Below, in pieces: positions 1 to 64,000 of a DNA stretch of 64,000 nt (the stretch's first letter is position 1; every line of letters starts with the position of its first letter). The stretch comes from an uncultured Bacteroidales bacterium (GTDB lineage Bacteria > Bacteroidota > Bacteroidia > Bacteroidales > VadinHA17). The stretch lies in assembly GCA_963816345.1 (NCBI GenBank), contig CAWFKI010000004.1, positions 57,559 to 121,558 of the forward strand. Direction: 5' to 3'. The notes beneath the pieces were generated by a model. It ran no database searches. It was not told where the DNA came from and worked only from the letters and a program-made list of their open reading frames with translations. Both the position numbers and the translations under genes were made by a program.

Positions 1-417
1 GAAATTCGCTGTATCGCCTGAAATCACCTTCACAGAGAATATACTGAAGAATGAATGCGTCGCATAATAAAGATTTCCGATGCTGAACAGTTTATCATCA
101 ACCTTCACTGAGTTCTGATAACCTGCGGCAAGCACTGCTGCATCTTCAACTTCAGGAAAGTCTTTAACAACTGCCTCAGCAAGCGGGGCAGGAGTGATCA
201 TCCACACCGAGGATTCTCCGGAATAGTTGAACATTGACTCTACACGATATATCCTCTCTGCGTTCTTATAAAAACTGTCATAGCTGAGCTCATGTGTGAT
301 CCAGAGAGCGATAAAGATCAGGCTGGCCAGTCCGAGAGCCAGGCCGGAAATATTCAATAATACCAATCCGTTGAGTTTTCGGAAAGACCTGATGATTTCA
401 GAGATATTAAAATTCAT
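1..417 (-). CDS. ABC transporter permease (MacB/FtsX family), N-terminal part; runs off the window edge
   Basis: Manual translation from ATG at 417: MNFNISEIIRSFRKLNGLVLLNISGLALGLASLIFIALWITHELSYDSFYKNAERIYRV. The NIxGLAxG...ELSYDxF...IYRV signature matches the permease at 7687-10110. Confidence 0.85.
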   Translation of the reverse strand, partial: MNFNISEIIRSFRKLNGLVLLNISGLALGLASLIFIALWITHELSYDSFYKNAERIYRVESMFNYSGESSVWMITPAPLAEAVVKDFPEVEDAAVLAAGYQNSVKVDDKLFSIGNLYYATHSFFSIFSVKVISGDTANF

Positions 418-666
418 GTCCGGAAAATATTTGTAGTGGATAATATTTCTATAATGACTATTCAGAATCAGTTTTGCTGCATAAATCCGTCAAAGAAATA
501 TCTGCGAAGGGTTGGCTATTGTTCTGTGATAGAAGTATTATTCGCATCTGAAGGAAGCAACAGAGGAGCAAAATTGGGTTTCAGGTGCGGATTTACTAAC
601 TTTGCAAATCCGCTATCCGCCCTGGAAAAGCCTCATGGAATTTTAAAGAAATTTATTTGATGCAGG

Positions 667-864
667 ATGAGCTATAAACTTATAAATATAAATAAGATAG
701 ATCCTATCGAGCCTCCGTGCAAGAAAAGGATCTATCACTCTCTTGAGGAGGCGCAGGATATGATCAATTATATAAAGGAGAACAGGGTCGTGCGGGATAT
801 TCACCCATACAAATGCACTTCCTGCGGTTTCTGGCACTTAACAAGCAAATCCGGGAAAAGCTGA
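667..864 (+). CDS. small putative zinc-binding protein (C...CxxC-xxWH)
   Basis: 65 aa containing CKKRIY...EEA...YKCTSCGFWHLTS; TAACTTTG promoter-like -7 element at 597-604. Confidence 0.65.
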   Translation: MSYKLININKIDPIEPPCKKRIYHSLEEAQDMINYIKENRVVRDIHPYKCTSCGFWHLTSKSGKS

Positions 865-932
865 AGAGAACATGGTCAGCACTCATCAGTCCGGTCATAT
901 ACAATAACTTACGATAATACCACTCAATATTT

Positions 933-1491
933 CTATTCCGTACAGATCTCTCCGGTCATATATAATCTGCAGTTTCCGGTGATCTCCACCCGCCCTTCAA
1001 GTAACCGGCATTTCAGGAATCCCCTCCGCTCTGAAAGCTGAATTGCCGTAAGATCTTTCCTGCCCAGCTCACCCGCCCAGTAGGGGGTCAATGTGGTATG
1101 TGCGGACAGTCATCTCAATCTCCTCAGATTTGTCGGCAGGGAAATCCAGTGTTAAGGACTGCCCGTTTTTCCTCACATACAGGATACCGCTTTTGCGGGA
1201 AAGAAAGGTAATCGAAGGCTCCTGGTATCCTTCATAATTGTACAACACGTAAGCGGATGCCAGGGTCGCGTGACCACAAAGGTCAACTTCATTTTTTGGC
1301 GTAAACCATCTGATATGATAGCTGTTACCCTCCTTCAGGTAAAAGGCAGTTTCTGAAAGATTGTTTTCCATTGCAATTTTTTGCATTATGTCATCGCTTA
1401 TCCAGGTGTCAAGAGGACATACTGCTGCCGGATTACCCTGAAAAACCTTATCGGTAAAGGCATCTACCTGATACATTTTCTGTTTCATCAT
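933..1491 (-). pseudogene. PhzF/YddE family isomerase with internal deletion and frameshift
   Basis: The N-terminal half has VDAF, GNPAAV, NLSETAF and EVDLCGHATLA. After about 1107 a different frame gives SAHTTLTPYW...QLSERRGFLKC...LYMTGEICTE* (TAG 933-935). The central part, including EDPVTG, is absent. Confidence 0.85.
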
Positions 1492-1659
1492 AATATAATT
1501 TTGAATTTAAAGGTATGATGGAAAATTAAGATGTGAATATACAATTTAAAAAGTTCCGGCGGGACTCCTTTCAGTTGCATTTGCCGGAACCAATAAGGAA
1601 AGCATTATTCAGATTTAACTTAACTTTGCATGAATAATTTTCTTAAAATAATTCAAATT

Positions 1660-2724
1660 ATGTCACGACTTTTTTCTCCTTTGTCCATAAGAAGTATAAC
1701 CCTGAAAAACAGGATAGTAATGTCCCCGATGTGTCAGTATTCGTCAGTGGACGGATTTAGCAATGACTGGCATATTGTGCATCTTGGAAGCAGGGCAGCG
1801 GGAGGCACGGCACTTATCTTCACAGAGGCAACGGCTGTCTCCCCCGAAGGTCGTATCACTCCATCCGATCTTGGACTCTGGAAAGACGAACATATTGCAG
1901 GCCTGAGCCGTATTGTCAGCTTTGTTCATAAGCAAGGCGCCAAAGCCGGGATACAGCTTGCCCACGCGGGCAGAAAAGGTTCCTGCGCAGTTCCATGGGA
2001 AGGAGGAAAGCAACTTGCAGAAAACAATGGCGGATGGATAACAGAGGGCCCCGGGGATATTCCTTTCCTTGCCGGGGAAAGAGCCCCCGCATCTTTGAAC
2101 AGGGAGGGCATCCAAAAGGTGATCTCCGGATTTAAAGCTGCCACAGGACGTGCCCGAATTGCAGGGTTTGAAGTTGTTGAAATTCATAGCGCACATGGAT
2201 ATCTGCTGCATGAATTCCTTTCTCCCATCAGCAATAAGCGTACTGATGAGTATGGCGGATCTTTTGAGAACCGCACCCTTCTGTTGCGGCAGGTTATTGA
2301 GGCTGTCAGGTCAGAGTGGCCGGCCGAATATCCGCTTTTTGTAAGGATCTCTGCAACAGAATGGACAGAAGGGGGATGGACACCCGAAGACAGTGTAAGG
2401 CTGGCGCGTACTCTTATAAGCAGCGGGGTTGATCTTATTGATTGTTCATCGGGAGGTAATGTCTATAATGCCAGAATACCTGTAAGCCCCGGGTACCAGG
2501 TTCCATTTGCCGAAGCTGTCAGAAAAGCCGGTATCATGACAGGGGCAGTAGGATTCATTACTACTGCTGAACAGGCGGAGTCAATTCTGGAGGAAGAGAA
2601 GGCCGATGTTATTCTTCTGGCCAGGGAACTGTTGAGAAACCCTTATTTTCCCCAAAGCGCAGCACGGGAACTTGGTGAGGACATCGAATGGCCGGTGCAG
2701 TATCTCAGAGCTAAAAATAAATGA
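1660..2724 (+). CDS. namA: NADH:flavin oxidoreductase / Old Yellow Enzyme (YqjM/NamA type)
   Basis: SPMCQYS, QLAHAGRK, HSAHGYLLHEFLSP, RELLRNPYFP. ATG 1660 preferred because TAACTTTG lies at 1621-1628. Confidence 0.9.
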   Translation: MSRLFSPLSIRSITLKNRIVMSPMCQYSSVDGFSNDWHIVHLGSRAAGGTALIFTEATAVSPEGRITPSDLGLWKDEHIAGLSRIVSFVHKQGAKAGIQLAHAGRKGSCAVPWEGGKQLAENNGGWITEGPGDIPFLAGERAPASLNREGIQKVISGFKAATGRARIAGFEVVEIHSAHGYLLHEFLSPISNKRTDEYGGSFENRTLLLRQVIEAVRSEWPAEYPLFVRISATEWTEGGWTPEDSVRLARTLISSGVDLIDCSSGGNVYNARIPVSPGYQVPFAEAVRKAGIMTGAVGFITTAEQAESILEEEKADVILLARELLRNPYFPQSAARELGEDIEWPVQYLRAKNK

Positions 2725-2743
2725 TTTAAGACTCAGGTTCCTG

Positions 2744-3304
2744 TCAGAAAGTCTCCTGCCCTTTATAAACATCTGATTTATAAAGATTCTGAAAGCGGCC
2801 ATCCCAGATAAGCCGACCGCTGCTTAACCCTGTTATACTCGCTGTTGCATTTGTATTGGAACTGATATTCATCAAAACATCAAAGATACCTACATTTGTC
2901 ATTACACTAAAAGTAACTGTGTAAGTAAAATGTTTAGTATCTTTTGAAACTTTATAGTTCTGAATATTCCCTTCTGCAGTAACTCCGCCGACACCATTAT
3001 AACCAATCCGGTAATTAGACCCGGTCTGTAAAACAGCTTTTGCGGAATCAAGCATAATAAAATTCAAAACTGAAGTTACCGGAACCTGGTTCCCATATTG
3101 ATTTTCCAGAAAATCCGCTTCAATTACAAATGTCCTTCTCTGAAGCAAAGTGTCAATTGCATTAAAATTTGCCTGCAATTCTGCCTGTTTCAAGTCTTTT
3201 TTTTCCTGCCTGGTGAGTTTGATATCCTGTGCATGAACATCAGAGAAAATCAAACCGCAACCAAAAATAAAAAGCAACCTTCCTAAAAATGCTGAATTTT
3301 TCAT
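2744..3304 (-). CDS. secreted DUF4251-like protein
   Basis: Signal peptide, FVIEAD and NGVGGVT motifs typical of this Bacteroidota family. Confidence 0.7.
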   Translation of the reverse strand: MKNSAFLGRLLFIFGCGLIFSDVHAQDIKLTRQEKKDLKQAELQANFNAIDTLLQRRTFVIEADFLENQYGNQVPVTSVLNFIMLDSAKAVLQTGSNYRIGYNGVGGVTAEGNIQNYKVSKDTKHFTYTVTFSVMTNVGIFDVLMNISSNTNATASITGLSSGRLIWDGRFQNLYKSDVYKGQETF

Positions 3305-3489
3305 AATTTTAAATTGTTCTAATTAAGTAATTGATTGTAAAACATTTACGTTGTCCTGCATAATGGGGGAGTATTGATCTTATACCCTTCCCCGCATTAA
3401 AAGTCATAAATCTTACCACCTTTATAAGATTATTCCTTTCAAATTAATCAATTTCCCTGCCGCAAATTTATTAAGTAATAAAGCAGTCC

Positions 3490-3655
3490 GGATTAAGAAT
3501 AGAATAAGAATAGATTAGGATTGGATTAAGATTTCTGCTGGTTGAAAATGAAAAAACATTACCATCCCTGTCATACCTTAAGTGCAGATCAGTTCAATCC
3601 CTGTCATCTGCGTGGCATTGCAGGGCTCAGGGCACGGAGCTCAGGGCACAGGGCA
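3490..3655. repeat. cluster of degenerate short tandem repeats (5/6-mer, 9-mer, 7-mer)
   Basis: ggatta-agaat-agaata-agaat-agatta-ggatt-ggatta (from 3490); atcagttca-atccctgtc-atctgcgtg (3588-3614); cagggct-cagggca-cggagct-cagggca-cagggca (3621-3655). Confidence 0.75.
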
Positions 3656-3665
3656 ACAAAATCTG

Positions 3666-5810
3666 TTATTTTAGATTTTCGTTAAAATAATCTGTTATTT
3701 TTTTGAAAAGATGTACCCTGGCATTTCCAAACACATTATGTTCCGCGCCGGGATAAACAAAGTAATCGACCTGCTTGTCCTGTTTAATGCATTCATCAAT
3801 AAAGGCGAGACTATTCTGCCAGAAAACCGTGACATCACTGGTTCCATGGATAATCAATAATTTTCCACTAAGGTTGCCGGCATAGTTTAATAATGAAGCC
3901 TTTTCGTATCCTGAGGGGTTTTGCATCGGAGTGTCCATATAGCGCTCGCCATACATTACCTCATACCATTTCCAGTCGATCACGGGGCCGCCGGCGCATG
4001 CAGCTTTAAAGACACCCGGCTGGCGAAGCATAAGGGAAATTGTCATAAAACCTCCGTAACTCCATCCATCCACGCCAATCCGGGTAGTATCGACATAGTC
4101 AAGCGATTTAAGATATTTTACACCTGCCATCTGGTCGGCCATCTCTGTCTCTCCCAACTGCCTGTGAATGATGCTTTCAAACTCAAAGCCACGATTGGAT
4201 GAACCGCGGTTATCGAGTGTGAAGATCACATAACCCTGCTGGGCCATATAATTCAGCCAGAAACCCGCTCCGCCGGTCCATGAATTAGTAATCAGCTGGT
4301 CGTGGGGACCTCCGTAAACATAAATTAATACCGGGTATTTACCTGCAGGATTAAACCCGACAGGTTTAATCAACCTGCAATAGAGCTCGGTGAAGCCATC
4401 ACCGGCTTTTATTGTAAATATTGACATCGATCCGATCTTGTAATCCTTGTATGGATCCGGGTCCTCCAGAAGGGTAAATAATTTCGATCCTTTCACGTCA
4501 AGCAAATAATATGCGCGTGCCATTTTTATGCTGCTTAACACATCAATAAAAAAATTCATGCTTTTCGCAGCCAGAATGCTATGCGTCCCTTCATCGCCGG
4601 TTAACTTCCATGTCCTGCCTGACTTAAGTTCAGTCTTATACAGATGCCTCTCCAACGGGCTTTCCATTGTTGATTCATAAAAAACCGAATTTCCCTGCGG
4701 GTCAGAATTATATAAGTCTGTAACTTCCCATTTTCCCCGGGTAATCTGTTTTAGCAGCTTTCCTTCCGTATCATAGAGGTAAAGATGGTTCCAGCCATCA
4801 CGACGGCTTTGCCAGATAAACCTGGAAGTATCACCCTCAATGAAATACAAGCCATGCAGAGGCTCTACATATTTATCGTTTTTTTCCTCAAAAAGGGTTT
4901 TAACAAAATTCCCGGTACTTGTTTCATATTTATTCAGCATGAGGTGATTCTGGTCACGGTTTAATACAGCTGTATAGATAAATCTGCCGGAGGGGTCCCA
5001 GGTCACTGAAGTCAGATACTGGTTTTCAGGGCCTGAAGTCCTGAGATAAACGATTTCATTAAGATAGGGGTTAAATATACCCAGTTCAACCTTCTGGCTC
5101 TTCATACCTGCCATCGGATATTTTACGGGTGTTTCTTTCGCTATCCGGCTGAAGATATCTACCACCGGATAATCGGCTACCTCGCTCTGATCAATTCTGT
5201 AAAAGGCAAGCAATTTCCCATCCGGCGACCAGTATGAGCCGGCATCAATTCCAAATTCGTTTCTCGAGGGTATCTGCCCGTATACAATATCGTTGCTTTT
5301 TTCATCAGTGACCTGTATCTGCTTACCGTCAATAGCTGCAAACAAGTTGCTTTTGAGGGTGTAAGCTACATTCAGTCTCTTTTTATCAATTGTAATGTTT
5401 TCACCCTCTGCAGCAAATTCATTGGGTTGGGTTAGTGAGGAATCTGCAAAATCGTACAGGAAAATCACGGACTTTTCCCTGAAATAAAACCGGTTATTGT
5501 CTATCCAGGTAAAAGCCGGAAAACGGACGAGTTCATTCTGCTTCAGGTTCTTAAGCTTTATATTCAGCTCCGTCAAAGTGAGAATGGTATCCGCCACTGA
5601 GGGTCTGCCGGCCTCTTTCTGAATCAGATTATTTTTCCCAACATAAGTAAATGATTCAAGATCACCGCGCCATGAAAGGCTTGTAATGGTTTTGGGATAA
5701 AGTTCCCGGTTCAGGAAATCGCTGACGGAAAAAAGTTTATCCTGTGCGGTAAGAGCTAATGTACCGGTACAGAAAATCAAAACGGATAAAAGAACAGGGG
5801 TTTTTCTCAT
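3666..5810 (-). CDS. S9B dipeptidyl-peptidase IV / prolyl tripeptidyl peptidase
   Basis: Signal peptide from MRKTPV (ATG 5810), DPPIV N-terminal propeller (WSPDG, YPMAG), VYGGP, catalytic GWSYGG, YGERYM, C-terminal Asp and His. Confidence 0.93.
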   Translation of the reverse strand: MRKTPVLLSVLIFCTGTLALTAQDKLFSVSDFLNRELYPKTITSLSWRGDLESFTYVGKNNLIQKEAGRPSVADTILTLTELNIKLKNLKQNELVRFPAFTWIDNNRFYFREKSVIFLYDFADSSLTQPNEFAAEGENITIDKKRLNVAYTLKSNLFAAIDGKQIQVTDEKSNDIVYGQIPSRNEFGIDAGSYWSPDGKLLAFYRIDQSEVADYPVVDIFSRIAKETPVKYPMAGMKSQKVELGIFNPYLNEIVYLRTSGPENQYLTSVTWDPSGRFIYTAVLNRDQNHLMLNKYETSTGNFVKTLFEEKNDKYVEPLHGLYFIEGDTSRFIWQSRRDGWNHLYLYDTEGKLLKQITRGKWEVTDLYNSDPQGNSVFYESTMESPLERHLYKTELKSGRTWKLTGDEGTHSILAAKSMNFFIDVLSSIKMARAYYLLDVKGSKLFTLLEDPDPYKDYKIGSMSIFTIKAGDGFTELYCRLIKPVGFNPAGKYPVLIYVYGGPHDQLITNSWTGGAGFWLNYMAQQGYVIFTLDNRGSSNRGFEFESIIHRQLGETEMADQMAGVKYLKSLDYVDTTRIGVDGWSYGGFMTISLMLRQPGVFKAACAGGPVIDWKWYEVMYGERYMDTPMQNPSGYEKASLLNYAGNLSGKLLIIHGTSDVTVFWQNSLAFIDECIKQDKQVDYFVYPGAEHNVFGNARVHLFKKITDYFNENLK

Positions 5811-5927
5811 ATGATTTCCATAATAAATGATATGTTCGGTCAATTGATATATTCCTGGCTTAAAGTTACATTTTTACTACATAATCTACGCTCTTTGCCA
5901 TGTGCTCTTCAGCCTTTTTGCAATTGT

Positions 5928-6005
5928 GCCATCGCGCCGTCACGCCATTAATTGTTTAGCTCCTTTTGCGATTAATAGTGGCTCAACGGCTCAACGGCTC
6001 AACGG
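5928..6005. repeat. upstream 8-mer tracts: three direct copies then three inverted copies
   Basis: gccatcgc-gccgtcac-gccattaa at 5928-5951; ggctcaac x3 at 5980-6003, whose reverse complement is in phase with GCCGTTGA. Confidence 0.85.
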
Positions 6006-6106
6006 GAAAATAGAAATGATTTGAAGATATTTTATTAAATTTGATATTCGCCAACATGTGGAATTGTTTGGCAAATAAATAATTAAATAATCTAAAAAGC
6101 TGCATT

Positions 6107-6457
6107 ATGGGAAATTTTCAAAAACATCGTGTCTGGCTTCTTGCCAAAGAATTAGCTGTTAATATCTACAAACAAACTTCAAAATCCACATTTTCAAAAG
6201 ATTATGGTTTAAAAGACCAGATCCAGAGATCATCAGTCAGTATCCCTTCAAATATTGCTGAAGGTGACGAACTTGAGACAGATAAACAATCTGTAAAGCA
6301 TTTCTATATTGCAAAAGGTTCAACAGCATAGTTGTTTACACAGCTGATCATTGCCCATGAAATTGGGTATCTTGACAAGGAAACCAAAGATGATTTGATT
6401 AATACCTGTTCACTTATTTCGGTAATGCTTACTAAATTAATCAAGGCAAGAAGTTAA
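6107..6457 (+). pseudogene. four-helix-bundle protein (23S rRNA IVS protein / Avd-like fold) with in-frame TAG
   Basis: VW...IY...F.KDYGLKDQIQRSSVSIPSNIAEG...IAKGSTA*LFTQLIIAHEIGYL...MLTKLIKARS*. TAG at 6329-6331 sits where the family has Glu. The frame continues 41 codons to TAA 6455-6457. TAAATTTG at 6036-6043. Confidence 0.9.
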
Positions 6458-6490
6458 TTACAATTTGATCGTTCTTCCTCGCTTCTTTTT

Positions 6491-6610
6491 GCCGTTAAGC
6501 CATTACGCCGCTGAACCGTTACGCCTTTGCGCCGTTGAGCCATCACGCCGTTACGCCATTACCTCGTTGCGCCGTTACGCCGTTGAGCCGTTATGCCGTT
6601 ATGCCGTTAC
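6491..6610. repeat. 15 in-phase copies of a degenerate 8-mer (consensus GCCGTTAC)
   Basis: gccgttaa gccattac gccgctga accgttac gcctttgc gccgttga gccatcac gccgttac gccattac ctcgttgc gccgttac gccgttga gccgttat gccgttat gccgttac. Confidence 0.95.
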
Positions 6611-6704
6611 CTGAAAATACTTCATGTAAGATATTTTTACCGATATTGTTTGAAAATGTATTAATCTTTGTGTAGAAACAATCTGAAATTAATTTATCCT
6701 GACT

Positions 6705-7637
6705 ATGAAAAAAAATCCTGAAAAAAAGCCGGCATATATATTAGAAAGTCTGCCTGACCACTACAATAAGGGATATCCCATTGTTAAGATCGGAATGTGC
6801 CAGGTTTACACCAGGGAATGGGAGGTTCAAGCCAATATCAAAAGAACGCTTGAAGCCATTGATCTGGCTTCACGGCAGGGAGCGGAAATTGCAGTTACCC
6901 CCGAATGTGTTTTCCATGGATATCCCGAAGACGATTCGATGGGTAAATCAGAATCCTTCAGGAAGAGATTATATTCTGTCGCAGAGCCACCGGACGGAGA
7001 GAATTTACAATTATTCAAAGAGAAAGCGAAAGAAAAGAAAATCTACATTCTGGTGGGTTTTGTTGAAAAGGGAGAGGGTGAATCGATTTATAATACTGCT
7101 GCCTTGATATCGCCTGACGGCCAATTTGTTTACCTCTACAGGAAAGTACACTGCAGAGATTTTGAAAATATACACCACCAGGGATATTTTTCACCCGGGA
7201 GCAATTTCTATACATCGGATCTCCTGTTCAGGGGAAGAAAATTCAATGTGGGAACAATAATCTGCTTTGACAGGGAGATCCCTGAATCATTGAGGTGCAT
7301 GAGATCATTAGGGGCAGAACTGGTGCTCTGCCCCCTGGCGACAGATACCAGTGATATGACAGTTTATAAAAACGAAGCTGATAATGAAATAATTACAAGA
7401 GCAGGATCAACATGCAATGAACTGTTCATGGTTGTTGTGAACCATGCTGGCAGATTTAACGGAGGAAGCTTCATAACAGGTCCAAAAGGAGAGCTGTTCT
7501 GCCAGATGAATGCTGATCCCGGAGTACTGACCTGTGAACTGCCCGTAGGTATCATCAAGAAAGAATTTCATAATAATCCGCTTGGCTGGATGGGATGGGG
7601 ATACAGGAGACCTGAGATCTATAATAAATATATTTGA
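6705..7637 (+). CDS. carbon-nitrogen hydrolase (nitrilase superfamily)
   Basis: Catalytic triad contexts VTPEC, YRKVH and ICFDRE. Confidence 0.9.
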   Translation: MKKNPEKKPAYILESLPDHYNKGYPIVKIGMCQVYTREWEVQANIKRTLEAIDLASRQGAEIAVTPECVFHGYPEDDSMGKSESFRKRLYSVAEPPDGENLQLFKEKAKEKKIYILVGFVEKGEGESIYNTAALISPDGQFVYLYRKVHCRDFENIHHQGYFSPGSNFYTSDLLFRGRKFNVGTIICFDREIPESLRCMRSLGAELVLCPLATDTSDMTVYKNEADNEIITRAGSTCNELFMVVVNHAGRFNGGSFITGPKGELFCQMNADPGVLTCELPVGIIKKEFHNNPLGWMGWGYRRPEIYNKYI

Positions 7638-7686
7638 TTCCCGAAGGTCCCGTTGACCGGCTAATAACTTCTTAAGGGGCCACCCT

Positions 7687-10110
7687 CTATTCATATTTGA
7701 GTGATCTGGCCGGATTTGTATGTGCTATAATCATAGCGTTATAGCTTATCGTAATGGCTGAGATTACTAAAATAATAACTCCGGCCAGTATGAAAAGCCA
7801 CCAGCTGAATCCAACTCTGAAGGGATATTTTTCCAGCCAGTTAACCGAAAAGAGATATGCGACAGGCGCTGCGATGGCAATTCCTGTCAGTACAAGTTTG
7901 AAAAAATCTGTGCAAATGAGCAATAATATTTCAGATACAGATGCCCCGTTCACTTTCCGTATCCCGATCTCCTTTGTCCGTTGTACAATAATAAACCAGG
8001 AAAGGCCAAACAGGCCAAGACAGGCGATTATCACAGCCAGTATTGAGAACAATTCAAATATGGTCCTGAATTGTTTCTCTGCACGATATTGGTTATCGTA
8101 CTGGTCCGAGAGGAAAAAATAATCAAAGGGATTCCCCGGAAAGAACCGGTCCCAGTTGATTTTTATTGTCTCAATTGTGGCCCTGCTCATTTTATAGCTG
8201 TCGGAACCGGATTCCCCCGCAAAATTTAACTTAACTGAAAAATAGTTGCGTGTTCCCGGCGTAAACCTGAATATAAGGGCATCGTACTTTTCCTTCAGGG
8301 ATTCCTGGTGAAAATTCTTTAATATCCCGATTATTTTATAATTGCTGCCCCAGAAGAAGATCATCTCTCCAATGGCGCTTTCGGGGGTCTTGAAATCCAT
8401 TAGCTTAACTGCCTCCTCATTAAACAACACGCACCCATCATTCGTGCCATACTCCTTTGAGAAATTTCTTCCGGTTACCAGGGCTAAATTATACGCGCTG
8501 ACAAAATCATAATCGACACCAATTACCCTGTACTGATTCGATTTTGTATCGTCATCGCTTACCCGTCTTATACCTCCTGCATTCCATTGCACCTTGGTTC
8601 CCGGAATGGAGGTGGAAGCAGTAACAGCTTTTATAGCCGGATATTTTAACAGCTCAGCCTTAAATGCGGTGAGTTTTTCGTCATAGGTAGAATCTGCCAC
8701 TCCGGGTCCCTTTATAACAAGCGTCTGATTTATATTTATACCCAGATCCTGATTTCGCATGTAAATAAGCTGCCTGTATACTGTAAAAGTAACAGCTATC
8801 AATGCAACAGATGCAGCGAACTGGAATACAACGAGGATCTTCCTTATGGATACACCTCCCGGGGCTCCGTTAAGTTTTCCCCTGAATATGGCCATCGGCC
8901 TGAATGAAGAAATTACAAGCGCGGGGTAGATTCCTGATACTATGGGTCCTGCAACTATCATTGCGGCAAAAAGAATCCAGATCTCCGGACTGTTCAGATT
9001 CATTTGCCTCCCGGTGAGCACTCTGAAAAATGGCATGGAAACAATTACAATGATCAGAGCAAATAATGATGCTATCAGGTTGATAGTGAAAGATTCCGTT
9101 AAAAACTGTCTTATCAGCTGGATCCTGAAAGCTCCTGAAATTTTGCGTATTGCAACTTCCCTGGAACGGAAAATCGCTTTAACTGTCGACAGGTTGATAT
9201 AGTTCACCCAGGCAATTATGAGTATAATAAATGCGATTATCATTAAGAAATAGACTGTCCTGGCGTCGCCGTTCACCTCCGACTCAAACATCAGGTTTGA
9301 ATTGAGATGGATGCTTTTGAGCGGCTGTAAGATGTATACCGCCCATTGATTGTACTGACGGGAAACTGACCCGGTCTCTTTGTCTGTAAATTCATTCATC
9401 TTTTTTTCGAAAGCCTTGATATCGGTTCCTTTCTGTAACAGGATGTATGTATAATAACCATCCCAGTTCCATGCAGTTTCCATTTCAGGGCCGCTCCATT
9501 TGATGTATGTAGGCCAGGATAAAAGAATATTGAATTTAAAATGTGTATTTTCAGGAACATCCTTAAAGACCCCGGTTATTTTAAAAACAACATTTTTATT
9601 AAACCTGAAAGTCTTACCGGTCACATCCTTTCCTCCGTAATATTTTTTCGCGATCGATTCAGAAATTACAGCTGTGTATGGCTCATTAAGGGCTGTCGAG
9701 TCAACCCCTTCAAGCATCCTTACGGGAAACATTGCAAGAAAGGCGCTGTTCGCTGCATACATCCTGTCTTCCCTGAAATTGCTTTCATTAATATTAATAA
9801 TACCGCTGACATTTGTCAGCCTCCCGAAGGCAAGCACCTCGGGAAACTGATTTTTCAATGCAGGGCCTATAGCAGCACATCCCGCCGCCCATGTGGTGCT
9901 GAGCTTTCCCTTGTCATAACGGTCCTGCCTGACACGGTAGATCTGATCCGCATTTCTGTAAAAATTATCATAGCTCAGTTCATAAAATGAGTACCTGAGA
10001 ATAAGTACAAAGGCTGCAATGCCCATTGAAAGCCCAAAAATATGGATCAGGGAAAAGATCTTGTTCTTCAAAATCTCCCTGAAGGCGGTGGTTAAATAGT
10101 TTTTAAGCAT
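7687..10110 (-). CDS. ABC transporter permease (duplicated MacB/FtsX domains)
   Basis: MLKNYL, ELSYD, INLST...REVAIRK, QRTKEIGIRKVNGA, NPARSLKYE. Confidence 0.93.
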   Translation of the reverse strand: MLKNYLTTAFREILKNKIFSLIHIFGLSMGIAAFVLILRYSFYELSYDNFYRNADQIYRVRQDRYDKGKLSTTWAAGCAAIGPALKNQFPEVLAFGRLTNVSGIININESNFREDRMYAANSAFLAMFPVRMLEGVDSTALNEPYTAVISESIAKKYYGGKDVTGKTFRFNKNVVFKITGVFKDVPENTHFKFNILLSWPTYIKWSGPEMETAWNWDGYYTYILLQKGTDIKAFEKKMNEFTDKETGSVSRQYNQWAVYILQPLKSIHLNSNLMFESEVNGDARTVYFLMIIAFIILIIAWVNYINLSTVKAIFRSREVAIRKISGAFRIQLIRQFLTESFTINLIASLFALIIVIVSMPFFRVLTGRQMNLNSPEIWILFAAMIVAGPIVSGIYPALVISSFRPMAIFRGKLNGAPGGVSIRKILVVFQFAASVALIAVTFTVYRQLIYMRNQDLGININQTLVIKGPGVADSTYDEKLTAFKAELLKYPAIKAVTASTSIPGTKVQWNAGGIRRVSDDDTKSNQYRVIGVDYDFVSAYNLALVTGRNFSKEYGTNDGCVLFNEEAVKLMDFKTPESAIGEMIFFWGSNYKIIGILKNFHQESLKEKYDALIFRFTPGTRNYFSVKLNFAGESGSDSYKMSRATIETIKINWDRFFPGNPFDYFFLSDQYDNQYRAEKQFRTIFELFSILAVIIACLGLFGLSWFIIVQRTKEIGIRKVNGASVSEILLLICTDFFKLVLTGIAIAAPVAYLFSVNWLEKYPFRVGFSWWLFILAGVIILVISAITISYNAMIIAHTNPARSLKYE

Positions 10111-10260
10111 GTGTGAATTTAATCCCTGATAAGGTCTGTAAATAGCGCTTCAATTATATATGTCTGACGTAAAAAAATCTTCTGCATTTCAGCATGAGCT
10201 CAATTTAAATACTTTAAAACAGGCGTAAAGTTACATTCCTCCCTGATTTTGTATGTAAAT

Positions 10261-11124
10261 TTAATTGAAGCGGCCGAAACCCTCTATCTTCCGGTAAGGT
10301 GTCCTGAAAAAATCATTCACAACCTGGTTGAAAAGATCCTTGTGAGTGACGGGTGTTGAATGTCCTGAATCCGGTATTATCCAAAGATAGGATCTGGGAA
10401 TGGAACCGGCGATCAGTAATGTATGCTCCGGAAGCAATACATCATGATCACCGCCGATTATCAGGCTTGGACATACGATCTTCTTCAGCTCGCTGACTGC
10501 GATATGCGGCTCATAGGAGAGCAGATGTGAGAGTTTTCGCTGATGTCTGACCGCCTGCGTCTGAGGCATTTTGTCAAGGGTGTCGTTATAGGCCATTACC
10601 ATATGATAAATGTAAGGATCAACTGCAGTAGTGTCCGGCCACAGGTTGGCCCCTGTCACTGCGAGCTTCCTTACCTTGTCGGGATGACGCATTGAAAGCA
10701 GTAATCCATTTATGCCCCCGTCGCTCCATCCTATGACATAGCATGAATCGATACGGAGAGTATCCAGCAGAGCGTTGAGGTCGTCGGCCATCATTTCATA
10801 GCTCAGTGAATCGCCCTGATCAGCTGATTTTCCCTGTGCCCTGCTATCGGCAAGGATTACCTTATATGATTTTGAAAAATATGGGATCTGGTAAAGAAAG
10901 TTATTTATCGACCCGCCATTCCCGTGTATGATAAGCAGGGGATCTCCCTTTCCGTAAGTTTCATAATACATTTTAAAGCCACGTGTTTCCACATACTTCC
11001 CCACCTTTTCATTTCTTCCGTAAATTGTCGTATCAAAAGGTGATATCCCGGATGATTGAGCCGAAGCTGACAGATACGTTGCTGAGGCAATCAGTAACAT
11101 GAATATTGACTTGACGTTTTTCAT
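10261..11124 (-). CDS. secreted alpha/beta hydrolase
   Basis: Signal peptide, HGNGG, DSRAQG, nucleophile elbow GWSDGG, GDHD, SGH. Confidence 0.9.
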   Translation of the reverse strand: MKNVKSIFMLLIASATYLSASAQSSGISPFDTTIYGRNEKVGKYVETRGFKMYYETYGKGDPLLIIHGNGGSINNFLYQIPYFSKSYKVILADSRAQGKSADQGDSLSYEMMADDLNALLDTLRIDSCYVIGWSDGGINGLLLSMRHPDKVRKLAVTGANLWPDTTAVDPYIYHMVMAYNDTLDKMPQTQAVRHQRKLSHLLSYEPHIAVSELKKIVCPSLIIGGDHDVLLPEHTLLIAGSIPRSYLWIIPDSGHSTPVTHKDLFNQVVNDFFRTPYRKIEGFGRFN

Positions 11125-11187
11125 AACGCTCCTAATTTAAGAATTAATGGAAGTTCAAATTTGCTATGAGGATGTGGTATATTTACA

Positions 11188-13113
11188 CTAAATGTCCGCG
11201 GCCAGGCCTGAATTCCACCTTACCCGGTCAAAAAGATCCCAGTATACCGAATAACTCCTGTCATAGATTAAATAAAATGGTTTCAGCATTACATCGGCTG
11301 GCATGCCGGTGTTCACTGTCACGAAGGTATTCGGGTTACCTGCAACAGGTTTTATCCAGGCAGAGGGATCCCTCTTCTCCGTCTTCATTACTGGAACACG
11401 GAGCGTATCCACCGAGGCTGAATCCTTAAGAGGACCAAGGTCTCCGGCCAGTACAAGCGGGCCGTACATGACCGCCACCCTGTTGCTATCATCAGGCATC
11501 GATTCAAGCCTCAGATTAAATGGAATATTCACATCCACCTTATCACCCGTTTTCCAGGTTCTCTCAATTGCCACAAAGCTGCCCGGATGTTGATTTACTT
11601 TCTTCATTCTTCCGTTAACCCTGATCTCAATGCCTTTGGCCGCCCATGAAGGATAGCGTATCTGAAGAGCAATCCTGACCGGCTTTTCGCATCTGAATTC
11701 AAAGCTGCTGCCCTGTTCTTCAGGATATAATGTTTTCTGAGTGAGCGTTATCCCCTTCTCCCTCCATGAAAGCACTGAAGCTATATATTGAAATACATAT
11801 AATTCACTGTTGTTGTGATAAAATATGTTTCTGCCGTATTTTGAATGGTTTTCCATTCCGGTTCCAATGCAGCAGGTGAAATCATTGGGATCCTGAAAGG
11901 CTTTGAATCCTCCCATGGCAAGCGACAGATTGTAAGTGACATGCCCGTTTACCGGGTTCTGGGAAGAAAGGATATGGTTAAAAAGAGCCCGTTCGTAAAA
12001 GTCTGCAGCCTGAGCAGATGCATCCCATTCAAAAATGTGTTCGGTAAGCTTAAGCATGTTATAAACATTGCACGATTCGGTGGTACCTTCTCCAAGGCGA
12101 TCCCTGAGCCTGTCTGCGCGACCAAAATATTCTTCGTTGCCGTTACCACCGGTAACATATGAATGATGCATTACAACAGTCTTCCAGAAAAATTCAGCTG
12201 CTTTCCTGTCAGATGAATCACCCGTCAGCTCATAAAGTCGTGATAAAGCTATCAGTTTGGGAATGTTTGTGTTGCAGTGCTTACCTGCGAGAACATCTTT
12301 CATCATTTTGAGCGAATCGAGGATTGATCTCTGATAAAACAGTTGTGAGGTCCGAAGGTACTTTTCATCACTTGTGTCGTCAAAAAGATCAGCAAAGGTT
12401 TCACTTATTCCTCCATGTTCACACTGCAGCATTTTCTGCATCTGTTCACCGCTTAGGGGTGTAACCACACCTGCAATCCAGTCGGCAAAACGTTTTTCAA
12501 CATCAAGTGCTCCGGCATTATTACAATAATGATATGCATCTCTCAAACCTGCCAATATCTTGTGCTGGGTATAGAATGGCGACCAAATACCGTTGAGGTC
12601 AAAACCTTTTGCACGGATATTTCCTTTTCCAACCTCATCCCCCAGTATCCTTTTCCCCCTGGGAAATGCGCCGATATAACCATTCCCATCAGTCTCCTGA
12701 AGGAATTTAAGCTCATTCACAATATAGTTTACCCTTTCAAGAAAGCGTTTATCGCCCGTTGTCGCGTACATCATTGAGCAGGCGCTGAGATAATGACCAA
12801 GACTGTGGCCTGCAAGCGATTCGCTCTCCCAACCCTTATACCGGGCAGCTTTTGGACGGAGGCCCGCTTCGGTATAAAACCCTGAGAGAAGCCTGTCGGG
12901 TTCATAACTGAGAAGAGTGCTGATGTCAAGCTCCGTTGCATGAAGAAATGGTCCGTTGAGCAACTTTACCTCAGTGAGGGTGAAAGGCAGCGCCCGGAAC
13001 CCGATTACCTCCTGCCCGGCGGTTCTGACAGAGTTCTTCTCATGTGAAGAGCAACCCGGAAAAAAAATTACCGGCACCAATGACAGGATTAACAAACTGA
13101 TATAATTTTTCAC
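11188..13113 (-). CDS. glycoside hydrolase GH127/GH146-type beta-L-arabinofuranosidase, lipoprotein
   Basis: GTG start, lipobox-like FPGC, GHSLGHYLSA, HCNTNIP, TESCNVYNMLK, TCCIGTGMENH, YGPLVLA. Confidence 0.88.
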   Translation of the reverse strand: MKNYISLLILSLVPVIFFPGCSSHEKNSVRTAGQEVIGFRALPFTLTEVKLLNGPFLHATELDISTLLSYEPDRLLSGFYTEAGLRPKAARYKGWESESLAGHSLGHYLSACSMMYATTGDKRFLERVNYIVNELKFLQETDGNGYIGAFPRGKRILGDEVGKGNIRAKGFDLNGIWSPFYTQHKILAGLRDAYHYCNNAGALDVEKRFADWIAGVVTPLSGEQMQKMLQCEHGGISETFADLFDDTSDEKYLRTSQLFYQRSILDSLKMMKDVLAGKHCNTNIPKLIALSRLYELTGDSSDRKAAEFFWKTVVMHHSYVTGGNGNEEYFGRADRLRDRLGEGTTESCNVYNMLKLTEHIFEWDASAQAADFYERALFNHILSSQNPVNGHVTYNLSLAMGGFKAFQDPNDFTCCIGTGMENHSKYGRNIFYHNNSELYVFQYIASVLSWREKGITLTQKTLYPEEQGSSFEFRCEKPVRIALQIRYPSWAAKGIEIRVNGRMKKVNQHPGSFVAIERTWKTGDKVDVNIPFNLRLESMPDDSNRVAVMYGPLVLAGDLGPLKDSASVDTLRVPVMKTEKRDPSAWIKPVAGNPNTFVTVNTGMPADVMLKPFYLIYDRSYSVYWDLFDRVRWNSGLAADI

Positions 13114-13145
13114 TGCTTATAATTTTGAATGAAACCTCTGAATCC

Positions 13146-13169
13146 GGCCACGCCATGGCGTGGTCCTAC
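13146..13169 (-). repeat. single GTAG-type REP palindrome
   Basis: Minus strand reads GTAG-GACCACGCCATGGCGTGGCC with perfect core CCACGCCATGGCGTGG; intergenic between pirin and GH127. Confidence 0.7.
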
Positions 13170-13182
13170 TGTGCCTTGTGCC

Positions 13183-13902
13183 TTATCTGACTAACATCGG
13201 CACTTCCATCAGAAGGAATTCAACTTCTGAATCAGCCCTTATGGTCAGCGATCCGGTATCCCAGATCCCCAGTCCATCACGTGGCCCCAGGCTCTTGTCA
13301 TCAATCGTCAGCTCCCCGCTTAATACAAATGCATAAACACCGTTGCCTTTCTCATGTAAATTGTACACCGTGGTCAGACCTTTATCGAACTTCCCCATCT
13401 GGAACCATGCCTTCTGGTAAATCCAGACTCCCTCATCATCAGGATCCGGAGAAAGGATCTGCTGAAGCTTATTATGACGGTCATCGGGATTCAGGGTAAT
13501 CTGTCCATAGCGGGGTGTTACGTTCTTTCTGTCAGGTATGATCCAGATCTGAAGAAACTTAACACGGCTGTCTTTATTCTTATTGAATTCGCTGTGATAT
13601 ATCCCGGTACCGGCACTCATCACCTGTATATCCCCATGCCTTATAACCGACACATTCCCCATACTGTCCTTATGTTCCAGGTCACCTTCAAGAGGAATGG
13701 AAATGATCTCCATATTATCGTGAGGATGGGTTTCAAATCCTCTCCCGGCCTCAACTGCATCATCATTCAGTACCCGCAGGGCGCCAAAATGCACCCGGTC
13801 AGGATTATAATAGTCTGCAAAACTGAAAGAGTGCCTGCTCTTAAGCCAGCCATGATCTGCAATTCCACGGCTGTCTGCTTTATGTAAGACTGTCTTTGCC
13901 AT
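13183..13902 (-). CDS. pirin family protein (YhhW-like)
   Basis: RG.ADHGWL.SRHSFSFADYY, HPHDNMEI, MSAGTGIYHSE, LQIW. Confidence 0.93.
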   Translation of the reverse strand: MAKTVLHKADSRGIADHGWLKSRHSFSFADYYNPDRVHFGALRVLNDDAVEAGRGFETHPHDNMEIISIPLEGDLEHKDSMGNVSVIRHGDIQVMSAGTGIYHSEFNKNKDSRVKFLQIWIIPDRKNVTPRYGQITLNPDDRHNKLQQILSPDPDDEGVWIYQKAWFQMGKFDKGLTTVYNLHEKGNGVYAFVLSGELTIDDKSLGPRDGLGIWDTGSLTIRADSEVEFLLMEVPMLVR

Positions 13903-13925
13903 CTCTATTATTTAAGTTTGTGCTA

Positions 13926-14879
13926 TTACTTTATTGCTTCCTCTGACAAAAGCTTATCAAAATACTCAATTGTCTGAACAAGACCTTCACGCAGCTCGAC
14001 AACGGGCTCCCAACCGCCCAGTTTCTCCCTGGCAAGTGAAATATCAGGCAATCGCTGGACAGGATCATCAGCAGGTAAAGGCAAATAGACAATCCTGGAT
14101 TTTGAACCGGTAAGCTCTATCACATTCCGGGCGAGAGAGAGAATAGTAAATTCACCCGGTTTCCCGAGATTCACCGGTCCGGTAAATTCTTCAGCAGTAT
14201 CCATCATGCGGATCATTCCCTCAACAAGATCAGAAACATATTGAAAGCTGCGTGTCTGGGTTCCTTTGCCAAAAATAGTAATGTCCTTATTCTGCAGAGC
14301 CTGTACTATGAAATTGGAGACCACCCTGCCATCATCGGGTTCCATTTTTGGTCCGTAAGTGTTAAATATCCTGACAATCTTTATCCTGACGCTGTTCTGC
14401 CTGTGATAATTTACGAAAAGCGATTCAGCACAGCGCTTGCCTTCATCATAACAGGAACGGACACCGATGGGATTAACATGACCCCAGTAATCTTCTGTCT
14501 GAGGATGAATGATTGGATCACCATAGACCTCGCTGGTGGATGCCTGCAGGATCTTTGCCCTGATCCGCTTTGCAAGTCCCAGCATATTTATGGCACCCAT
14601 CACTGACGTCTTTATCGTTTTTATCGGATTATACTGATAATGAACCGGCGACGCAGGACATGCAAGATTGTAAATTTCGTCAACCTCTATGAAAAACGGA
14701 TTTGTAACATCATGCCTGATCAGCTCAAAGTACGGGCTGCTGAGCAGATGGACTATTTTTCCTTTCTTACCGGTAAAATAATTATCCATGCAAATAACCT
14801 CATTGCCATCATTCAGAAGCCGTTCACACAGGTGCGATCCTACAAAGCCAGCCCCTCCGGTAATCAGTATTCTCTTCAT
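13926..14879 (-). CDS. UDP-glucuronate decarboxylase (UDP-xylose synthase, extended SDR)
   Basis: [42 protein letters not shown]. Confidence 0.93.
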
Positions 14880-15124
14880 ATCAACTTAATTAATATTCTT
14901 TTACAGCCTTAAATGTAAGAATTATTGATTAGCTGATTCAGAAAAAATCAGGAAAAAGATATCTGTCAACGGTTTATGAGATATAATTCAGAGGATCTAT
15001 TTTAGTCATCGGGACCGGGATAAAAAAATCCCTCTGCAAACGATCAGGATGATCATTGTTTGCTGAACCCGCATTGACTTGATTTAAGCGTTACCAATTT
15101 AGAATATGAGAATAAGGTAAGCCA

Positions 15125-15739
15125 TTATAAGCCGCTTATAAGCCTGGCTTTTATCGATTCATATTCGGAATCTGTAATTAGCTTATTATCAAGCATCTGT
15201 TTTGCCTGCTGAAGCTTTACCGTGGTATCGTCCTGGCCTGCTCCCGACTGCTGACTGCCCAGGTTGCTGCCGAGAGTCACTCCTCCCGATTTTGCCCTCA
15301 GCTCCTCAAGCTCCCTCACACGTCTTTTTTCACGCCATGCCTGATCCTGAGACTGGGCAAGGCGGTAGACCTGTTCAGCCTGATCTTTTCTGAACCCGGT
15401 CAAAATCAGATCACTGTTCGCACCTTCGGATATCGCCATATCGGCAGAACCAAATATTTTCATAATAATATTGGCGCCAAAGATCCCGACTTTGATTTTA
15501 GTCTCGCCCAGATCCTGCCACCTGAAATCTGCCATATTGAATCCGCCCAGAAGTCCCCTCTGAATTTTAATAAATCTTCCTGAAGTAGCACCAATAATAA
15601 TCCGCCTGTGTGTAAGGGCAAATAGTCTCCTCTGAATTGCCCATGCATCAAGGGTCTCTCCTTTTACCAGAACAGAATTTAACTGATCAAGGGCGCTTGA
15701 TATGCCCCTGTCTTCTGTTGTTTCATTATTCCCGGCCAT
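15125..15739 (-). CDS. bacterial PH-like domain protein with C-terminal SHOCT
   Basis: Beta-rich N-terminus, then a charged helix, then KLQQAKQMLDNKLITDSEYESIKARLI (SHOCT pattern). Confidence 0.7.
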   Translation of the reverse strand: MAGNNETTEDRGISSALDQLNSVLVKGETLDAWAIQRRLFALTHRRIIIGATSGRFIKIQRGLLGGFNMADFRWQDLGETKIKVGIFGANIIMKIFGSADMAISEGANSDLILTGFRKDQAEQVYRLAQSQDQAWREKRRVRELEELRAKSGGVTLGSNLGSQQSGAGQDDTTVKLQQAKQMLDNKLITDSEYESIKARLISGL

Positions 15740-15771
15740 AATAGTAAATTAATGATCTGAGATAAAATGTC

Positions 15772-16098
15772 TTAATTAACCCCTCTGCTGACGTACTTTG
15801 AAACCAGCCCGAGCTCGGCAGCCGACAGATTTGTCCTGGGTCCCATATTGTTGAGAATACTCTTCCACTGAGCCGGAGTATAACCATCAGGAGGGTAAAG
15901 AGAATGGCAGCTGTTACAATTATCAATATACAACGCACGTCCCTGCTGTAATTGCTGCAATGTGGCATTTGCGGTAACATCTGCACCCGTTGGGATATAT
16001 AATGAGCTGGTATCGCTGCTTACCTTCGAACAGCTCATTGCGAAAAATAAAACAGTCGCAGATACTGCCTGCAATAAATAGATTTTTCTGATTTTCAT
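15772..16098 (-). CDS. small monoheme c-type cytochrome lipoprotein
   Basis: Lipobox AMSC, GRALY..NCNSCH heme motif, distal Met in W...LNNM. Confidence 0.8.
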   Translation of the reverse strand: MKIRKIYLLQAVSATVLFFAMSCSKVSSDTSSLYIPTGADVTANATLQQLQQGRALYIDNCNSCHSLYPPDGYTPAQWKSILNNMGPRTNLSAAELGLVSKYVSRGVN

Positions 16099-16433
16099 TA
16101 ATGAGAAAGATAAATTTTCACTTCTAATTAATTCTATATAAGAACAAAACTTCTATGAATTTGTTTTTCACAGGCAAAAATAATTACCTGACACTGCAGA
16201 ACAGTGAGATCTGCATCTCTCAGAAAATGATAATGAAATTTAGTCTATTTCCTGTCGAACAGGGTTGAATTTATTGTATGTTTAGCCTGTTCAGCATATT
16301 CCACTGACTTCCCGGTCAATCCAATACACTAACCCGGACATAAGTCCGGAACATTTGAAATATAAACGACAACCGCCTGCATGATAAGCCTGAAAATGGC
16401 TGGAAAACCCGGATTGAGAGATCTCCGACCCGC

Positions 16434-16464
16434 AATCCGGAAAATTGATCACCGGATTTTTTTT
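16434..16464 (+). terminator. possible intrinsic terminator
   Basis: AATCCGG-N11-CCGGATT stem followed by a T-run. Confidence 0.45.
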
Positions 16465-16612
16465 ATCTTTATAGCATGATGCAGAAGAACATGATCAGAA
16501 AATTCCTTTTTATTTGCCTGGCCCTTACGGCTTTCTTATCCTTCCCCCGGGGTATTGTTACAGGCCTTCTTCCTGCTTATGGAAGCTGCATATATAGATT
16601 TTAAGAAGTAAA

Positions 16613-17965
16613 ATGAAATACTCAAGACGTTCATTCTTAAGGACTGCAGGTATGGGAAGTTTAGCACTTTCTTCAATACCTCACCTTGATCTCCCTTCTG
16701 AGGCAAAGCTGCAGATAAAGGTATTAAATCCTTATAACCGCTCTCCCGTGAGCCTGATAATTGATGATTCGACCTGTCTGGTCAATATGGCATATTATGG
16801 GATACCGCAGTTTGCAGAGGTTTTCCCGGATCAGTACAAACAGGATTGGCGCAGGCTGCCCAGGGAAATACCGGACAGCTTCATAAGGGAGTTCGGCGAA
16901 TGGGCCCTGGATAACGGTGTAAAAGGAAAATTCAGCATTGTTCCCTATCCGGCATGTACCGGCTGGGTTGACCGCTTTATCCCCGGATGGACCAAACGTG
17001 AATTGCAGGAATGCCTCGATCTGATACGTAAAGTAATCATGCCCTCCTGGGATATACACCCTGAAATGGTCAGCCATACCCGTGTCATAGATATTAAAAC
17101 CGGAAAACCTTACCCCTATCCCACCCCGGATTACATGGAAAACTGGGAATGGAGCCAGAACAAAAGTGCTGATGAGCTGGCAGCTTACCAGGCATATGCA
17201 CTCAGGATTCTTAAAGATGCCGGACTGTATTGTGAAGGAATTACCACCCCGGGAGGCTATGGGAGCAAAAACCAGGGTAACCTGGCAATCGGTACATCAG
17301 AGGCAGTAAGGGATGTATTCGGGGCAGAGATTCCCCATTTCTTCCGTGACCTGTTTACTGAAAAAGATAAAAGTGTTGCGCCCCTGGTGCTTAATCCGTC
17401 AGGCCTGGATTCCCCGGACCCGAAGTGTGTCGTCTCAATTATCGGATGTACCGGGGATTGGTTTGGTGACTGGGATGGCCTGAACAGGGGAAGCGCCGAT
17501 AAATTCATTACCGAAGATCTTCAGTCAGGACGAATGGTTGAGGTAATTGACAGCGGGGAGCCGGCTATAATGGTATGTCACTGGCCGGGAATTTACTTCA
17601 ACGGTGAACATGTTGGCTTCAATATCCTTAAGGAGGTCCGGAAAAGGCTTGTTCAGAAATACGATGATCTGCACTGGATGAAGCTGAGCCAGATAGCAAG
17701 ATACTGGGCCGCTAAGGAACTGACATCCTTTCATGTGGATGGCGGTAAAATTTCATTTAAAGCACCATTTTCCACTCCGGGCTTTACATTAAAGCTCAGT
17801 TCCGCGATCAGAAATCCCCGTATAAGGTCCGGCAGTGACGAACCCAGAAGCCTTGTCCGGGTAAAAGATAATAAGCAGCTCAAAGCTGATACCTGGTATG
17901 CTGACCAATCAGGGACAATAATCTGCTTTGACCTTGAAAAAGGATCCGGTGAACTTATGGTATGA
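16613..17965 (+). CDS. Tat-exported protein, possibly NodB/CE4-like deacetylase fold
   Basis: SRRSFLR twin-arginine motif; SLIIDD, H..SHT and TTPGG resemble CE4-like motifs. The fold call is inference. Confidence 0.6.
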   Translation: MKYSRRSFLRTAGMGSLALSSIPHLDLPSEAKLQIKVLNPYNRSPVSLIIDDSTCLVNMAYYGIPQFAEVFPDQYKQDWRRLPREIPDSFIREFGEWALDNGVKGKFSIVPYPACTGWVDRFIPGWTKRELQECLDLIRKVIMPSWDIHPEMVSHTRVIDIKTGKPYPYPTPDYMENWEWSQNKSADELAAYQAYALRILKDAGLYCEGITTPGGYGSKNQGNLAIGTSEAVRDVFGAEIPHFFRDLFTEKDKSVAPLVLNPSGLDSPDPKCVVSIIGCTGDWFGDWDGLNRGSADKFITEDLQSGRMVEVIDSGEPAIMVCHWPGIYFNGEHVGFNILKEVRKRLVQKYDDLHWMKLSQIARYWAAKELTSFHVDGGKISFKAPFSTPGFTLKLSSAIRNPRIRSGSDEPRSLVRVKDNKQLKADTWYADQSGTIICFDLEKGSGELMV

Positions 17966-19543
17966 TTAATTTCCTTCAACCCATGGGACTTTGGGTGAGC
18001 GATAGAAATTGATATTCATATCTTTAAACCGCCCTGCGAAATTCCCAAGCCGTACCTTATAATCGTCCCAGTTTCTGATCGTGGCGGGGCTCCAGCCAAT
18101 CTCAGCGATCCCGGGGAGCCTTGGAAATACCATATACTCAAGTTCATCCATATTGGATATTGTTTCTGTCCACAGCGGAGCTTCAACACCTGTTATACTC
18201 TCTTTTCCTATACCCGGTACATAAGTTGCAGGATCCCATATATAGGAACTGTCAACTTCAATATAGCCCGCCCACTTCTGGCCTAAAGTTGTTGTCGAAT
18301 CATATTTCATATCAATATAGGTTTTTGATGCGGGTGACATAAGGATCTTTGCTCCCTGGCTTACTGCCCTCAGAGCATTTTCCCTGTTTGCCCAGAACTG
18401 TGCCGTGGTATTGGGATTTAATGCTGAAAGTGATATCTCATCCCAGCCAATCACCAGCTTGCCATGGTCTCTTACAATATCCTGTACTCTCTTTACAAAG
18501 GGAATGTAATCTTCTTTCTTCGTGGCATGTGATTCATCTCCCCCTATATGTATGTACGGCCCTGTTGTCAGCGCGGCCAGTTCCGTTACAACATCATTCA
18601 CAAATTTATATGAGATCTCCTTTGATGTGCATATTGAGCTGAATCCTACCTCAATACCCGTATAGAGTTCGGTGGCCTTACCGTTGCAATTAAGCTCAGG
18701 ATAGGATGCCAGCGCTGCATTGATGTGTCCGGGCATATCTATTTCAGGAACAATTGTTATATACTGATCATCTGCATATTTCACTAATTCAGCGTACTGT
18801 TCCTGGGTAAAATATCCGCCGGGGCCCCCTCCGACCTCGGTGCTTCCGCCATGGATCGCAAGGTTCGGCCACGATTTGATCTCTATCCTCCATCCCTGGT
18901 CGTCAGATAGATGCAGATGCAGGACGTTCATCTTAAAACAGGCTATCAGATCGATAAAATGCTTTACATCATCCACGCCGAAAAAATGACGTGCTACATC
19001 CAGCATGGCACCCCGGTAAGGATAATCAGGATAATCAACTATGGTTCCGGTGGCAATTTTCCAGTCCCCTTCCTGCCTGGTGCCTAGCTCGATTTTTGCA
19101 GGCAAAAGCTGGCGGATAGTCTGAATTCCCCTGAATAATCCTTCCGGACTATTTGCCGAAAGCTTAATCAGATTTTTGGTAATCGAAAGCTCGTATCCTT
19201 CAAAGCCCAGTTTTTGATCAGGATTGGAAACCGAGAGCCAGATATTTCCGGAGCCCGGTACTTTTTCAGCAGGTTTTACTGCAATATCAAAACCTGTCGC
19301 CGGTTTCAGCCTTTCAGCCAGGTAGTCTCCGACTTTCCTGAGCTTATCGGTTTCTCCTTCAATATAAATATTCGCGCCGGATTTCAGAAAGAAATAGTCG
19401 CCTGTGGAAATAACTGAGACAGGTCTGGGAATTAAACTTTCTTTTGCGAGATCCGAGCGGTTAGTCAACGTGCACGACATATTAAGTACCAGCACGCTTA
19501 GAAAAATAAGCAGATTAGCAGTCTTGTTTTGTTTTCTGATCAT
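17966..19543 (-). CDS. GH20 beta-N-acetylhexosaminidase, lipoprotein
   Basis: RGAMLDVARHF, HLSDDQGWR, PEIDMPGH, HIGGDE, LWTE. Confidence 0.95.
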   Translation of the reverse strand: MIRKQNKTANLLIFLSVLVLNMSCTLTNRSDLAKESLIPRPVSVISTGDYFFLKSGANIYIEGETDKLRKVGDYLAERLKPATGFDIAVKPAEKVPGSGNIWLSVSNPDQKLGFEGYELSITKNLIKLSANSPEGLFRGIQTIRQLLPAKIELGTRQEGDWKIATGTIVDYPDYPYRGAMLDVARHFFGVDDVKHFIDLIACFKMNVLHLHLSDDQGWRIEIKSWPNLAIHGGSTEVGGGPGGYFTQEQYAELVKYADDQYITIVPEIDMPGHINAALASYPELNCNGKATELYTGIEVGFSSICTSKEISYKFVNDVVTELAALTTGPYIHIGGDESHATKKEDYIPFVKRVQDIVRDHGKLVIGWDEISLSALNPNTTAQFWANRENALRAVSQGAKILMSPASKTYIDMKYDSTTTLGQKWAGYIEVDSSYIWDPATYVPGIGKESITGVEAPLWTETISNMDELEYMVFPRLPGIAEIGWSPATIRNWDDYKVRLGNFAGRFKDMNINFYRSPKVPWVEGN

Positions 19544-19649
19544 GGGTCCGGTTTTTTTTCGGAAGATAAATATTTTATTTTTATTTTAACTCTCTCAGAA
19601 CTTTGACAGGTGAGTATTGTTTCCCACTGAAATATCCTGTAATAAATAT

Positions 19650-20261
19650 ATGACCAAAAATAAGGAGTTTTCGGAAAAAACCGTATCGGACAGCCCTTTA
19701 ATCCAATTTAAAAACTGGTACAAAGAGCATCTTGATGTCTCTGATGATCTGCCTGATGCAGTAAGTCTGGGTACAGCCTCGGCTGAAGGACGGGTTTCCG
19801 TAAGGACAGTTCTGCTGAAGGATTGGGATGATGCCGGCTTTGTGTTCTACACAAATTATAACAGCAGGAAAGGCGTTCAGATAGCTTCGAATCACTGGGG
19901 TGCAATGCTGTTTTACTGGCCTGAATCTCATCGTCAGATCCGTATCGAGGGAACAATTGAGAAAATATCCGAAGAAGAATCAGCACGGTATTTCAGAACC
20001 AGGCCCCGTGAAAGTCAGCTATCGGCCTGGGCCAGCGAGCAAAGCACAGCCATTACTGATCGTTCGTATCTTGAAAAAAGATACGATCATATTAATAACC
20101 TGTACGCCAGCAGACCAGTTGAAAAGCCTCCCTTCTGGGGTGGATACAGGCTTATACCGGATTATTTCGAATTCTGGCAGGAAAGAGAGTTCAGATTACA
20201 TGACAGGATAGCCTACTCAAAAGACAATGATGGCTGGATGATCAGACGTCTTGCACCTTAG
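19650..20261 (+). CDS. pdxH: pyridoxamine 5'-phosphate oxidase
   Basis: RTVLLK, FYTNYNSRKG, RQIRIEG, WASEQS, WGGYR, EFWQ...RLHDR, RLAP. Confidence 0.95.
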   Translation: MTKNKEFSEKTVSDSPLIQFKNWYKEHLDVSDDLPDAVSLGTASAEGRVSVRTVLLKDWDDAGFVFYTNYNSRKGVQIASNHWGAMLFYWPESHRQIRIEGTIEKISEEESARYFRTRPRESQLSAWASEQSTAITDRSYLEKRYDHINNLYASRPVEKPPFWGGYRLIPDYFEFWQEREFRLHDRIAYSKDNDGWMIRRLAP

Positions 20262-20269
20262 GTCCGGCT

Positions 20270-20851
20270 TCAGATAAGATCGCAGGCCTCAGCCGGCATC
20301 CAGTGAGCATCCATGCCCTCCCATTTTATATTGCAGCCAATGGGGTTTGTCAGCGGAACAGTGATCTTCTTTCCGCTTGTAAGTTCGTCAAGAGCAATGT
20401 CAAGATTATTAATTGTTATCTTCGAAGTATCCCTGGGATTATCCACCCCGCGGCCGGTATATACAAGCACCCTTTTCTCATCAAAAACATAAAAATGCGG
20501 GGTCCTCAATGGCCCGTATGCTTTAGCCACATCCTGCATTTTATCATGAAGGTAGACCCAGGGAAACTTATGCTCTTTCATCCTTTTTACCATATTATCA
20601 AAACTATCCTCAGGATAAGTATTCACACTATTGGAATTTATCCCTGCAAACCCAACTCCCCTGCTCATGTATTTTTCCGCAGTGATTCTCGTAATCTCAT
20701 CGGAGCCAATGACATATGGACAATGGTTACATGTAAAAAAGATTACAAGGTATTTGAATTTTTCAAAATCTTTCAAGCTGTACTCTTTTCCCTCCGTAGA
20801 GGTCAGCTTAAAATCCGGTGCCTTATCTCCAGGCTGTAATGTAAATGACAT
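20270..20851 (-). CDS. thioredoxin-fold AhpC/TSA-like redoxin
   Basis: [29 protein letters not shown]. Confidence 0.9.
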
Positions 20852-20997
20852 ATCTTAAGTATATTATGTTCATAATCAGTTCTTTGAAAATTATCTTCCT
20901 TTTTATTACAAGGTCAGACTATATCAAGTCGCTGTATAAACAAAATATCAATAAAGAATGTTTGAACCTGACACCGGATTCAGGATTCCACTGTGAG

Positions 20998-21882
20998 TTA
21001 TTTCATAATAGGATTTTTTGCCTTTATATAGAATTCTTCCTGAAGCTCCTGAATTCTATTGTCAAATTTTAAGTACTTTACGAGTTCGGCAAGCTGACCG
21101 GCATCACTGTTGATCAATAATTCCCCGAGTTTTGCATCTGGTGTTGCTATATCACTTGCAAAATGATTGGGATACCTGGCATACCACCATATCCCGGTAT
21201 ATCCATAAGGTAATTTGGACAACCTGTTCTGGTCCAGTCCGGATTCAGTTTTCAAAGCATCCAGATCCACAAGTGCCGGATCAATTACATACATCATTGA
21301 TGTCTCGTTCTCTCCTGCATGGCTGTCGAGTTTTGCTTTTTTAAGTGACTCTATCTGTTTTGAGATCTGAGGATCGTCACCCGGGGTAAACAACACTACT
21401 ATATAATCCCTCTGGCTTGCAAGCTGCGATTGGCAGAAATACTGAAGGAAACTGTTGTTTCCTCCATGTCCGTTCATCAGGACAATCTTTTTTAACCCGT
21501 TACGCGACAGCTCCTTACATGTTTCATCCAGCATCTTCCACATCAGCTCATTGCTGTAGGCAATTGCCCCGGGCTGATGCCTTGCTTCAAAGATCTGACC
21601 AACGAAATAGGGAGGATACACCACGGCATATTCTTTTTCTGCAGCTGTAACTGCCACCTTTCGTGCCTCATACAAATCCGTGCCCAGCGGAAGATGAGGA
21701 CCGTGCTTTTCTATAATCCCCATCGGAATTATGCAGACCCCTCCGGCAAGTTCGACAGCTTTCACAAACTTTGGCGAGGTCAGATCTTCCATTTTACAGG
21801 GAAGTCCGTCTTTGGTTGATCCCTGACCGTAGAGACAGACTGAAATTAATAAAGTGGTCAGCAATAAAGTAGTTTTTTTCAT
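20998..21882 (-). CDS. creatininase/amidohydrolase family protein with signal peptide
   Basis: EKHGPHLPLGTD, NGHGGN, HAGENETS. Confidence 0.9.
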   Translation of the reverse strand: MKKTTLLLTTLLISVCLYGQGSTKDGLPCKMEDLTSPKFVKAVELAGGVCIIPMGIIEKHGPHLPLGTDLYEARKVAVTAAEKEYAVVYPPYFVGQIFEARHQPGAIAYSNELMWKMLDETCKELSRNGLKKIVLMNGHGGNNSFLQYFCQSQLASQRDYIVVLFTPGDDPQISKQIESLKKAKLDSHAGENETSMMYVIDPALVDLDALKTESGLDQNRLSKLPYGYTGIWWYARYPNHFASDIATPDAKLGELLINSDAGQLAELVKYLKFDNRIQELQEEFYIKAKNPIMK

Positions 21883-21900
21883 AATCTCTGTTTTTTAAAT

Positions 21901-22356
21901 TTAAATATGCTCAGTTCTTCTGCCCGTCAAAAGCAGGAAAAAGAATCTTAAATATCTTATTCCGGAAAGTATTAATGCCAGGCCTATTCCATTATACAGA
22001 ACGGAAAGATAACGCTTTGGCAAAGCTGAGTGCCTTAAGAAGATTCCCATTGCGACCATGACGAGAACAATCAGATAACTTTTCCAGGTCATAAATGAGA
22101 AGAGGCATTTTTTTGAGGACAGGGGAAGCAACCTTCTCAGGTTTTTGTTGGCGATCCTCAGGAAGCCAAAATGATGAACAGGCATTGCTACAAGAAAACC
22201 TGCAGCATAATATATACCATTCAACCTGAGCCCTAAAGGCGATAACCATGATACGGCAAAGCTGATAAGCATAATTCCCACCCCGCACCACATCATTCCA
22301 GCGAGAAGCACAAGGATCCTCTTGTCGACAGATGGGGTAAATTTTTTTATATTCAT
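21901..22356 (-). CDS. hypothetical membrane protein (about four TM helices)
   Basis: Hydrophobic segments; tightly packed with co-oriented neighbours. Confidence 0.75.
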   Translation of the reverse strand: MNIKKFTPSVDKRILVLLAGMMWCGVGIMLISFAVSWLSPLGLRLNGIYYAAGFLVAMPVHHFGFLRIANKNLRRLLPLSSKKCLFSFMTWKSYLIVLVMVAMGIFLRHSALPKRYLSVLYNGIGLALILSGIRYLRFFFLLLTGRRTEHI

Positions 22357-22362
22357 GTTCTT

Positions 22363-22653
22363 TCAGTCTATCCTGGCATGCCGAAACGGCTTGATTTCAA
22401 CTTTTTCCCATACCCCCCGGGTAAAATATGGTTCATCCTGCAGGCCGGTATCCAGGGCCTCACGGTCGGGGTAATCATACACAATCATTGATCCGATCAT
22501 TTTCCCCTCCTCATCAAGTATGGCTCCGCCAAAAAGGAATTTGCCTGCTTTCCTGAGCTGGCTGATTTTGCCCAGATGTTCTTCGCGAACTTCGAGCCTT
22601 CGTTTCAGTGCGCCGGGGTCAGTCCCGTCATAAGCAATCAATAAATACTGCAT
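22363..22653 (-). CDS. YciI family protein
   Basis: From ATG 22653: AYD...RRLEVREEHL, GGAIL, GSMIV, EPY...VW. Confidence 0.88.
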   Translation of the reverse strand: MQYLLIAYDGTDPGALKRRLEVREEHLGKISQLRKAGKFLFGGAILDEEGKMIGSMIVYDYPDREALDTGLQDEPYFTRGVWEKVEIKPFRHARID

Positions 22654-22745
22654 ATAAATTCTTAATAAGTAAGACACTTGATCAAGGATCAAAATTATAA
22701 CAATTACAGAATATTCAGCACTCCGGATCCGGGCTAATAAATTTC

Positions 22746-22765
22746 ATAATCATTGATTATATTTG
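22746..22765 (+). promoter_or_regulatory. 7-1-7 palindromic operator overlapping the -7 promoter element of mntH
   Basis: ATAATCA-T-TGATTAT at 22746-22760 overlapping TATATTTG at 22758-22765. Confidence 0.55.
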
Positions 22766-22822
22766 TTATTACTATTTTGCAAAGTTATAAAGTTCCTGAC
22801 TAAATAACCGATACGATCCGAT

Positions 22823-24118
22823 ATGCCGGGCATTAAGAAGATACTTGATTCCATACGGATCTTCACTGATCCGAAAAGAAAAAATCATAAACCTTCCTAT
22901 GGTGCTCTTGATATCTTAAAATACATCGGTCCGGGTCTGCTTGTGACAGTCGGCTTTATAGATCCGGGAAACTGGGCTGCTAATATTGCCACGGGATCAG
23001 AATTTGGCTATACCCTTCTCTGGATTGTCACATTGTCGACAATAATGCTTATAGTGTTGCAGCACAACGTTGCGCACCTTGGAATAGCGACAGGACTCTG
23101 CCTTTCTGAAGCAGCAACACTGTATCTTCATCCCGGAGTTTCCAAGGGGATCCTTTCATTTGCCGTACTTGCTTCTGTCTCGACTTCTTTTGCCGAGATC
23201 CTGGGGGGATCTATTGCCTTAAACATGCTTTTCAGTGTTCCCCTGAAAACAGGTGCAATGCTTGTGACAGTATTTGTAGCAATAATGCTGTTCACCAATT
23301 CTTATCAGAAGATAGAGAAATGGATAATAGGATTTGTCTCAATCATCGGGCTCTCCTTTCTTTATGAGCTGTTCCTGGTTGATGTTGACTGGATTGAAGC
23401 AGGTGTGGCATGGGTAAAGCCTTCCATACCTGAAGGATCAATGTATCTTCTGATGAGTGTACTGGGAGCAGTCGTGATGCCCCACAACCTCTTCCTCCAT
23501 TCGGAGATCATACAAAGCCGTCAATGGAACCTTCAGGATGATGTGGTCATCAAAAGACAGCTTAAATATGAATTTGCCGATACCCTGTTTTCCATGCTGG
23601 TAGGCTGGGCAATCAACAGTGCAATGATAATACTGGCTGCCACCACATTTTTCAGGAATAGCCTGAAGGTTGAGGAGCTGCAGCAGGCTGAGAAACTACT
23701 TGTGCCGTTACTTGGGACAAACGCTTCAGTTGTCTTTGCAGCAGCCCTTCTTCTTGCGGGTATTGCCTCCTCTATCACCTCCGGGATGGCCGGCGGATCA
23801 ATAGTTTCAGGAATGTACAACGAACCTTATGATGTCAGGGATGCTCACTCGAGGATTGGTATAATAATTTCCCTGGTTGGTGCTTTAATTCTTATCTTTT
23901 TTGTTTCCAATCCGTTCAAGGGTCTGATCCTGTCCCAGGTATTTCTGAGTATTCAGCTGCCTTTTACTGTAGCAATACAGGTTTATCTGACCTCCTCAAA
24001 AAAAGTTATGGGTAAGTATGCCAACAGTCATTTTCTTGTGGGACTGCTGCTTGTTATTGCAGCAATAGTCACTTTACTTAATATTAAATTGTTTATAGAT
24101 TTTATAACGGGAAAATAA
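22823..24118 (+). CDS. mntH: Nramp family divalent metal transporter
   Basis: GPG...IDPGNW, GAVVMPHNLFLHS, SQVFLSIQLPF. Confidence 0.93.
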   Translation: MPGIKKILDSIRIFTDPKRKNHKPSYGALDILKYIGPGLLVTVGFIDPGNWAANIATGSEFGYTLLWIVTLSTIMLIVLQHNVAHLGIATGLCLSEAATLYLHPGVSKGILSFAVLASVSTSFAEILGGSIALNMLFSVPLKTGAMLVTVFVAIMLFTNSYQKIEKWIIGFVSIIGLSFLYELFLVDVDWIEAGVAWVKPSIPEGSMYLLMSVLGAVVMPHNLFLHSEIIQSRQWNLQDDVVIKRQLKYEFADTLFSMLVGWAINSAMIILAATTFFRNSLKVEELQQAEKLLVPLLGTNASVVFAAALLLAGIASSITSGMAGGSIVSGMYNEPYDVRDAHSRIGIIISLVGALILIFFVSNPFKGLILSQVFLSIQLPFTVAIQVYLTSSKKVMGKYANSHFLVGLLLVIAAIVTLLNIKLFIDFITGK

Positions 24119-24136
24119 TACAACGGAAAGGTCAAT

Positions 24137-24934
24137 ATGCTTTCAGAAGAATATAAGGTCGGACTTGTACTCAGTGGCGGAGGAACCAGAGGATTTGCAC
24201 ACCTGGGATTGCTGCAGGCCCTGAATGATGCCGGGATATACCCTGATGTGATATCCGGAACCAGTGCCGGAGCTCTGGCAGGAGTGCTCTATGCTGATGG
24301 CTACACTCCAAGGGAGATCCTGAATATGCTCAATTCAGGCAGCAGGCTGGATTTTATGCGACCTGCAATGCCACGTGAAGGATTATTGCAGATCAGGGGG
24401 GTAATTAAAATATTAAAAGCCAATTTACGGGCAAAGAATTTTGAAGATCTTAAAATACCACTGTATGTAACTGCCACTGATCTTAATAACGGTAAGGCCG
24501 AATATTTTTCAAAAGGAGAGCTGCTTTGTGCGGTAATTGCATCCGCAAGCATACCGGTACTCTTTCAGCCGGTATTAATAAACGACATACAATATGTAGA
24601 TGGCGGTGTTCTCGATAACCTGCCTGTAAGGCCAATTGAAGGCAGATGCAGTTATCTTATCGGCTCATTCGTAAATCCTGTCGGTTACACTGAAAAAATA
24701 AGCGGTCTGATCAGTATTGCGGAAAGAACCTTTATGCTCAGTATGTCAAAAGAGATTATTGAAAAGGCAAAGAGGTTTGACCTGTTTGTTGCACCCCCGG
24801 AGCTGAAGGATTACAAAATTCTTGATCCTGAAAAAGCTGATGAGCTTTTTTCTGTCGGTTATCAGGCTACAATTGAGAAACTGAAAGACGGAAAAATAAG
24901 AAAGCTCCTCGACAGGCAGATCATTTCCCGATAA
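24137..24934 (+). CDS. patatin-like phospholipase
   Basis: SGGGTRG, GTSAG, ASASIP, DGG. Confidence 0.93.
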
Positions 24935-25766
24935 GCGAATAAAGCCATTTAATCTCTTCTTCCCATAAGGATTCATCAGGGGTTTCAAGTATAAGAGGCA
25001 TATTGTCAAATCTGCTGTCATTCATCACCATCCTGAAAACATCCTCTCCCAAAAATCCCTTTCCGAGATTGTCGTGACGGTCAACCCTCGAGGCAAGATC
25101 CTTTTTGGAATCATTAAGGTGCAATCCTTTAAGATATTTAAACCCGATAATTTCATTGAATTTATCAAAAGTTGATTTGAAGCCTGCAGCCGATTTGACA
25201 TCATATCCGGCCGTAAAAGCGTGGCAGGTGTCAATGCAAACCCCAACCCTCGATTTGTCCTCGACATTATCAATTATTTCCCTGATCTGTTCAAAAGTAT
25301 GTCCGAGATTTGTTCCCTGACCTGCAGTATTTTCGATTACTGCAGTAACTCCTTTTGTTTTGTCAAGAGCAATATTGACTGATTCAGCTATTCTCTTCAG
25401 ACACTCTTCAATACTGATGCCATTTAAATGACTTCCCGGGTGAAAATTAAGCCTGTCAAGACCCAGGAGCTCACATCTCTGCATCTCATCAAGGAATGCG
25501 GCCCTGGATTTTTCCAGGGGAGCAGCTTCCGGATTACCTAGATTTATCAGGTAACTATCGTGAGGAAGGATCTGAAATGTCTTGTATTCAAACTTCTCGC
25601 AATTCTCTTTGAATGCCTTTATACTGGCTTTTGAAAGTGGACTGGAATTCCACTGCCTCTGATTCTTTGTAAAAAGAGCAAAAGCTTTTGCTCCGATCAG
25701 ATTTGCATTCAGTGGAGCATTCTCAACTCCACCCGATGCACTCACATGGGCGCCTGCATATTTCAT
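24921..25766 (-). CDS. nfo: endonuclease IV
   Basis: [41 protein letters not shown]. Confidence 0.96.
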
Positions 25767-25983
25767 CTTTATCAACAAATTAATTAAACAAACCTGTTCT
25801 GCACAACCGGCCTTTAATTATGTCAGATTTTAAAACAACACCCAAAACCATCCATATTACTCAATATTAGACAATTAATAATGTCCGGTTTCACGGCAAA
25901 ATTAATCATTGAATCGGACATAATAATAATTATCAGGAAATTATTATTTTTGAGAACAAAATCAGGTAAATACAAAATACTAT

Positions 25984-26907
25984 ATGGCAACTCCCGACAA
26001 CACTAACTTTTCAGGTAATGTAAATCCCTCAGGTAAGGAAAGTAAAAGCAATCCTCCTGTAAGGCTGATCGCAACATCTCTCATCCTGGCAGCATTGCTG
26101 CTATTTCTCGTGTTAATGTATTTCATACAAAAACACAATATGGCGGAGATGGAAACTGTGCTCACCGAGGAAAAAGACTCTCTGGCAAACGAATTGAGAC
26201 GGATATCATACTCCTTTGATACTTTAAAGACAAATAATGATACCCTTAAGGCTAACGTTGAAAGAGATAAAGAGAAAATTATAAAGATCCTGGCCATTAA
26301 TGAATCAAATGTCAGGTTAATCAGACAGTATAAAAAAGAGATAAAGACAATGAGGGAAATAATGAAGAGCTATATTGTTCAGATTGATTCCCTCAACACA
26401 AGAAACAAGCTCCTTGTTGCAGAAAATTCAGAGATACGTCAGGAGATGAAACAGGTGAAGAGCACCAATACCGAACTTTCGAAAGTTAAGGAGGAGCTTA
26501 GCTCCAAGGTTGAAATTGCTTCAGTTATCCAGGCAAAGGATATCGTTGCCGCTTCCCTGAACAAGAAAAGGAAAGAGACAACCCGCATAAATCTTCTGGA
26601 TAAACTGAGGATCTGCTTTACCCTGAGGGAAAACCCGCTTGCCAAAGCCGGTACCAAAGTGGTTTACATGAGAGTAATAAGGCCCGATTCCCTGGTGATT
26701 GCCACAAGCCCGGATAACCTGTTCGATTACAAGGGTAATAAAATAATATATTCTGCCAGCCGTGAGGTTGATTACATGAACCAGGATGTTGATATGTGTA
26801 TTTTCCTTGACAACACAGGTGATTTCATTGTCGGGAACTACAGTGTGGAGCTTTATCTGGAAGGTAATGTCATAGGACATACCAATTTCATGCTGTCAAA
26901 AAGATAA
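25984..26907 (+). CDS. membrane-anchored coiled-coil hypothetical protein
   Basis: One N-terminal TM helix, long heptad region, C-terminal beta-rich domain. Confidence 0.75.
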   Translation: MATPDNTNFSGNVNPSGKESKSNPPVRLIATSLILAALLLFLVLMYFIQKHNMAEMETVLTEEKDSLANELRRISYSFDTLKTNNDTLKANVERDKEKIIKILAINESNVRLIRQYKKEIKTMREIMKSYIVQIDSLNTRNKLLVAENSEIRQEMKQVKSTNTELSKVKEELSSKVEIASVIQAKDIVAASLNKKRKETTRINLLDKLRICFTLRENPLAKAGTKVVYMRVIRPDSLVIATSPDNLFDYKGNKIIYSASREVDYMNQDVDMCIFLDNTGDFIVGNYSVELYLEGNVIGHTNFMLSKR

Positions 26908-28044
26908 TCAGTCAGCATCAGGTATCATAAATTCGGAAATAATATTGTCGGATATTATCTTCCCCTGATTTGTAAGCACCAGGTTTTTCTGATCCTGCCT
27001 TATCAGTCCGTAGTCTTTGAATTTGCCTGCAAGGTTAACAATATAATCATAACCTTCTTTTTCAAACGTTTTTTCAACATATTCAAGATCAATTCCCCAC
27101 ATCGTTCTCAGTGAAGTCATTACATATTCGTTAAACCGTGATTTTAAATCAAGATCTTCATGTTCAAAAAATGATACGCCGGAATTAACGGATTTAATAT
27201 ACTCCTTGAGATCTCTTTTATTCCATTGGCGGGAATAGCCATTAAAAGAGTGGGCTGAAGGACCAAGTCCGATATAGTTGACCTGTTTCCAGTAATTTGA
27301 ATTATGTATCGAAAAATATTCCGGCTTTCCGAAATTTGATATCTCATAGTGAATAAATCCTGCCGATTCGGCTTTTTCTATGAGCAGATTAAAAAGCATG
27401 ACGCTCTCCTCTTCATCAATTTCTGCGATCAGCCTCTTCTCAAGCATTTTCCCGAATACCGTTCCGGGTTCAAAGGTAAGATGATACGCTGAGAGGTGCT
27501 TTATATCAAATGAAAATGAGAAATCAAGATTAGAGGCCCAGTCCTGCAGGGTCATTCCCGGAATGCCATAAATAAGGTCGATAGAGACATTCTGAAATCC
27601 GGCATCGAAAATCTGATTCAGGGCTATCTCAGCCCTGGCCGAATCATGCCTCCTGTTAAGCATCTTCAGATCAATATCACGCCACGACTGGATGCCAAGG
27701 CTGATCCTGTTGAAATCAAGCTCCCTGAGTCCGTCCAGATAATCGGGATTGACATCATCAGGATTCAGTTCAATTGTAATTTCGCATTTTTCCTCTACCC
27801 TGAACTTATCCCTGATATCGTTCATAATGGTCTGCAGCTCCTGAACAGACAGGGTTGAAGGCGTACCTCCACCGAAATAGATGGTTGAAACGATCTCCAT
27901 CCCCAGGTAATCTTTTCTGATAGCTGTCTCCTTACGCAGAGCATCAATAAATGCGGTGTTGTCTCCTCTTGAAGTCAGGTGGTAGAAATCGCAATAAAAA
28001 CAGAGCTTCCTGCAGAAAGGAATATGTATATATATGCCAGCCAT
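26908..28044 (-). CDS. hemW: radical SAM heme chaperone HemW
   Basis: YIHIPFCRKLCFYCDF, YFGGGTPS, YEISNF, HNSNYW, GLGPSAHS. Confidence 0.93.
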   Translation of the reverse strand: MAGIYIHIPFCRKLCFYCDFYHLTSRGDNTAFIDALRKETAIRKDYLGMEIVSTIYFGGGTPSTLSVQELQTIMNDIRDKFRVEEKCEITIELNPDDVNPDYLDGLRELDFNRISLGIQSWRDIDLKMLNRRHDSARAEIALNQIFDAGFQNVSIDLIYGIPGMTLQDWASNLDFSFSFDIKHLSAYHLTFEPGTVFGKMLEKRLIAEIDEEESVMLFNLLIEKAESAGFIHYEISNFGKPEYFSIHNSNYWKQVNYIGLGPSAHSFNGYSRQWNKRDLKEYIKSVNSGVSFFEHEDLDLKSRFNEYVMTSLRTMWGIDLEYVEKTFEKEGYDYIVNLAGKFKDYGLIRQDQKNLVLTNQGKIISDNIISEFMIPDAD

Positions 28045-28356
28045 TCTTTATATAACCAAATCTGAAAAGTATAAATAAAATACAATTGTCAGGATCAAAT
28101 ATACGACAAACATTTAAGAAGCCCGGATTTGGATAACAGAACGGTTTTTATGAAAAGATATTTATGCGGCTTACCTGAGAACCAAAACAGAGACTTTATC
28201 TTTTTTAACAATTATAATAAGAGGGATCTGTTAAACAGAAATCCGGCAGCTGTTCTGTTGTGTGCCTGTTGATTATAAAGGGTTGTGTCCGACAGCCTCC
28301 GGGCTGCATATTTAGAAATTAAGATTTTATAACTAAATTTGCGACAAATTTATAAA

Positions 28357-28734
28357 ATGATAAAGAAGAATTTTTTCACAATACTGGTTGCTGTCGTTCT
28401 TTGTTACCTCAGCCTTACCAATTCTGAGACATTTGCAAAAGTGGCTCTTAAAAATATAACATACCTTGATAAAATTGTACATTTTATGATGTACTTTATT
28501 ATGATGTCTGTAATTCTTATTGAACACAGGAAAAGATTAAAATATCTCAGGCAGATACTGCTTGCAGCACTTATACCCCTTTCATATGGTATACTTATGG
28601 AAATCTTTCAGGCCACACTTACCGTCACGCGTACAGGCAGTGTATATGATGCCCTGGCCAATGCCGCCGGAATTACAGCCTCTATCTTATTGTGGTTGCT
28701 GGTAAGACCTGCTGATAAGGAGATTATCAGATAG
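28357..28734 (+). CDS. VanZ family membrane protein
   Basis: DKIVHF..YF, EIFQ...RTGS.YD..AN..G; TAAATTTG promoter-like element just upstream. Confidence 0.85.
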   Translation: MIKKNFFTILVAVVLCYLSLTNSETFAKVALKNITYLDKIVHFMMYFIMMSVILIEHRKRLKYLRQILLAALIPLSYGILMEIFQATLTVTRTGSVYDALANAAGITASILLWLLVRPADKEIIR

Positions 28735-29167
28735 TTATAAGGTCGGACCTCCCGGCCCGCTTTACCAGATCATGGATTGTTTTATTGCGGAACAGCTTGA
28801 TAAGAGCAACCCGTGTCTTTTCATAATCCTCATGGAGAGGACAAACCCTGTTCTCAGCATTTACCCCTTCACATGTGCCTTTATGCATAACACAATTGGT
28901 AAAAGTATCATATCCGTCAATTGAATTAACAATATCAAGTAATGTGATATCCTTCGGGTCTTTCAACAGTGAAAATCCTCCGTGAGGTCCTTTGGAGGAA
29001 CTCAGTATTTTCTGTTTTGCAAGCTGTTGCAGAATCTTGGCAAGAAATGGTGTCGGAAGATCAAGATCTGTGCTAATCTTTTTAATGCCTGTCTTTTCCG
29101 TACCGGAGGAGCGGCTGGCTAAATAAATAACAGCTCTTATCCCGTATCTGCATGAATTTGAAAGCAT
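28727..29167 (-). CDS. Rrf2 family transcriptional regulator (three-Cys Fe-S type)
   Basis: YGIRA, FLAKILQQL, SSKGPHGGF, ITLLDIV, C...C...CPLH. Confidence 0.93.
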   Translation of the reverse strand: MLSNSCRYGIRAVIYLASRSSGTEKTGIKKISTDLDLPTPFLAKILQQLAKQKILSSSKGPHGGFSLLKDPKDITLLDIVNSIDGYDTFTNCVMHKGTCEGVNAENRVCPLHEDYEKTRVALIKLFRNKTIHDLVKRAGRSDLITI

Positions 29168-29169
29168 AA

Positions 29170-29616
29170 TCAGTACATTTTTAAAGATATTTTGTCAACC
29201 CTCCTCTTGTGCCGTTCACCCTCGAAAGCTGTGTTAAGAAATGTATTTACAATGAGATATGCCTCGGATTCAGATATGAACCTGCCGGGTAAAGCACAGA
29301 TATTTGCATCGTTATGGGCTCTGGCCAGACGACTTATTTCCTCATTCCAGCAAAGAGCACTTCTGATACCGGGATGCTTGTTCACCGTCATATTAATACC
29401 GTTTCCTGTTCCGCAAATTGAAATCCCCAAATCAAATTCTCCTGACGAAACAGTGTTAGCCAGTGGATGACCATAGTCAGGATAATCAACGCTTTCCTCT
29501 GAGAAACAGCCAAAATCCTTTACCTCATACTTCTCCTTCATCAGAAATTTTAGTAACTTCTCTTTCAGGAAATAACCTGCATGATCAGACACAATTGCTA
29601 TTTTTTGATTGTTCAA
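29170..29616 (-). CDS. rpiB: ribose-5-phosphate isomerase B
   Basis: SDHAG, DYPD, CGTGNG, ARAHNDAN, FEGERH; TTG start. Confidence 0.95.
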   Translation of the reverse strand: MNNQKIAIVSDHAGYFLKEKLLKFLMKEKYEVKDFGCFSEESVDYPDYGHPLANTVSSGEFDLGISICGTGNGINMTVNKHPGIRSALCWNEEISRLARAHNDANICALPGRFISESEAYLIVNTFLNTAFEGERHKRRVDKISLKMY

Positions 29617-29639
29617 AGTGCTAAATTTTAGTCTGTTTT

Positions 29640-30255
29640 CATAAATACGGGTGCAAATTAATATAATTGCTTAATTAAAAGAAAAACACACTCCGTTATC
29701 TTCTTTTAAATACAACTCTTCAACAGGAATAACAAAACTGCAATATATTTGTTTTGAGGCAAAAAGATAAAGAGTTAACCGTATTAACAATGTTTGTTAA
29801 TAAGATGTAGAGAACATTGAATTATTTTTTATAATTTTTTTTCCGGCGACCGATTTTCATGTTTTCACCCGGAATATGCACAGCTAAAGAAAGTTTTAAG
29901 AAAAATAGCTGTAAATATTAACCTTCTTTTAACCTTAAAAGCCCTGTTTTTTATCAGACTGATGTATCCGTAATCAAATCATAACAATTGTTAATTATTC
30001 CGCTAAACAGCTGATTTTCAAAAACGGTATATTTTTTGATCTGTTGAAAAGATGTTTGTACAATTATAATATCGTATAAAACAACAAAAATCTCTTTTTT
30101 CTATCAACCAATTAACATCATAACATAACAATCATAAATAGAAATTTAAATCTTTAATAATAAGAATTATGATGTTAATAAAACAGGAAAATCAGTGTTA
30201 TGAAAATTGATTACGTCTTTATTGACTAATTTTGCCTGGTTTAAATTTTGAATAA
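29640..30255. other. candidate replication origin (oriC)
   Basis: Gene-free AT-rich gap between divergent rpiB and nadA. Repeated 9-mers include TGTTAATAA (29795, 30173), GTATTAACA (29781), TGTTAATTA (29989), TGTTGAAAA (30042) and TCTTCAACA (29717). Gene orientation flips here; parS sites and mnmG lie nearby. Confidence 0.65.
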
Positions 30256-31209
30256 ATGGAAAGTAAAGGATCAGAAAACATTATTTCAGAGATTAAATAT
30301 TTAAAGAGAGAGAAAAATGCAATAATACTTGCTCACTACTACCAGACAGGAGATATCCAGGATATTGCTGATTTTGTGGGCGACAGTCTTGCACTTTCCC
30401 AGAGAGCTGCTTCAAACAACAGCGATATAATACTTTTTGCCGGTGTGAAATTTATGGCTGAAACAGCCAAAATTCTTTCGCCAGGGAAAAAAGTACTGTT
30501 ACCTGATTTAAATGCAGGATGCTCGCTGGCTGATTCATGCAAAGCAGAGGACTTTGAGAAGTTTATAAGGGATAATCCGGGCAGAACGGTCGTTTCATAT
30601 GTTAATACAAGTGCAGAGATAAAAGCGCTTTCGGATATCATCTGTACCTCTTCAAATGCAGTTCAGATAGTGGAATCACTCCCTGCTGATGAAAAAATAT
30701 TGTTTGCTCCCGACCGTAACCTGGGTAACTATGTGATCAATAAAACAGGACGCGATATTATTGTATGGAATGGTGCATGCCATGTTCATGAGGAATTCTC
30801 ACTGGAGGCAATATTAAAACTGAAGGAAGAGAATCCCGGCGCCAGGGTTATAGTGCATCCGGAATGTGAATTACCGGTAAGGATGATAGCGGATTTTATC
30901 GGATCGACATCAGCATTGCTGCAATATACAAAGAAAGATACGGGAAATTGCTATATTGTGGCAACAGAACCGGGTATAATCCATCAGATGAAAAAGGAGA
31001 ATCCGGGAAAGAACTATATTCCTGCGCCACCAAAAGATTCTACATGTGGCTGCAGTGAATGTAATTATATGAAGCTAATAACTTTAAGTAAAGTGCTGAA
31101 TTGTCTCAGAAATGAAAGCCCTGAGATTCTGTTAAGCGAAGAAGTGCTTATTAAAGCACAGGTTCCAATAAGAAGAATGATGGAAATATCTGAAAAACTT
31201 GGTCTTTGA
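30256..31209 (+). CDS. nadA: quinolinate synthase
   Basis: ILAHYYQ, GDSL, FMAETAK, GCSLA, YVNT, CHVH, HPEC, C.YMK. Confidence 0.96.
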   Translation: MESKGSENIISEIKYLKREKNAIILAHYYQTGDIQDIADFVGDSLALSQRAASNNSDIILFAGVKFMAETAKILSPGKKVLLPDLNAGCSLADSCKAEDFEKFIRDNPGRTVVSYVNTSAEIKALSDIICTSSNAVQIVESLPADEKILFAPDRNLGNYVINKTGRDIIVWNGACHVHEEFSLEAILKLKEENPGARVIVHPECELPVRMIADFIGSTSALLQYTKKDTGNCYIVATEPGIIHQMKKENPGKNYIPAPPKDSTCGCSECNYMKLITLSKVLNCLRNESPEILLSEEVLIKAQVPIRRMMEISEKLGL

Positions 31210-31211
31210 AT

Positions 31212-32765
31212 ATGAAAAAAATTAAAGTTTTAATTGTTTTTATTCTTATTTGTAAGATTGGTTACGGTCAGGAAAATAATACTTTACAGGATGGTTATCA
31301 TGTATTTAAATATCCCAACGGAACTGTATCAAGTGAAGGGATGATTAAGGATGGCAGGCCGGAAGGATTCTGGAAAAGCTATTATGTCACGGGAGTAAAG
31401 AAATCCGAAGGGAAAAGGAGCAATTTCATGCTCGACAGTATCTGGACCTTTTTTGATCAGTCAGGTGATACGACGGAGAAGATAAACTATCTCATCGGGA
31501 AAAAGAACGGATGGTACTACAGGTATAAAAGAGATCCTTCTGCAGGAGTTTATATATGGTCGAAGGAGCTTTTTGCCGGAGACAGGAAGGAGGGCCTTTC
31601 ATATATTTATTTTCCTGATGGTAAGGTACAGCAGACAATCGCATATAGTGAGGGGAAAAAGGAGGGACTGTCTAAAGAATATGATAAAGAGGGTGTTATA
31701 ATTACCCTGCTTGAATATAACAATGATTTTCTCATAAGCCGTGAAAAAATAAACAGAACAGACAGCAAAGGTCTGAAGCAGGGAGCCTGGATGGAATTCT
31801 ACCCCAACGGAGGGGTCAAATCTGAAAAATCATATAAGGATGACCTTCTGCATGGCTATTACAAGGAATATGATAACAGGGGAAAACTGGTACTTACAAT
31901 GTTATACGAAAACGGTTCGATTGTAAAATCAGATGTTGAGGACGAGCCTGATATTGAGATAGTGACAAAGCATGATCAGGACGGAAAGCTTATTTACAGC
32001 GGACCATACAGGAACAAAGTCCCGGTTGGCATCCACAGGGAGTATGGAAAGGATGGAAAGGTTACTGATGCTTTTATTTATAATGATAACGGACTGCTGC
32101 TTTCTGAAGGTATTGTAGATGATGCAGGAAACAGGAACGGTAAATGGAAAGATCTTTATTCCAATGGAAAGGTTGAAGCGGAAGGACAGTTCACGGACAA
32201 CAGGCGATCAGGTAACTGGAAATTCTATAACGCAGCCGGGAAAACCGAACAGACAGGCTCATACAATAACGGCAGACCTGATGGATTATGGACCTGGTAC
32301 TATGACAACAACTCCGTTCTGAGGGAGGAGGAATATTTTCAGGGAAAAAGAGACGGAGCATTTGCTGAATATTTACCGGCAGGTGATGTTATTACAAAAG
32401 GTCAATATTCGGATGGAGAGAAAAACGGTGACTGGAGCTACAAATCCGGAAATTACTCGGAACAGGGGAAATATATACTCGGATTAAAGGATGGACTATG
32501 GAAAGCTTATTATCCCGATGGCAAGTTGAGATTCAAAGGAAGCTACATTCAGGGGAATCCTGACGGACAGCATTATTACTATTACGAGGACGGTAAACTT
32601 AAAGAGGAACAATATTACCAGTCGGGGATAAGGCAGAAAACATGGAAGAAATATGATGAGGATGGCAAAATGGTGCTTACAATTTCATATAAAAATGATG
32701 TCGAGGTAAGTATAAATGGGGTCAGGATAAAGCTTCCCGAAAGCGATGCGAAGCTGATTAAATAG
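31212..32765 (+). CDS. secreted MORN-variant repeat protein (YwqK-like)
   Basis: Signal peptide followed by many G.W..YY.NG....EG.Y..G repeats. Confidence 0.85.
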
Positions 32766-32776
32766 TTAATTGTTCA

Positions 32777-33802
32777 ATGGAGGAGAGTCAGGACATCAGA
32801 AAAGAGATCATTTCATTTACCGATAAGGAATTTGAAAAGCAGTTACGACCCTTAAATTTCAGTGATTTTAAGGGACAGAAACAGGTAATTGAAAATCTTA
32901 TGGTTTTTGTCACTGCGGCAAAGCAACGGGGAGAAGCTCTGGATCATGTGCTGTTGCAGGGCCCTCCGGGATTAGGGAAGACAACCCTGGCCACGATAAT
33001 TTCAAATGAGCTGCACGTCAATCTGAAGGTAACCAGCGGACCTGTTCTGGATAAACCGGGAGATCTTGCAGGACTGCTTACAAACCTGGGCGAAGGGGAT
33101 GTGCTTTTTATTGATGAGATTCACAGGCTGAGTCCTGTGGTTGAGGAATACCTCTACTCTGCGATGGAAGATTTCCAGATCGATATAATGATAGATAAAG
33201 GGCCGAGTGCAAGATCGGTACAGTTAACACTTAACAATTTTACACTCATAGGGGCTACAACCCGTTCTGGCCTTCTTACAAGCCCGCTCAGGGCAAGATT
33301 TGGAATTAAGTTTCATCTCGAATATTACGATCACGAGATACTTACAGGCATCGTAAAAAGATCGGCCGGAATTCTCAAGGTGGTAATAGAGGATGATGCT
33401 GCGGTAGAGATTGCAATCAGGAGCAGGGGAACCCCACGAATAGCAAATGCCCTGCTGAGGAGAATTAGGGATTTTGCACAGGTTAAGGGTAGCGGTGAAA
33501 TAGATCTTCCAATTACAAGGTACGGCCTGAAGGCGCTTAATATTGATCAGCACGGACTTGATGAAATGGATAACCGCATCCTCTCTGTAATAATAGATAA
33601 ATTTAACGGAGGACCAGTAGGGCTGAATACAATCTCAACTGCTGTGGGTGAGGAAAGCGGTACTATAGAAGAAGTTTATGAGCCCTTTCTCATAAAGGAG
33701 GGATATCTGAAGAGAACTCCCAGGGGACGTGAGGCAACAGAACATGCCTACAGGCATCTCGGAAGACAGCTGAGACGTGATATGCCCGGCACCCTGTTCT
33801 GA
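32777..33802 (+). CDS. ruvB: Holliday junction helicase RuvB
   Basis: [39 protein letters not shown]. Confidence 0.98.
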
Positions 33803-33831
33803 TTCGATGAGATATTGATTGAACCTTATTG

Positions 33832-34545
33832 TCAGCTGAAGACATTGCTTATCTTTTCAAGACCTCTTGTGTTTAAGATCTTTATTTTCCTGCCGTTCAG
33901 CTCAACAAGCTTGTCGGCCTTAAACTCAGACAATAAGCGGATTACAGACTCCGTGGCTGTTCCTACAATGTTCGCAAGCTCTTCACGCGTAAGGGAGATA
34001 TTCAGAAATTGCTGACTGTCAAGCCCGAAATCGGTGACAAGTAATAGAAGTACTTCTGCAAGACGTTCCCTTACTGTTTTCTGAGCAATATCTGTTATGA
34101 ATGAATTGGCCTCGCCAAGCTCATGACAGGCAAGCTTAATAAGCTCGAGCGCAAAGGTAGGATTGGTTTTAATGAATGAGATAAGGATCTCGGAAGGGAT
34201 AAAGCAAACCTGGCAGTCCTCAATGACCTTGGCTGAAGTGCATGCCAGTTCATTGCTTAGAACGCTGCGGTAGGCAATAATTTCACCTTTTTTGGCAAAG
34301 CGGATGATCTGTTCCTTACCATCAAAGCCTGTTTTAAATACCTTTATAATGCCGCTGTTGATGCAGTAGAAACCACTTATGCGGTTGCCTTCCTGATAAA
34401 GAATATCACCACGGGTGTACTGACGGAAATCCTTTTCAAAGTTGAGTGTATTTACCTCATCAGTGTTCAGAAATCTGAAGATTGAACCCGAACCCAACGC
34501 ACATTTATCGCAAAGAGGAAAAGAAATATCCTGATGTTTCATCAT
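33832..34545 (-). CDS. Crp/Fnr family regulator with N-terminal CxxC
   Basis: LCDKC, cNMP-binding domain, HTH LTREELANIVGTATESVIRLLSEF. Start moved to 34545 to avoid overlap with pheS. Confidence 0.92.
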   Translation of the reverse strand: MMKHQDISFPLCDKCALGSGSIFRFLNTDEVNTLNFEKDFRQYTRGDILYQEGNRISGFYCINSGIIKVFKTGFDGKEQIIRFAKKGEIIAYRSVLSNELACTSAKVIEDCQVCFIPSEILISFIKTNPTFALELIKLACHELGEANSFITDIAQKTVRERLAEVLLLLVTDFGLDSQQFLNISLTREELANIVGTATESVIRLLSEFKADKLVELNGRKIKILNTRGLEKISNVFS

Positions 34546-34570
34546 TATCTTAATTAAATTCAGGTGTTGA

Positions 34571-35611
34571 TCAAATAAATGTTTTGAACTGATCCAGAAA
34601 CCTGGTATCATTTTCAAAATATAAACGAAGGTCGTTGACCTGGTATTTCAGCATGGCAAGTCTTTCTATGCCCATACCAAAGGCAAAACCTGTATAGCGC
34701 CTGCTGTCAATATTGCAGGCGTCAAGTACATTCGGATGAACCATTCCGCAACCAAGGATTTCAAGCCAGCCGGTATACTTACAGACATTGCAGCCTTTCC
34801 CTCCGCAAATTCTACAGCTTACATCCATTTCAGCCGAAGGTTCGGTAAAAGGAAAATATGATGGACGCAACCTTATATCCGTCTCTTTGCCAAAGAGCTC
34901 CCTGGCAAAATAGAGCAGCGTCTGCTTCAGATCAGCAAATGATACGTTTTCATCGATATACAATCCCTCGATCTGATGAAAAATACAGTGGGCCCTTGCT
35001 GAGATGGCTTCGTTACGGAATACCCTGCCGGGGGAAATGGTACGGATCGGAGGTTTCTCTTTTTGCATTACCCTTACCTGAACAGATGATGTATGCGTAC
35101 GGAGAAGTATATCACCGGGACTGGAATCTTCAGGAGAGATCCTTGAAATATAGAAGGTATCCTGCATGTCACGGGCAGGATGCTCAGGTGCAAAGTTGAG
35201 CTTTGTAAAAACGTGATCGTCATCCTCAATTTCAGGGCCTTCTGACACAGTGAAGCCGATCCGTTCAAAAATAGCAATTACTTCATTCCTTACTATGGAT
35301 ATAGGATGCCTTGACCCGAGCTGGAAAGGATATGAAGGACGGGTAAGATCAGTTGCTTCAGGTTTTTCATCTGATGTAAGCAGATCAGCCTTGGCTGAAT
35401 TGTACTTTTCAAGAGCGGCGGCTTTTAACTGATTAAGCTTCAGCCCTACCTCTTTTTTATCCGACGCCGGTACATTCCTGAAATCCTCAAAAAGCTCTGA
35501 GATCAAACCTTTCTTACTCAGGTACTTTAACCGGAATTGTTCCAGCTGAGCAGTATTTTCAATAGTCAGTGAAGCAAGTTCATTGAAAAGGTCAGCAATT
35601 ATTTGAAACAT
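34571..35611 (-). CDS. pheS: phenylalanine--tRNA ligase alpha subunit
   Basis: HPARDMQDTF, LRTHTS, FHQIEG, YFPFTEPS, GFAFGMGIER. Confidence 0.98.
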   Translation of the reverse strand: MFQIIADLFNELASLTIENTAQLEQFRLKYLSKKGLISELFEDFRNVPASDKKEVGLKLNQLKAAALEKYNSAKADLLTSDEKPEATDLTRPSYPFQLGSRHPISIVRNEVIAIFERIGFTVSEGPEIEDDDHVFTKLNFAPEHPARDMQDTFYISRISPEDSSPGDILLRTHTSSVQVRVMQKEKPPIRTISPGRVFRNEAISARAHCIFHQIEGLYIDENVSFADLKQTLLYFARELFGKETDIRLRPSYFPFTEPSAEMDVSCRICGGKGCNVCKYTGWLEILGCGMVHPNVLDACNIDSRRYTGFAFGMGIERLAMLKYQVNDLRLYFENDTRFLDQFKTFI

Positions 35612-35634
35612 CTCTGATAAATTTTTATCAATAA

Positions 35635-36450
35635 TTAATTACGGACTATTTTAGCTTTTATTATTCTTATTTCTGTCAAAGGTTTATCATTGCTACCGGT
35701 CTTTGCATCAGCAATCCTGTCAACTACATCAAGGCCTTCAACTACTTCTCCGAAAACAGTATATGTTCCGTCAAGACGTGGAACACCTCCGGTTGTTTTA
35801 TAGACATTTCGTTGTTCCTCTGAATATTTGAATGGCTTGTTGCTTGTAAGGATATCAAACATTTTAACGGATGCGATTGCCTGAATTTCCGGATCAGTGA
35901 CTGTTTTTCCGGACCTCCGGACACTATCTGCAGTCTGGCTCATGATCTTATCGAAAAGAGCCTGCTTGATATTGCTGTTTACCTGCAGCTCGACCTGGTT
36001 TAATTCATCATCAGTGTACCTGGTTCCCTGGACAATGTAAAACTGTGTACCTGAAGAGCGCATCTCAGGATTTTCCTCATTTCCCTTGCGGGCAGCTGCC
36101 AGCGCTCCCTTCTTGTGATAATAGGACGAATTGATTTCTGGAGGAATAGTATATGTATTCAGGGAATCGGGGAACATTTTTGAAATACCACTCCTGGTGG
36201 CAGGATCCCCTGTCTGTATCATAAAGCCTTTGATTATACGGTGAAAGGAAAGATCATCATAAAAGCCTGCATTTATAAGTTTCAGGAAATTATCGCGGTG
36301 TTGTGGAGTTCCGTCATAAAGCTTTATTTTAATGTCGCCAAGAGATGTTTTAATTAAAACAAGCGAACTGTCACTGACACCTGGGGAAGTGCAGGAGTAA
36401 AAGAGGAGGAGCAAAGGGATAAGTAATGACTTTCGTATAATGTTGTTCAT
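35635..36450 (-). CDS. cyclophilin-type peptidyl-prolyl isomerase, lipoprotein
   Basis: Lipobox FYSC, FHRIIKGFMIQTGD, SSGTQFYIV, LDGTYTVFGEV. Confidence 0.92.
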   Translation of the reverse strand: MNNIIRKSLLIPLLLLFYSCTSPGVSDSSLVLIKTSLGDIKIKLYDGTPQHRDNFLKLINAGFYDDLSFHRIIKGFMIQTGDPATRSGISKMFPDSLNTYTIPPEINSSYYHKKGALAAARKGNEENPEMRSSGTQFYIVQGTRYTDDELNQVELQVNSNIKQALFDKIMSQTADSVRRSGKTVTDPEIQAIASVKMFDILTSNKPFKYSEEQRNVYKTTGGVPRLDGTYTVFGEVVEGLDVVDRIADAKTGSNDKPLTEIRIIKAKIVRN

Positions 36451-36845
36451 GAATTTTTTAATTTGGTTAATAACGTCATGCAAAGTTGGGTGCAAAGATA
36501 TTTAACTTTGACTGATACACGAAAATATTGCTTTTCAAATTCCGGAATTTTAATAAAAAGAGAAGCAAGTGTATGCACATGAAGGCATTTGAAGTAAATT
36601 TGAGACCAGTTTTTTAGAAAGTAAGGAAGCCGTTAAGAGTAAAATTATTGATGGCCTGTTCATAATGTGAAGACATTTCAATGATAGAAGTGTGCCATTT
36701 TTTATTAGCACTTTTTATGGTATTTTTGTGGCGCTGTAAACTTAACAAATACAGGGGACTTACGGAATATGTGAAATTGAGTTTGATGTTTAATCGCCGG
36801 ATAACCGGCAGGGATGAGCAATTTGCAAATATTTATTAAATAGTT

Positions 36846-37280
36846 ATGAAGATCAGGATAATAAATAAATCCAGACATGAGTTACCTGAATATGCCACTC
36901 TCTTATCTGCAGGAATGGATATCAGGGCAAATCTGGATGAGGATATTGTACTGGGGCCAATGAAGAGGACAATGGTAAGGACGGGATTATATCTGGAAAT
37001 TCCTGAAGGTTATGAGGCACAGATCAGACCAAGGAGCGGACTTGCTATAAATAAAGGAATTACAGTTTTGAATTCTCCCGGGACGATTGATGCTGATTAC
37101 AGGGGAGAGGTTTGTATTATCCTGGTAAACTTGTCAGATAAAGATTTTGTAATCTCAGACGGAGAAAGAATTTGCCAGATGATAATTTCAAAACATGAGA
37201 AGGCAGAATGGGAAAAGGTAGAAAATCTGATTGAAACCCATAGAGGGACAGGAGGTTTTGGTCATACAGGAAAAAAATAA
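36846..37280 (+). CDS. dut: dUTP diphosphatase
   Basis: [36 protein letters not shown]. Confidence 0.97.
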
Positions 37281-37282
37281 AG

Positions 37283-39010
37283 ATGAAGAAGAATAGATTA
37301 TTAATTATAGTATCAGGGTTGATTATTCTGTCAATATTATCCTGCAACAGGAAACTGAATCCGGTTTCAGTTACAAAGATAAAGGATAGCAGTTATGATG
37401 ATGCGGCTTTCAATTATGTATATGTTGAAGCAATCAAAAATAAGCTAATGGGAAACGAAGGAGAGGCACTGAAATATCTGGAGCAGGCTGTCAGAATTAA
37501 CCCGGGAAGCGATGCCGCATATTATGAAATGGCTCAGATACTCAGCTCTAAAGGAGATGTAAAGAATGCCAGGCTATATCTGAAGAAAGCACTTGATATA
37601 GATGATCAGAATATCTGGTACCTGATGATGATGGCAGGATTTTATTATCAGGAAAAGAATCTCGACAGTGCGATATATTATTATCAGACTGCGGTTAAAT
37701 TTTTTCCGGATAATGAAAATATTGAGCTGACATTGGGAAACCTTTATACGGAGAATAAAGATTATGAAAAGGCTCTTTCAATTTTCGATGCTTTTGATAA
37801 GAAATACGGAGTAAATTCGAATTCAACCGTTTCCGCAATAAAGACGCTTATGATGAGCGGCAATTACGATGAAGCTCTGAAAAAAGCTCTAGTGCTTACA
37901 AAAGAGTATCCTGATGAAGTGCTTTACAATGGAATGCTCGCTGAGATATACCGCAGCAAGGGTGAAAATGACAAGGCCAGGGAGGTATATAATGAGCTTC
38001 TTGAGAGAAATCCTGATGATCCGCAGGTACAGCTGGCGCTATGTGATTTTTTGATATCGGATAAGAATTACAGGGAGTTGTTTGCTTTATTGAATAACGT
38101 TATTCTTAATAATAATATTAAGAAGGATGATAAGATCTCCCTTTTTGCGAGATTGATTGATTTACCGGATCTGGTCAGGGATTATCAGGATGATCTCTTT
38201 ATAGCACTGATGGTTTTTGAAGCAAATTATAAAAATGATGAGATAGTACCGCTACTCAGACCCGAACTGCTTGTTAAATTATCAAAACTCGATGATGCGG
38301 CTGCTCGTCTTGAAGAAATAATAAAGTTAAATCCCGACAATTATTACGCGTGGGAGAAACTACTTCTTGTTTATAATCAGAAAGGTGATTATAATAAATT
38401 GATGGTTCGTGGGGAGGAATGCGCTACCAGATTCAACAGATCATTTCTGGCAAAAGTTCTTTATGCAAACGCGGCAATGGAAAAGGGTAAATACGATATT
38501 GCACTTGAGGAGCTGCGAAAAGCTGAGATCCTGGCGGGCAGTGATAAGGAATTTATGACTCAGGTTCTTACAATGAGAGCAGATGTATATTACAGAATGA
38601 AAGACTATGTAAAGGCATTCGAAACATTTAAAGCTGCAATTAAAGCAAATGCCGATGATCTGACTGTAATTAACAACTATGCATATTACCTGGCAGAACA
38701 GGATCAGGATCTCAAAGAGGCGGAAAAGATGTCAAAAAAGGTAGTGGAAAAGGAAAAGGACAATACCACATACCTTGATACTTATGCCTGGGTTCTGTAT
38801 AAAAGAGGGAAACTGAAAGAGGCAGCCAGAATTATGGAAGACATTATAAAATCAGGTGGAAAACCTGATGCTGTCTGGTATGAGCATTATGGCTTCATTC
38901 TTAAAAAGCAGGGTAACTGTACGAAAGCAGTTGAGAACTGGAAGGAGGCCTTGAAACTCGATGGAACTAAAACAAACCTTACAGAGGAAATAAAAAATTG
39001 CAGAAAATAG
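37283..39010 (+). CDS. TPR-repeat lipoprotein
   Basis: Lipobox ILSC, TPR helices, C-terminal NNYAYYL...YLDTYAWVLY. Confidence 0.9.
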   Translation: MKKNRLLIIVSGLIILSILSCNRKLNPVSVTKIKDSSYDDAAFNYVYVEAIKNKLMGNEGEALKYLEQAVRINPGSDAAYYEMAQILSSKGDVKNARLYLKKALDIDDQNIWYLMMMAGFYYQEKNLDSAIYYYQTAVKFFPDNENIELTLGNLYTENKDYEKALSIFDAFDKKYGVNSNSTVSAIKTLMMSGNYDEALKKALVLTKEYPDEVLYNGMLAEIYRSKGENDKAREVYNELLERNPDDPQVQLALCDFLISDKNYRELFALLNNVILNNNIKKDDKISLFARLIDLPDLVRDYQDDLFIALMVFEANYKNDEIVPLLRPELLVKLSKLDDAAARLEEIIKLNPDNYYAWEKLLLVYNQKGDYNKLMVRGEECATRFNRSFLAKVLYANAAMEKGKYDIALEELRKAEILAGSDKEFMTQVLTMRADVYYRMKDYVKAFETFKAAIKANADDLTVINNYAYYLAEQDQDLKEAEKMSKKVVEKEKDNTTYLDTYAWVLYKRGKLKEAARIMEDIIKSGGKPDAVWYEHYGFILKKQGNCTKAVENWKEALKLDGTKTNLTEEIKNCRK

Positions 39011-39762
39011 CGCTTATATTGTCTCTTGTTGCTCTGAGTTACGGATGTTCGGTAACCCGGATGGAGGTGACAAGGATCTTTCCGGGTGAATATGCTCTTA
39101 AAGGGGATATAACTGTAGAAAATCTGACTAAAAGCAATCTTACCAGGTCTGATTTTTTTATCGAAAAAGCTGAGGTTAAGATTATTAATGAAGGTGAGGA
39201 AATGTCAGGACTGGGAAGTATTAAATTTCAGACACCGGATAAATACCTGATCAGTTTAAGGAGTAAAACAGGAATTGAAGCTGCCAGAATATTTCTGACA
39301 AAGGATTCTGTATATATAAATGACAGGATAAATAAGAAATTGTATTTCGGTTCATCAGAAGATCTAAAGAAGAGATATGGCATTGCAAATTCGTTTATAC
39401 CCTTGCTGTTGGGAGATTATATAAATGATATTCAGACAGTTAATAAAATAGGAAAATGTGTGGAAGATAAGCTGGAAACAGTAGGCGTTATAAAAGGAGT
39501 GAGAGTAAGGTATATATTTGATTGCTCAACAGGGAAGACTATTATGGCAATGCCTGATTATGGCAGGAAAGAGGATCAGGTTACAATTGAGTACAGTGAA
39601 TTTTTTATGAAAAACAATAAAATTGTACCGGGAAAAGTGATAGTTACCGATAGTCTGGGCAGAGGTATTATTGAGATTCGTATACGAAAGATTGAATCGC
39701 CCTGGGAGGGTTCCATTGAATTTGTTCCGGGTAAGCAATATGAAAAAATTCATCTCTTATGA
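38998..39762 (+). CDS. DUF4292-like lipoprotein
   Basis: Lipobox SYGC, GIEAARI..T.DS; expected position between the TPR gene and envC. Confidence 0.75.
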   Translation: MQKIALILSLVALSYGCSVTRMEVTRIFPGEYALKGDITVENLTKSNLTRSDFFIEKAEVKIINEGEEMSGLGSIKFQTPDKYLISLRSKTGIEAARIFLTKDSVYINDRINKKLYFGSSEDLKKRYGIANSFIPLLLGDYINDIQTVNKIGKCVEDKLETVGVIKGVRVRYIFDCSTGKTIMAMPDYGRKEDQVTIEYSEFFMKNNKIVPGKVIVTDSLGRGIIEIRIRKIESPWEGSIEFVPGKQYEKIHLL

Positions 39763-40943
39763 AATGTCTTCTGATTACTGTTTTTCTGCTTTGTACTGCC
39801 AGCATAGTTGTGGAAGGGCAGTCGAAAGCGGAACTTGAGGAAAAGAGGAAAAAGACACTGGAAGAGATAAATTATGTTGATAATCTTCTCAAAACAACAG
39901 CCAGGGAGAAGACAGAAAGCATGAGTGCGGTAAAAATAATAGGGAGAAAGCTGGATCTCAGGGAATCTGTCATAACGGGAATGAGAGAAGAGATAAATCT
40001 GATTTCAGAAAGAATTGATCTTAACAATACAGCCATAAGTATGATGGAAGACGATCTGGTTGTATTGAAAAAGGAATATGCAAGAGCTGTTGTCAATTCA
40101 TATAAATCTCAGAAGGGAAATCCGGACGTCATTTATATTCTGTCAGCAAAGGACTTTAACCAGGGCTATAAAAGGCTGAAATATTTGCAGCAGATTACCA
40201 AATTCAGAAGAATGCAATCTGAAGTGATAATCGAACTCAAGAGCCAGATAGAGACATCCAGGAAGAAGCTGGAGAACGATCTGAGAAGAGTGTCGGATCT
40301 GAAGCAGAAGGAGGAACAGCAGAAAAAACTGCTGGAAACTGAACAGGACAAGAGAAAAGGGATGGTAATGTCGCTGACAAAAAAGGAACAGCAATTACAG
40401 AAGGAACTGGAGGATAAAAGACGAATTGCAAGGAAAATTGAAAGGGAGATCGACAGGATAGTAGAGGAAGAGAGAAAGAAGAGCGTGAAATCTGAAACCA
40501 CTCCGGAGCAGAAAATGATTGGCGAAAATTTTGCGGAGAATATGGGTCGGTTACCCTGGCCGGTGGAGAGGGGGATAATAACAAGTCATTTCGGAATACA
40601 GAAACATCCGGTTTTTAAATATCTGACTGAAGATAATATTGGGATCGAGATTACCAGTTCCGGAAGAATGAATGCGAGAAGCGTATTCCAGGGAGAGGTC
40701 GTAAAGGTCTTTGCCATCTCAGGGGCAAATATGACTATAATTATCCGGCACGGGAAATATTTGTCCGTTTATGCTAATATCTCCAATGTAAAAGTAAGAC
40801 CGGGAGATAAGGTTTTTGCCAAACAGGATTTAGGAGAGATATACTCAGATCCGGGAAATGGAAATAACTGTGTTTTGAAATTTATGATATTCGAAACCAA
40901 TATGAAATATTTGGATCCTGAGGCCTGGATAGCTAAGAATTAG
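39759..40943 (+). CDS. EnvC-like murein hydrolase activator (coiled coil plus degenerate M23)
   Basis: Long coiled coil, then GRLPWPV, NIGIEI, IRHG.Y.SVY. Confidence 0.88.
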   Translation: MKCLLITVFLLCTASIVVEGQSKAELEEKRKKTLEEINYVDNLLKTTAREKTESMSAVKIIGRKLDLRESVITGMREEINLISERIDLNNTAISMMEDDLVVLKKEYARAVVNSYKSQKGNPDVIYILSAKDFNQGYKRLKYLQQITKFRRMQSEVIIELKSQIETSRKKLENDLRRVSDLKQKEEQQKKLLETEQDKRKGMVMSLTKKEQQLQKELEDKRRIARKIEREIDRIVEEERKKSVKSETTPEQKMIGENFAENMGRLPWPVERGIITSHFGIQKHPVFKYLTEDNIGIEITSSGRMNARSVFQGEVVKVFAISGANMTIIIRHGKYLSVYANISNVKVRPGDKVFAKQDLGEIYSDPGNGNNCVLKFMIFETNMKYLDPEAWIAKN

Positions 40944-41000
40944 TATCGGTTTTGTAACAAAATATCTTTAATTAAGTATAAGTTGTAGCGTAAGGAAATT

Positions 41001-41405
41001 ATGTATAGGAAGCTAAAGATAGAATCGAACATTAATAATCTCAGGATTGTTGAAAATGCAATTGATGAGGTTATGAATGAAATCGGCATTACTCAGGAGA
41101 ATTACGGGAAAATTCTGGTTTCTACACTCGAGGCTGTTAATAATGCGATTCTTCATGGAAATAATTCCGATAACGAAAAGATGGTAATGGTCGAGATCTC
41201 ATATAAAAATGATAAGCTGACAGTTAAAATTGAGGATGAAGGAAAAGGTTTTGTACCAGATGCAGTACCTGACCCTACTATTCCCCAGAACATTGAAGCA
41301 CTTAATGGAAGGGGAATATATCTTATGTCAAGGCTTGCTGATGAGATCAGGTATAGCAAGAGAGGCAACCGGGTTACTATGATGTTTAAAAATGTAGTAT
41401 CTTGA
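41001..41405 (+). CDS. RsbW-like anti-sigma factor / HATPase_c_2 protein
   Basis: [24 protein letters not shown]. Confidence 0.88.
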
Positions 41406-41842
41406 GCATAAGGATATTTTACGATAATGTGAAGTTCAGGCTGAAAGGATGGAGAAAGGTAAAGATACTCCTCGAAAAGGTCATCAGGGAAGAAGCTAAA
41501 ACTACAGGTGACCTTAATTTTATTCTGACAGATGATAATTCTCTGAGAAAGCTAAATATAAAATTTCTTGAACATGATTACTTTACTGATGTTATAGCTT
41601 TTAATTATAATGAGAATAACATAATAAACGGCGAAATATTTATCAGCATTGATACTGTCAGAAGAAATTCTTTCAACTATAATGTTAGTTTAAGAAATGA
41701 GGTATTGCGTGTAATGATACATGGACTTTTGCATCTGGTAGGGTATAATGATAAAAGCATGTCCCAGAGAAAGAAGATGAGGAGGATGGAAGATAAGTGG
41801 CTGGAAGAAATGGAGGGATCAGATGGTAAGTTTCGAGTATGA
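41402..41842 (+). CDS. ybeY: rRNA maturation RNase YbeY
   Basis: [23 protein letters not shown]. Confidence 0.95.
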
Positions 41843-43700
41843 TATTATTGTAGTAGGAGGAGGGCATGCAGGATGTGAGGCTGCTCATGCTGCAGCCGTT
41901 ATGGGAGCAAGAACTTTGCTCATTACGATGGATATGACAAAGCTGGCCCAGATGTCATGCAATCCTGCAATGGGTGGAATTGCAAAGGGTCAGATTGTGC
42001 GGGAAATCGATGCACTGGGGGGCATGAGCGGAATTGTAACAGACCGGAGTATGATACAGTTCCGTATGCTGAATAAAAGCAAAGGTCCGGCAATGTGGAG
42101 TCCGAGAGCACAGTGCGACAGGCAGAAGTTTACCTCAGAGTGGAGAAAGATCCTGGAGCGTACCGATAATCTACATATCTGGCAGGAGCAGGCGAGCTTG
42201 CTTCTTATCGACGGAGAAAATGTCGCAGGTGTGGAAACGGCATTCGGAACAAGATTTATCTCAAAAGCTGTTATACTTACAAACGGTACTTTTTTGAACG
42301 GGCTGATGCATGTCGGCCTGATAAACGTAAAGGGAGGCCGATCGGGTGATCAGGCCTCGAGCGGGTTAAGCGAGCAGCTTGAGAAAATGGGTTTTTCTGT
42401 TGAACGCATGAAGACCGGAACAAGTGCCAGGATTGATGGACGATCGGTCGATTTTTCCAGGATGACAGAGCAGAAGGGAGATGACGGGAACAAAGGCTTC
42501 TCTTATTTGCCTGACGGTAATAATATGAGGGAGCAGAGAAGCTGCTATATTACCCATACAAATGAAGAGGTGCACGATGAGTTGAGAAAGGGACTGGAGT
42601 TCAGCCCGCTTTTTACCGGACGTATCAAGGGAAGAGGTCCCAGATATTGCCCGAGTATCGAGGATAAAATCGTGACATTTAAGGAAAAAAGCGGTCATCA
42701 GATATTCATAGAACCTGAAGGACTGGATACGGAAGAATATTATCTGAATGGATTTTCAAGCAGTCTGCCGCTTGAGGTTCAGTTAAGAGCTTTGCGCAAA
42801 GTAAAGGGACTTGAAAAGGTTGAAATATTCAGACCCGGTTATGCAATAGAATACGATTTTTTTCAGCCTACCCAGTTAAAGAATTCCCTGGAGACTAAGA
42901 AAATCGGAGGTCTGTATTTCGCCGGACAGATAAACGGCACCACGGGTTATGAAGAGGCAGCAGCCCAGGGTCTGATGGCTGGAATTAATTCAGTAAGAAA
43001 GCTGAGAGGAGAGGAAGCTTTTGTACTTGGAAGGGAGGAATCTTATATAGGGGTGCTGATTGATGACCTTGTTACAAAAGGAGTCGATGAGCCATACCGG
43101 ATGTTTACTGCAAGAGCTGAATACAGAATCCTTCTGAGGCAGGATAATGCCGATGAACGACTTACAAGGAAAGGATATGAACTGGGTACAGCAGATACCG
43201 ACAGGGTTAAAAGACTGGAAGAGAAAGAGGAACTCGTGAAGGAAATGATCGGCTTCTTATCGGAATATAGTGTGGCGCCGGAGGAGATAAATTCTTACCT
43301 CAATGAGATTAATACAACTGAGATCAGTCAGAAGGTAAAAGCGATAACTTTGGCGCTACGACCTCAGGTGGAGATAAGGGAACTCTTAAAGTTAATCAAG
43401 GAGGCCGGAACGTTGATATCAGTCAGGTCTGAGAGATTTGATGAAATAGCAGAATCTGCTGAAATAAAGATTAAATATGAAGGTTATATTCAAAGAGAGA
43501 AAATAATCGCGGATAAGATTCAAAGACTGGAAGCTTTAAAAGTACCTGTGGATATTGAATACAAGGAGCTTTTATCAATTTCCACGGAAGCAAGACAGAA
43601 GCTTAGTAAAATACGTCCCGTCACTATTGGACAGGCCGGGCGAATTAGCGGCGTATCACCATCTGACATAAATATTCTGTTATTATATCTTGGAAGATAA
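41823..43700 (+). CDS. mnmG: tRNA uridine 5-carboxymethylaminomethyl modification enzyme MnmG (GidA)
   Basis: [51 protein letters not shown]. Confidence 0.98.
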
Positions 43701-43716
43701 TGTTCCACGTGGAACA
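43701..43716. promoter_or_regulatory. parS site (perfect palindrome)
   Basis: TGTTCCACGTGGAACA immediately after the mnmG stop. Confidence 0.9.
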
Positions 43717-43735
43717 AAATTTTAAAAAATATAAT

Positions 43736-45352
43736 ATGAAAATTTCAGGACACCTTGTTGATATTCACAACAGGGATATTTATCCGGCAGCAATAGTCAT
43801 TAAAAAGGGAATTATAGATAGGGTAGAAAGAAGGGCATCGGCGCCTGATGTTTTTATTTTGCCCGGACTGATTGATTCCCATATTCATATTGAAAGTTCG
43901 ATGATTACCCCGGGTGCCTTTGGCCTCATGGCAGTAAGGCACGGAACCACAGGCGTGGTTTCAGATCCGCATGAGATAGCAAATGTGCTCGGATGGAAGG
44001 GTATCGCGTTCATGATAAGGGATGCTAAAAAATCGCCCGTCAGATTTTGGTTTGGGGCACCATCCTGTGTCCCGGCAACTGATTTCGAGACAAACGGAGC
44101 CACACTGAATAGCGCGGATATAAGTAAGATCCTTAAGCGACCTGATATTAAATATTTGTCGGAAATGATGAATTTTCCCGGTGTTATATCGGGCGATCAG
44201 GAAGTAATGAGCAAACTGGAGGCGGCAAAGAGTTTGAACAAGCCTGTTGACGGCCATGCTCCCGGACTGAGGGGTGAAGAGCTGATGAAATATATAAATG
44301 CAGGCATTTCTACTGATCATGAATGCAGTACAATTGAAGAAGCCCGGGAAAAAATCTCGCTTGGAATGAAAGTTCTTATCAGGGAGGGAAGTGCTGCAAA
44401 GAATCTGAATGAGCTGAAAGGGCTTTTTATTACAAGTCCTGATATGATCATGCTTTGCAGTGACGATTTACACCCGGAGACTTTGAAGGAGAGACATATT
44501 AATAAGTTAATCGCAGGGCTGATTACTGAAGGATTTAATCTCTTCGATGTTATAAGAAGCGCAACATTGAATCCCGTATTACATTACGGGCTGGAGGCAG
44601 GGTTACTGCAAACGGGTCAGAGCGCTGATTTTATTTTAGTTGACAGCCTGAGAAAAATGCAGGTAAAAGAGACATGGATAAAAGGTATAAAGGTGTTTGA
44701 AAATGGCAAACCTGCATTTGGTTATGAGCCGGGAAGAGCTGTAAATAATTTCAAAAGTAAACCGATAGGTGAGGATGAGATTAAAGTACCCTGGAAAGAA
44801 GGCAAATTGAGGGTCATAGAAGCACTCGACGGACAGCTGCTGACAAAGGAGATCAGAAAGTCAATTGATCATGCCGGCTTTGTTCAGGCGGATCCGGGGA
44901 AGGATATTTTAAAAATAGTGGTAAAAGACAGGTATAAAAATGCACCTCCCGCCACGGCATTTATTAAAGGCTTCGGATTAAAACGGGGAGCTTTTGCAGG
45001 TTCAATATCTCACGACAGCCATAATATTGTCTGCGTGGGAACAAACGATAAGGATATTACCGTAGCAATAAATGAGATAATCAGAATGAAGGGCGGATTG
45101 GCGGTAGCCTGCGGAGATGAAATGGACTCCCTGCAGCTTAATATTGCGGGTATAATGACAACCAGGTCATGCGAAGATGTAGCTCATGAGTATAAAATGC
45201 TGAATGATACTGTGATATCCCTTGGCTGCAATATGGCAGCTCCTTTCATGACATTATCCTTTATGGCTTTACTGGTCATCCCCGATCTCAAAATGAGCGA
45301 CCGGGGACTATTCGATGTCAACAGATTTGAACCCGTGGATCTATTCGCTTAG
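43736..45352 (+). CDS. ade: adenine deaminase
   Basis: DSHIHIESS, DPHEIANV, EMMNFPGV, DGHAP, DHE, REGS, DD, HDSHN. Start at ATG 43736; the upstream MFHVEQ is the translated parS. Confidence 0.95.
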   Translation: MKISGHLVDIHNRDIYPAAIVIKKGIIDRVERRASAPDVFILPGLIDSHIHIESSMITPGAFGLMAVRHGTTGVVSDPHEIANVLGWKGIAFMIRDAKKSPVRFWFGAPSCVPATDFETNGATLNSADISKILKRPDIKYLSEMMNFPGVISGDQEVMSKLEAAKSLNKPVDGHAPGLRGEELMKYINAGISTDHECSTIEEAREKISLGMKVLIREGSAAKNLNELKGLFITSPDMIMLCSDDLHPETLKERHINKLIAGLITEGFNLFDVIRSATLNPVLHYGLEAGLLQTGQSADFILVDSLRKMQVKETWIKGIKVFENGKPAFGYEPGRAVNNFKSKPIGEDEIKVPWKEGKLRVIEALDGQLLTKEIRKSIDHAGFVQADPGKDILKIVVKDRYKNAPPATAFIKGFGLKRGAFAGSISHDSHNIVCVGTNDKDITVAINEIIRMKGGLAVACGDEMDSLQLNIAGIMTTRSCEDVAHEYKMLNDTVISLGCNMAAPFMTLSFMALLVIPDLKMSDRGLFDVNRFEPVDLFA

Positions 45353-45373
45353 ATCACAGGGACGGAGCTTGCT

Positions 45374-45544
45374 GCTAACCCCGGGCTAGGACTGTAACCT
45401 GCTAACCACGGCCTCGGGCTGTGACCTGCTAACCCCGGGCTCGGGCTGTGACCCGCTAACCCGGGCTCGGGCTGTGACCCACCAACCCCGGGCTTCAGCC
45501 CGGGGCTTAGGGTCGCTGACCCCGGGCTGAAGCCCGGGGCTAGC
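45374..45544. repeat. REP/BIME-like cluster: four 26-27 bp tandem units plus an inverted pair of palindromes
   Basis: GCTAACCCCGGGCTCGGGCTGTGACCY-like units at 45374, 45401, 45428 and 45455. CCCCGGGCTTCAGCCCGGGG at 45486-45505 and its reverse complement at 45520-45539. Confidence 0.9.
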
Positions 45545-45590
45545 AGGTATACGCAGGTAATTAGTATCTTTGCATGCAAATAATCGTATT

Positions 45591-47384
45591 ATGTCTGTGG
45601 TGGAGAAATATAAATCAATACTATCATTGCTTCCTGATAAACCTGGTGTATATCAGTTTGTTGATAATTCTGATAGTGTTCTTTATGTCGGGAAAGCCAA
45701 AAACCTCAGGAAAAGGGTTACATCATATTTCTCCAGGAATCAGTCGGGAAAAACAGTTGCACTTTTAAGGAAAGCCCATGATATCAGACATATTGTTGTA
45801 GAAAATGAATCAGATGCCTTGCTGCTTGAAAATAACCTGATTAAAAAACATCAGCCCAGATATAATGTACTCTTAAAAGATGACAAGACTTTCCCCTGGA
45901 TCTGCATAAAAAGGGAGCCCTACCCCAGGGTATTCAGTACCAGGCACATTATCAGGGATGGGTCTGTCTATTTCGGACCGTATACTTCTGCGCTTATGGT
46001 CAGGACCCTTATCGCACTTATAAGACAGCTTTACAAGCTGAGAACATGCACTCTCAATCTGACCCAGTCCAATATTGCTGCCGGGAAATTCAGGGTCTGC
46101 CTGGAATATCATATGGGAAACTGCAAAGGTCCCTGCGTAGGGTACCAGTCAGAGGAGGATTATGATGAGGGAGTGCAGCAGATTAAAGAGATTCTTAAAG
46201 GAAATATCTCAACTGTAATAGATCACCTTAAAGATCTTATGGAGAAGTATGCAAGTGAATTAAAGTTTGAAGATGCACAGCTTATAAAGGAAAAGATAGA
46301 CATCTTATCAAAATTCAGGAGCAGATCAGCTGTGGTGAGCAACACTATAAAAAATGTTGATGTATTCGGCTTCACAATTGAATCAGATACAGCATATGTC
46401 AATTATTTAAAAGTCGTCCAGGGAGCTATAGTTCAGGCATTTACGATTGAGCTTAAGATGAGGCTTGAAGAAGAAAAGGAATCTATCCTGGCATTTGCCA
46501 TGACAGAGCTGAGGCAGCGCTTTTCAAGCGATTCTCCTGAAGTAATATTACCCTTTATGCCTGATATACTGTATGACAGGCTAAAATATACCGTACCAAA
46601 AGCCGGAGATAAACACAAGCTTCTCGAACTTGCTGAACGTAATGCAATTTATTACAAACTGGAGCAGAAAAAAAAGCGGATGGAACATAAGCCTCAGCAG
46701 AGGACCGGAAAAAACCTGGAGAAGCTGAAGAACGATCTTCATATGGCTCAGATACCCGTTCATATTGAATGCTTTGATAATTCCAACATTATGGGCAAGA
46801 TCCCGGTCGCTGCCTGTGTGGTTTTCCGTAACGGAAGACCCAGCAAAAAGGAGTATCGTCATTTTAATATTAAAACTGTGACGGGTCCGGATGACTTTTC
46901 ATCAATGGAGGAAATTGTTTTCAGACGCTATAAGAGAGTGACAGAAGAGAAGCAGGATATTCCTCAGCTTGTAATAATAGACGGAGGAAAGGGACAGCTT
47001 TCTTCAGCGATGAAAAGCCTTTCAAAACTTGGTCTGAGAGAGAAGATAACAGTAATCGGAATTGCAAAAAAACTTGAGGAGATTTACTTCCCGGGCGATA
47101 GCGTTCCAATATATCTTGATAAGAATTCAATCAGCCTTAAAATAATCCAGCACCTGAGGAATGAAGCCCACAGATTTGGAATTGGCTTTCACCGTGGAAA
47201 ACGTTCTTCAGAAATGGTCAGATCGGACCTTGATCAGATAAAGGGTATCGGGCCCAGGACAAAGGAGATTTTACTGAAACATTTTGGATCTGTCGATATG
47301 ATAAGGAATGCTTCCCTTAATGAACTAAAAGAGTTAGTCGGACCTGCAAAAACTGCCGTTTTATCAGACTATTTCAAAAACTAG
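45591..47384 (+). CDS. uvrC: excinuclease ABC subunit C
   Basis: PGVY, YVGKAKNLRKRV, ECFDNSN, IDGGKGQL, RNEAHRF, HhH; TATCTTTG promoter element at 45565-45572. Confidence 0.97.
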   Translation: MSVVEKYKSILSLLPDKPGVYQFVDNSDSVLYVGKAKNLRKRVTSYFSRNQSGKTVALLRKAHDIRHIVVENESDALLLENNLIKKHQPRYNVLLKDDKTFPWICIKREPYPRVFSTRHIIRDGSVYFGPYTSALMVRTLIALIRQLYKLRTCTLNLTQSNIAAGKFRVCLEYHMGNCKGPCVGYQSEEDYDEGVQQIKEILKGNISTVIDHLKDLMEKYASELKFEDAQLIKEKIDILSKFRSRSAVVSNTIKNVDVFGFTIESDTAYVNYLKVVQGAIVQAFTIELKMRLEEEKESILAFAMTELRQRFSSDSPEVILPFMPDILYDRLKYTVPKAGDKHKLLELAERNAIYYKLEQKKKRMEHKPQQRTGKNLEKLKNDLHMAQIPVHIECFDNSNIMGKIPVAACVVFRNGRPSKKEYRHFNIKTVTGPDDFSSMEEIVFRRYKRVTEEKQDIPQLVIIDGGKGQLSSAMKSLSKLGLREKITVIGIAKKLEEIYFPGDSVPIYLDKNSISLKIIQHLRNEAHRFGIGFHRGKRSSEMVRSDLDQIKGIGPRTKEILLKHFGSVDMIRNASLNELKELVGPAKTAVLSDYFKN

Positions 47385-47389
47385 CTCCC

Positions 47390-47405
47390 GTTTCCACGTG
47401 GAACA
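47390..47405. promoter_or_regulatory. second parS site (14/16 match)
   Basis: GTTTCCACGTGGAACA just after the uvrC stop. Confidence 0.75.
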
Positions 47406-47603
47406 TTTCAATATAGATTCTGATTAAAGTGCAGATAATTAGCTACTTGATGAGGGTTAGTCCTGGTTTTAAGTCTGTAAGGATCGGATATTTTTGACTC
47501 TGTGGACAAAGATCCGTGAATTTTGAATGCAAAGTGAGCATAATTGAAGAATCACAGAGCACGGGTAAGGATAACCGAAATGATTTCCTGTTTAATTATA
47601 AAA

Positions 47604-48212
47604 TCAGTGAATAGAATTCAGGACCCTTGTAAGTTCCGCGGAGATCTCTTCAGATCCATAGGTGACAAATCCATGCATTCCTAAATTTTCTGCAGTTTTT
47701 ACATTAATTTCAATATCATCTATAAAAAGTGACTCACCCGGGATCAGAGAATACTTTTCAAGCAGCTTTTCATAAATGCGGATGTCAGGCTTTGAAAATT
47801 TTACTTCCGAAGAAATTATACCACCATCGAAATACTTGAAGAAATAGTAACCGGTTTTGATCTCTTCAAAAATATCTATCGGAAAGTTCGAAAGATAATA
47901 TAGCCTGAAACCCTGTTTTTTTAGCTCCGGAAGCTTTCTGACATTATTGTCAATGGGAAACATCATTTCGGTGCGCAGATTGAAAATATGGGCTATTTCT
48001 TCCCTGTTAAGGGATGATTTCGCTGCAATGGCTTCTATTCCCTGCTGAGTATTTATATCGCCGTTATCAAGCATCCGCCATTCCTTACTTCCGAATATAT
48101 CGGAAAGGATTGTTGCTTTGATAGTTTCCGGGTAGTTTTTCTTTTCGAAAAAATTCCCGGGCCTGAAGCTGATCAGGACATTTCCCAGATCAAAAACAAT
48201 ATTTTTAATCAT
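47604..48212 (-). CDS. HAD family phosphatase
   Basis: FDLGNVL, LSN, KPD..IY, FIDD...N. Confidence 0.9.
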   Translation of the reverse strand: MIKNIVFDLGNVLISFRPGNFFEKKNYPETIKATILSDIFGSKEWRMLDNGDINTQQGIEAIAAKSSLNREEIAHIFNLRTEMMFPIDNNVRKLPELKKQGFRLYYLSNFPIDIFEEIKTGYYFFKYFDGGIISSEVKFSKPDIRIYEKLLEKYSLIPGESLFIDDIEINVKTAENLGMHGFVTYGSEEISAELTRVLNSIH

Positions 48213-48213
48213 A

Positions 48214-49539
48214 TCAAGGATTCTTCATACTGATTGGCTGGCCCGTTGCCTCGAGTACATTCCACCACAATTCACCTGTAACATCAATCTTTTTACGGCT
48301 TGCCACTGCCATTGGAATGGGGATAAGGGTGAACTGATTGTTCCAGTAACCTACAACAAAATCAGTTTTTCCGGAGAGTGCGGCATGAACGGCATTTTGA
48401 GCAAGAAGATTACAGAATTTGCTGTCATTTGCATTTGCAGGGGAACTGCGGATAATATAACTGGGATCTATATATTTGATGACGTGCGGAAATTCCTTGT
48501 GTGTAAATTCTTCGGAAATCTTGTCTTTTAAATACACCCCGATGTCTTTGTGTTTTATATTTCCGGAAGCATCCTTGTTTTCATCATTGTCCTTAAAGAA
48601 ATCCTGGCCGGCTCCCTCTGCAACAACGATCACGGCATGGTGCCTCTCCTCAAGTCTTTTTCTCAGAACCTTTAAAAATCCTCTTGGTCCGTAAAGATCA
48701 AAGCATATCTCAGGAATTAGCACAAAATTGACCTCCTGGATGGCAAGCGCTGCATGGGCCGCAATGAATCCTGAATCACGCCCCATTAGCTTTACAAGGG
48801 CTATCCCGTTATATGCACCGTCGGCTTCATTATGGGCATTTCTTATAATATCGTTGGCTATTGAAAAAGCTGTTTCAAATCCAAAGGATTTCTGTATAAG
48901 GTTAATATCATTGTCAATTGTTTTCGGTATCCCTGCAACACAGATCTTTAAATTCCTCTTTTCAATTTCTTCATGAATTGCATGAGCTCCCCTCAATGTA
49001 CCGTCTCCTCCGATACAAAACAGTACATTGATATTCATAATCTCGAGAGTATCCACCATTCTCTCAACATCCTGGTATCCTCTCGAAGAGCCCAGGAAGG
49101 TACCGCCTGAAAGATGAATGTCTCTTACCATCTCTGATGTGAGTTCAATAACAGGATGATTGTATTTGGAAATTAATCCTTCATACCCATATTTTATTCC
49201 AAGGATGCGGTGTATTCCGTACCTGTAGGTGAGCTCATTTACAAGACTCCTGATGACATTATTCAATCCGGGGCACAAGCCGCCGCAGGTAACAATGGCA
49301 ACTTTTGTCTTGGCAGGTTCAAAATAGATATTTTCCCTTGGACCTACTTTTTCAAAGGAGGCCGGGATCTCCCCGGTTTGATGACATTTCGTGAAATTAT
49401 TGAGTGAATCATCATAGAGAATCCTCTCACTGTCACCTATAAACTGATATACAGGGCTTTCCTTTCTCTGCGAATGCTTTAGCGGAGATATAACCCCACC
49501 CTTTCCGAGGGAGGCTACTAAAAGATCCTCGTATTTCAT
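48214..49539 (-). CDS. pfkA: ATP-dependent 6-phosphofructokinase (clade X type)
   Basis: TCGGLCPGLN, GGDGT, PKTIDND, MGRDSG, YIDPSY. Confidence 0.9.
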   Translation of the reverse strand: MKYEDLLVASLGKGGVISPLKHSQRKESPVYQFIGDSERILYDDSLNNFTKCHQTGEIPASFEKVGPRENIYFEPAKTKVAIVTCGGLCPGLNNVIRSLVNELTYRYGIHRILGIKYGYEGLISKYNHPVIELTSEMVRDIHLSGGTFLGSSRGYQDVERMVDTLEIMNINVLFCIGGDGTLRGAHAIHEEIEKRNLKICVAGIPKTIDNDINLIQKSFGFETAFSIANDIIRNAHNEADGAYNGIALVKLMGRDSGFIAAHAALAIQEVNFVLIPEICFDLYGPRGFLKVLRKRLEERHHAVIVVAEGAGQDFFKDNDENKDASGNIKHKDIGVYLKDKISEEFTHKEFPHVIKYIDPSYIIRSSPANANDSKFCNLLAQNAVHAALSGKTDFVVGYWNNQFTLIPIPMAVASRKKIDVTGELWWNVLEATGQPISMKNP

Positions 49540-49642
49540 CTTCCTGTCATTAAGAAAACAATAACAATTTTCAGGGTGAAAACGGCATTGTTTTCACTCC
49601 ACTCAAAGTTATCTGAATTTTATGGATTGTCTATAATATGAA

Positions 49643-49834
49643 TCAGATAATCTGCTTAATTCTTCCAACCATACCATTTTCCAGCATAACCTTGATCCCG
49701 TGAGGATGAATCGGGGAAGATGTAAGTACTTCCTTCACCTTTCCTCCTGTTAACCTGCCGGTACGCTTATGTTCCGATAACTCTACCATAACTTCAATAC
49801 CTGGCTTAACATCTGCTCTTCTTGTACCTTCCAT
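49643..49834 (-). CDS. YwbE (DUF2196) family small protein
   Basis: RTGRLT.G.V..VLT.S..HPHGIKV.L..G.VGR. Confidence 0.85.
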   Translation of the reverse strand: MEGTRRADVKPGIEVMVELSEHKRTGRLTGGKVKEVLTSSPIHPHGIKVMLENGMVGRIKQII

Positions 49835-50152
49835 GGACAATTTATTTTTTATTTATTCAGGGTCAATCAAAATTAAAAGATAAAATCGCATAGGTAAATC
49901 AAGATGCAATGATATAAAAAAAAGCATAAGCTAATGCAACTAATTTCCTTAAATATTCTTAAGGAAATATGGGAAAATAAGTAATTATAATTATTAAATC
50001 CTTTTATTACCCTCTGTATGTTTCTGTTGCGGGAGTGAATTTTGAACTCAAAAATTTATGAAAATAGTGCGCTCAGGCCGGTAGCGAAAGATGCCTGAAC
50101 CAATACAAAAAAAACAATAAGGTTTGTATTGGAATATATTGTTACGGGGCCT

Positions 50153-51061
50153 CTAATTTTTTGCCATTACCGTACTCCTGACTCTTACAAGGTAATCGTC
50201 AATTTGTTCAGGATATTCAAATCCGACAAGTACCGTGTCAACAGTCCCAAGGCCAAGAACATATTTCAATGACTCATCTATTTTGTCAGGATCATACCTG
50301 AATTTGCCTGCACCTGTGAGTTTCATTCCAATAATTCCTTTTCCTTCCCTGTGAAGGCTTTCAATAACCGGGGTTATAAGAGCCGGATCATTTTTATCCA
50401 TCGACTCCCCGAATGGATTGATGCGGACATGAACTACATCTACCCAGGGATTTCCCACACAGGCTTCCAGTGCTTCAAGTGAATGAACTGATACTCCGTG
50501 GGCCCTGATTATCTTTTTTGACTTCAGATTTTCGAGTATATCCATCTGTCTCTTCTGCTGATCTGTCCAGTTGCCGTCAGTCATGCAATGGATCTGTATC
50601 ATATCCAGGTAGGGGGTATTTAATTCCTTTCTGAAACGTTCTGCAACTACATCGGCATCAGGTCGTTCAGGTTCATGAATGTTACCCTGGCTTACCCATA
50701 TTTTTGTACTGAGAGCATAGCTTTCCCTGGGAAAGCCTTTAAGTGCAGATGCAACATGTTTATGAGTGCCATAGCTGTCAGCACAATCAAAGAACCGGAT
50801 TCCCTTTTCATATGCCTGTCTGATAAGCGGCTCTGCAGATCCGGCCCTTGTAACAGCGGAAGCGGGGTTGATGCTGCTGAAACCTGTTCCCATGCCAAGA
50901 AGGGTCGACTTTATGCCTGACCTGCCGAGCCTGACAACCTCCTGTGCGACAGAAGGCTGACCAGAAGGAACAGCAAGTGCTGCTCTCCCTATCAGTACCG
51001 TTCCTGCTCCTGCAGAAACCGTAGATATGAATTGCCTGCGTGTAAGTCTTTTTCTTCCCAT
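50153..51061 (-). CDS. Tat-signal aldo/keto reductase
   Basis: TRRQFI, FDCADSYG, TK, QIH, GVSVH, GMK. Confidence 0.88.
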   Translation of the reverse strand: MGRKRLTRRQFISTVSAGAGTVLIGRAALAVPSGQPSVAQEVVRLGRSGIKSTLLGMGTGFSSINPASAVTRAGSAEPLIRQAYEKGIRFFDCADSYGTHKHVASALKGFPRESYALSTKIWVSQGNIHEPERPDADVVAERFRKELNTPYLDMIQIHCMTDGNWTDQQKRQMDILENLKSKKIIRAHGVSVHSLEALEACVGNPWVDVVHVRINPFGESMDKNDPALITPVIESLHREGKGIIGMKLTGAGKFRYDPDKIDESLKYVLGLGTVDTVLVGFEYPEQIDDYLVRVRSTVMAKN

Positions 51062-51093
51062 ATATAGTAGTTTAAAGATATATCATAAATGTG

Positions 51094-51522
51094 CTATTTC
51101 AGTCCCAGCTGCTCAACAAGTGGCCCGGGCGGAACCGGCCTCCCCTTCCTGGTTGATACTCCCGTCACCCTGGCATGAATAACATGCCTTTCATCGGGAA
51201 GCCGGAAGATATCCTGGATAAACAGAAGCCTGGCATTTCCTTCTCTTTCAATATTTAGCCTGACGGCAAACCTGTCACGGCTTCTGAGCGGATACTTGTA
51301 GTCGATCTCAACCCTTGTGACTATGAGATCAGTCCCTTCATCATGAAGCTTAACAAAGCTGATTCCCCTTGATACCATAAACTCGTGACGGGCATGCTCA
51401 AGATAATGCAGATAGACTGCATTATTGACAACTCCCTGAAGGTCGCACTCATAGTCCCTTACAACAAATTCGAGACTGAACATGTAACTGTTGTCTGCCG
51501 TTATATTACTGCCCCTGAGCAT
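51094..51522 (-). CDS. acyl-CoA thioesterase (YbgC/4HBT family)
   Basis: VRDYECDLQGVVNNAVYLHYLEHAR. Confidence 0.9.
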   Translation of the reverse strand: MLRGSNITADNSYMFSLEFVVRDYECDLQGVVNNAVYLHYLEHARHEFMVSRGISFVKLHDEGTDLIVTRVEIDYKYPLRSRDRFAVRLNIEREGNARLLFIQDIFRLPDERHVIHARVTGVSTRKGRPVPPGPLVEQLGLK

Positions 51523-51574
51523 CCTTGAATTTCCGAGTTATTAATAGCAAATGATGAACTTTTCTCATTACGGC

Positions 51575-52024
51575 TTATCTGGGAAAACGTCTGAAAAATT
51601 TCAGCAGACTCCCATGAAACCGGTGAATTCCATTTGGTTTATAATGCATAAGTATACACTCCCCGGTAATGTAATTGATATCCGTATTTTTCAGTTCATC
51701 CAGAACCGCCTTGCTGTCAGCCATCTGCTGGATCCAGATCCCTTTTATCCCTTTAGCAAGCGCTTCCTTCACAACTGACATTGTCCTGTCCTTCCTTGTC
51801 ATAACAATTATCCCCTTTATATCAGAGGGAAGAGAGGTAACATTACGGTATGATTTTTCACCCATTATCTCATCCGTTTCTGGATTGACCGGGACAACTT
51901 TCATACCTTTATCCTTAAGTTCCCTGAATGCAGCATATCCGAATTTTTTCGGATTACGTGAAACTCCCACTAATGCAATTGGTTGAGATTCAAGAAATTG
52001 ATTAATTTGTTTCAATGTATTCAT
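51575..52024 (-). CDS. CoA-binding protein
   Basis: IALVGVSR, PVNP, IWIQ, CILM. Confidence 0.88.
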   Translation of the reverse strand: MNTLKQINQFLESQPIALVGVSRNPKKFGYAAFRELKDKGMKVVPVNPETDEIMGEKSYRNVTSLPSDIKGIIVMTRKDRTMSVVKEALAKGIKGIWIQQMADSKAVLDELKNTDINYITGECILMHYKPNGIHRFHGSLLKFFRRFPR

Positions 52025-52177
52025 AATCTGCTTTTTTTAATGGAACAAAAATTGAAAATTAATAATTTGATCTCTGTTAACCGGGTAAGTATAAAGACTT
52101 AAAAATACAAAAAAAAAACCAACCGACATTAATTTTTATTTACTTGGTATAAAGGTTTCTTAAATATTAAAAAAGTT

Positions 52178-53462
52178 ATGAAAAAGCCAGAGGACCGCAC
52201 CGGTTACCTTTTTTCAAAAGGCTACTCAAATTATGTTTTCATTTTGCTGTTTCTCCTGTATATGTTTGATTATATCGACAGAATGGTAGTTACATCAATG
52301 TTCACATCAATTGAGAGAGACTGGGGTATTACACATACACAGAGTGGGCTGCTGGTTTCGGCTGTATACTGGGCGATTGTGCTGCTTACATTTCCCATTT
52401 CTATCCTTGTCGACAGATGGAGCAGGACAAAAACAATTGGAATAATGGCAATAATGTGGAGCCTGGCAACTGCAATCTGTGCTTTGACCGGTAACTTTGT
52501 CCAGCTCTTCATGGCGAGGCTTCTTATCGGTGTCGGTGAAGCCGGATATGCCCCCGGGGGGAGTGCCATGATCTCCGGATTATACCCTGTTGACAGGAGA
52601 GCCAGAATGATGGGCATATGGAATGCTTCAATCCCTCTGGGTTCTGCGATAGGCGTGCTTCTGGGGGGAATTATTGCAGTCAGACTGGGATGGAAGCATG
52701 CCTTCGGGATTGTAGCAATTCCGGGATTGATCATTTCTGTACTTTTTTTGTTCGTAAAGGATTATAAAACAGTTGATCTCTCCTTTATCGATAAAAACAG
52801 CAATAAGGTAAAGATGGAGAGCAGGGATATCGTAAGGGAGTTTATTACCAAACCATCGGTACTTTTTACCTATTTTGGCATAGCCTCGGTTGTGTTTGTT
52901 ACAACATCAATGCTTACCTGGCTGCCCACATATTTTGAAAAAGTAAGGAACCTTCCACAGGAGAAGGCGGGACAACTGGCGAGCACCGTGATGCTGCTAG
53001 CCATCGTTGGAGCTCCCCTGGGAGGCTATCTTACTGACATGTGGAGAAAGACAAAAGTTAATGCGCGCCTGGTCTACCCGGCCCTCTCGACACTCCTGTC
53101 AGCAGTGATACTCTTCTATTGCCCTGACGGTGCTTAAAGGTACCGTGCAATACATTGCATTTCTTATTTTCGGAGTGCTTGTGCTGTCATTCATTTCAGG
53201 AGCAGCCGCCGTTACACAGGATGTCATTCATCCCGGCTTAAGAGCCAGCTCCTATGCAATAGCCGTGGTTGTACAAAACCTTCTGGGTGCATCTACTGCA
53301 CCGGTAATAATGGGGAAGATCTATGACCTTACAAATATCCAGACTGCATTATCTGTTCTCCCTTTTGTACTTTTGATCGGATCAGTTCTGTTCTGGGCAG
53401 GTTCAAAATATTATACAACCGACCTGGGAAAGGTTGCCCCCATTGAGCTTACGGCAGGATGA
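52178..53462 (+). pseudogene. MFS transporter split by a +1 frameshift (or sequencing error)
   Basis: DYIDR, DRWSR, RLLIGVGEA in ORF 52178-53137. Removing one base near 53117 (ctc ttc T att gcc ctg) joins it to the last TM helices in ORF 53130-53462. Confidence 0.8.
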
Positions 53463-53482
53463 AACAAAAGAGGTGGATGAAC

Positions 53483-54457
53483 TCATATTTTCCTTGAGGT
53501 CGTAAAAAGGACAAATTCCTTCAATGATTCTTTAACATCTGAATCCTGATATGAGTCAAGTATGGCAAGGGCTTTATCCCTGTAATGGTTCATTTTGAGT
53601 TCTGAATAGTTCATGCCTCCATACTCAGATACAAAAGCGATCACTTCCCTGATCTCTGTTTTTGACTTTTTCCTGTTTTTCAGAATGCCGAGTATATGTC
53701 GCTTCTTTGATCCGGGCGATTTCTCAAGGGCATAGATCAGCGGCAGAGTGATTTTTTTCTCCTTTATATCATTTCCTGCTGTTTTTCCTGTAAGCCCGGT
53801 CCCCTCATAATCGAGGAGATCATCCTTTATCTGGAAGGCTATACCGATGTTTTCCCCGAAATCTTTCATTTGCCTGATAGTTTCGGCATTTTCAGTAACT
53901 GATCTTGCCCCGCATGCCGTGCAGGCAGAAATCAGTGCTGCAGTTTTACTTCCTATGATCCTGAAGTAATCCTCTTCTTTAATATTCAGTTTTCTTGCCT
54001 TCTGCAGCTGAAGCAACTCCCCTTCACTCATCGACCTTACAGCATCTGATACAATCTCGAGCATATCAAGACGATTCTTTTCAACGCTTATGAGCATCCC
54101 CTTTGAGAGTAAATAATCACCTACAAGCACGGCTATCTTGGAATTCCAGAGAGCATTGATAGAGAGGGCGCCGCGTCTTTCATTCGCATCGTCCACAACA
54201 TCATCGTGAACCAGGGAGGCCGTATGAAGAAGTTCAATGAAGGTTGCCGCTACGAAGCTGGCTTCAGTGATTTCACCATTGAGCCTGGCGGTGAGAAAGA
54301 CCAGCATGGGCCTCATCTGCTTCCCTTTCCGGCGAAGTATATAATTAATGATGATCTTTAACAGGGGGATCTCACTGCGAATGGTCTTATTGAAGTAGAC
54401 CTCAAATTCAGCCATCTCCTTTTCAACTGGTTGTCTTATTCGGGTGAGGGTGGACAT
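53483..54457 (-). CDS. polyprenyl (octaprenyl-type) diphosphate synthase
   Basis: GKQMRP, HDDVVD, RRG, GDYL, KTA, FQIKDDLLD. Confidence 0.93.
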   Translation of the reverse strand: MSTLTRIRQPVEKEMAEFEVYFNKTIRSEIPLLKIIINYILRRKGKQMRPMLVFLTARLNGEITEASFVAATFIELLHTASLVHDDVVDDANERRGALSINALWNSKIAVLVGDYLLSKGMLISVEKNRLDMLEIVSDAVRSMSEGELLQLQKARKLNIKEEDYFRIIGSKTAALISACTACGARSVTENAETIRQMKDFGENIGIAFQIKDDLLDYEGTGLTGKTAGNDIKEKKITLPLIYALEKSPGSKKRHILGILKNRKKSKTEIREVIAFVSEYGGMNYSELKMNHYRDKALAILDSYQDSDVKESLKEFVLFTTSRKI

Positions 54458-54612
54458 TATTAAATATTTCTTTCAAATATAGTAAAATCATTACATCAAG
54501 AGCATCTGACTGAGCTTGTGGTGAGTTTTTGATTGAAATTTCAATTGTTCCCTCCGATACCCGGAACATATTAACATAAATGTATATATTTGTGCAACAA
54601 AATGTTGATCGG

Positions 54613-54909
54613 ATGGAATTTGTAGAACCGGATCCCGAAAATCTTGAAAAGGCAGCAATCATGCTTAAGGCTATTGCACATCCCATACGGATATCCATAG
54701 TAGGATACCTTGAAAACGGGGAAAAACGGACAGTTACTGAAATACATAAGCATCTTGGCATAGAACAATCCATTGCATCGCATCATCTGGGAATTCTCAG
54801 GGACCGTGGTGTCCTGGCTTCTAAGCGGGAAGGGAAGAACACATGGTACTATCTGAAACATAAGGATATCACGACAATACTAAACTGCGTCAGCACCTGC
54901 TGCCAGTAA
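54613..54909 (+). CDS. ArsR/SmtB family regulator
   Basis: LKAIAHPIRISI, SHHLGIL, REGK..WY. TATATTTG at 54585-54592 favours ATG 54613. Confidence 0.9.
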   Translation: MEFVEPDPENLEKAAIMLKAIAHPIRISIVGYLENGEKRTVTEIHKHLGIEQSIASHHLGILRDRGVLASKREGKNTWYYLKHKDITTILNCVSTCCQ

Positions 54910-54917
54910 ACCACACA

Positions 54918-55526
54918 TCATTTCAGGTCCCTGAACATTCTCTTCTGAAAAAGAACTATGGCAATTACGCCGCATGTAATTGCCGAATCGGCAATGTTGA
55001 AAACAGGCCTGAAAAATACAAATGATTCACCCGGTCTGAATGGCGACCAGGTGGGCCAGTGTGTATCGATTATGGGAAAATAGAACATATCAACAACCCG
55101 CCCGTGAAGAAAAGAGGAATAACCTCCGCCGGGAGGAAATAATACTGCAATGTGATTGAAGCTTTCACTGAAAATCATGCCATAGAATGCACTGTCAATT
55201 ATATTTCCGATTGCACCGGCCATTATGGCGCTTACAGCAAGAACAAGTCCGGGGTTGGCCTTTTTGTCAATCAGTGATTTAAGAAACCAGCCAATACCGA
55301 AAATTGCGACTATCCTGAATATGCTCAGGATAAATTTGCCCGGTTTTCCTCCCATCTCCATCCCGAACGCCATTCCGTTATTTTCAATGAAATGGATAAG
55401 TCCCCAGTTATCGAACAGATGTATCTCCTGACCAATCACCATATGGGTTTTAACCCAGATTTTCAGGAACTGATCCGCAAAGAGTATAATGAGTATAAAA
55501 AGAACTGATTTATTTCTTACCGACAT
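54918..55526 (-). CDS. lspA: lipoprotein signal peptidase (long Bacteroidota type)
   Basis: DQ..K, N.GMAFG, GAIGNIID, VVDM, FNIADS. Confidence 0.93.
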   Translation of the reverse strand: MSVRNKSVLFILIILFADQFLKIWVKTHMVIGQEIHLFDNWGLIHFIENNGMAFGMEMGGKPGKFILSIFRIVAIFGIGWFLKSLIDKKANPGLVLAVSAIMAGAIGNIIDSAFYGMIFSESFNHIAVLFPPGGGYSSFLHGRVVDMFYFPIIDTHWPTWSPFRPGESFVFFRPVFNIADSAITCGVIAIVLFQKRMFRDLK

Positions 55527-55693
55527 GTTTATAATGTTAAAATTAAGAGCCGCAAAATAGTAAAAAATATTGATATTGATAATCAACATTCAAGCATGTA
55601 GATCCTTAGCCCCGGTTGACAACAGCCGGGAAAAGAGCAAAGCTCATGTCTTGTGAATGTGGAAGATCGGGCTTATAAGCTGCCTGGAATTTA

Positions 55694-56503
55694 TTATTGA
55701 CAGATTGTATTAATTTTATTTGAATCCCAGCAATGCCAGTTTTCATCCTGCAGGTAATCAACGCTTTTAAGCCTGCCATTTCTCGTAGAACTATCCCACT
55801 CAATGTCGGAATCTGAGTATAACCCGTTTGCAAAATGAATATTAAAGCTGGAATCATATGTCCCGGATATTCCTGCAGATGTGATATAGCTATCCTTGTA
55901 AGTGTCATTTTTTATGTAAGTATATTTTACACTCGTAATCAGATCACCGGATTTTGTCCAGTCTGTCTGGAACATTGGCAATGGTGCGAGAGGGCTTTCA
56001 TTGAAGATCCACTGTCCGGCGGAAGCATCAGGCAGCGATGTTCCCTCTACCCACAGAAAGTCAGAGTACCCCCCTGTACCTTCAAGAGTGATGTACATTT
56101 TCCATAAATTCAGGGTGGTAGTGATCTGTCCGGTCAGCCTTGCCTTGTATGTCACCCCGGTTATTGTGAAATCATAACTCCATTGCCAGAGATTTTCAGA
56201 GACGAATGCCGGATTATTCTCAACCGTATTTTGAAACGAGGAAACGGGAACTTCAAGATTTGTGGATATCAGCGAATTCCAGACACCTGAAACAGCTGCT
56301 GCAAATTCCCAGGTGCTGCTTTCGGTTCCCTTGATGAAAGGAGCCACAGGAGCCGATTTCTTCTGACTTGTAAAGTTGCTGAAATCGATTATCATGGATC
56401 CATAAGGCGGTAGAACGGGAGGCTCTCCCTTGCTCTTTTTGCAGTCCGTAAGAAAGCTGGCAGAGAACATAATAATTATGCCAAGCAGAATTGATTTTTT
56501 CAT
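55694..56503 (-). CDS. hypothetical lipoprotein
   Basis: Signal ending LTDC followed by KKSK; Trp-rich beta-strand domain. Confidence 0.75.
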   Translation of the reverse strand: MKKSILLGIIIMFSASFLTDCKKSKGEPPVLPPYGSMIIDFSNFTSQKKSAPVAPFIKGTESSTWEFAAAVSGVWNSLISTNLEVPVSSFQNTVENNPAFVSENLWQWSYDFTITGVTYKARLTGQITTTLNLWKMYITLEGTGGYSDFLWVEGTSLPDASAGQWIFNESPLAPLPMFQTDWTKSGDLITSVKYTYIKNDTYKDSYITSAGISGTYDSSFNIHFANGLYSDSDIEWDSSTRNGRLKSVDYLQDENWHCWDSNKINTICQ

Positions 56504-56821
56504 AGCGATAGTTAATTACTGACTGGGAATATTTATTTTATAAAACGGATTTTCATGAACAAAGATAAAAGCTAAATACTATAAATGATATTAAAAGAGG
56601 GAATTATTAATTAATCGCCTGATTTTAAAAATGGGGATAACAAATGAATTAATATTGAAAGAGATTAGATATCTTTATGTTAATAATATTATTGAAGTAT
56701 TAAATATCAGGCCTGACATAAATAGTATTATTACTTTTTCATTATTTTTGAATGGGATGATTTAAGAAGGGAAGAGTGCAGGTTTCAAAGGATTCTGTGT
56801 ACTTATTTAAAATTAGTTTGA

Positions 56822-58150
56822 ATGTTTAATTCTTCTCCTCTGAAATATTTAAATTATTTTACCCTTGTCATATCCCTGTCATATGGTTTCACCCCTTTAT
56901 TTTCAGCCAATATTCATTTACAGGATACTGTAACTGCCAGAATTCATTCAGGGGATACGATAACTGCCAGACATTCGGGGGATACGGTAACAGTCAGACA
57001 TCCAGGGGATACGGCGACTGCCGGAATTCATTCACAGGATACGGCAACTGCTAAAATTCATTCAGGGGATTCTTTGGCAACCAATCTCCGGTCAGCGGAT
57101 ACGGTAATTACCAATCCGAAAGAATTCAGAGCTGAAGAGATCACCCTGGGAGAACGTCTTTTCTTCGGACTGGTCTATACCAAAGATAAATCTGTTGACT
57201 GTGCCGCCTGTCACAATACCCGTACTTCGGACACTCTGAACTGGAATCCGGATGCGGTGGAAATTTCCAAAAAATATGCTGGAAAAAGTGTCAGCGATCT
57301 GACCAGGGTCTTGCTCAATCCGTCAGGGCAGAGAATGGCTCAGGTGCATAAAAATTTCCAGCTTGCTCCGGGGGATATAAGGCTTATAAAAGCTTATATG
57401 GACAGGCTTCCGGCAATAGGTCTTATAAAAGATAAACCTGTTCTTACAAATCTTTTTCTATTCATAGCAGCATCGCTCCTTTTCCTTTTTTCAACAATTG
57501 ACCTTATAATTACCAAATGGCTGAAAATGCAGTGGATAAATCTCCTTATACTGCTGGTCACGGCGATTTATATCACCTGGTCTCTTGTTATTGATGCCAT
57601 TAACATCGGCCGTTCTCCCGGTTACTCCCCCGATCAGCCTGTAAAGTTTTCGCATGCTATCCATGCTGGCCAGAATGGGACCGAATGCATTTATTGCCAC
57701 AGCTATGCTCCTTACAGCAAAATGGCCGGAATCCCTCCTGAGAATGTATGTATGAATTGTCATCTGATTGTCCGCAGCGGGGCCAGAACAGGTGCATTCG
57801 AAATAGCCAAAATACTGAGCGCTTATGAGAATAAAAAGCCGATAAAATGGGTTAAGGTTTACAATCTTCCCGATCATGTATTCTTCAGCCATGCCCAGCA
57901 TGTCGCAGCAGGAGGAGTAGCCTGCCCGGAATGCCATGGAGAGGTTGAGAAAATGGACAGAATAACGCAGGCAGGTGACCTGGCCATGGGATGGTGCATT
58001 AATTGTCACCGTACCAGGAACGTAAAATTTGAGGAAAATATTTTCTATACCCAGTACAGGGAACTCTCCGGAGCGATTCAAAGAGGAGCTTCGGACAGTA
58101 TTACTGTGGAGAGAATAGGTGGAACACAATGCATGAAATGCCATTATTAA
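56822..58150 (+). CDS. actA: alternative complex III subunit ActA (monoheme plus pentaheme cytochrome c)
   Basis: CAACH, two TM helices, then QPVKFSH..HAG with CIYCH, CMNCH, CPECH, CINCH and terminal CMKCHY. Confidence 0.9.
   Translation: MFNSSPLKYLNYFTLVISLSYGFTPLFSANIHLQDTVTARIHSGDTITARHSGDTVTVRHPGDTATAGIHSQDTATAKIHSGDSLATNLRSADTVITNPKEFRAEEITLGERLFFGLVYTKDKSVDCAACHNTRTSDTLNWNPDAVEISKKYAGKSVSDLTRVLLNPSGQRMAQVHKNFQLAPGDIRLIKAYMDRLPAIGLIKDKPVLTNLFLFIAASLLFLFSTIDLIITKWLKMQWINLLILLVTAIYITWSLVIDAINIGRSPGYSPDQPVKFSHAIHAGQNGTECIYCHSYAPYSKMAGIPPENVCMNCHLIVRSGARTGAFEIAKILSAYENKKPIKWVKVYNLPDHVFFSHAQHVAAGGVACPECHGEVEKMDRITQAGDLAMGWCINCHRTRNVKFEENIFYTQYRELSGAIQRGASDSITVERIGGTQCMKCHY
56912..57115 (+). 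repeat. in-frame 27/30 bp coding tandem repeat, seven copies, in actA
   Basis: IHLQDTVTAR/IHSGDTITAR/HSGDTVTVR/HPGDTATAG/IHSQDTATAK/IHSGDSLATN/LRSADTVITN. Confidence 0.9.
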
Positions 58151-58181
58151 CAGATGAGGTTCGAAAATAGAGGTTTATATT

Positions 58182-61142
58182 ATGAAGAATAACAGGAAGA
58201 ACCCGGGAGAATTTCAGAGCCTTGCTACTGCTAACTCTGCGAAAGAGGAGGAGGAAAACAACAACCGGATCATGGAATTGTTTGAGGAAGATTTCCTGAA
58301 ATCAAGCAGCTCAAGAAGAGATTTTCTGAAGATTTTCGGATTCAGCTTTGCCTCGGCCTCACTTATCGCCGCATGTAAAAGACCTGTGCAGAATGCAATT
58401 CCCTATGTTATACAACCGCCGGAATTAACTCCGGGTAAAGCTTTGTATTATGCAACAACCTTCTACGATGGCCATGAATATTGCTCCGTACTGGTAAAGA
58501 CACGTGATGGCCGTCCAATAAAGATCGAAGGCAATTCCCTCTCTGCCTTTAACGGTGAAGGTACGACAGCGAGGGTACAGGCATCCGTTTTAAGCCTTTA
58601 CGATGATGCCCGCCTGAAATCACCGGAGTTTAATCAGAAACCTGTTTCCTGGGAAGCTATCGACGGGAAAATTATCAATGATCTCTCAGTCATCAATTCC
58701 GCCGGCGGCAAGATATTGCTCCTTACCTCATCAATAAACTCGCCGGCGACAATCAGGCTTATTAAGGAATTCGGGGCCGGTTTTAAGAATTTCAGATGGG
58801 TGCAATATGATGCAATATCTTATTCTGCAATTATTGAAGCCAACTCCTTATGTTTCGGAAAAGGTGTTATCCCCGATTATAATTTTCAGAATACACAGCT
58901 TGTAGTTGCAGTTAATGCTGACTTCCTGGGCACATGGCTTGCTCCGGTTCATTTTATACCAAAGTATGTGGCACGCAGACGGCTGAATAACGGGGAGAAG
59001 AGTATGCTCCGCCACATACATTATGAATCGGGAATGAGTCTTACCGGCAGCAATGCTGACGTGAGAAAACCAATCAGACCTTCCGAGGAAAAGATTCTGC
59101 TGACCGATCTTTATAACAGGATCGCAGGACTGACCGGCGCTGAAAGACTTCCTGCTGCAACATTCCGCGAGGACCTGTCATCGCTCGCTGCAAGCCTTAT
59201 TGCCTCAAAAGGCAGATCGCTGGTGCTTTCAGGCACCAATAATGTTGAAATACAAATAATTGTAAATGGAATTAATACCCTGCTCGGTAATTATTCAGAG
59301 TGTATCGACCTGAACAACCATGTAAATATAAGCGCAGGAATTGACAGTGAGGCTGAGTCTCTTGCTGATGACCTGAACGACGGGAAGGTCAAAGTGCTGC
59401 TGATGTATAATATAAATCCTCTTTATGATTATCCCGCACCGGACAGATTTCTATCGGGTATAAAAAATATTGACATGACTGTCAATATGGCGGCCTCTCT
59501 GAATGAGACGGTTGGGATCGTGAAATATGAATGTCCTGTCCACCATTACCTGGAATCCTGGAATGATGCAGAAATAATCCCCGGGCAGCTGAGCCTGAGC
59601 CAGCCATGCATCAACCCTCTCTTTAATACCCGTTCTTTCCAGGACTCATTATTAAAATGGTCAGGAAACTCAATGTCGTGGCAAGACTACCTGGCCGGAA
59701 ACTGGGAAAAGGAATATTTTCCAAAATCATCCCTTCCGTCATTCAGGAATTTCTGGAATAAAGTTCTTGGAGACGGTGTTTTCAATTATTCCGTTAATGA
59801 AAAGAAATCCTATCCGTTTAACAGGGAATCTCTTGCCCGGGTCATAAAATCTGAAGAAGCAACAGTTTCAGAGGGATATGAAATTATAATTTCTGAAAGT
59901 GTTTCTATGGGGACAGGTATGTATGCCAATAATCCATGGCTGATGGAGCTTCCTGATCCTGTTTCCCGGCAGTGCTGGGAGAATGTGGCTGCGATATCCC
60001 CGGTCGATGCCGTGAAGATGGGAGCGAAAACCGGTCATTTATTGAAAATTACGGAGGATCTGATCCTGCCGGCTTTTGTTCAGCCGGGACAGGCCGAAGG
60101 TACAATATCCGTAGCCGCAGGGTATGGACATATAAATTCGGGTCCTGTTGCCCTCGACGCAGGCGAAAATATCTTCCCGTTTGTGAAAATTTCAGGAGGC
60201 AACCGCAATTATGGATTTAAGGTCAGAAGTGTGGAGAACACCTTAAGGGAAAGACAGCTTGCCCTCATCCAGGTCTATTCATCCATGGAGGGAAGACCTA
60301 TAGTAAGGGAAACAGTATTAAGCAGATACAGAAAGAATCCGGTATCAGGAAATGAGATGCATGAAGGATTTGAATCTCAACACAAGACTCTTTATCCCGA
60401 AATAAAGTATGATGGCTTTCATTGGGCGGTTGCAATTGACCTGAATGCCTGTGTCGGATGTAATTCCTGCGTAATTGCCTGTCAGGCAGAGAATAATATT
60501 CCTGTTGTCGGAAAAGACCAGGTGACAAGAAGGAGGATCATGCACTGGATCAAAATAGACCGTTATTACTCTGATTCAGAGATTAATCCTGAAGTGTATT
60601 TCCAGCCGGTAATGTGCCAGCACTGTGATAATGCACCCTGTGAAAATGTGTGCCCTGTGTCAGCTACCAACCACAGCAGCGAAGGGTTGAACCAGATGAC
60701 TTATAACAGATGTGTGGGGACCAAGTATTGCATTAATAACTGTCCTTATAAGGTCAGAAGATTTAACTGGTACAGGTATACTAATAACAAAGCATTCGAT
60801 TTTAATACTGCGTCGGATCTTGGCAGGATGGTTTTAAATCCCGATGTTACCGTAAGGGAACGAGGAGTGGTGGAGAAATGTTCTTTCTGTGTTCAGCGTA
60901 TTCAGGAGAAAAAGCTGCAGGCGAAGCTTGAGAACCGTATACTGAAGGATGGCGAAATCAAAACCGCCTGCATGCAGGCATGCCCTGCGGGAGCTATAAT
61001 ATTCGGGAACCTGAATGACAGCGAGAGTAAAGTATCGGGTTTATTCCGTGATCCGAGACGCTACCATCTGCTGGAAGAACTTCATACTCTGCCATCGGTG
61101 GGATTCCTGACCAGAGTAAGAAATGACGAAGAGATAATATGA
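58182..61142 (+). CDS. actB: alternative complex III subunit ActB (molybdopterin-like plus Fe-S)
   Basis: SRRDFLK Tat motif, GRPIKIEGN, CVGCNSCVIAC, CQHCDNAPCENVCP, CVGTKYC.NNCPY, EKCSFC. Confidence 0.93.
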   Translation: MKNNRKNPGEFQSLATANSAKEEEENNNRIMELFEEDFLKSSSSRRDFLKIFGFSFASASLIAACKRPVQNAIPYVIQPPELTPGKALYYATTFYDGHEYCSVLVKTRDGRPIKIEGNSLSAFNGEGTTARVQASVLSLYDDARLKSPEFNQKPVSWEAIDGKIINDLSVINSAGGKILLLTSSINSPATIRLIKEFGAGFKNFRWVQYDAISYSAIIEANSLCFGKGVIPDYNFQNTQLVVAVNADFLGTWLAPVHFIPKYVARRRLNNGEKSMLRHIHYESGMSLTGSNADVRKPIRPSEEKILLTDLYNRIAGLTGAERLPAATFREDLSSLAASLIASKGRSLVLSGTNNVEIQIIVNGINTLLGNYSECIDLNNHVNISAGIDSEAESLADDLNDGKVKVLLMYNINPLYDYPAPDRFLSGIKNIDMTVNMAASLNETVGIVKYECPVHHYLESWNDAEIIPGQLSLSQPCINPLFNTRSFQDSLLKWSGNSMSWQDYLAGNWEKEYFPKSSLPSFRNFWNKVLGDGVFNYSVNEKKSYPFNRESLARVIKSEEATVSEGYEIIISESVSMGTGMYANNPWLMELPDPVSRQCWENVAAISPVDAVKMGAKTGHLLKITEDLILPAFVQPGQAEGTISVAAGYGHINSGPVALDAGENIFPFVKISGGNRNYGFKVRSVENTLRERQLALIQVYSSMEGRPIVRETVLSRYRKNPVSGNEMHEGFESQHKTLYPEIKYDGFHWAVAIDLNACVGCNSCVIACQAENNIPVVGKDQVTRRRIMHWIKIDRYYSDSEINPEVYFQPVMCQHCDNAPCENVCPVSATNHSSEGLNQMTYNRCVGTKYCINNCPYKVRRFNWYRYTNNKAFDFNTASDLGRMVLNPDVTVRERGVVEKCSFCVQRIQEKKLQAKLENRILKDGEIKTACMQACPAGAIIFGNLNDSESKVSGLFRDPRRYHLLEELHTLPSVGFLTRVRNDEEII

Positions 61143-61163
61143 CGGATAAACAACATATAACCG

Positions 61164-62524
61164 ATGTATAACAGGAAGGTCAGAGGAGTTCTTGTACAGG
61201 GCAAAAAGAGCCTGGACAGGTTACGGATGATGTTCTGGCCCCTATGGATGCTGCTCCCGGATTATGGTGGTATATTGGTATGGGTATATCGACGGCTGCT
61301 TTGCTTTTTGGGGTGTACTGTATATATATTACTGTTTATAAGGGTATTGGAACCTGGGGTGTACAGAATACAGTAGCATGGGGATGGGCAATAGTGAACT
61401 TTGTATGGTGGATCGGAATTGGTCATGCCGGAACGGCATTCTCAATTTTCCTGCTGGTGCTCAGGCAGAGATGGAGAAGCTCAATAAACAGGTCTGCAGA
61501 AGCCATGACAGTTCTTGCGGTATCATGCGCTGCCCTTTTTCCTACCCTGCATATGGGACGCGTATGGCTTGCATTTTATATTTTTCCGTACCCTAATACC
61601 CGTGGCCCCCTTTGGGTCAACTACAACTCTCCTCTTTTCTGGGATTTTACTGCAATCACAGCATACCTGCTGATATCCGTATCATTCTGGTATATGGGAA
61701 TGCTGCCTGATTTCGGAACAATTCGTGATAAAACAACCTCAAAAATAAAAAGGGCCGTTTACGGATTCTTCAGCCTTGGCTGGACAGGATCAAGCCGTCA
61801 GTGGATAAGGTATGATGCCCTTAGTTTTGTACTGGGCGGACTGGCTGCCGTGCTGGTGGTCTCGGTCCATTCAATAGTTTCGACTGACTTCGCAGCCGGA
61901 ATAGTACCTGGCTGGCATTCAACTATCTTTCCCCCTTTCTTTGTGGTGGGTGCTATTTTCTCAGGGTTTGCGATGGTCATGACCCTGATGGTTATCATCA
62001 GGAGGATCTACAACCTGACTGATTACATAACTGATAACCACATGGATGCTATAGCCAGAATACTCATATTTGTTTCTCTGATTATGGGTACATCATATGT
62101 GACTGAGCTCTTTATTGCATGGTATTCAGGCAATGAGTATGAAATATTTGCAATATTCAGGAACCGGGTTACCGGATCTTATTCTGTTCAGTTCTGGATA
62201 ATGATAGTATGCAATGCACTTATTCCCCAGCTTTTCTGGTTCAAAAAGATCAGACGGAACTGGCTGGCATTGTTGTTAATATCTCTGGCGATAAACGTAG
62301 GAATGTGGTTTGAACGGTTCAATATTGTAATCACCTCACTCAGCAAGGAGTTCCTGCCTTCAAACTGGGCAAGCTATACTCCGACATATATCGATATAGG
62401 AGTATTTCTGGGTACCATAGGATTATTTGCATCAGGCGTGCTGATGTTTATGCGGTACATTCCGATGATGGCAATAAGTGAGCTTAAGGGAGTTGTAAAA
62501 ATAGGGAATAAGAAAGAGGATTAA
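61164..62524 (+). CDS. actC: alternative complex III subunit ActC (NrfD family), frameshifted near the 5' end
   Basis: NFVWWIGIGHAGT, INRSAEAMT, HMGR, SPLFWD, SVHSIVS.DFA, GMWFERF. The N-terminus from ATG 61164 joins the main frame if one base is added near 61215. Confidence 0.88.
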
Positions 62525-62535
62525 CCTGAACAACT

Positions 62536-63069
62536 ATGGCGAGAACTTATAAAATAGGGGTATTCGAAGACGAGGACAAGTTTGTTTCCGCCATCAGGTC
62601 ACTGCAGGAGCAGAAATTTTTAATCCATGAAGTCTTCACCCCATACCCTGTCCATGAAGTATTTCACCTGATGAAACGCAAGTCGCGGTTACCTACTGCA
62701 GCTTATTTCTTTGGCCTGGCCGGAATTTTTTCAACACTTGCATTTCTCTATTACACTTCTGTAATCAACTGGCCGCTTGTTTACGGAGGGAAGCCGTTCA
62801 ACTCTTTCCCCTCCTTTATAGTTGTCACCCTGGTCCTGACAATACTCACCGCAACAATATTAAGCCTTGGCCTCTTTTCAGCCAGATCAAAGCTATATCC
62901 CGGCCGTGACAATACAATTTTTGATTACAGGGCTACCGATAATATGTTTGTTATTGTTCTCGATACAGGAATAATGGATAAATCAGCTTCAGCTTTAGCC
63001 GACGGCACGATGAGGGAAGAGGGGGCAATTCAGGTTATTGATAAAGATTTTGAAAGTGTAAATGAATGA
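62536..63069 (+). CDS. actD: alternative complex III subunit ActD (DUF3341)
   Basis: FTPYPVH, WPLVYGGKP, two TM helices, RATD.F; operon position. Confidence 0.9.
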   Translation: MARTYKIGVFEDEDKFVSAIRSLQEQKFLIHEVFTPYPVHEVFHLMKRKSRLPTAAYFFGLAGIFSTLAFLYYTSVINWPLVYGGKPFNSFPSFIVVTLVLTILTATILSLGLFSARSKLYPGRDNTIFDYRATDNMFVIVLDTGIMDKSASALADGTMREEGAIQVIDKDFESVNE

Positions 63070-63674
63070 AAAATAAGTATTTATCAGGAAATACGGGCAG
63101 GGCTTTTCTAATCCTTTTACTCTCAGCGTTACTGAATGGCTGCGACCGGGAGAGGAATAAGCCGGGATGGGATTACTTTCCGGATATGTTTTATTCGGCA
63201 GCTTATGAATCTTATTCACCAAACCCGAATTTCACTGACGGAATGACAATGAGAGTGCCGGTTCCGGGATCGGTTCCCCGTGGTTATACTCCATTTGATT
63301 ATACTCCTGATCCGGAGTCAAGGAAAAAAGCCGGAATGGAACTTGTAAACCCGATTCTGCCTACAACTGAGGTACTGGCAAGGGCTAAGGTCATTTATAC
63401 CACTTTCTGCATCGGATGCCATGGCACTACCGGAGCCGGTGATGGCCATCTCTTTACAAGCGGCCTTTATCCCATGAAACCCAGGAGCCTTATTGGCAGC
63501 GAAGCGGTTAAATTGAAGGATGGGGAGATCTTTCACACCATAACACTTGGACTGGGATCTATGGGAGCTCACGGATCACAGATCAGACCCGACGACAGAT
63601 GGAAGCTGGTTCTGTATATCAGAAAGCTTCAGGAGGAGGAAGCGCAGAAAAATAAAGACATGAACGGAAAATAA
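63066..63674 (+). CDS. actE: alternative complex III subunit ActE (monoheme lipoprotein)
   Basis: Lipobox LNGC, PDMFYS.AYE, CIGCHG, GEIFH.IT.G..SM. Confidence 0.9.
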   Translation: MKNKYLSGNTGRAFLILLLSALLNGCDRERNKPGWDYFPDMFYSAAYESYSPNPNFTDGMTMRVPVPGSVPRGYTPFDYTPDPESRKKAGMELVNPILPTTEVLARAKVIYTTFCIGCHGTTGAGDGHLFTSGLYPMKPRSLIGSEAVKLKDGEIFHTITLGLGSMGAHGSQIRPDDRWKLVLYIRKLQEEEAQKNKDMNGK

Positions 63675-63734
63675 CAGGCAACAGATCAGACAAGCCTGGC
63701 TCAGAAGAGGAACGATATTGTAAAAATTAAAGTA

Positions 63735-64000
63735 ATGAAGGAACAATTAAAAGTATCAGCAACCTTCAAAGCAGTCACCCTGATCTTAATAATAACGGGG
63801 GTAGTGACCTTCGTGGCCGGACTTCTGTCAAAGCCGGAGATCGCCTGGGCCGCTTACCTGATAAGTAATTATTACTTTCTTTCTCTGGCAATCGGCGGGG
63901 CCTTCTTTTTTGGAATACAGAGTATCTCCCAGGCAGGTTGGGCGGCTGCATTCCAGCGCGTCCCGGAAGCTATGATGGCTTACATTCCCTTTGCAGCTGT
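63735..64000 (+). CDS. actF: alternative complex III subunit ActF, N-terminal part; runs off the window edge
   Basis: Manual translation: MKEQLKVSATFKAVTLILIITG...AYLISNYYFLSLAIGGAFFFGIQSISQAGWAAAFQRVPEAM. Confidence 0.85.
   Translation, partial: MKEQLKVSATFKAVTLILIITGVVTFVAGLLSKPEIAWAAYLISNYYFLSLAIGGAFFFGIQSISQAGWAAAFQRVPEAMMAYIPFAA

Follow-up and report, generated by a model that had tools for sequence, protein, structure and literature searches.

What does a four-helix-bundle gene of the PF05635/TIGR02436 family do outside ribosomal RNA and diversity-generating retroelements (DGRs), and why do tandem arrays of an 8-base word stand on both sides of it? The locus studied here ties that puzzle to another, the origin of dispersed intergenic tandem repeats with units of 7–10 bases. 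We analysed it in the window, a 64,000-nucleotide stretch of an uncultured Bacteroidales genome (G000), and in relatives of that genome. The reading to which we lean, with somewhat more confidence than doubt, is that the locus is a stop-codon-broken copy of a selfish cassette, one that goes in next to the ends of host genes and whose traces elsewhere are arrays with no gene.

Tandem-repeat and profile scans of the window find the three arrays and the gene where the original prediction had placed them. From left to right, the locus comprises:

5928 to 5951, plus strand: an extra, worn direct tract of three 8-mers
5975 to 6006, minus strand: the left arm, purine-rich on the plus strand, where it reads GGCTCAAC 3.2 times; the minus strand reads GCCGTTGA
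6036 to 6043, plus strand: the TAAATTTG box; many Bacteroidales homologs have a comparable box, comparably spaced
6058 to 6104, plus strand: a conserved leader, with GTGGAAT at 6058–6064 and AAAGCTGCA at 6096–6104, just before the ATG
6107 to 6457, plus strand: the four-helix-bundle gene (PF05635/TIGR02436), 116 codons, with a TAG at 6329–6331 (codon 75)
6491 to 6610, plus strand: the right, pyrimidine-rich arm, 15 in-phase units of GCC(G/A/T)TT(A/G)(C/A/T)

The right array has a period of 8, no indels, the consensus GCCGTTAC and a TRF score of 100, and its units agree with the consensus at 5–8 of 8 positions. TRF reports the inverted tract at 5980–6005 as 3.2 copies with 100% matches. The worn tract matches at 5, 7 and 6 of 8 positions in its three units and fades out towards ~5904. 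Since the order in homologs is purine-rich arm, gene, complementary arm, we take 5975–6006 and 6491–6610 as the true arms and 5928–5951 as an extra, likely a separate leftover array outside the usual arm pair. The inverted tract can pair with either direct tract, as had been claimed: the calculated duplex energy reaches −46.3 kcal/mol with the right array, with many registers available, and a weaker −25.3 kcal/mol with the left direct tract. Terminal inverted repeats enclose the open reading frame (ORF), a trait by which 23S rRNA intervening sequences (IVSs) are recognized.

The gene belongs firmly to its family. Its ORF scores 103.3 bits against PF05635 (curated cut-off 33.8) and 102.9 bits against TIGR02436 (cut-off 24), PF05635 is the only family matched in a Pfam search of the protein, and the DNA is as AT-rich as described (28–37% GC across 6000–6399). 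An AlphaFold2 model built on 54 homologs (pLDDT 93.7) matches 2GSC (Xcc0516; Foldseek TM 0.91), 2RLD (BT_0352; 0.83) and the DGR accessory protein Avd (4DWL; 0.77). The 2GSC and 2RLD entries contain five chains each, and by homology the locus protein would be a pentamer. The gene is nevertheless interrupted, a defect at which the original prediction had hinted only by speaking of a "repaired" protein. Codon 75, here TAG, is glutamate in nearly all homologs. Contigs of the public DNA runs X1 and X3 (~97% alike) have G at position 6329, so the TAG is either private to G000 or an assembly error. Internal stops were flagged in 4 of 80 homologs, one of which (L086) is a partial match. The closest homologs are mostly from Bacteroidales; two close homologs with arms (L051 and L127) lie on contigs labelled Methanosarcina and Methanophagales, reflecting transfer or mis-binning.

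Upstream of the gene is a leader that Bacteroidales homologs share. A sigma-70 scan returned 2 sites against 3.8 expected, nothing above chance, and of the proposed promoter there remain the TAAATTTG box and the leader conserved among homologs. The box resembles what we take to be the −7 promoter element of Bacteroidota, consensus TAnnTTTG. In Bacteroidales homologs the leader consists of a TAnnTTT(G/A) box and, just upstream of the ATG, TCGCTG(C/T)A, the counterpart of AAAGCTGCA; of the genome's 3899 crude ORFs, only 4 have an exact TCGCTG(C/T)A in the 40 nt before them. The same motif precedes an unrelated ORF in L109 and a Y1_Tnp (PF01797) gene (L294:318-764, genome G106) that has palindromic repeats and lies upstream of DPP-IV; judged by these sequences, it may serve mobile genes of the group as a common leader.

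The genes around the cassette vary. Here a divergent DPP-IV peptidase gene lies upstream and a carbon-nitrogen hydrolase (nitrilase) gene on the other side. The nitrilase ORF (window 6705–7637) has an N-terminus seemingly shorter than that of several orthologs; several nitrilase orthologs start with what we presume to be a twin-arginine-like stretch. As many as 46 families are represented among the upstream neighbours of 70 homologs. Where a neighbour was called, 17 of 27 homologs with a leader and 5 of 43 leaderless ones have an upstream gene that faces the other way; that leader-bearing genes often face away fits an internal promoter. No Rfam family was found within the 64-kb window and no rRNA at the 20 homolog loci scanned of the 80. 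The only RVT_1 gene of G000 (C4:249616) is on the same contig, ~186 kb from the cassette, and its 6 Y1_Tnp matches are all on other contigs. The described absence of adjacent rRNA and reverse transcriptase holds.

These arrangements bear on a reading in which the element works as an IVS-like RNA: the arms of a read-through transcript would form a long stem, RNase III would cut it and free a gene-bearing RNA, and occasional reverse transcription in trans would follow, with the protein as an Avd-like cofactor. The build is that of the ORF-bearing 23S IVSs excised by RNase III, as outlined in part of PMC4990558; the predicted fold of 5880–6640 pairs the arms around the gene (z −2.27); G000 has an RNase III gene besides its distant RVT_1 gene; and leaderless homologs are co-oriented with the upstream gene in 38 of 43 cases. 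We nevertheless consider this reading quite unlikely. The upstream gene faces away here, as in those 17 of 27 homologs with a leader, and transcripts therefore do not have to include the left arm. The arms do pair in many registers, as the claim that the whole gene could be looped out required, but with a promoter-like box inside the left arm and the upstream gene facing away, an RNA stem is doubtful at this locus. The cassette encodes no enzyme and has no obligate companion enzyme: a reverse transcriptase was found in only 21 of 46 genomes bearing the clade and not in the other 25; with 50 of 165 among genomes without the clade, dependence receives no support (P 0.08). Nor is the variation among units adenine-specific.

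The same build recurs in relatives: arm, leader, gene and complementary arm form a compact cassette, as first proposed. Of the 69 closest homologs with usable flanks (80 less 11 dropped for short or N-containing flanks), 56 have arrays to the left and to the right of the gene, as do 26 of 27 genus loci (30 less 3 dropped); the two sets overlap slightly. Among 399 small control ORFs only 6 do, and one of these is itself a family gene. Flanking inverted arrays are thus general in the family, the opposite of homologs generally lacking them. Among loci whose two arms have the inverted unit in common, the purine-rich one precedes the gene in 36 of 39 closest homologs and 17 of 20 genus loci. All 8 family copies in G000 have arms in both orientations, with five different words by eye, although some of the 8 are duplicates of each other. 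At C6:681978-685188 of G000, three near-identical four-helix genes with A+T-rich arms stand in tandem, one of them frameshifted, through duplication or as an assembly artefact.

The repeat word follows the protein. On a quick protein tree of 113 rows, repeat period changes 9 times against a shuffled mean of 33.5, and arm similarity climbs from 0.09 for proteins less than 45% identical to 0.60 for those more than 80% identical. In 13 of 14 cases (two near-ties) the word goes with the nearest protein in another genome and not with a paralog in its own, and variants are common to both arms of a locus in 22 of 23 loci. Covariation of word and protein clade had been anticipated and is borne out; it also follows from simple linkage alone, and the loci and genomes compared are kin and not independent samples, which makes P values look stronger than they are. 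No residues tracked a period of 7 versus 8 across independent changes, only clade markers appearing. With words specific to clades, the cognate word of each protein can be predicted, and its own genome supplies several others as non-cognate controls, with GGTAATC and GGGAGTTGAA as non-cognate words for comparison.

Most copies of the word have no gene beside them. The arrays bracket the gene as described, but they are not unique to the locus: the same 8-mer forms 62 further arrays in G000, which had been overlooked. At a three-unit score of at least 20, the 8-mer profile marks 65 places in G000, against 0, 1 and 0 in three block shuffles, and 63 of the 65 lie outside crude ORFs. More broadly, G000 has 310 arrays of period 7–11, of which 297 are outside ORFs; some are nested as palindromic stacks. 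One such stack (C5:1538200-1539000), with three different heptamer families around one apex and itself repeated in tandem, looks like successive insertion into a hairpin tip. The window itself contains a heptamer array of another genome-wide family (CAGGGCA five times, 3621–3655) just past the DPP-IV stop codon, a 27-bp tandem repeat of 4.6 copies with an internal palindrome (45372–45494) between an adenine-deaminase gene and uvrC, and a 27–30-bp tandem repeat (56906–57064) within the N-terminal region of an ORF for a 442-aa multiheme cytochrome c.

Arrays are concentrated where the gene clade occurs and extend beyond it. In a comparison of 211 genus genomes besides G000, the 8-mer pattern is present in every one of the 46 that have a close homolog, at a median of 27 hits. 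The 120 with no detectable close homolog divide into 70 that show it and 50 that do not, and 16 of them are array-rich (at least 30 hits). Outside the genus, 2 of 150 genomes of the phylum have the pattern, with a single hit each.

Could the arrays be neutral microsatellites, spread by slippage and recombination, with the gene moving passively between them? Intergenic heptamers with the same stop-codon polarity are described, in the sections of PMC4692102 that we draw on, with no protein partner, and the pattern in those 70 of 120 genomes without a close homolog agrees. Yet we find this very unlikely. The supposed passenger is under strong purifying selection, as its sequences indicate: dN/dS has a median of 0.087 across the 117 pairs, out of 197, whose dS was measurable. 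Every protein clade retains its own word within a shared host. Adjacent units are no more alike than far-apart ones. The claim that strict phase with loose sequence is unlike recent slippage stands as well, the degeneracy being position-specific with no decay along the array: fixed positions of the unit are ~94–100% conserved and variable ones take two or three bases.

Three further ideas about the units were rejected. A preference for five units, such as a pentameric protein might produce, is not seen: counts are 60, 20, 14, 11 and 3 for arrays of 2, 3, 4, 5 and 6 units, with 27 doublets in the shuffle. A fixed register between the stop codon and the first unit is unsupported, and the genome-wide pattern there concerns period 7, not the 8-mer. 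DGR-type adenine mutagenesis does not fit several unit families in which A and T are both conserved on one strand; variable positions differ in their spectra.

Alleles with and without the gene were found, at another site than the one proposed. The original prediction pointed to empty and occupied alleles between DPP-IV and the nitrilase. No empty allele of that exact site was found in the genomes sampled; in none other of them (22 genomes with sequence upstream of DPP-IV, made up of 11 loci and 13 genomes with 2 shared, and 12 nitrilase loci) are the two genes adjacent, nor does the four-helix gene stand at either site. In run X2 a contig of 225 nt departs from the sequence after 5873; as a single contig at depth 2, it is too weak to count. 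A joint of 6005 to 6553 in X3 was rejected as an excision; it has 27 letters on its short side and probably belongs to another array pair.

At the START_2/LptF spacer, by contrast, the same clade appears in several states. Among 102 genomes (111 loci less 9 with no adjacent lptF), 71 spacers are plain, 25 have an array only, 3 have the gene forward and 3 have it reversed. The classes are rough, some plain spacers keeping two or three units and a few array calls being other repeats, and the filled count is biased because the site was picked where filled alleles had been seen. On the host tree the states are scattered (27 changes against 28.2 when shuffled), and most proteins at this site have their nearest relatives at other sites. 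From the sequences, the pattern suggests repeated insertion, with inversion plus loss as the alternative. An arm begins within ~10 nt of the START stop codon in variable phase, arrays occur as inverted doublets, and the sister pair L177/L179 shows, by eye only, a possible 5-nt target duplication. Among arms-only alleles, one weak leader match (L235, E 0.002) was the only candidate remnant of the cassette. In different genomes, the clade's cassette also lies in opposite orientations in two more host spacers (loci L154/L160 and L146/L148/L171), which presumably adjoin dksA-like and upxY-like genes.

The gene is patchy, with 0–21 copies per genome. A search for identical copies recently placed at new sites found none, homologs being at most 80% identical with dS above 1.5. 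The four-helix protein had no match in PADLOC, PHROGs or viral contigs, and its plasmid matches are distant cyanobacterial ones only.

The same evidence can be set against a regulator useful to the host, in which the protein would recognise the periodic word in transcripts or DNA. The many arrays at gene ends would then be where it acts on termination, RNA stability or nucleoid organisation, and the arms of its own gene would serve autoregulation. Strong purifying selection, the intergenic position of nearly all arrays and unit positions that resemble a binding consensus would all suit such a role, as would polarity: within 40 nt of a stop codon lie 67 of 140 G-rich arms and 18 of 127 C-rich ones. 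A regulatory role has also been proposed for TAACTGA repeats, according to part of PMC4679880. What makes a regulator unlikely to us is the scatter of array presence over the host tree at one orthologous spacer, the patchiness of a gene that sits next to unrelated genes and is broken at this locus, and array lengths that fall off steadily with no favoured unit number.

If the locus is a selfish cassette, as we prefer, its working might be as follows. The two arms would pair as single-stranded DNA or RNA, and an Avd-like oligomer would bind the periodic stem. In Avd, portions of a preprint report (bioRxiv 10.1101/2023.10.23.563531), all five protomers contact an RNA stem-loop and flipped-out bases are held between subunits. 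The chemistry would fall to a host or trans-acting enzyme encoded outside the cassette, and intact copies may maintain or spread arrays in trans, as RAYTs do for REPINs. Several observations count against this account: the proteins have a median net charge of only +2, while the same preprint describes Avd as positively charged; no residue follows the repeat period; no enzyme is encoded and no reverse transcriptase is obligate; neither an empty allele of this site nor recent identical copies were found; 16 genomes are array-rich with no detectable close homolog; and no phage carriage was found.

A bolder version, which we hold only tentatively and think doubtful, has the four-helix protein confer specificity on a class of selfish elements that spans phyla and is so far undescribed. 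As an Avd-like ring, the protein would read its cognate periodic word of 7–10 bases and direct a host enzyme to copy or extend arrays at gene ends. If true, this would account at once for the S23p ORFs in rRNA intervening sequences and for the heptamer and octamer repeats that have long gone unexplained in many bacteria; should spread in trans with no self-encoded nuclease hold, it would be a new way for small DNA elements to move. In the full-text literature covered (main texts, few from subscription journals), no paper ties the family to flanking tandem arrays. The family has also been seen in cas loci, as a passage of PMC3936711 records.

Several known systems resemble parts of this cassette. 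DGRs share a fold, Avd and the locus protein superposing at the TM given above with 13% identity (the closest solved homolog being the five-chain 2GSC). The cassette is no DGR despite that fold, set beside the DGR account in the accessible part of PMC10053308: it has neither an adjacent reverse transcriptase nor a template/variable repeat pair, its units show no adenine-specific variation and its protein has low net charge.

The dispersed arrays recall known short repeats. GGGAATC heptamers of Xanthomonas and Nostoc form intergenic arrays, often inverted pairs, with the G-rich strand after stop codons, the polarity seen here (Rehm et al.; PMC4692102, in part), and TAACTGA repeats of Beggiatoaceae, Cyanobacteria and Bacteroidetes are likewise short intergenic tandem arrays, often in inverted pairs and with that polarity (PMC4679880, in part). 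What sets the cassette apart is the link of its arrays to one particular gene clade; in the main texts of those two papers, "four helix", "S23" and "intervening" have 0 occurrences.

Closer are the ORF-bearing 23S IVSs and the REPIN-RAYT system. The IVSs of Leptospira and Coxiella have a PF05635 gene (the S23p ORF) looped between terminal inverted repeats, low GC, sporadic distribution and, in Coxiella, reported ORF decay, as far as PMC4990558 was available. The cassette instead lies outside rRNA, its arms are 8-mer tandem arrays and not one 28-bp stem, and it has its own promoter-like leader, occurs in either orientation and is accompanied by many gene-less arrays elsewhere. REPIN-RAYT systems, as sketched in the consulted portion of PMC3116915, combine few genes with many small extragenic inverted-repeat units, tie gene groups to their own repeat groups and have doublets that can form hairpins. 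The cassette shares the pattern of many gene-less extragenic copies (62 arrays), inverted doublets (START_2/LptF) and one gene group. Its protein, however, is a four-helix bundle with no HUH/Y1 nuclease domain, and its units are head-to-tail 7–10-mers and not palindromic REPs. The class is apparently a widespread, undescribed variant of IVS/REPIN-like cassettes, and the locus itself is a broken, ordinary member of it.
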